From a virus (taxonomy: Duplodnaviria > Caudoviricetes), in the IMG/VR virus record IMGVR_UViG_3300047290_000095, positions 1 through 27,380 of that record: a DNA stretch of 27,380 bases; one strand, given 5' to 3'. Made by a program: the position numbers and the translations under genes. Numbering within the stretch: position 1 is the stretch's first letter; every line of letters starts with the position of its first letter. This document shows, one piece after another, positions 1 through 27,380 of this stretch. The notes below the pieces were generated by a model that was not told where the DNA came from, made no database searches, and saw only the letters and a list, made by a program, of their open reading frames with translations.

Positions 1-16
1 GCGTATATATATACCA

Positions 17-22
17 TACAAT
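17..22 (+). promoter_or_regulatory. Possible sigma70 -10 box (TACAAT) for the early arm
   Basis: TACAAT in an AT-rich stretch about 60 nt before the first gene; the -35 would lie outside the window. Confidence 0.3.
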
Positions 23-80
23 AACTGCACTGAACGGATAAAACCACTCAGTAAACACCTAACCTAACCTGGAGCATAGT

Positions 81-311
81 ATGCGGAAAATCATTGAATC
101 ATTAACCATTGAGCAAGCATTGCAGTGGGATGCAGCCACTGACAAGTGGGTCTTTATTGATGACACTATCTTGGCTCCGGCTAACCTCAAAGCCAACGGT
201 GCACGGGTTGGAGCCATTGAAGATGCGTTTGTGGCCATAATTGATTTTGAAGTGGCGCGCGATATTGCACGGGAAAATTTAGCAAACCGCCGGATAAGTT
301 ATTGCGCTTGA
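81..311 (+). CDS. Hypothetical early protein (76 aa)
   Basis: ORF directly behind the motif and GGAG RBS. Confidence 0.75.
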   Translation: MRKIIESLTIEQALQWDAATDKWVFIDDTILAPANLKANGARVGAIEDAFVAIIDFEVARDIARENLANRRISYCA

Positions 312-318
312 GTGACAC

Positions 319-362
319 CTACTAGCCTATTCAGTAGGCTAGTGGATTGTCATTCGACAATC
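319..362 (+). other. Tandem intergenic hairpins
   Basis: ACTAGCCTA 321-329 / TAGGCTAGT 335-343 (perfect 9 bp) and GATTGTC 345-351 / GACAATC 356-362 (perfect 7 bp). Confidence 0.75.
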
Positions 363-385
363 AAAACCTAACCTGGAGAACCACT

Positions 386-730
386 ATGTTTCGCTCACCT
401 TCCGTTACCGCTTTGCGCTCTATCTTTGGTGATAACGCAAAACGTGCTAAAGAGTTGCTCACTATGACAAGAGGGCAGCTTATAAGCACTCCAGAGGGTA
501 AAGCACGGGTTCATGAGTGCTATTACCCGCCGACTACTCAAGACATAAGAATGACGTGCTTGAACGCTTTAGGCGGCTTTCATGGTGTAGAGGGTTTCTC
601 TACATCTAAGGGCGAGTGTTTATACCTTAATGCCGGAGATACTTATACCCCCACCCTTGTTCTACATAATGGCAATTATCGGATTACATGCTGGGGTGAC
701 ATAGCAGAAAAACACGCTACGACTGCATAA
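386..730 (+). CDS. Hypothetical early phage protein (114 aa; start moved from 347 to ATG 386)
   Basis: ATG 386 follows the CTGGAGA RBS; contains YLNAGDTYTPT. Confidence 0.8.
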   Translation: MFRSPSVTALRSIFGDNAKRAKELLTMTRGQLISTPEGKARVHECYYPPTTQDIRMTCLNALGGFHGVEGFSTSKGECLYLNAGDTYTPTLVLHNGNYRITCWGDIAEKHATTA

Positions 731-736
731 CCCACC

Positions 737-781
737 CTGGAGGGCATACCGTGCCCTCTGGAGTGCGCTATCTGGTGCACT
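737..781 (+). other. Tandem intergenic hairpins
   Basis: GAGGGCA 740-746 / TGCCCTC 752-758 and AGTGCGC 762-768 / GTGCACT 775-781; same layout as 319-362. Confidence 0.7.
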
Positions 782-805
782 ACAACCCTAACCCTGGAGA
801 TAACC

Positions 806-1045
806 ATGCAAGCCATTCAAACAAAGTACATTGCACCGACAAACCACCGTGGGTCACGCATCAAAGCATGGTGCGCCGCTGGTTCTAAGACCATCAGTTA
901 CCCTTATGGCCTAACCACTGACCTTGCACACTATGACGCAGCCCAACAATTACTGGTTCAGCTTGGCTGGACAGGTGTTCACTATGGGGCTTTGCATCAA
1001 GGTTGTTTGCCTAATGGCGACTACTGCCATGTGCTGGTGAAATAA
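806..1045 (+). CDS. Hypothetical early phage protein (79 aa)
   Basis: ORF after motif copy 787-802; begins MQAIQTKYIAPTNHRGSRIKA. Confidence 0.8.
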   Translation: MQAIQTKYIAPTNHRGSRIKAWCAAGSKTISYPYGLTTDLAHYDAAQQLLVQLGWTGVHYGALHQGCLPNGDYCHVLVK

Positions 1046-1054
1046 CCCCCTTCC

Positions 1055-1073
1055 AGCCCCTTCTGGGGGCTTT
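1055..1073 (+). terminator. Short GC hairpin, possible weak terminator or processing stem
   Basis: AGCCCC 1055-1060 / GGGGCT 1066-1071, followed by only a short T run. Confidence 0.35.
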
Positions 1074-1102
1074 CCTGCCCCTTTCCTAACCCTGGAGATA
1101 AC

Positions 1103-1222
1103 ATGCAAACCCTAACCGCAGCAGAAATAATGGTTTTGATGAAAAAAGCAAAAACCCTTGAGCAAGCACATGCCCTAGCTGTCCTGCTTTGCCAAACCCT
1201 GAAACATAAATACGGAAAATAA
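1103..1222 (+). CDS. Small hypothetical protein (39 aa, MQTLTAAEIMVLMKKAK...), not in ORF track
   Basis: Hand translation; ATG 1103 behind motif copy 1085-1100; TAA 1220-1222. Confidence 0.7.
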   Translation: MQTLTAAEIMVLMKKAKTLEQAHALAVLLCQTLKHKYGK

Positions 1223-1252
1223 GCCCCAACCCCTAACCCTGGAGATACCATC

Positions 1253-1432
1253 ATGGAAATCAAAGAGCACTTTGTAGACAACCTGGCAAACCTGACCGAA
1301 TCCCAACTGTGGCAAGTGTCCCGCTACCTTGCCGACTATGTGCAGCATGAAATTACAGCGGGTAAGACCATCGACAAATACACGTTTTTCTGGGCATTTG
1401 ATGCCATTCTCGGAGGTGCATTAGATGATTAA
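1253..1432 (+). CDS. Small hypothetical protein (59 aa, MEIKEHFVDNLANL...), not in ORF track
   Basis: Hand translation; ATG 1253 behind motif copy 1232-1247; stop overlaps the next gene by 8 nt. Confidence 0.75.
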   Translation: MEIKEHFVDNLANLTESQLWQVSRYLADYVQHEITAGKTIDKYTFFWAFDAILGGALDD

Positions 1433-1619
1433 GATAAAGCCCCAAGACCTTAACCCCACCACCCGCAGATACCCCCGAACCCTGCAAGAGGCTTTCCCCA
1501 AAGATGACTGGGAAACTGTGGATAAGACTGTGTATAAAGTAAACCCTGATGACGTGCTGTATCTTATAGCCCTATTCAGTCTAGGGTTTTTGCTTGGCTT
1601 GCTTGTGAGTGGCAGTTAA
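1425..1619 (+). CDS. Small membrane-anchored phage protein (64 aa)
   Basis: GGAGG RBS at 1412-1416; TRRYPRTLQEAF motif; C-terminal hydrophobic helix. Confidence 0.8.
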   Translation: MIKIKPQDLNPTTRRYPRTLQEAFPKDDWETVDKTVYKVNPDDVLYLIALFSLGFLLGLLVSGS

Positions 1620-1629
1620 TATCTAGCCC

Positions 1630-1730
1630 GTTGCCGTAGGAAGCGACACAATGAAACCGTTTACTCATGCCCCTGCCCTTGGTATTTGCCTTTGGGTTCC
1701 TACCGGGGGCAGCAGTAAACGGTTTTTTTT
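1630..1730 (+). promoter_or_regulatory. Candidate cis-regulatory RNA: small hairpin plus long bulged hairpin ending in U8 (attenuator/antisense-like)
   Basis: 12-bp stem 1654-1665/1714-1725; 8-bp stem 1668-1675/1704-1711; 7-nt bulge TTCCTAC (1697-1703) complementary to loop GTAGGAA (1636-1642); T8 at 1723-1730. Confidence 0.65.
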
Positions 1731-2019
1731 CGCCCCTACGACAACCGCACCCCTGGCGATACTAAGTGCCCATGACTGTGGCAGCGAGGGAGGAAAGCGG
1801 TTCACCTTGACCCAAGGGGGACGGGTGCACGAGGGTTCTGCCCCAAGTGATAAACGAACATGTAGGCTGATGGTCAACCGTGGCAACTACGGAATAGTTG
1901 GTTCGATAAATAAAGCAGCAGAACTGTATACGGGTGTATGCCCCATACAGGACAGCCCCAAGGCTGAAAGTAGGACACTGACTAATCATCATCCCTACCG
2001 TAGCCCTTGTATTGTCTGA
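1651..2019 (+). CDS. Possible leader ORF (122 aa) spanning the structured region
   Basis: AGGA 9 nt upstream; fills the gap and stops right at the MTase RBS. No recognisable protein features, so it may be spurious. Confidence 0.3.
   Translation: MKPFTHAPALGICLWVPTGGSSKRFFFAPTTTAPLAILSAHDCGSEGGKRFTLTQGGRVHEGSAPSDKRTCRLMVNRGNYGIVGSINKAAELYTGVCPIQDSPKAESRTLTNHHPYRSPCIV
1740..2016 (+). ncRNA. Candidate large multi-branched structured RNA (~280 nt), family unknown
   Basis: Nine or more mutually nested helices found by eye (listed in findings). Confidence 0.45.
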
Positions 2020-2028
2020 AAGGATTGC

Positions 2029-3024
2029 ATGAATGAGTTGGCTTTATTCGCAGGTGCTGGTGGAGGAATTCTTGGGGGACAGCTCCTTGGATGGCGAACA
2101 GTCTGTGCCGTTGAGTGGGAACCATACCCAGCAAGCGTACTGTGCGCCCGACAAAATGATGGACTTCTCCCGCCTTTCCCGATTTGGGATGACATACAAA
2201 CCTTTGACGGCAACCCGTGGAGAGGAATTGTTGATGTCGTATCTGGCGGCTTTCCATGTACCGACATCAGCGCAGCAGGAAAGGGGGCAGGAATTGACGG
2301 AGAAGCCTCTGGAATGTGGCGAGAAATGGCGAGGGTCATTTGTGAAGTACGACCCCGATTCGTCTTTGTGGAGAACTCACCAATGCTCACTTCTAGGGGA
2401 CTTGGACGAGTTCTTGGAGACTTGGCCTCAATGGGGTTTGATGCGAGATGGGGAGTGCTGGGAGCAGCAGACGTTGGAGCGCCACATCAGAGGGACAGGA
2501 TATGGATTGTCGCCCAACAACATAGACAGCTTTCACACGCCCAACACAACAGGATTAGACGGTGGGAGCAACAGTCGCAGGGCATTGAAGAAAAGAATCC
2601 AAATGTGGAGAACACCAGACACAGGAGTGGGGGGGACAAGCGGATTGCTGAAAGAGGGCAAAACCCACAGGGAGAATGGGCAACCCATTCAAATCAGATT
2701 GGTAGACCAGGTGAACAATCCGCATCTATGGCCAACACCATGTTCAACAGACTACAAGGGGTCAGGCAAGACAGGGCAACTCAGGGACAGGTTGGACTAT
2801 GCGGTGGAGAGGGGAGCAACCAAGTCCAAGACTTATGGGGAACAGCATCTTACTGGTCAACTGAACCCTCCATTCCCCGAGTGGCTGATGGGGTGGCCGC
2901 TAGGGTGGACAGACTTAAAGCCATTGGAAATGGACAAGTCCCATTGTGTGCAGCAACCGCATGGAGAATCTTAAATGAACGTACAGCAAGCCCAACGTAT
3001 CCTAGCCCGACACAAAGAGGGTGA
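2029..3024 (+). CDS. C5 cytosine DNA methyltransferase, alpha (catalytic) polypeptide
   Basis: Motif I FAGAGG, IV GGFPC, VI ENSP, VIII HQRDRIW, X RLKAIGNGQVP; no motif IX in this frame. Confidence 0.92.
   Translation: MNELALFAGAGGGILGGQLLGWRTVCAVEWEPYPASVLCARQNDGLLPPFPIWDDIQTFDGNPWRGIVDVVSGGFPCTDISAAGKGAGIDGEASGMWREMARVICEVRPRFVFVENSPMLTSRGLGRVLGDLASMGFDARWGVLGAADVGAPHQRDRIWIVAQQHRQLSHAQHNRIRRWEQQSQGIEEKNPNVENTRHRSGGDKRIAERGQNPQGEWATHSNQIGRPGEQSASMANTMFNRLQGVRQDRATQGQVGLCGGEGSNQVQDLWGTASYWSTEPSIPRVADGVAARVDRLKAIGNGQVPLCAATAWRILNERTASPTYPSPTQRG
2033..2974 (+). CDS. C5 methyltransferase beta-type polypeptide in the overlapping +1 frame (TRD-like repeats and motif IX)
   Basis: 313-codon ORF nested in the alpha gene; GQLNPPFPEWLMGWPLGWT resembles motif IX; parallels the M.EcoHK31I alpha/beta arrangement. 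Confidence 0.8.
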   Translation: MSWLYSQVLVEEFLGDSSLDGEQSVPLSGNHTQQAYCAPDKMMDFSRLSRFGMTYKPLTATRGEELLMSYLAAFHVPTSAQQERGQELTEKPLECGEKWRGSFVKYDPDSSLWRTHQCSLLGDLDEFLETWPQWGLMRDGECWEQQTLERHIRGTGYGLSPNNIDSFHTPNTTGLDGGSNSRRALKKRIQMWRTPDTGVGGTSGLLKEGKTHRENGQPIQIRLVDQVNNPHLWPTPCSTDYKGSGKTGQLRDRLDYAVERGATKSKTYGEQHLTGQLNPPFPEWLMGWPLGWTDLKPLEMDKSHCVQQPHGES

Positions 3025-3169
3025 TGTTTATCCCCAATGGGTAATCAACACAGCCCTATACATAACAGGAGATATTGATGAAATGCCCACTATGCCAAGC
3101 CCCCACAGCAGTAAAGAGGGTGCAGACAACGAAAGCAAACTGGATTTACAGAAGAAGAGTGTGTTTTAA
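2975..3169 (+). CDS. Hypothetical protein (64 aa)
   Basis: ATG immediately after the beta-frame TAA; GGAGA RBS at 2964-2968; overlaps both neighbours. Confidence 0.55.
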   Translation: MNVQQAQRILARHKEGDVYPQWVINTALYITGDIDEMPTMPSPHSSKEGADNESKLDLQKKSVF

Positions 3170-3257
3170 CGAGCACTGGTTCTCCACCCAGGAGAAAGCA
3201 GTAACAGCCCCTAGCCCCAAACTCAAGAGAGGAAGACCCCCCAATGAAAGACCCTAA
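3078..3257 (+). CDS. Small zinc-ribbon protein (NrdR N-terminus/Ogr-like fold)
   Basis: MKCPLC...RRRVC...H.F.T.E; AGGAG RBS at 3067-3071; C-terminal KRGRPP resembles an AT-hook. Confidence 0.7.
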   Translation: MKCPLCQAPTAVKRVQTTKANWIYRRRVCFNEHWFSTQEKAVTAPSPKLKRGRPPNERP

Positions 3258-3450
3258 CGATTGCACGTATCCCCACACCAGACTATGCCTGCATAACTGC
3301 AAGTATGGTTGCGCCAAGCGTAGCCCTGAGCGCAGCGGCTGGCGCAAGGTGCAGATTGATGATGCAGAAGAAGAAGCATGGAGGGAGTTAACCAACAAAC
3401 AAGGTTCTCTCCCCAGCTACCAAGAGTGGACTAAAAAGGAGAACACATGA
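3244..3450 (+). CDS. Hypothetical Cys-rich protein (68 aa)
   Basis: Overlaps both neighbours; ATGA junction with the next gene. Confidence 0.65.
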   Translation: MKDPNDCTYPHTRLCLHNCKYGCAKRSPERSGWRKVQIDDAEEEAWRELTNKQGSLPSYQEWTKKENT

Positions 3451-4166
3451 CTGACAAAGAAGCAATGAAGCTGGCGCTTGATGCGTTGGAACAAACTTTA
3501 GAAACGCTTGATAATGAAAATTCAAAGCCCGGAGGTGCTATTGCAGACACTATTTGGCATAGCGAACACGAAACATTGTTTGATTATTTGACTTCAACAA
3601 TCGCCGCACTCAAAGAACGATTGACACAGCCAGAGCCAATCCAAAGCCTTCAATGCTTCCACTGCCAAATCACGATTGAAACCTTAAATGACAAGGTGAT
3701 GCGGTTGATGGCAGAGCGCACAGAGCAAGAGCCTTACGCATACACATATTTGGGCATCAAAAACGATGGCTCACAACATGGGCCACATTTATGTTGGAAG
3801 CCTGAATACATGGATGCGATGAGCCACAGTAAAGGCGCTATTGCTGTTCCCCTTTACACCCACCCACCACAGCGCACAGAGCAAGAACCTGTGGCGTTTC
3901 CTCGCCAAGCAGGTGACAGCACATGGATTATCGACACGGCTTTTATTTGGCGCGTAAAACACACGATTGACCCAAATACCCCATATGACTGGACGCCATC
4001 TGAGGAGCAAATTGAAACGGTGTTACTGGCATTGGAGAAAATTCCATCGCCTCTCTACACCACCCCACCACAGCGCACAGAGCAGAACTTTTGCTCACGA
4101 TGCGGCAAGCGCACCAAAGACTTGACCCACATTCACACTTGCACACCACCAAAGGAGGGCGCATGA
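3447..4166 (+). CDS. Mosaic Nin-region/DUF551-like protein with repeated RTEQ linkers
   Basis: AAGGAG RBS; MTDKEAMKLALDAL start; EPVA / PLYT.PPQRTEQ repeats; C-terminal CSRC...HTC. Confidence 0.8.
   Translation: MTDKEAMKLALDALEQTLETLDNENSKPGGAIADTIWHSEHETLFDYLTSTIAALKERLTQPEPIQSLQCFHCQITIETLNDKVMRLMAERTEQEPYAYTYLGIKNDGSQHGPHLCWKPEYMDAMSHSKGAIAVPLYTHPPQRTEQEPVAFPRQAGDSTWIIDTAFIWRVKHTIDPNTPYDWTPSEEQIETVLLALEKIPSPLYTTPPQRTEQNFCSRCGKRTKDLTHIHTCTPPKEGA
3715..4084 (+). repeat. Three intragenic direct repeats AGCGCACAGAGCA
   Basis: Copies at 3715, 3871 and 4072. A 21-nt identity CCCACCACAGCGCACAGAGCA lies at 3863-3883 and 4064-4084. Confidence 0.85.
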
Positions 4167-4408
4167 GCGATTCATACGATGACTATTGCGTCAAGATGGA
4201 TATTGTTGAAGCAACATGGGAACGACAAGAATTAAAACGCACCTTTCGCACAGAAGTCTGGACAACAAAGGATGGACGTGAAATATCCATCAAGGATATG
4301 GAAGATAGCCACATTTTCAATGCCTATCGACATAGCCAAGATGGGTTGCTTTTCCGTGAAATGGTGTTGCGTTTGTTTGAAGCCAAACTCAAGGAGAAGA
4401 ACACATGA
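4163..4408 (+). CDS. Hypothetical protein (81 aa; start moved to ATG 4163)
   Basis: AAGGAGG RBS; ATGA overlap; WTTKDGREISIKDMEDSHI motif. Confidence 0.75.
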   Translation: MSDSYDDYCVKMDIVEATWERQELKRTFRTEVWTTKDGREISIKDMEDSHIFNAYRHSQDGLLFREMVLRLFEAKLKEKNT

Positions 4409-4557
4409 AATCACGACAAGTATTTATCGCCATGATGGTAGGCAAAGGCTACACCCCTGAAGAGCTGGCCTGGGATGGCAAGAAGTTCACCAACCAGAAC
4501 ATGGCTATGCGCTGGAACTACTTTCTGATGGGATGGGAAATGCGAGGTGTGATGTGA
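4405..4557 (+). CDS. Small hypothetical protein (50 aa, MKSRQVFIAMMVGKG...), not in ORF track
   Basis: AAGGAG RBS; ATGA overlap; hand translation. Confidence 0.7.
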   Translation: MKSRQVFIAMMVGKGYTPEELAWDGKKFTNQNMAMRWNYFLMGWEMRGVM

Positions 4558-4613
4558 ACCTACGCAAGCTCAGACTCCGGCATCACTTCATGTTTGAAAA
4601 TAGAGACAGGAGG

Positions 4614-4670
4614 GTAAACACCTACACGCACTAACCAAATAACTGTATAATTCAATCTCACCCTAACCTA
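4614..4670 (+). promoter_or_regulatory. Putative promoter region of the recombination operon
   Basis: Perfect TATAAT at 4646-4651 in a 130-nt gap; no good -35; GTAAACACCTA (4614-4624) also occurs at 51-61; CCTAACC at 4662. Confidence 0.5.
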
Positions 4671-4687
4671 AATAAAGGAAGTTCCAC

Positions 4688-4903
4688 ATGAAATTCTGTA
4701 TCGACTGTAAACATTACATCCTAGAAGATGGAGTGAAAACCCCAGACCTGGGCAGATGTGCCCAAAACCGCTCTATAAGCCTTGTAACAGGCGTAGAAGC
4801 ATCCACCAATACCCTACCCTTCTGCAAGGTACACAGGCTCTCCCACGAGCCTTGTGGCACAGAGGGCAAGCTGTGGGAAGAAAAGGAGGCCAGCCATGTC
4901 TGA
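4688..4903 (+). CDS. Small Cys-rich (Zn-binding) phage protein (71 aa)
   Basis: AAAGGA RBS; CIDCKH...C...C...CG.EGKLWE. Confidence 0.8.
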   Translation: MKFCIDCKHYILEDGVKTPDLGRCAQNRSISLVTGVEASTNTLPFCKVHRLSHEPCGTEGKLWEEKEASHV

Positions 4904-5789
4904 TTTCTCACCAGAAACACGTAATAGCGCATGGTGGTCAGGCGATAGTCGCCGTGCCGCCAGCGGGAAAGCCAACGAAGTCATCCTCACCAAGCAGGGC
5001 AAGATGGAGATTCCAGACCTGTCCGGCATAGAAGCTGTGCAGATGGGTCATGTGATGGAGCCTGTCATTGCAAGCCTTGCCAGCGAGAAACTGGGTGTGC
5101 GGCTGGAGAAGATTGAGGAAGCTCTCACGCACCCTAAACATCCTTGGCTGAAATCACACTTTGACTACCATGGGAAACTCAATGGCGAAACTATCCTGGT
5201 CGAGTGCAAAAACTATAACGCTGCTGTTAGAAGTAAATTTGACGATAGCGGCCTCATCCCTGCTGCTGACATGGCTCAGATTGTCCACGAAGCGGCGGTA
5301 TACGGCATACGGCATATTTATCTGGCTGTGCTATTTGGCGGTCAAGAGTTTGTGCTTATACCGTTCACCATCACTGACGAGCAAAAAGAGGAGCTTATTC
5401 AGCAGATGGCTGTCTACTGGGGACACGTACAGGCCGGAACAGTCCTACCGCCAGAGACTCCTGAACAGGCAAGACTGATTTATCCGACAGGGCTGGAGAA
5501 CACCAAGATGGCCTCCAGGAGCGTGGAAGAAGCCTGCCGCACCCTACAGGTGGTCAAGGGTCAGATAAAGGCTCTAGAAGCCCAGAAAGAGGCTCTGGAG
5601 ACCCTTGTGCAGGGTTACATGGGGGAATGCAACCAGTTAGCTACCTTTGACGGTTCTGTGCTGGCTACGTGGAAGAACGCTAAACACAGTGAGAGGTTTG
5701 ACAGCAAGTTGTTTCAGTCTGCCATGCCGGACGTGTACGAGAAGTTTGTGGTCAACGTCCCAGGTTCACGCCGCTTTTTGGTGAAGTGA
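4896..5789 (+). CDS. YqaJ-like viral recombination nuclease (lambda-exonuclease family)
   Basis: G..MEPVI, HPKHPWL...D, LVECKN, Q...A.V.G motifs; AAGGAGG RBS before ATG 4896; upstream of a RecT-like gene. Confidence 0.85.
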   Translation: MSDFSPETRNSAWWSGDSRRAASGKANEVILTKQGKMEIPDLSGIEAVQMGHVMEPVIASLASEKLGVRLEKIEEALTHPKHPWLKSHFDYHGKLNGETILVECKNYNAAVRSKFDDSGLIPAADMAQIVHEAAVYGIRHIYLAVLFGGQEFVLIPFTITDEQKEELIQQMAVYWGHVQAGTVLPPETPEQARLIYPTGLENTKMASRSVEEACRTLQVVKGQIKALEAQKEALETLVQGYMGECNQLATFDGSVLATWKNAKHSERFDSKLFQSAMPDVYEKFVVNVPGSRRFLVK

Positions 5790-5796
5790 GGTAGAT

Positions 5797-6021
5797 ATGC
5801 AATTCTTTAAACCACAATCCACAAAAAATGTTGCCGATGCTATGAATAGGTCAATCAAGTCCTATGAGCAAGCTGAGGATAAAGATGATTTTTGTAATCC
5901 AGATGTGCCGTTGCTCATACTGATTAACGGCAAAAGACACCACGTTCTCAGCGTTGGTGGCGACCCTAAAGAAGAGGGGCTTATCTTAGAGGTCAAACCT
6001 GCATCATGGTGGAACAAATGA
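5797..6021 (+). CDS. Hypothetical protein (74 aa)
   Basis: GAGGT RBS; ATGA overlap with the next gene. Confidence 0.7.
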   Translation: MQFFKPQSTKNVADAMNRSIKSYEQAEDKDDFCNPDVPLLILINGKRHHVLSVGGDPKEEGLILEVKPASWWNK

Positions 6022-6239
6022 AAGCCTATCCCTTCATTCACAAGCACCCCACCACTGGCAACACCACGATGGCAGAGGGCGCAGATTTGCGTGACATATT
6101 TGCGGCAAAGGCTATGCAATCGTTGTTATCAGACTCAGGCTGGCGACAAGACATGGACTTTGATGAAACAGCTAGTGCGTCATACAGACAAGCAGACGCA
6201 ATGATGAAGGCCAGGGAGGTCAAGCATGACCAACCTTAG
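6018..6239 (+). CDS. Conserved small phage protein (LRDxFAAKAMQ type)
   Basis: AYP...G.DLRDIFAAKAMQ...SY..ADAMMKARE pattern; start at the ATGA overlap at 6018. Confidence 0.8.
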   Translation: MKAYPFIHKHPTTGNTTMAEGADLRDIFAAKAMQSLLSDSGWRQDMDFDETASASYRQADAMMKAREVKHDQP

Positions 6240-6306
6240 CATTTACATCATGGCCTTTTGTTCCCTGATTGACCTAACCATAACTGTATTGGAAAAACTA
6301 CTATGA
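6226..6306 (+). CDS. 26-aa hydrophobic micropeptide MTNLSIYIMAFCSLIDLTITVLEKLL
   Basis: GGAGGT RBS at 6215-6220; its TGA overlaps the recT-like ATG. Confidence 0.55.
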   Translation: MTNLSIYIMAFCSLIDLTITVLEKLL

Positions 6307-7160
6307 GCAACATCGTTCCACTCGCAGACATTCAGAAGATGGCAGAGGTTGCTGCCACCAGCAAGATGTTTGGGTTTAAGAACCCGCAAGAGGCTATGGC
6401 AATCATGTTGCTGTGCCAAGCAGAGAACCTGCACCCGGCAATAGCCATGCGGGATTTTCATGTCATCCAGGGCCGTCCAGCTCTGAAAGCAGATGCAATG
6501 CTTGCAAGGTTCCAGCAAGCTGGTGGAAAAGTTGAATGGAAGGTGTACACAGATGCTGAAGTTACTGGAGTATTTAGCCACCCTCAAGGCGGTTCGCTTG
6601 AGGTCACTTGGACGCTCTCCCAGGCGAAATCTATCGGTATCGCCAATAAGGATAACTGGAAGAACTATCCGCGTGCAATGCTTAGAGCACGGTGTTTATC
6701 GGAGGGTATCCGTGCGGTCTATCCGGGTTGCGTGGTTGGGGTATACACACCCGAGGAAGTACAAGACTTTGAACCCCGCAAGACAGTTGATATGGGAACA
6801 GCAGAACGTGTTGATGAAGTCTCGGAAGTTGTGGGAGTGGAAGTGGCAGATGGGGCATTTCACCTCTACGTCCCAGGCTCTGACAAACCCTACGCCAGCT
6901 ACCACAGCACAGACGAATGGATAGAGGGCTACTGCTCTCTTGTCCACCGCATCTCTGTCTCGCCTAAATTCAGCGATGAAGAGAAGGCTCTGAAGCTGTC
7001 GGCATTGCAGAGCGTAAACATAATCGTCACTGCTGAGTTTGACAGCTTCACCAACATCAAGTTGAAAGGTGAGATTGTGAAAGCTGGTGGGAGTATCAAC
7101 ACCCCAAAGTCAGAACCCCTGCCACCAACAGGTTCGGAACTCAACGAGCCAGTATTTTGA
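6303..7160 (+). CDS. recT: RecT/Red-beta-like single-strand annealing protein
   Basis: HVIQGRPAL, W...A...G....NWKNYPRAML.AR..S...R..YP....G.YTPEE motifs; next to the YqaJ-like nuclease. Confidence 0.8.
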   Translation: MSNIVPLADIQKMAEVAATSKMFGFKNPQEAMAIMLLCQAENLHPAIAMRDFHVIQGRPALKADAMLARFQQAGGKVEWKVYTDAEVTGVFSHPQGGSLEVTWTLSQAKSIGIANKDNWKNYPRAMLRARCLSEGIRAVYPGCVVGVYTPEEVQDFEPRKTVDMGTAERVDEVSEVVGVEVADGAFHLYVPGSDKPYASYHSTDEWIEGYCSLVHRISVSPKFSDEEKALKLSALQSVNIIVTAEFDSFTNIKLKGEIVKAGGSINTPKSEPLPPTGSELNEPVF

Positions 7161-7345
7161 ATCACTTGGAAAACATCGGGCCGATAACACCTAGAGAGGC
7201 ACTAGACAACTATGGCAGCTTCAGGCTTGCGGCACATATCGAATATCTCAGGCGGCAGGGATACCCAATCCACACTTCAATGGTTTCTCAAGGTGGCAAA
7301 GACTTTGCCAGTTACTCACTACGAAAGGAAAGAAATGGCCTCTAA
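7157..7345 (+). CDS. Small winged-HTH protein
   Basis: GPITPREAL..YG.FRLAAHI..LR..GY.I.T pattern; TTG start uncertain. Confidence 0.75.
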   Translation: MNHLENIGPITPREALDNYGSFRLAAHIEYLRRQGYPIHTSMVSQGGKDFASYSLRKERNGL

Positions 7346-7640
7346 TCCACATCAAGAACAACCCGGCATGGGTGTCTGCTACTGGGAGGAAGAATCCCAG
7401 CGCAAGTCACCCAAAGGCCCAGACTACAAAGGCTTTGTGGTTCTGGAAATGGACTACAAAGCAGGAGAGAAACTCAAGCTGGCTATCTGGCAAAAGCCTA
7501 CCAGCCGGGGCTATCCTTTGCTGGCGGTGAAGGAAGACAACTGGCTTAAGAAGAAGAAGCTGGAAGAGGGCAGACCTACAGAGGTCAAGCCAGCTTATGC
7601 CAAGTACAAAGATGATGACGAAAATTCGATTCCCTTTTGA
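7335..7640 (+). CDS. SSB-like protein (start moved to ATG 7335)
   Basis: AAAGGA RBS; K.PDYKG and L..W.K motifs; acidic C-terminus DDDENSIPF. Confidence 0.7.
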   Translation: MASNPHQEQPGMGVCYWEEESQRKSPKGPDYKGFVVLEMDYKAGEKLKLAIWQKPTSRGYPLLAVKEDNWLKKKKLEEGRPTEVKPAYAKYKDDDENSIPF

Positions 7641-7963
7641 TGGCAACCAAGGTTTCACCTACACAGCGTAGCCTGGCTCATTTGCGTGAGTTGGGTTACC
7701 ACGTTGAAATTGTTGAGAAGTGGAATAGCTTTACGAAACAACGAAAAGACCTGTGGGGGTGGGCTGACCTTCTCGCTATTCGCAAAGGTGAGGTGCTGGC
7801 AGTGCAGGTGACCGCCTCTGCTGTCAGTGACCGCATAAAGAAGATTATGGCCTCCGACACGTTAGCTCTTGTCAGAGATGCCGGAATCAGGATAGAAGTG
7901 CATGGCTGGCGCAAGTCAGCAAAGACCAACAAGTATGTTTTAAGAATTGAGGATATATCGTGA
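7640..7963 (+). CDS. PD-(D/E)xK-type nuclease (Holliday-junction resolvase/VRR-NUC-like)
   Basis: L...GY.VEIVE, DLWGWADLLA and AVQVT motifs; TGATG overlap. Confidence 0.75.
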   Translation: MATKVSPTQRSLAHLRELGYHVEIVEKWNSFTKQRKDLWGWADLLAIRKGEVLAVQVTASAVSDRIKKIMASDTLALVRDAGIRIEVHGWRKSAKTNKYVLRIEDIS

Positions 7964-8151
7964 ACAAAGATGAAGTTTTAAAATTGGTAAGAGAGGCTTA
8001 CAAAATTGGATTTGCCGCTAGTGGGGAAGGCTATAACGGCGAATTTCCATTTGGGGATAAACAACAGAACATGGAAGAGGATAAGAACTGGGTAGAGGGA
8101 AGAGAAATGGATTTGGAAGAAATGTTCATGGTTATTGGAGAAAACGAATGA
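7960..8151 (+). CDS. Hypothetical acidic protein (63 aa)
   Basis: GAGG RBS; GTGA and ATGA overlaps. Confidence 0.65.
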   Translation: MNKDEVLKLVREAYKIGFAASGEGYNGEFPFGDKQQNMEEDKNWVEGREMDLEEMFMVIGENE

Positions 8152-8339
8152 CACAGCAACAAATTCAACCATCTCAGAAGTCTTTGGAAAAAGGGCGTAA
8201 TGCCGTTGAGTACACTCAGAAGTTTCTGAACATGTCTCTCCAAGAAATCTGGAACATTGCATACACCTCTGGCTTTGAGGATGCGATGGAGATTGTGAAA
8301 ACAGACTCGCAGCCGGGAGCGACTTCAGCGCAAAGCTGA
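8148..8339 (+). CDS. Hypothetical protein (63 aa)
   Basis: GGAG RBS; ATGA overlap. Confidence 0.7.
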   Translation: MTQQQIQPSQKSLEKGRNAVEYTQKFLNMSLQEIWNIAYTSGFEDAMEIVKTDSQPGATSAQS

Positions 8340-8395
8340 GGGTTAGGCCTCTGCTGGCAGACCAGAGTCATCCCGACAGTCTGCCACCCCTAACC
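8302..8395 (+). ncRNA. Candidate pseudoknotted RNA element
   Basis: Hairpin 8334-8355 whose loop GTTAGG pairs CCTAAC 8389-8394; stem GGCAGAC 8356-8362 / GTCTGCC 8379-8385, whose loop pairs 8314-8324. Confidence 0.5.
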
Positions 8396-8410
8396 AACCA
8401 AGGAACACGA

Positions 8411-8881
8411 ATGGCATTTGCAAAACCAATCACGCAAGAGCGAATAGAAAAGAAGGTCTTACGCATACCAGAAGCAGGATGCTGGGTCTGGATGGGTGCA
8501 ACACAAGTGAGAGGCTATGGAGAAATTGTTTCCAACAACCGCAAGCATCTTGCTCATCGTGCGAGCTACGAGGCTTTTGTTGGGCCAATACCAAAAGGCA
8601 TGTATGTTTGTCATGCTTGCGATAACGTGGCTTGTGTCAATCCTAATCACCTATTTTTAGGAACACAGAAACAAAACTTGCAAGACATGGCAAGTAAGGG
8701 CCGTAGCACCAGGGGAGAGAAAAATCCTATGGCAAAGCTCAATGAAGACAAGGTAAGTTTTATAAAAAGAGGAATTGCTATGGGTCACAGTGACACAGGC
8801 TTATCTTTTGCCTGGGGAGTATCTAGGCAAACAATTAACGACATCAGACACAACAAACTTTGGAGCCACGTAAATGTCTAA
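8411..8881 (+). CDS. HNH homing-type endonuclease with C-terminal HTH
   Basis: GCWVW.G, GYG, AHRASY, VCHACDN.ACVNP.HLFLGT...N..DM..KGR motifs. Confidence 0.92.
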   Translation: MAFAKPITQERIEKKVLRIPEAGCWVWMGATQVRGYGEIVSNNRKHLAHRASYEAFVGPIPKGMYVCHACDNVACVNPNHLFLGTQKQNLQDMASKGRSTRGEKNPMAKLNEDKVSFIKRGIAMGHSDTGLSFAWGVSRQTINDIRHNKLWSHVNV

Positions 8882-9620
8882 AGCACACGTTTTTATCTGT
8901 ACGCCAATGTATGGCGGCATGTGTACTGGGTACTTCACCCAGTCACTGCTGACCGCCGCAGGTGTACTGCGCCAGAATGACATTGACATGAGCTTTAGCT
9001 GCATGTTTAACGAAAGCCTTATCCAGCGAGGCAGAAACGCACTTGCACACGGGTTCATGCAAAAGCAAGATGCAACCCACTTAATGTTTATAGATGCAGA
9101 TATTCGCTTCAATCCAGCAGACATTGTGAAGATGGTGGATGCAGATGTTGACGTTATCTGCGGCATCTATCCTAAGAAGGAAATCAACTGGGGAGGTGTT
9201 GAGCAAGCTGTGAAAGAGGGTGTGCCCACTGACCAGCTCAAGACACGCACAGGCTCTCTGGTGGTGAATCTGGTGGAATACCAGGGCGCTGTTACCGTGC
9301 CTGCTGACCAGCCTGTAGAGATATGGAATGGCGGTACAGGGTTCATGCTCATCAAGCGCAGTGCTATGGAGAAGCTCTCCACCCTCATGCCCAGCTATGT
9401 CAATGACGTAACCTTCCTGGACGGCACTATCAAGCAAGACCGCATCGTTGAATACTTTGCTTGCGGCATAGAACCGGGTACAGAGCGCCTGCTGTCAGAG
9501 GACTACTATTTCTGCATCAAGTGCCGTGAGCATGGCATCAAGGTGTATGCCGCACCCTGGGCAGTCTTGGGCCACTTTGGGACGTACCTCTTTGAGGGCG
9601 GCTTGCTGCCTGCGCCATGA
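8874..9620 (+). CDS. GT-A fold glycosyltransferase-like protein
   Basis: TPMYGG, NESLIQRGRN, THLMFIDADI (DxD), GTGFMLIKR and LSEDYYFC motifs. Confidence 0.8.
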   Translation: MSKAHVFICTPMYGGMCTGYFTQSLLTAAGVLRQNDIDMSFSCMFNESLIQRGRNALAHGFMQKQDATHLMFIDADIRFNPADIVKMVDADVDVICGIYPKKEINWGGVEQAVKEGVPTDQLKTRTGSLVVNLVEYQGAVTVPADQPVEIWNGGTGFMLIKRSAMEKLSTLMPSYVNDVTFLDGTIKQDRIVEYFACGIEPGTERLLSEDYYFCIKCREHGIKVYAAPWAVLGHFGTYLFEGGLLPAP

Positions 9621-10099
9621 CCAGAGCTTTAGACTTGGGATGCGGGGCTAAACCTCGCAACCATTACAAGGCTGATACGCTTATAGGGTTAGACCAGTTC
9701 CCTGTGGCTGACATACAAGCTGACCTGGTGTGGGAGGGTATTCCTCTTCAGGATAACTCTGTGGATTACGTCACGGCGTTTGACTTCATAGAGCATATCC
9801 CACGGGTTATCTATGTGGACAAGGAAACGAAGTACCCGTTTATAGACTTGATGAACGAGATATGGAGGGTGCTTGTGCCGGGTGGCCTGTTCTACTCATC
9901 CACTCCGGCATACCCGCATCCAGCGGCATTCCAAGACCCTACACATGTCAACATCATCACGCCGGATACCTGGGGTGAATACTTTGATGACAAGAAGCGG
10001 TGGGCCAGTGTGTATGGCTTTAAGGGTGCATTTCACATTGAAAGCATGTGCTACTTAAACCAGCACTTGCAGTGTGAGATGCGTAAGGTCAGCGTTTAG
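9617..10099 (+). CDS. Class I SAM-dependent methyltransferase (type 11-like)
   Basis: LDLGCG, FIEHIP, EIWRVL.PGG and FQDPTH motifs; ATGA-coupled to the glycosyltransferase. Confidence 0.88.
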   Translation: MTRALDLGCGAKPRNHYKADTLIGLDQFPVADIQADLVWEGIPLQDNSVDYVTAFDFIEHIPRVIYVDKETKYPFIDLMNEIWRVLVPGGLFYSSTPAYPHPAAFQDPTHVNIITPDTWGEYFDDKKRWASVYGFKGAFHIESMCYLNQHLQCEMRKVSV

Positions 10100-10235
10100 C
10101 AGTCTCAGCAGAGCGCCGGAAGGCTTCCTTGGTTGGATAGCCTTTCTGACCTCTCTTCTTTGCTGGCAGACCAGCAGCTCTACGCCTATTGATGTTGAAG
10201 TACAAGCCACGTTTGGCTTTAGGTGTGTATGCCAT
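10089..10235 (-). CDS. Small basic protein (48 aa, MAYTPKAKRGLYFNINRRR...), not in ORF track
   Basis: Hand translation; TAATG overlap with the upstream gene; overlaps the convergent MTase stop by 11 nt. Confidence 0.7.
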   Translation of the reverse strand: MAYTPKAKRGLYFNINRRRAAGLPAKKRGQKGYPTKEAFRRSAETAKR

Positions 10236-10465
10236 TATCTGCATCCCCAGCGTTTACGAGCTGCCTTACCACGCTCACCTGTCCAGCTCTTGCTTCTAGC
10301 GCAGAACGACTTGTGACGTGGGCCTGATTTGGTGGGAGCTTTGAGGTTGCTACCTGTGGCTCTGTTGGCTTTGGCTCTGCCTTTAGCAGTCAGACCACCA
10401 CCCTTTTTGACAGACAGCTTCTCGCCTCTGCCAACACTCAAATTGGGAAACTTCTTTCTTGCCAT
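10235..10465 (-). CDS. Small basic conserved phage protein (DUF6321-like)
   Basis: GGLTAKGRA..NRATGSNLKAP...R.KSFCAR...W.C pattern. Confidence 0.75.
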   Translation of the reverse strand: MARKKFPNLSVGRGEKLSVKKGGGLTAKGRAKANRATGSNLKAPTKSGPRHKSFCARSKSWTGERGKAARKRWGCR

Positions 10466-10803
10466 CACACATTCCTCTCAAAATGGGGCACGTCCGGCAA
10501 AGACTTGAAGTTTCCACCCCAGCGGTTGAGTGGGTTCATAGACTCCCAGAAGGAGCCTATCTCTTGGAGTGCGGCCTTGTCCCAGACTGGTTTACCGTTC
10601 TTCAGGAAGTTTAAATCAATGGCAAGACGGCGCATGTGATTGCTCTGCATGGTCTTGGTCTTGCCTTCTTTGAAATAAATCTCTTGTTGAGCCTGGGTGC
10701 GGTATAGCTCTCCAGCGGTGACAGTCCAGCCAAGTGCGGTGGCGTATTCAATCAGCTTGCAAGCATCAAGCAAGAACTTGGATTGCTCGTCTGACAGGCT
10801 CAT
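10465..10803 (-). CDS. Endolysin, peptidase M15 family (L-Ala-D-Glu peptidase-like)
   Basis: R...Q, SNH...LAID, WGGNF and D.PHFE Zn-site motifs. Confidence 0.9.
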   Translation of the reverse strand: MSLSDEQSKFLLDACKLIEYATALGWTVTAGELYRTQAQQEIYFKEGKTKTMQSNHMRRLAIDLNFLKNGKPVWDKAALQEIGSFWESMNPLNRWGGNFKSLPDVPHFERNV

Positions 10804-10967
10804 GCGTCAGGGGTGAGAGCGCCAATCAAACCAGTGACTGCCAAGCCAGCAGAGATAACCAAGTCAGCAATGCCGGGGGCAAGCGGAACGCCCAGAGCAG
10901 TCAGCAGCAAAGTGATGCCTCTCCAGGTGGAAGGCTCTTTCAGACGCTCAAGAAGGTATGACTTCAT
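10800..10967 (-). CDS. Putative holin (55 aa, 2 TM; MKSYLLERLKEPSTWRGITLLL...), not in ORF track
   Basis: GAGG RBS; two hydrophobic segments; ATGA-coupled to the endolysin. Confidence 0.7.
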   Translation of the reverse strand: MKSYLLERLKEPSTWRGITLLLTALGVPLAPGIADLVISAGLAVTGLIGALTPDA

Positions 10968-10974
10968 GGTTTCC

Positions 10975-11205
10975 TCACTTGTGAAAAAAGTTAGAGAAAT
11001 ATCCGATTACGCTTGAGATAGCAGACACAAGAGCCATACCAGCCCAGAATCCACCACGACCTTGATTTGCAAGGGCAACCAGATGAGCAAGCTGGTCTTC
11101 CATCTTGTCCATCTTCTTGTCCATGTCATCAAAACGGCGTTCATAATCTTCGACCTTTTGCCAAAGAACTCCATATTTGACCAAATCAATTTCTGGTGTA
11201 CCCAT
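10975..11205 (-). CDS. Coiled-coil plus single-TM protein (XhlA/holin-accessory-like)
   Basis: Heptad MDKKMDKM region, then a C-terminal TM; sits in the lysis cassette. Confidence 0.7.
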   Translation of the reverse strand: MGTPEIDLVKYGVLWQKVEDYERRFDDMDKKMDKMEDQLAHLVALANQGRGGFWAGMALVSAISSVIGYFSNFFHK

Positions 11206-11559
11206 TTATCCTAAACCCTCTCCAGGCGTGAAGTATGCTTCACCTGTAGTTGATTCTGTGATGAATGCAATGTACAGAGGAGTAGCGGAAAACTGTGTGG
11301 GAACCGTATACACAATTTGATTGCCAGGAGAGACAACCAAAGAGTATTGCGGATTGCCAGCAGTGGGTGCTGTACAGGTCACAGATGAGTTTGAGCTGAC
11401 CACAAAGTAGACAGGCTTGCCACCAGCTTGGGATTCATGGCTGGACACCAGCAACTGATTGCAGGGGCTATCCGCAGTGATGGTGATGCGCTGGCTGGTG
11501 GTGGTGGCGTTGGCTTGATACGTTTTCCCCATCGCCTGAAAAGCAATGTTATTAGCCAT
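11206..11559 (-). CDS. Beta-rich putative virion protein (117 aa; start moved to 11559)
   Basis: TGATG overlap; MANNIAFQAMGKT...YFTPGEG; resembles 19882-20217. Confidence 0.75.
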   Translation of the reverse strand: MANNIAFQAMGKTYQANATTTSQRITITADSPCNQLLVSSHESQAGGKPVYFVVSSNSSVTCTAPTAGNPQYSLVVSPGNQIVYTVPTQFSATPLYIAFITESTTGEAYFTPGEGLG

Positions 11560-11774
11560 CAGTACACCTTCTTGCCACCGCCAGAAGTGGGAGACTCTTT
11601 GCGGGTGAAATAGTCGTTGGGCTGGTTGTTCTTGAAGTTCCACACAGCCTGGAAACCACCAGCAGGCAGTTTCCCAGGGGTGAATTCACCAGGAGATGAC
11701 AGCTTGTTCTCGATGATGCCCGTGCCAATTTTGGGGGCGCACTTTACAGATTTAACCTTGGGAATCATGTCCAT
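11559..11774 (-). CDS. Hypothetical protein (71 aa)
   Basis: AAGGAG RBS; overlap-coupled to the next gene. Confidence 0.7.
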   Translation of the reverse strand: MDMIPKVKSVKCAPKIGTGIIENKLSSPGEFTPGKLPAGGFQAVWNFKNNQPNDYFTRKESPTSGGGKKVY

Positions 11775-11964
11775 GCTTACTCTCCTTGATGTTTACCAGT
11801 AGGAAACTGAATACTACGAATATAGCCAGTGTCGCAACTCTTGTCCACTCCGGCTCCCACATTGTCCAACACCCCAGCGCAAACGAAGTCAGCAGCGCCA
11901 AGATGCTGATAAGCCTGTCTGTGATGATTGCAAGGGCAACTTTGATGATTTGGATTCCGTCCAT
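11752..11964 (-). CDS. Small two-TM membrane protein (70 aa)
   Basis: AAGGAG RBS; two hydrophobic helices. Confidence 0.75.
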   Translation of the reverse strand: MDGIQIIKVALAIITDRLISILALLTSFALGCWTMWEPEWTRVATLAIFVVFSFLLVNIKESKHGHDSQG

Positions 11965-11996
11965 GATTACTCCTTAATGTCGGGATAATCATATTA

Positions 11997-12206
11997 TCAC
12001 TTATCCTCATCATCATCTACATCCATAAACCCTGCACCCCATTCGGAGTCAGAGTCTTTGAGCTTCAAGGCCTCTAGCTTCAGAGCACGGTCAGCCACCC
12101 GCATCTTGTCGGTGATGGTGGCAGTGGGGTCAGCCATGACCTGCCGGAGAAGCTCGTTTAAGGCCTTCTCCAGCTCTGGATTGATGCCCTTGGCTTTCTT
12201 GCTCAT
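11997..12206 (-). CDS. Hypothetical helical protein (69 aa)
   Basis: ATGA overlap; acidic tail. Confidence 0.75.
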   Translation of the reverse strand: MSKKAKGINPELEKALNELLRQVMADPTATITDKMRVADRALKLEALKLKDSDSEWGAGFMDVDDDEDK

Positions 12207-12340
12207 CGTTTGTTCTTACGCCCGGTCTTGGTGACTTTGCGGTCAAGCTGGCGCTTAATCTTCATCGCATCTGCGCTACCCCGAAGTTCGTTCTCGCCAC
12301 CCTCACGGGCCTGACGTTGCTCTTTAGTTTCTGTTGCCAT
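12203..12340 (-). CDS. Small charged protein (45 aa, MATETKEQRQAREGG...), not in ORF track
   Basis: TGATG and ATGA overlaps on both sides; fills the gap exactly. Confidence 0.7.
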   Translation of the reverse strand: MATETKEQRQAREGGENELRGSADAMKIKRQLDRKVTKTGRKNKR

Positions 12341-14583
12341 CATTGACCTTCCTTCTCTGATAAAGCACGTTGTAAATCTCTTGCCGTTTGGGTTCTGCCG
12401 CCAACAACAGACGAAATAGCTTGTCTGCCACGGCCCAGCAAAGCCGCTACCGCATCGTATCCTGGGTAATCTACACCTTCTGCACGGCTGCGGATGTTGA
12501 GCCTTTGACCCAAGTATCCCAAGTCATACAGTGGGTGAGCAGTGGTTCCAGAGCCGTAACCATACACATTTTTTGCCAAGTAATTACCCAAGCCCTGCAA
12601 GCTCACCTTGCCCTGGGTGATAAATCCCTGCTCAATGCCATCACGCAAAGCAGCCGTAGCCGCATACATGCGGTTTGTTTCCTGTAACTTTTGCAAAGAA
12701 GCCGGGTCATACCTACCCAGACCTTCATCCAGGGCTTTTACAAACTCAGCAGCAGCATTTCTGTCTTCACCGTTGGGCGCATTCCTGGCTAGGCGTTGCA
12801 TATTGCTACGCAGACGTTGCAACTCATCACCTTTGATTTTTGCCAATACACCTTCAGCAATAGCAGGTTCGGCAGCGGCAGACACAGCGCCAGCTTCTGC
12901 GCCGACTTGTTCAATCAAGTCACCACGCCAGTTTGCACGGAAAAATTTGTCTACCTCTGAAACAAGAGGAATGTGACCAACAACACGCTGGTAAATCTTT
13001 TTCCAGCTATCTGCTACTTTTGCAAAGAATTTTTCTACCGTATCAGTAGGAGCCTTGGTTGTCGTAATCCAGCGAGAAGTTTGTTCAGCAAACCACTCAG
13101 AGAAGTCACGCAAATAGCCTTTTTCAAATTTAGTTTGAGGGATGCCTGTCCTGGATTCTTCTGGGTATTTTGCAGCAGTCAGCGGCCTGTGTTGCTCAAC
13201 TGTTTTGACACCCACGGGTATGGAGGCCATCTGGTCATTGAATGCCTTGACAACAGCGTCACGCTGATTTTTGGGAGCGTGAATGAACAATTGAAACTCA
13301 GCTTGGTGACCAAACTCATGCAGTGCAGTAGCTACAGCACCTTCTACGTTTAGCTTGTCATTGATGACGATATTGCCGTCACCAGTTGCCATGCCGTACA
13401 AGCCCTCACGCCTGGGGGCGCTTGCCCAAACCTTGGGTGTTGTTTTCAATCCAAGATTGTCAGACAACTCTTTGATTGTTTTCTCAACGTCACCCATCCA
13501 TACGGGGGCATCTTTGGCAGATGAATCACGAATGGTAGGCCAGTCTTTTTTCAATCTGGTGATTGGTTCAACACCACCACGCTGCTGAGTTTGCATGATG
13601 CGTTTGATGCGGTTTTCAATGTTCTTTTGCTGTGAAGCAATCATTTCTTCATTGAAACGCCGAATGATGTTGTCGGCAGTACGAGTGACTTCTCCCACAC
13701 CAGCGGGGCCAACGGACACTTCAAAATTCTTCATGTCACGAATGGTTTTCACCAAGTCGCTATCAATGGTAAAGCTACGCTCAAATATCTTGTCGTAGTC
13801 TTTACCCAGTTCTTTCATTCTTTCTCCGACAAAAGAAGGCGTGATGTTTTCTGTTTGTTTTCCCGTGGCTTTTGATGCCAGCTCAGTAGCAATTTTTTCG
13901 TTCTTTACTTTTGCAGCTTCAGAAAATCCTGGAGAGGCAAGAGGCCTGTCTTTGCGTAGCTGTGCTGGTTCAAGAATAAAACCTAAATCTTCTGCTTTCT
14001 TTGACAAAGCAGTGATTTCTGGTTGAGTTGTACCAACAGCCATGCGCCCAACAGCGCCAAGTGCTTTCGGCGCTTGCTCTAATGCTTTTACGCCAGCACC
14101 CATGCCAACAACACCGGGCAATCCGGCTTGTTCTGCCAGTTGTCCACCAACATCAGCAGCGGCAAACCCAGCTCCACCAGTCAACATTCTGCTGGTTGCT
14201 GGAGTTGTACCTAGTGCCTTGCCAAGCGCTTGCACACCCCTACCTGCCGCTTTTACAGGGGCATAAGGCACATAGCGCATACCTTTGCCAATTTTTTCGA
14301 GTGCTTTAGGCCCAGCCAAACCAGCGCCAGCACCTAACTCAGCGGCGGTTCCAACACGCCCAACATCAAATTCTTTTTCTTCTGATGGCGGGAAGAATCC
14401 CAAGGCCTCCATTCCGGCAGCGGCGGCCTCTGAACCTTTGCGTACAGCTTCCTTTGTCTCCGGCGTAGACGGTGTAGCACGTTGCTTGGGATAAATCCCA
14501 AACGCAGCACCACCTGTTTCTGGTGTTGGTGTATCCAGAAAACTGGTAGCAGATGGAGAATCAAGAAACTCTGTTGCTTTCAT
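12340..14583 (-). CDS. Large internal virion/ejection-type protein with zincin metallopeptidase domain
   Basis: Last of four large genes after the fibres; Gly/Ala-rich hydrophobic N-region; HEFGH (13306-13320) and EWFAE (13084-13098). Confidence 0.75.
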   Translation of the reverse strand: MKATEFLDSPSATSFLDTPTPETGGAAFGIYPKQRATPSTPETKEAVRKGSEAAAAGMEALGFFPPSEEKEFDVGRVGTAAELGAGAGLAGPKALEKIGKGMRYVPYAPVKAAGRGVQALGKALGTTPATSRMLTGGAGFAAADVGGQLAEQAGLPGVVGMGAGVKALEQAPKALGAVGRMAVGTTQPEITALSKKAEDLGFILEPAQLRKDRPLASPGFSEAAKVKNEKIATELASKATGKQTENITPSFVGERMKELGKDYDKIFERSFTIDSDLVKTIRDMKNFEVSVGPAGVGEVTRTADNIIRRFNEEMIASQQKNIENRIKRIMQTQQRGGVEPITRLKKDWPTIRDSSAKDAPVWMGDVEKTIKELSDNLGLKTTPKVWASAPRREGLYGMATGDGNIVINDKLNVEGAVATALHEFGHQAEFQLFIHAPKNQRDAVVKAFNDQMASIPVGVKTVEQHRPLTAAKYPEESRTGIPQTKFEKGYLRDFSEWFAEQTSRWITTTKAPTDTVEKFFAKVADSWKKIYQRVVGHIPLVSEVDKFFRANWRGDLIEQVGAEAGAVSAAAEPAIAEGVLAKIKGDELQRLRSNMQRLARNAPNGEDRNAAAEFVKALDEGLGRYDPASLQKLQETNRMYAATAALRDGIEQGFITQGKVSLQGLGNYLAKNVYGYGSGTTAHPLYDLGYLGQRLNIRSRAEGVDYPGYDAVAALLGRGRQAISSVVGGRTQTARDLQRALSEKEGQ

Positions 14584-16130
14584 GGCTTGTATCCAAACTG
14601 GTCAACAAGAATAGAAGTAGCTTGCTCTTTGGTTATTTTGCCGCTTTTGTAATCATTCTTTACAGTTTCGGCAGAATCATATTTTGTGGTTGGTGCAGCC
14701 ACAGGTGCTGGAGTTGCTTTTTCAGTGACCAGGCCTTCACTTGATGGCAAAGGTACAACAGCAGGTGTCTGCGCCAGTTTTGAAAACTTGTCAGTAACGG
14801 TTTGCTTCTTGCCACGGTTTGCAGCAATAACATCAGAAACATTGAATGGTATTGCTTTGTTAAGAGCATCCATATATTCTTGCATGTCACGCACATAGCC
14901 TTCATTAGAGCCAGGATGGTTCTTGAATGCTTTTGCAAGAATGCCAAGCTCTTGCTTCATGCGAGACAAGAACATAGCTTGTGCAAGAGCAGAGTCACCA
15001 TATTGGGCAACTTGCTCTTTGTAAGCCTGTATCAAGCCTTTTGATGTTGATGAGGCATAACCACCACCCAGAGCGCGGGCCATGTTTTGGTCAAGACCCG
15101 CAACAATTTGTTGCATCAATCTGCTGTCTTCAGAAGTTACTGCTCTTGCAACAACATTTTCTAACGAACTCAAAAGCGTATTTCCGCTTTGACCCGTCAT
15201 GCCAGCGAATGTTCCAAGAACTGTATTCTTGGGCATTTGAGCAACATTCAACAAGTCTGTTGCGGCTTGGCTGAACGATTCATTGATATTGAATGCGTAC
15301 CTGTCATTGAGTGCGCTAACGCCTTTGCCGCCTTTTGTACTTGGGCCAGCAACCGCTTTGCCTTCAGCTAGTGCAACTCTACGTGCTGCCAGGTCTTCCA
15401 TTCTTTTTTGGTGAGCACGCTTATCTGCATCTGCTTCCAAACGCTTTTGTTCTGCAAACAATTTGTTAGCGGCATCGTATGCTTGTTTGTGATACTCGTA
15501 CAAGCCAGCTATCCCAATCTTGTCAGCCATCTGTTTGTAAAAGTTTGCTCCAGATTGAGCAAAGGCAACATCTGCCGCTTGCCTTGCGGCCTCACGGTCA
15601 GTCTGCGCCAGCGTCATCACATCCTTGAGCTGCTTGTCCAGCATGTCGTATCTGGACTTCAGGTTCTTCATGTTTACATCAAACTTGTCTTTCTCTTTTT
15701 TGTACAAGTCTTGTCTACCCTTTTGGTAGCCTTCCAACATGCCGTTCATAGCGTGCATGGCTTGCATAGAATTTTGCTTGCCGCCTGCACCCAGAGCCAT
15801 GCCAACTACATTAACCAGTGAATACAAGGCAGCAACATCTTTTGCATCATCTTGTGTGGGAATGAATGGCTTATTTGTTTCTTTGAATACTTCTTCTTTC
15901 TGTGCAAACACAGGAGAAGTCTTCACCGCTTGTGTAGCGGCTTCACCAGCTTGCTGATAAGCCTTCTGCCTATCTGCTTCTGCCTGGGTAAGCATTGCCT
16001 TTTCAGCGCCAGCAACTTCTGCCTTTGCTTTTGTTGACTCAGCCAGTTTTTCTTGTGCAGGTTTAACCGTCTGTTCAAATGACGGAGTAATGCTGGCAAG
16101 CTCTTTGAGTGGTTTGGTGACTTCAGCCAT
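14580..16130 (-). CDS. Internal virion/ejection-type protein (helical, ~516 aa)
   Basis: Ala/Lys/Gln coiled-coil composition; position in the ejection cluster. Confidence 0.65.
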   Translation of the reverse strand: MAEVTKPLKELASITPSFEQTVKPAQEKLAESTKAKAEVAGAEKAMLTQAEADRQKAYQQAGEAATQAVKTSPVFAQKEEVFKETNKPFIPTQDDAKDVAALYSLVNVVGMALGAGGKQNSMQAMHAMNGMLEGYQKGRQDLYKKEKDKFDVNMKNLKSRYDMLDKQLKDVMTLAQTDREAARQAADVAFAQSGANFYKQMADKIGIAGLYEYHKQAYDAANKLFAEQKRLEADADKRAHQKRMEDLAARRVALAEGKAVAGPSTKGGKGVSALNDRYAFNINESFSQAATDLLNVAQMPKNTVLGTFAGMTGQSGNTLLSSLENVVARAVTSEDSRLMQQIVAGLDQNMARALGGGYASSTSKGLIQAYKEQVAQYGDSALAQAMFLSRMKQELGILAKAFKNHPGSNEGYVRDMQEYMDALNKAIPFNVSDVIAANRGKKQTVTDKFSKLAQTPAVVPLPSSEGLVTEKATPAPVAAPTTKYDSAETVKNDYKSGKITKEQATSILVDQFGYKP

Positions 16131-17149
16131 CATGCCACCTCTGGTCTTGCAGTGGGTGTGCCAGCAGCAATCCTGGCAATGTTGTTGAAGTATGAAGAGG
16201 TCAACTGGTTAGCGTACTGGTCAGCTTGCATACCCGTGCGGATAGCACCCAGGGCCATCTGGTCACCTATACCTGACAACTTCAGGCCATAGTCGTACTG
16301 CTGTTGCAACAACTGTTGACGCAGAGCTTGCACCTGTGCTTCTGTCTGCTGTGCGCCTACACCGCCTCTGGCTTGTGCGCCCTGTGCAGCTTGTGCCCGT
16401 GCAGCAGCAATAGCTTGCTGGCCTGTAGGAGTGAGTTCACCGCGCTGTGCAGCCGCTTGCAGCTCTTGGCCTTTAGCCTGGTAGGGAGCCGCCACAGCTT
16501 GTATGTCACGCTTGCCAGCCTGACCAGCTTCCCGTGCCTGTGTAGCTTGCTTGCCACCCAGAACAGCTTGTACACCAGTGATTCCCAGCTTTGCTAAGTC
16601 ACCCTTGCTAATACCCAGGGCTTTTGACAATCTGTCAGCAACGCTTTCTTGTGGTTTTGGTGCTTCACCAGTGGGGCCAAGTCTGCCAGCCAGAGTTTGC
16701 AATTCTGGTGTTGTTATGGGTTGTCCAACCTCCGCATACGTGGCAGGTGTCTCCGGCACAGGCGCACCACCAAACTCAGCTTGATAATTTACAGGAGCAT
16801 TTCCAAAAATGGAAATTTCTGGGGGCGGGGGAGCCGAAATCGTTGGAGAAATTTCAGGCGCTGACCCAACAGTTGCCGCTTCCTCTGCTCCACTAGGGCC
16901 AGAATAGGCGGGAGCAGCAGGCTGTTCGTAGGTAAATCCTTCGTTGCCAGCTTCAAATTCGTTCTCAAAAGAGGGCACTCCGGTGTCCGCATGAGGCTTA
17001 CCAGAGCCTCCTTCTGCCTTCAGCAGGGCTGCTTCCTGGGGGGTAATGTAGGCCAGCATGTGCCCTTTAGGGGCTTTTGCCTGCAATAAGGCGGCAATCT
17101 GGCGCACATCTGCGCCAACGGTGGTCATTTTCCTGAGTGCTGAAGCCAT
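16130..17149 (-). CDS. DNA-transfer/ejection-type protein (339 aa)
   Basis: LAYITPQEAALLK..GGSG....TGVPSF N-terminal motif; Gln/Ala-rich C-terminus. Confidence 0.7.
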   Translation of the reverse strand: MASALRKMTTVGADVRQIAALLQAKAPKGHMLAYITPQEAALLKAEGGSGKPHADTGVPSFENEFEAGNEGFTYEQPAAPAYSGPSGAEEAATVGSAPEISPTISAPPPPEISIFGNAPVNYQAEFGGAPVPETPATYAEVGQPITTPELQTLAGRLGPTGEAPKPQESVADRLSKALGISKGDLAKLGITGVQAVLGGKQATQAREAGQAGKRDIQAVAAPYQAKGQELQAAAQRGELTPTGQQAIAAARAQAAQGAQARGGVGAQQTEAQVQALRQQLLQQQYDYGLKLSGIGDQMALGAIRTGMQADQYANQLTSSYFNNIARIAAGTPTARPEVA

Positions 17150-18619
17150 TTACAGTCCTAACGCATCTTTAAGACGCAGTGATTCCTCGTTCCACACATT
17201 CTGGCGAGGCTTACCCGATTTCTTACCCTCAATTTCACCCGCTCCACGGTATCCTGTCAATGCCTGCCCCAGAGTGCTGGTAGGGTAAAACGGAGCCTGT
17301 AGTGTAGTCCCCAAGTTGGTTGTTTGCCGTCCAGAAGTCTTGGGTGCTTTCCCCCCGTAGATAAACAATTCTGGCTTGTACGGCTCTTCTTCAGGAGCAG
17401 GCTCTTCTACCGCTGTTTTGTCTTCTTCAACGGGTGGTTTTGCTTCTTCAGTAACGGGCTTTACAGATGTTTCATCTTTGGGAGTTACCGTTGCATCTGG
17501 AGAAACAATAGATGTGTCTTCTATTGCTGTAGTTTCTGGTTTTGCAGTGACAGTCACTTCTTTCAATGCTGGCTCTGCGCCAATTCCGGTAGCGTCAATC
17601 ACCGCTTTGTCTTGGGGACTGATTGAAGTTTCTGGTGAAATGATGGATGTGTCACCAATGCCAGGAGCTTCTGGTGTTGCAGTCACCAAAGTTTCTGTCA
17701 AAGTAGGAACGTCTGAAACTGTGCCCGTGTCGGCTTCAGCCAATTGTGGGGGTCTGGTCGGCGTTGTTTCTGGACGGCCTAGTTCGCTGGCAACGCCAGT
17801 GACTGCGCCTGCTGTACCGCCTGCAACTGCGCCACCCACAGCAGCGCCGATAGTGCGGCCTGTAGCCATCGTTTCTGCTTGTGCGGCTTCTGTATACAAA
17901 GATGATGCGGTAGACCCGGCAAGAGCCGCAGTCATGTTGCGCTGAATGTCCTCCGCAGAACCACCTGCTGCGGCAGTCTTTAACGCAGATGCGCCAGCAG
18001 ATGTAATGGCATCTGCTACCGCTGGGCTTTTTACAAGAGCGTTAATGTCTTGTGCAACGCTTGGAGCACCCGTGGAAACAACGGCGCTTGTAGTTGCATT
18101 TCCCAGTGCTTGCTCAAGAGGAACACCCTGCGCTGTTTGTGAAGCTGTGCTGGCGATGGCTGTACCTATTGCTGTGGCATACGGGATAGCTGCACCAGTA
18201 ATCACACCAGCAGAAACAAGTGATTGACCAATGGCAGCACCAACGCCGGGAACAAAGAAAGCAGCACCAACTGCCATGGCTTTCTTGGCATCATCAGTGC
18301 TCAGAGCTTTGCTCACGTCAGACACAGCAGACGTAACGGCCTTCTCCACAGGTTGAGCAACTTTTGTCAGCTCACGGCTGATAGCAGTGCTGGGGTCTAT
18401 GCTGGCAAGCGCATTACTTAAACCACCAAAAAATCCACCACTTTGTTGTTGAGGAACATAATCGCCGTAAATTACATTGTATCCAGCCAGCTTCATTTGC
18501 TCGGCTTTTGCAGACTCTAGCCAGTTTGGGCCAAAGCCTCCAATTGGCCCAAGCATTGGATTTCCTTCTTTTACTCCAGCGCCCGTGTAATAAGTGTTTC
18601 CATTAACTATTGTTCCCAT
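17150..18619 (-). CDS. Ejection-type/internal virion protein (489 aa)
   Basis: Ala/Gly-rich hydrophobic middle; Pro/Thr/Glu-rich linker; position. Confidence 0.6.
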   Translation of the reverse strand: MGTIVNGNTYYTGAGVKEGNPMLGPIGGFGPNWLESAKAEQMKLAGYNVIYGDYVPQQQSGGFFGGLSNALASIDPSTAISRELTKVAQPVEKAVTSAVSDVSKALSTDDAKKAMAVGAAFFVPGVGAAIGQSLVSAGVITGAAIPYATAIGTAIASTASQTAQGVPLEQALGNATTSAVVSTGAPSVAQDINALVKSPAVADAITSAGASALKTAAAGGSAEDIQRNMTAALAGSTASSLYTEAAQAETMATGRTIGAAVGGAVAGGTAGAVTGVASELGRPETTPTRPPQLAEADTGTVSDVPTLTETLVTATPEAPGIGDTSIISPETSISPQDKAVIDATGIGAEPALKEVTVTAKPETTAIEDTSIVSPDATVTPKDETSVKPVTEEAKPPVEEDKTAVEEPAPEEEPYKPELFIYGGKAPKTSGRQTTNLGTTLQAPFYPTSTLGQALTGYRGAGEIEGKKSGKPRQNVWNEESLRLKDALGL

Positions 18620-18620
18620 A

Positions 18621-18959
18621 TCACACTCCCAAAGACGATGCTATTTGTTGATGAATGGTCTGGTGAACACCAACCCAGTCATAGAAATCTTCTTCCACAT
18701 TCCAATCACTGTCTAGCAACTGGAAAGGGTTATCCAGGTTCAGAATCGTTGCCAGTGCTTGATGTTCTTGGTTATGCACAAACAACCAGTCATCTAGGTT
18801 TGCAGGGTCTGCATCTGTGATGGGGTACTTCTGGATAAGTATTCCCTGGTCAGCCAGAATCTCGTAGAAGAGCTGGTGCTGCACACCGTTCTCAAACAAG
18901 AACTCCCCGAGGCCATCCTTGTCCCCAAACTTCACATAGGAAAGTGTTTCCATGTTCAT
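18621..18959 (-). CDS. Hypothetical acidic protein (112 aa)
   Basis: ATGA overlap; two W...H...HQ half-repeats. Confidence 0.8.
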   Translation of the reverse strand: MNMETLSYVKFGDKDGLGEFLFENGVQHQLFYEILADQGILIQKYPITDADPANLDDWLFVHNQEHQALATILNLDNPFQLLDSDWNVEEDFYDWVGVHQTIHQQIASSLGV

Positions 18960-19882
18960 TGGGCATAGTACGGCACAAGAACAACCGTAGCGTTGGAGAG
19001 TTGGAATTTCAAATATCCGGCAGGCACAAGAGGCAAGCTGGATGTGGCAAAGGTAGCACTGGTGTTGGTAGCGTTTGTCAGCGACACATTTGCGGTGACA
19101 TTGCCACTGCTCACCGTCACGTTAGCAAGCGTGAGGTTCCCCACAGAACTGGTAGTACCGCCAAGCGTAATGGTTGCATTTCCCAGCGTTGCAGTGCTGT
19201 TTTGCAGGAGAGTGTTTGTGATTGTGCCGTTAGGAATAGCACCTACGACATTGCCTGTGATGCCAGTGATGTTGCCACCAGTGATGGCTACGTTGTTGGC
19301 ATTCTGGGTGGACATAGTGCCCAACCCTGACACGGCAGAGTTGGCAATGGCAATAGTCACATTACCAGCACTGGTGATGCGTCCTTGTGCATCTACGGTT
19401 ATCTGCGAGACAGCAGAGGCATTGCCGTAAGTGCCAGCAGTTACAGCAGTGTTGGCAAGGTTGAGTGTGACATTACCTGTGAGAGCACCACCACCAGACA
19501 TGCCTGTGCCAGCAATGACGTTGACCGTGTTAGGCACAGCGCCTGTGATGTTGGCAACAGGAATGGTTGTAGATGCGGTAACAGGTGTGGTGTTGTTGGC
19601 ATACATGTAGCCTGTCAGACCAGTGACCGTCAGGCTTGTAACTAGGCTGGTGTCTCCACCATCTGCCTTTTGCCAGATGCTACCGTTGAAGATAGCCATA
19701 TCCCCGACACCCCACAAGGTAGTGCCGTTGAGGTTTGTAGAACCAGCTACAGAAACAACATAGTAATCACCCTGCGTACCAACACTAGACACAAGAGTCG
19801 GGTTGTTGGTAGCAGCATCCCATGTGCCCTTATAGTTAAGAGCGCCTATGGCATTGGTGATTGAACTAACTGTTTTTAGCAT
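18956..19882 (-). CDS. Tail fibre-like structural protein (308 aa)
   Basis: YKGTWDA...PTL, GTYG....ITVDAQGRIT and LGTMSTQNAN.VAITGG fibre motifs. Confidence 0.8.
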   Translation of the reverse strand: MLKTVSSITNAIGALNYKGTWDAATNNPTLVSSVGTQGDYYVVSVAGSTNLNGTTLWGVGDMAIFNGSIWQKADGGDTSLVTSLTVTGLTGYMYANNTTPVTASTTIPVANITGAVPNTVNVIAGTGMSGGGALTGNVTLNLANTAVTAGTYGNASAVSQITVDAQGRITSAGNVTIAIANSAVSGLGTMSTQNANNVAITGGNITGITGNVVGAIPNGTITNTLLQNSTATLGNATITLGGTTSSVGNLTLANVTVSSGNVTANVSLTNATNTSATFATSSLPLVPAGYLKFQLSNATVVLVPYYAQ

Positions 19883-20217
19883 TACGAACCGCTACCAGGG
19901 GTAATGTAGACAACCGCAGAGCTAGAGCTTGTGATACCAGTGAAATATGCGTTAGGTGTGAACGACAAGATTTCATCTGTACCCGCAAGCAACGGGATGG
20001 CAGCCGCATTGTTGGTCACTACAGTTGCATTTGCAGTAGCACCAGCAGCAGTGTTACCAACACCCAGAAAGACAGTAACCGTACCAGCATTCAAGATGCG
20101 GTACTGGTTAGAACCTAGTGAGTAGCTGTTGGCTTGCACAGGCGTAGGAGGCGTGGTGATAACTCCTGTGAACGTGACAGTGTTGCCTGTGGGTGTGAAA
20201 GGCGAGTTAATGCTCAT
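19882..20217 (-). CDS. Beta-rich putative virion protein (111 aa)
   Basis: GGAG RBS before ATG 20217; PF.P.G.T...YITPG.G. Confidence 0.75.
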   Translation of the reverse strand: MSINSPFTPTGNTVTFTGVITTPPTPVQANSYSLGSNQYRILNAGTVTVFLGVGNTAAGATANATVVTNNAAAIPLLAGTDEILSFTPNAYFTGITSSSSAVVYITPGSGS

Positions 20218-20250
20218 TGTGAACTCCAAAAAAATTTGGGTGTAACAACA

Positions 20251-20511
20251 TCATGGTTGTGTTACTGGATTTTGTTCATCAACTTGCGCCTGATATGCCG
20301 CAATGACTTCAGCAGTCCAAACAACATTGCATATTTCCGCAACATTGGCAGGATGACCTCTCAGATTTTGACCCGGCACAAGGCTTGTGCGGTGGTAGGT
20401 CTTGCTGAGTTCGTTGCCGTCTTCTATGATGCGTGTAGCTTCACGATACAGAACAACGCCGCTCTCAGTAACGGTGATTTGGTCTACTGCGGTTTCTTTG
20501 GTGATTGCCAT
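20251..20511 (-). CDS. Fibre-associated small protein (assembly chaperone-like)
   Basis: AAGGA RBS; follows the fibre gene; D.I.V...G.V..R....I..DG......HR....PG pattern. Confidence 0.7.
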   Translation of the reverse strand: MAITKETAVDQITVTESGVVLYREATRIIEDGNELSKTYHRTSLVPGQNLRGHPANVAEICNVVWTAEVIAAYQAQVDEQNPVTQP

Positions 20512-20531
20512 AATGATTTCCTTTTGGTTGA

Positions 20532-21671
20532 TTAATCTGTTTGATAGCTAAACATATATCGAATTGATGCACCCGATACACCAAGGTCAGTAGCAGACGC
20601 TACTGCTACCACACCACCTACTTGCGTTACAGATAGAAATATAGGTGTAGTGCTGCTATTAACAAGTAAAAAGTAATAAACTTTACCCGCTACACCTACT
20701 GAATCCAAAGAAAGAGCACCCGAACTTTGGTATGTTGCTGTACTGGTTGAAGCAAATGGCAATCCACCAAACGACAAATCCCCAGTGCCAGTTCCTTTGG
20801 TAAAAGTTAAACGTCCTGTTACTGTTACTAAGTTGCCAACTTTAGTGTAGGCACCAACTGCGCTAGAGGTTGAAGAAGTTCCCGGTGTGGCAAGCGTACA
20901 AGTCGGAGTAAAAGTGCCTTCTTCATAGTCATCCAATGTATTGACATTAGACGATGCTGATTGAGTTGAAGGGAATGCGATACCCGTACCCGTTGCCGTA
21001 GTGCTACCACCTGCCAAGCAAAGGATTGGTGCGCCAGCGTTGAAACGGGCGCGCTCTGTTCCATTGGTAGAAAACACCATCGGCACAGCTTCGCTTCCAT
21101 TAACAAATACTCCCGTGTTATCTGCATAAATAGTTGCAATAGGTGTACCCGCACCAGTGCCACGATAGATTCTGAATCCACCACCAGCAGAACCCCATGC
21201 GCCAATGGTTCCGTAATCAGTTCCAAGCGCACCAACATTACCTTGAGTGCCAACAGTAAAAACACCGTTTACATTGGAAGAAAGTCGAGCGGTGTTGGTG
21301 CTTCCTGTATATAAGTTTACGTCATACGCAGAGGCAGCGTAAAGATTCAATGATGTAGTTGATTTAATGGTTGTGGCAGTGATGTTTCCCGTGATGGTGG
21401 TATTCCCACCGACAGTCTCGTTACCCACAACTACCAGCGTAGAGATGTTTGCAGTTCCACTCACGTTAGCGGTGGTCACAGCTACGTTTGTGATGGTCAC
21501 AGTACCGCTACTGATGGTGACGTTAGCCAACGTCATGTTATTGAGCGTAGTGACAGTATTGCCTAACTGCACCGCCGTGTTACCGATAGTGATTGCAGTA
21601 GCAAAATTGCTGTCCAACTGGGACAGCGGGATAGCAGCGGTTGCAGTGCCAAAAGTATATGGGACAGCCAT
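20532..21671 (-). CDS. Tail fibre/receptor-binding protein (379 aa)
   Basis: IPLSQLDSNF N-terminal anchor; F.TNGTER; TLDDYEEGTFTP; YTKVGNLVTV...GLPF C-terminal motifs. Confidence 0.85.
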   Translation of the reverse strand: MAVPYTFGTATAAIPLSQLDSNFATAITIGNTAVQLGNTVTTLNNMTLANVTISSGTVTITNVAVTTANVSGTANISTLVVVGNETVGGNTTITGNITATTIKSTTSLNLYAASAYDVNLYTGSTNTARLSSNVNGVFTVGTQGNVGALGTDYGTIGAWGSAGGGFRIYRGTGAGTPIATIYADNTGVFVNGSEAVPMVFSTNGTERARFNAGAPILCLAGGSTTATGTGIAFPSTQSASSNVNTLDDYEEGTFTPTCTLATPGTSSTSSAVGAYTKVGNLVTVTGRLTFTKGTGTGDLSFGGLPFASTSTATYQSSGALSLDSVGVAGKVYYFLLVNSSTTPIFLSVTQVGGVVAVASATDLGVSGASIRYMFSYQTD

Positions 21672-21672
21672 G

Positions 21673-23892
21673 TTAGAACCTCACTCGTAGTTCATGTTCA
21701 AATTCAAACGTGTTCACTACAAACGCTGGGTCTGTAGAAGTCATTGTCAGACCCAAATACTTACCGTATTGCTGGGCATCTGATTTGTAAAGAGCATAAC
21801 CGTTACTTGTCAACCAGCCAATAGTTGCGCTGGAATTATTTAACCAAGTAATCGTTGCCCCAGAGTTGTTGTACCACGTGACAGCGTTGTTCAGCACGTA
21901 GGTAGGACTGGAGCCACTTTCGCTATCCACCGTCACGTTGAATGTGCCACCAGTGGTAAGCGTTGCCTCTATACCAAACTTCAGAGCTTGCTTGGTACGG
22001 ATGGGGTCTTTCATGGGAGACAAAGCCGTCTGTATCTTGCTAGACACGTTGGCAGTCGAACTGGCATAGAGCTTGTACAACGACTTGTCCGCAACTCCAT
22101 ACAGGTTGATAACTCCGCTCACAGGCGCAGAAGTTGTGTATGTGATTGCACCCTGACTGGTGATAAACCACTTCTTCTCAAAAAACACCACCTGGATGTA
22201 CCGCCCACCTGTTGCATACGGGTAGGTAGATTTGAGGTAGAAGTTGAATGCAGCGCACAGGATGTTGTTGAGCAACACCTGACCGCCAGTGACAGGCAGG
22301 GTGAAATCTATGTACGGAAACAGACCATCTAGTTGGTCAGAAATCTTGCTGGTGGTAGAACCTACCAACGCATATATGCCGTAGTTGTTCATAAACAGCA
22401 CACTGCGGAAGTAAGGGAAAACCCCATATCGCAAGTTACTGCCTACGCTGGCGCTGACGTTGGTGTTCGTGAACAGGGTTGAGCCAGTAGTAGAAACACG
22501 TAGGTCAGAGAAGACGTTGATGCTGTCTTCACCAAAGATGTAAAGGAAGTTGTTTGCCGACAGCAAAGACTTGATGTTGCCGTGCAATGTTGAGTCTGTT
22601 ATCGGGAAGTTTCCGGCAGACACAGATGTGAAGTCACTGTAGCTGCCAGCAGCAGAGTAGTAAACGGTACGCCCTGCCGCCACCCAAGTGCGGCCTGAGA
22701 ACGTGGCAACAGAGGCAATCTCATCGCTGTTCAGGATAACCGTGCCAGAAGCGTTGGAGCCAGAGCCACCAAAAGTGACAGTGCCAGCAGCCGTGTAGCC
22801 GCTGCCGGGGTTGTTCATAATCACTTGCGTGACTGCACCACCGCTAACAATGGCTGTGGCATTTGCGCCTGTACCGCCAGTGCCTGTGACAGTAACGTAG
22901 AAAGAGCCGCTAGGCCCGTATCCAGAACCGCCATTTGTTACCAGCACAGATAGCGTACCTGTGGCAAACGTCACAAGCTGGCAAATAGCTGCCGCATTCG
23001 CACCACCACCGCCTGTCAGGGTGATGGTAGGAGGCGAGGTATAGCCAGTTCCGGCGTTTGTCAGGGTGATGGAATTGACCGTACCCTTTGTCAGCACCGC
23101 AGTAGCTGCGGCTGCGCCAGAAGAAAAACTCACAGTGGGCACATTCAAATAGCCTGAGCCTGGGACAGTCACCGTGATGGCAACGACAGCACCGCCAGAG
23201 ATGGTGGCTACAGCTTGGGCTTGTGTTCCACCCTGCACATCTGGGGCAGTGATAACGACACCCGGCACAGCGGTATAGCCAGAACCCCCGGCAGTCACGT
23301 TAATGCTGGTGATACCGCCTGCGCCTGTGGTGATGGTTGCTTCTGCCGTGGCTTGTACGCCACCCGTGTCATTGGGGGCGCTGATGACTACAGAAGGTGC
23401 GGAAAGATAGCCTGAGCCTGGGTTTGTGATGCCGATAGAACCGACAGACCCCATAGACACTAAGTTTGTGCCATCCCAGTTAGACAAACCCTTTGTCGGG
23501 TCACCAATGATGACTCGCTCGTTCTTGTACTGGGCGGTGGATACGTTGGCACTGGAGAATGTGCCTGTCACAGCCACATTGCCTTTTGTGGAGTTGGTCA
23601 GGTTGAAGTATTCAGCCCGTCCGTTGTCCTCAAAAGACAAGATGTAGTCACTGACATTGATGTTAGCAGACTCCAGCGAGGTAGTCGTGTTGGCAAAGAC
23701 AACGGCATTGCCGCCAGAATCCAGCACAGCAGATTGAGCCTGGACAATCTTGATGTTGCCAAACCCAATAGGTTGGGCATTCTCTATCCAGGAGAATTCT
23801 TCTTCATCAATTGCCGTTCGGTTGGCCTTGGTGTTTAGGCCTTTGAAGTTCTTGATGACAGCATAGGACTTTTTTTGCTCTGCTGCTGCCAT
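21673..23892 (-). CDS. Tail tube/nozzle (DNA-stabilisation)-type protein with inserted GSGY repeats
   Basis: F.GLN N-terminus; propeller-like GRTWVA, VYYS and LYIFGEDSI blades; follows the adaptor gene. Confidence 0.7.
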   Translation of the reverse strand: MAAAEQKKSYAVIKNFKGLNTKANRTAIDEEEFSWIENAQPIGFGNIKIVQAQSAVLDSGGNAVVFANTTTSLESANINVSDYILSFEDNGRAEYFNLTNSTKGNVAVTGTFSSANVSTAQYKNERVIIGDPTKGLSNWDGTNLVSMGSVGSIGITNPGSGYLSAPSVVISAPNDTGGVQATAEATITTGAGGITSINVTAGGSGYTAVPGVVITAPDVQGGTQAQAVATISGGAVVAITVTVPGSGYLNVPTVSFSSGAAAATAVLTKGTVNSITLTNAGTGYTSPPTITLTGGGGANAAAICQLVTFATGTLSVLVTNGGSGYGPSGSFYVTVTGTGGTGANATAIVSGGAVTQVIMNNPGSGYTAAGTVTFGGSGSNASGTVILNSDEIASVATFSGRTWVAAGRTVYYSAAGSYSDFTSVSAGNFPITDSTLHGNIKSLLSANNFLYIFGEDSINVFSDLRVSTTGSTLFTNTNVSASVGSNLRYGVFPYFRSVLFMNNYGIYALVGSTTSKISDQLDGLFPYIDFTLPVTGGQVLLNNILCAAFNFYLKSTYPYATGGRYIQVVFFEKKWFITSQGAITYTTSAPVSGVINLYGVADKSLYKLYASSTANVSSKIQTALSPMKDPIRTKQALKFGIEATLTTGGTFNVTVDSESGSSPTYVLNNAVTWYNNSGATITWLNNSSATIGWLTSNGYALYKSDAQQYGKYLGLTMTSTDPAFVVNTFEFEHELRVRF

Positions 23893-23894
23893 GA

Positions 23895-24737
23895 TTAGTA
23901 CGGAGTTGAGTAGGGGTCTGGGATGCGCCGTGTGAAGGTGCTATTGAGCACGGCATTCACATGCTTCAGGTATTCTTGCTTGTAGATTTCTGCTTCACCA
24001 TAGCTCTGCTCTTTGTACTTGGCTTTGTAAGCTGCATAGAAAGCCACAGGTGTGGTGTAAGGGTCATTGATAGGGTCTGTTGCAGACGGGTCTGTTGCAA
24101 CAAGAGGCGTTGGCAGAATGGTGCTGTCAATCTCTATGGCGTAGGATTGGTCAGGCACAGGCCCAATGTAAATCTGAGATTGTCCATAGACTGAAAAACA
24201 CACAGGTCTGCCAACATAGTTTTGCCAATACCGCAACTGGGCATTGAAGTTTGACCAAGGCAAGTAGCGCAGGGGAATGCGACTATTGCCCCAGTACAGC
24301 GTGATGTTCAGAATGTCCAGCGTTGTGCCCGTGCTCAAAATTCCATACGGAATAATTTCAGCGGGGCCAGAGTATTGCAGGGTTGCAGTACCGTTGGTGA
24401 ACGGTGTGCTGGGCGGGAATGTGTTGTTGGCAGACGGGTACGGAGGTGCAGTCGTGTCTAACACGCCACCCGTGATGACTTCATAAATGAAAATGTTGCT
24501 GAAAACAAACTGTCCAGCAGTGACAATTTCTCCAGCAGCCCAGATACTTGCAGGTACACCCGTGTTAGAAATGGGTGTGCTTGAAATTTGTAATGTGCGT
24601 AAACAGCCTGTATCTCTCGCTACTCTCTCACGGGCGCTATTTATATCGTCCGTTAGTTCAGCGTCTGACCAGAAGACACCATTGGCATCATGCAAGAGCC
24701 GCCGGACTTCCGAGAGGTAGGAAGTAAGAGTTGCCAT
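23895..24737 (-). CDS. Head-tail adaptor (tail tubular protein A-like)
   Basis: VRRLL.D....WSD.EL...IN.A, GRP..F, IGPVPDQSY and Y.A..A motifs. Confidence 0.75.
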   Translation of the reverse strand: MATLTSYLSEVRRLLHDANGVFWSDAELTDDINSARERVARDTGCLRTLQISSTPISNTGVPASIWAAGEIVTAGQFVFSNIFIYEVITGGVLDTTAPPYPSANNTFPPSTPFTNGTATLQYSGPAEIIPYGILSTGTTLDILNITLYWGNSRIPLRYLPWSNFNAQLRYWQNYVGRPVCFSVYGQSQIYIGPVPDQSYAIEIDSTILPTPLVATDPSATDPINDPYTTPVAFYAAYKAKYKEQSYGEAEIYKQEYLKHVNAVLNSTFTRRIPDPYSTPY

Positions 24738-24749
24738 TTGGCTTCCATT

Positions 24750-25088
24750 TTAAGCTGCCCTTTGGGTAGCCTTTCCCCCGGCGGCTTTCTCAAGCCGCAG
24801 AGGTACTACGCCAACCGCCGAGGGTAACGAGCGGTTCTGTTCGGGAGCCTCTGTCTGAATATCAAATTTAGACAGCTTCTCCATTCCTTGTTCCAATTCG
24901 GAGTGAAGCCGTATCCAACCCAACCGGGCCAGATACGGTTCCTTGTTGTTGTCACCGTAACCAAAAATGTGCCGGGCAGCTTCATCAGCAATCTCGACAG
25001 TCTTCCCAGGTGGGAATTCAACTTCCTTGTAAGCGAACATTACTGTCAGCTTGTCAGGGGTGTTGTTGGTTACATAGACAACACTCAT
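24750..25088 (-). CDS. Hypothetical protein (112 aa)
   Basis: ATGA overlap in the head-tail operon. Confidence 0.75.
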   Translation of the reverse strand: MSVVYVTNNTPDKLTVMFAYKEVEFPPGKTVEIADEAARHIFGYGDNNKEPYLARLGWIRLHSELEQGMEKLSKFDIQTEAPEQNRSLPSAVGVVPLRLEKAAGGKATQRAA

Positions 25089-25495
25089 AGCGTCACAATG
25101 TCGCCGTAGACAGAAATGTCAACCGTGTTGTTTGCAGCGGCTGCCGTGTTCACACAAACAAACAAAGAACCAGAGTAGATGGTGGTTGAGGTGTTAGCCG
25201 TCAATCCCATGTCCTGGTACTTGGTTGTTGCTGTGATGTTTGCCAGCACGACAGCGTTAGACACCGCATTTGCGACTGCACCATCAGAGCTATTGATGAT
25301 GGTCACGTTTGCGAGGGCTACGCTGCCGTTGGCATTTGCCACGGTGATACGGCGAACAATGTAGCTTGTACCGATAGTCGGAATAGTCGCAACAGCATTA
25401 CCAGTTGAACCCAACCCGACAGGGGTGGAGGTAGTGCCGATGAGAATACTGCCAAAGCTATCGGGGTACAGGGAGCCTACATGGTTCGAGTTCAT
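25085..25495 (-). CDS. Putative head decoration/minor structural protein (136 aa)
   Basis: AAGGA RBS; beta-rich; two genes downstream of the MCP. Confidence 0.6.
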   Translation of the reverse strand: MNSNHVGSLYPDSFGSILIGTTSTPVGLGSTGNAVATIPTIGTSYIVRRITVANANGSVALANVTIINSSDGAVANAVSNAVVLANITATTKYQDMGLTANTSTTIYSGSLFVCVNTAAAANNTVDISVYGDIVTL

Positions 25496-25504
25496 GCCGA
25501 TTCC

Positions 25505-25828
25505 TTATGATGCGTAGGTGCTGCTGACGTTGATGCCACCGTTGGTGGTCAACAACACGACAGTACCGTTGCCAGCAACAGTGGACTGGGCAAACACGTT
25601 CACGCCGTCAGAAATCAACACGCCGCCAGTGTTATTGGCAAGCAGAGTTGAAATCGTAGCGCCGTTGTTTGCGGTCACGATGACGTTGGCAGTGGGGAAC
25701 ATCAAGTACGTACCAGCAGGAATCACTGCGCCAGCATTGGTAGCTGTAACGGTGGTGTTGCTGAAATAAGCACCAGAGGCGTTGGTGGTTGCACCAGCCA
25801 GGATGATTTTGTTAAGTGCTAGAGACAT
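25505..25828 (-). CDS. Putative capsid decoration protein (107 aa)
   Basis: AAGGAG RBS; directly after the MCP; beta-rich. Confidence 0.6.
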   Translation of the reverse strand: MSLALNKIILAGATTNASGAYFSNTTVTATNAGAVIPAGTYLMFPTANVIVTANNGATISTLLANNTGGVLISDGVNVFAQSTVAGNGTVVLLTTNGGINVSSTYAS

Positions 25829-25837
25829 GATGACTCC

Positions 25838-26839
25838 TTACAGTGAGAGGTAGTTGTAACCCGACACCACGGTCATCGACTTGGGTTTGACGTTTACCAA
25901 TTCGGCAATCATCAAAACCGCACCAACGTAACCAATCTGCCAGTTGGGGAGGGTGGATTCAAATCCAGTAAACACAAACGAACCTTGCTCATGGATGTAG
26001 AGCGACAGGTAGTTGGTATTCAGGAAGTAAACCGTACCTTCTGGGCAGTAGGGGTCAGGATAAATGGGAACACCAGCAACCATCAGGGCACGGAATGCTG
26101 CCTGGGGGCCGTTGTTGTCGCCATCAAAGCCAGAACCGGGGGTAATGACATACTGTTCTTGACCAACATAGTCTTGAGCCAGCAAAGTCCAAGTGCCAAA
26201 ACCGCAAACACCAAAGCTAGGCATTTCAGCGCCGTTTTTCACAGTGCCGGAAATGTATTGCAGGATGTTTTGACGGGTGGGGTTCACGGAACCCGCAGCA
26301 TAGGACTTGGACTGCCACCAGCTATAGGTCGAGCGGTTGATGTTGCCATAAGTGCCAGAGGCGCTAACGGCAGCAGGCAGACCGATGAACTGCTGAGTGT
26401 TGGTGGTGTTGTTGTACAACGCCGTTGCCATTGCATCCATCATCACGTTGGTTGCATCGTTCATACGAGCTTCAATCAACGGGATAATTGCTGCGTCTTG
26501 CTGAACTGCACCTTCCATACCGAGGAACGGCACGGGAGAAATCATCAGCTTCAGGTCAAACTCAGCGTTGTAAGCGCCTTGCTGGACTGACGGTTGAGCG
26601 AACGAGCCGCTGTAGTCAGACCACTGAGCATTCACAAACTGAGCGCCCTGCACGGGCACGGTTACGGAAGACACACCGCCGGAGGCTTGCTGACTGTTGG
26701 CAATCAGAGCCGCCATGAGGGGTGTCGAGTTGTAAAGCTGGACAACCAGCTTGGGGATAAAGGCTCTACGAGTAACGTAGGTCAGTTCATTGAATTGACT
26801 TGACCCTGTTGCTGGTAGGATGCCGCCGCCAATAGCCAT
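25838..26839 (-). CDS. Major capsid protein (HK97-like fold inferred)
   Basis: 333 aa; AAGGAGG RBS; L..Q.Y.STPL, F.GL, YGNI.R....WW and G.PI..DP.CP.GT.YFLN motifs; position. Confidence 0.85.
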   Translation of the reverse strand: MAIGGGILPATGSSQFNELTYVTRRAFIPKLVVQLYNSTPLMAALIANSQQASGGVSSVTVPVQGAQFVNAQWSDYSGSFAQPSVQQGAYNAEFDLKLMISPVPFLGMEGAVQQDAAIIPLIEARMNDATNVMMDAMATALYNNTTNTQQFIGLPAAVSASGTYGNINRSTYSWWQSKSYAAGSVNPTRQNILQYISGTVKNGAEMPSFGVCGFGTWTLLAQDYVGQEQYVITPGSGFDGDNNGPQAAFRALMVAGVPIYPDPYCPEGTVYFLNTNYLSLYIHEQGSFVFTGFESTLPNWQIGYVGAVLMIAELVNVKPKSMTVVSGYNYLSL

Positions 26840-26867
26840 AAGGCCTCCTTAGAAAAAAATACCCTCT

Positions 26868-27380
26868 TTACAACCCAATGGGCCGTTGCGGTTTCCGCAG
26901 GTCATTGAGTGCTTTCATTGCTTCAGAACGGGCGGCAGAAGTCGGATTCTTCCAGTAGCCCTTCAAGTCAAACTGTTGAATGACCTGGGGGTTGTAACCA
27001 GAAGAAGTCGGCACTGCTGCCTGTTTCATCCACGCATGATACTGTGCTGCTGTCTCATGGTTCGTGATACCTTGCTCCAGCATGATTTTCTCCACATCGC
27101 CTACTTCATCTTCAGAAGCAATCAGGCCTTTTTTCATCAAGGACTGACGGCGCTTTTGCAATTCTTCCATCGCATCCCGCTCACGCAACTTGGCTTCCAA
27201 AGCCTGAACACGCTCATCGGCCTTGGATACGACCTTGTGCGTGTAGTCTTCAATGTCAAGTTCGGGAATGGGGAGGTCTGGTTTGACTTTTTTGGTCATC
27301 CGCAGAAACTCTTTGCGAGTGGCGGGATTCTCAGCGAGTTGTTGGGCCAAAGCCGCTAACTCATCCCGAGCATCTGATGT
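26868..27380 (-). CDS. Scaffolding-like protein, 5' end outside the window
   Basis: Frame is open to the window edge; charged coiled-coil; directly upstream of the MCP. Confidence 0.65.
   Translation of the reverse strand, partial: TSDARDELAALAQQLAENPATRKEFLRMTKKVKPDLPIPELDIEDYTHKVVSKADERVQALEAKLRERDAMEELQKRRQSLMKKGLIASEDEVGDVEKIMLEQGITNHETAAQYHAWMKQAAVPTSSGYNPQVIQQFDLKGYWKNPTSAARSEAMKALNDLRKPQRPIGL

Follow-up and report, generated by a model that had tools for sequence, protein, structure and literature searches.

Genes at the Locus

The window (the whole stretch of DNA analyzed, 27,380 bases) is a linear virus record that is 79% complete. Its left 10 kb form an early arm on the plus strand, which codes for small genes, a methyltransferase in two frames, RecE-like and RecT-like proteins and an HNH nuclease. 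On the minus strand, the remainder of the window carries genes for lysis, tail and head (assigned by PHROGs). The main features are as follows:

1425..1619, plus strand: small gene without an assigned function that delimits the slot on the left (cluster c36, found in 8 of 21 records)
1594..1622, plus strand: likely sigma-70 promoter (TTGGCT, 17 nt, TAATAT), recognized from the sequence
1630..1730, plus strand: pseudoknotted leader ("switch") of about 100 nt, ending in eight T
1745..1802, plus strand: 5' domain of the RNA (from covariation), common to the sister modules B and G
1803..2009, plus strand: core of the RNA (from covariation, alignment and RNAalifold)
2029-3024 and 2033-2974, plus strand: cytosine methyltransferase in two frames (PHROGs 363 and 1008)
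2975..3169, plus strand: small gene c37, right edge of the slot; 34 of the 72 distinct regions downstream of the RNA begin with it
4896..7640, plus strand: recombination module downstream of the element (RecE-like exonuclease, RecT-like annealing protein, likely SSB)

The two methyltransferase frames have start codons 4 nt apart, and each matches methyltransferase PHROGs. The methyltransferase is an insertion and lies outside the RNA element; among 72 other regions downstream of the RNA, only 2 start with it. An Atlas look-up returned no family for the small right-hand gene c37. The assignment of the SSB (DUF736-like, with an acidic tail) is a lead only, taken from an Atlas neighbor with DUF736 on 10% of its members. 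Two further observations concern the far left of the early arm. An AACC(C/T)GGAG-type repeat occurs at 66, 370, 790, 1088 and 1235 (window 60-1250), ahead of each early gene, and a short perfect hairpin is found at 319-345.

The preliminary description of this DNA had pointed out that initiator, helicase, primase and polymerase genes are lacking. A PHROGs scan of the 53 ORFs in this 79% complete record bears this out, as none of the four is found.

Promoter and Leader

Of the 23 aligned copies that extend to the promoter position, 15 have TTGAC there. The promoter of the window has 8 of 12 consensus matches, which is under the scan threshold, and it was therefore missed by the consensus scan. 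The same scan, which thus misses the likely plus-strand promoter, detects no minus-strand promoter in 1600-2100.

The leader has a 5' hairpin (1630-1647) and a long stem (1654-1725); the hairpin loop (1636-1642) can pair with a bulge in the stem (1697-1703). This kissing pairing comprises seven Watson-Crick pairs out of seven in all 23 aligned leaders, among which the loop has 11 different sequences; when loops and bulges are cross-paired as a control, 0% attain seven pairs. The leader is probably terminator-like. It may resemble C4, and it has no match in Rfam, including models of the C4 antisense and int-alpA type.

Copies, Coding Potential and Expression of the Element

Full-length copies of the element, which is referred to as type A, number 170 among 378 records (101 distinct; 62 at 97%). 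They were gathered by pattern scans of viral and metagenome contigs, to which one annotated phage (MW202753) was added. The other 61 of the 62 copies have 53-95% identity to the window. In GTDB genomes, five pattern matches were obtained and none fits the profile, so neither a prophage nor a host is identified. No match to the element is found in 72,556 plasmids, and MW202753 is the single carrier among annotated phages. There, the RNA (32238-32669, equivalent to L001:2972-3403) is annotated in GenBank as a hypothetical protein. Spurious ORFs of this kind may cause the family to escape screens of intergenic regions.

An ORF of 122 codons (1651-2019) runs through the element of the window and is considered spurious. 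The preliminary description had named codon-type conservation as one pattern that would speak against an RNA. Such a pattern is not seen. The frame is broken, with 24 of the 62 copies differing in length by a non-multiple of three and just 22 of 62 having a plus frame free of stops. Conservation at third positions is not reduced (0.82, compared with 0.79 and 0.78). By these measures, the element is non-coding.

Twenty of the 24 runs listed contain part of the element, the RNA runs all with small shares. In each of four metatranscriptomes, one contig lies over the element; for a relative, four of four likewise have one, and three of these have contigs on other genes as well. In three runs, RNA contigs continue past the element into the gene that follows. 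The runs were preselected by the element's own words and consist of contigs only, so they are silent on ends, strand and level.

A search of Rfam (4227 families, E up to 1) returned no match for the window element, including ribozymes, ARRPOF, GEBRO, PAGEV, GOLLD and ROOL. No description of this RNA was found in the literature searched, which consisted mostly of open-access journals. Fragments of the element could be among the candidates of Fremin 2023, which in the part of that source available are up to 151 nt long. Most likely, the element represents an uncatalogued class of large pseudoknotted RNAs.

Fold of the RNA

Single-sequence folding is no better than that of shuffled sequences (z = 0.00 for the plus strand and -1.15 for the minus strand). 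The comparison with shuffled controls proposed in the preliminary description thus yields no excess stability. The lone sequence is uninformative, and the case for a fold rests on relatives. Collecting homologs and analyzing covariation, also proposed there, proved rewarding: the 62 sequences show conserved pairing. They were aligned with MAFFT and evaluated by a G-test against a home-made tree-based null with 40 simulations (not with R-scape). Fourteen pairs covary at E up to 0.05, and every one is a base pair in 95-100% of the sequences. A 74-pair model was derived from the covarying pairs. Its pairing amounts to 90.4% (34-40% in slid controls), and 43 of the 74 pairs show double changes. 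The model of the preliminary description is 81.7% paired on the same alignment. The predicted fold, which may contain up to five crossing (pseudoknot) helices, has the following parts, all on the plus strand:

1746-48/1756-58: helix of the 5' domain
1751-54/1787-90: first pseudoknot of the 5' domain
1755-1762: lone pair of the 5' domain
1767-70/1780-83: hairpin of the 5' domain
1774-78/1798-1802: second pseudoknot of the 5' domain
1803-05/1825-27: core helix
1813-1823/1999-2009: predicted 3' closing helix between a G-tract and the 3' end, both invariant; RNAalifold independently agrees
1828-35/1842-49: hairpin, the loop of which (1837-41) pairs with 1918-22 (loop-to-junction pseudoknot)
1855-59/1901-05: core helix
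1862-71/1988-98: long-range helix
1884-1900, 1924-1950 and 1953-1966: variable hairpins

The pairs of the 5' domain hold in 24 type-B and 12 type-G variants, which were chosen by sequence pattern; the lone pair is present in 23/24 and 12/12. The 3' closing helix is devoid of covariation support because its sequence never varies. In total, 56 alignment columns are invariant within the element, and the invariant unpaired segments of the core are GAUAAAC, GAUAAAUAAAGCA and AUCAUCAUC.

Ten helices had been put forward in the preliminary description. All are complementary, but as a secondary structure, the proposal holds only in part, with three helices failing and the others being supported, reassigned or in competition. 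The helix 1855-59/1901-05 is 100% paired with double changes at four of its five pairs. Double changes are also seen in 1884-89/1895-1900, 1924-29/1945-50 and 1953-57/1962-66, where pairing of 57-71% is attributed to alignment slippage. For 1838-41/1918-21, the pairing stands (100%, double changes at 4/4 pairs), but the helix is not nested, as it forms the loop-to-junction pseudoknot. The near-invariant helix 1805-09/1813-17 is retained as a competitor of the longer pairing 1813-18/2004-09, and 1970-74/1994-98 as one of two options for 1994-98, the rival partner of which (1862-66) covaries better. The outer closing helix 1740-44/2012-16 is lost, being only 60.6% paired. In 1747-52/1823-28, double changes are absent and the pair 1750-1825 is broken in 34 of 62 copies. 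The helix 1829-37/2002-10 is broken where positions vary, and 1828-35 pairs locally instead, with 1842-49.

Both 1994-98 and 1813-17 have a local and a distant partner. For 1994-98, the distant partner is best in 7/8 sequence classes and the local one (1970-74) in 4/8. Since each of the two segments has two candidate partners, a two-state fold switch at the 3' part is possible.

In 54 core pairs, G-U combinations fill 163 cells and A-C combinations 9. This asymmetry fixes the plus strand and favors RNA. It bears on the proposal that the structure forms in single-stranded DNA, as a primosome-assembly signal or single-strand origin. Covariation is blind to the difference between RNA and single-stranded DNA, as stated for plasmid motifs in the accessible part of PMC5737381, and module D (see below) is followed by inverted DnaA boxes, which would suit such a signal. 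The G-U excess, the promoter and U-tract leader upstream, and hairpins closed by GNRA loops (in 5 of 62 copies) speak against it, and we hold a DNA structure to be extremely unlikely.

The preliminary description also raised a ribozyme. We found nothing specific in its favor. An RNA that generates a primer end by self-cleavage or by nicking DNA would be in keeping with the size, the crossing helices and the many invariant columns. It is very improbable given that no Rfam ribozyme matches at E up to 1 and that the slot houses at least six unrelated or partly related modules, which argues against a single common chemistry. What is supported from the preliminary description is a large, undescribed structured ncRNA behind a switch; covariation, frame-breaking indels, the predominance of G-U over A-C and the lack of an Rfam match all agree with it.

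Contents of the Slot in Related Phages

A scan with the leader yielded 119 loci. Of these, 71 have 450 nt downstream and 69 are distinct. In 68 of the 69, the leader is followed by a non-coding module; in the remaining one, a gene is inserted between the leader and the module. Type A accounts for 5 of the 69, and a full initiator after a leader of the window's type for none. The modules fall into at least six classes, unrelated or partly related; the 5' domain of type A recurs in types B and G. One class is the Betaproteobacteria-1 RNA (Rfam RF02932), which follows the same leader with 93-104 bits in 3 of the 10 loci that were scanned (gathering threshold 49.4 bits); the window element does not match this family. 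At least five further modules of 200-400 nt are uncatalogued, non-coding and Rfam-negative where scanned. Example loci are:

L176:1678-1930, L015:5368-5640, L518 and L554: types B and G
L205 and L184: type D
L431 and L471: type E
L430 and L556: type F

Several details of the modules were noted along the way. In type D, the GATAAAC motif of type A recurs, and the module ends in inverted DnaA boxes. At L185:2067-2300 and L619:8962-9170, the Betaproteobacteria-1 RNA continues 3' of the Rfam model for about 60-80 nt of conserved sequence, which, also by eye, is found at the end of type E. Modules B and A occur in tandem behind one leader at L253:1193-1792, which is either an assembly chimera or a recombinant via the common 5' domain. 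In a few loci (L523, L538, L509 and L020), the first 100-200 nt after the leader hold an additional small structured unit, ahead of the main module.

Loci were also anchored on RecE (80 loci, 44 of them with 3.5 kb upstream). The slots of these 44 contain D (12), A (10), C (9), B (7) or, in six cases, have no match to the module profiles, which detect only known module types. Two of the six are B variants recognized by eye, one (L216) has another layout, two (L226 and L248) have origin-like DNA and one (L210) has an initiator gene. Thus, 43 of the 44 slots are filled, be it by a module, by an initiator or by origin-like DNA.

L210 is the single locus with an initiator in the slot. No module is present there: a promoter and a kissing-loop leader unlike that of the window precede a complete DUF1376 gene (E 2.5e-24) that contains internal repeats. 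Its flanks are homologs of the marker genes of the window: a homolog of the left-edge gene (1425..1619) stands left of the initiator (E 8e-7), and a c37 homolog sits immediately 3' of it. We take DUF1376 (PF07120, YdaU) to be a replication initiator of the lambda O type; the PHROGs label for the L210 product is primosomal protein. The preliminary description had placed the element at the position of an initiator, and L210, with its initiator between the same two flanking genes, bears this placement out.

The slots of L226 (5180-5400) and L248 (5030-5300) contain DnaA boxes (according to what we take to be the consensus), a common palindrome and AT-rich repeats, which in L248 are five copies with 14-bp spacing. 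No initiator is found among the 14 neighboring ORFs scanned. It is possible that these slots are phage origins that use host DnaA only.

Among phages with a RecE at least 92% identical to that of the window, four loci carry A and six carry B (two lack upstream sequence). Such an exchange between near-identical phages could indicate that the slot is a strong promoter with swappable cargo, the RNA being excised and acting in trans as a scaffold, decoy or counter-defense (GOLLD/ROOL-like). The ornate pseudoknotted fold, the invariant A-rich joiners and the insertion of methyltransferase and anti-restriction genes nearby are compatible with this. Cargo is expected to be absent often, yet nearly every RecE slot is filled; moreover, discrete RNA ends are not seen (contigs only), and a tRNA island does not adjoin. 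A function in trans is therefore improbable.

The gene that follows the type-A RNA begins at a median of 17 nt after it and varies, with 19 clusters among 72 regions. This variability is relevant to a further alternative, a cis-regulatory leader of the recombination operon, with replication starting elsewhere or being recombination-only. Such a leader might be riboswitch-like or resemble put of HK022, which is an antiterminator. The element lies between the terminator-like leader and the next ribosome-binding site, two of its segments have two possible partners each, RNA contigs reach the next gene in three runs, and the PHROG scans name no antiterminator of the N or Q type; all of this would fit. 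An inconstant next gene would not, nor would the lack of a terminator after the RNA and a ribosome-binding site outside the paired region. Regulation also leaves unexplained why an initiator gene or DnaA-box DNA occupies the same slot and why an initiator tail is present (see below). We consider it rather unlikely.

Initiator Remnants and Replication Proteins

Of 16 distinct hits to the last 33 residues of the L210 initiator, 10 are free-standing ORFs behind the type-A RNA, with 3-22 open codons ahead of the match, and this ORF is the first gene in 6 of 72 type-A downstream regions. The C-terminal tail of the initiator thus seems to survive as a mini-gene remnant behind some type-A copies.

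Sister modules are often followed by a headless O-like domain, a C-terminal domain without the N-terminal half. Among the best 80 of 418 confirmed cases, ranked by likeness to the headless form, none of the 75 loci with 450 nt upstream has more than 80 open codons before the motif. A module is found within 1.5 kb of a headless domain in 50 of 54 loci, compared with 0 of 16 for full-length O-like genes and 0 of 16 for DUF1376 genes; the sets cannot be regarded as independent samples, a number of training contigs reappear among the headless loci, the controls comprise few lineages, and the 16 O-like controls are from one lineage with its own DnaB-like helicase. In MW202484, the headless domain is upstream of the leader. 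Headless and DUF1376 proteins match opposite halves of PHROG 9327. The N-terminal part of the O-like protein presumably binds DNA. An AlphaFold model of the full-length protein has a pLDDT of 49, and Foldseek returned no match for it at E up to 0.001. The O-like domain is absent from the 72 distinct type-A downstream regions (50 of which are at least 1.5 kb long).

Nine type-A records are near-complete (92-100%; G001-G008 and MW202753). From 21 records, 1462 ORFs were grouped into 525 clusters, and 148 representatives plus 83 more proteins (63 from other type-A loci) were scanned. Among the proteins scanned, the nine near-complete genomes have no initiator, helicase, primase or polymerase. Only two matches relate to replication: a beta-clamp-like protein and, in a type-B phage, a headless domain. 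The former (PF02767, below cut-off) is encoded in the early arm (L379:8400-9029, L416:3407-4039) in 4 of 21 records, in phages without a polymerase. DnaB_C is found in 0/26 records and the O-like profile in 1/26 (a type-B phage); a DUF1376 query had no match in the genome stretches examined. Small proteins of no assigned function could be initiators.

Some phages with modules C or G seem, by eye, to carry their own primase. In the cultured Acidovorax phage AP1, the Betaproteobacteria-1 RNA (93 bits) lies directly after a primase gene. The AP1 case also gives a hint of a betaproteobacterial host for the phage group.

Origin Signals

The GC-skew check proposed in the preliminary description gave no signal at the slot: cumulative skew does not turn there in 18 genomes, which is a weak test in 35-kb phages. 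Skew at fourfold sites tracks the coding strand throughout and has no side dependence. No conserved DNA signal is found 3' of the RNA in the downstream regions, and no repeat family or iterons in window 1400-2100. The initiator and repeats of a lambda O-type iteron origin are missing from the window, and both are present in L210. Nor was a sign of an antisense RNA seen in the window, within the limits of the promoter scan described above.

DnaA boxes occur in 14/17 type-D modules, 16/49 type-B modules and only 5/91 type-A modules. The left-edge gene of the window contains two matches (1517-1525 and 1529-1537). These were rejected as a functional signal because conservation is absent, with a box up to 200 nt upstream of the leader in only 11/91 type-A loci. 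At the left end of the early arm, a gene-free region of 0.5-1 kb (L379:9932-10620 in G001, and others) has T-runs and AT-rich tracts, with DnaA boxes in 4 of 16 genomes. It is a candidate for an alternative origin and lies mostly outside this window.

Proposed Function

We propose that the element is a cis-acting RNA origin, similar in its logic to ColE1 RNA II, which would make an initiator protein dispensable, and we consider this probable, if well short of assured. Because it occupies the slot of a sister phage's initiator gene and of origin-like DNA in others, the element likely starts replication without an initiator protein. Host RNA polymerase would initiate at 1594-1622, with the frequency of read-through set by the pseudoknotted leader. 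The RNA would fold co-transcriptionally, and its 3' part (1988-2009) could switch between local and long-range partners. In one state, this 3' part might remain hybridized to the template as an R-loop. Host RNase H and Pol I, or PriA, would then prime, and the host helicase would be loaded. In sister phages, the headless initiator domain or DnaA may load the helicase. Replication could be continued in a recombination-dependent mode by RecE/RecT, SSB and a resolvase.

The RNA origin is supported by L210, in which the same left gene, a promoter, a kissing-loop leader, an initiator and the same right gene follow each other without a module. The initiator tail left behind the type-A RNA, the DnaA-box and repeat DNA of L226 and L248, and the modules in the RecE slots (38 of 44 by profile and two more by eye) point in the same direction. 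So do the association of modules with headless domains (not seen in either control), the absence of replication proteins other than the beta-clamp-like protein from type-A genomes, the DnaA boxes of module D, and the position of Betaproteobacteria-1 directly after the primase gene of AP1. ColE1 proves that such logic exists. The proposal is weakened by the lack of a skew switch and of a downstream DNA signal, by the paucity of DnaA boxes in type A, by the single initiator locus with no initiator at the 69 loci with the same leader, and by controls from few lineages. The primases of C/G phages, the arrangement in MW202484 and the tandem in L253 also count against it.

It is tempting to speculate further that a group of freshwater dsDNA phages swapped the DNA-binding half of the initiator for an RNA and has six or more interchangeable, ribozyme-sized folded "RNA initiators" that open the origin, which we regard as possible, yet doubtful. 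The six would be type A of the window, Betaproteobacteria-1 and at least four uncatalogued ones, with the helicase recruited via the headless domain or by no phage protein at all; this enumeration is equally tentative.

The analysis adds an uncatalogued class of large pseudoknotted RNAs and offers a testable function for the orphan Betaproteobacteria-1 RNA and several sister modules. If the proposal is true, these phages copy their DNA via a folded-RNA origin without encoding an initiator, helicase, primase or polymerase. The series would also show a protein function passing to RNA, from initiator to headless domain plus RNA, tail plus RNA, RNA alone and DnaA-box DNA alone. The cassette of promoter, leader and RNA is 450 bp.

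Comparison with Known Systems

Lambda O-type/YdaU initiators are represented by the L210 gene, in the same slot and with the same flanks. The window differs in having an RNA there, and some relatives retain only the C-terminal tail or a headless C-domain.

The R-loop origins of T4 and the promoter-primed origin of T7 are examples of phage replication started by a transcript and continued by recombination. A difference is that both phages encode their own replisome. We know of no conserved folded RNA at these origins, and to our knowledge, folded-RNA origins have so far been known only from plasmids.

The Betaproteobacteria-1 RNA (listed in Rfam as an sRNA) shares the slot and the leader in related phages but differs from the window element in sequence and fold. 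No link of this RNA to replication was found in the literature searched.

GOLLD and ROOL are likewise large ornate phage RNAs with many pseudoknots. According to the part of PMC12286853 available, they are longer (about 580 to more than 800 nt) and often lie beside tRNA islands; the window element is Rfam-negative.

ARRPOF, GEBRO and PAGEV are pseudoknotted plasmid motifs of 220-350 nt in replication-linked regions (PMC5737381, in the part available). In the accessible part of the ARRPOF structure paper (PMC12990946), a plasmid with ARRPOF replicates without its rep gene. These motifs are plasmid-borne and from other hosts, whereas in the phages, an exchange with an initiator gene is directly seen.

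In ColE1, the transcript RNA II, made by the host RNA polymerase, opens the origin and is then cut by RNase H and extended by Pol I (PMC5043065, in the part available, as for the further ColE1 details). The window resembles ColE1 in that an encoded initiator is absent, a promoter-driven ncRNA is present at the presumed origin, and control would lie within the first approximately 110 nt of the transcript (PMC5043065). It differs in being a dsDNA phage with a pseudoknotted RNA of about 280 nt, compared with 550 nt in the plasmid (PMC5043065), and in lacking sequence likeness (Rfam, plasmids). An antisense RNA I is not seen in the window, where the control pairing lies within the leader. The element is not a member of the ColE1 RNA II/RNA I family, and it is the logic of an RNA-started origin that the two would share.
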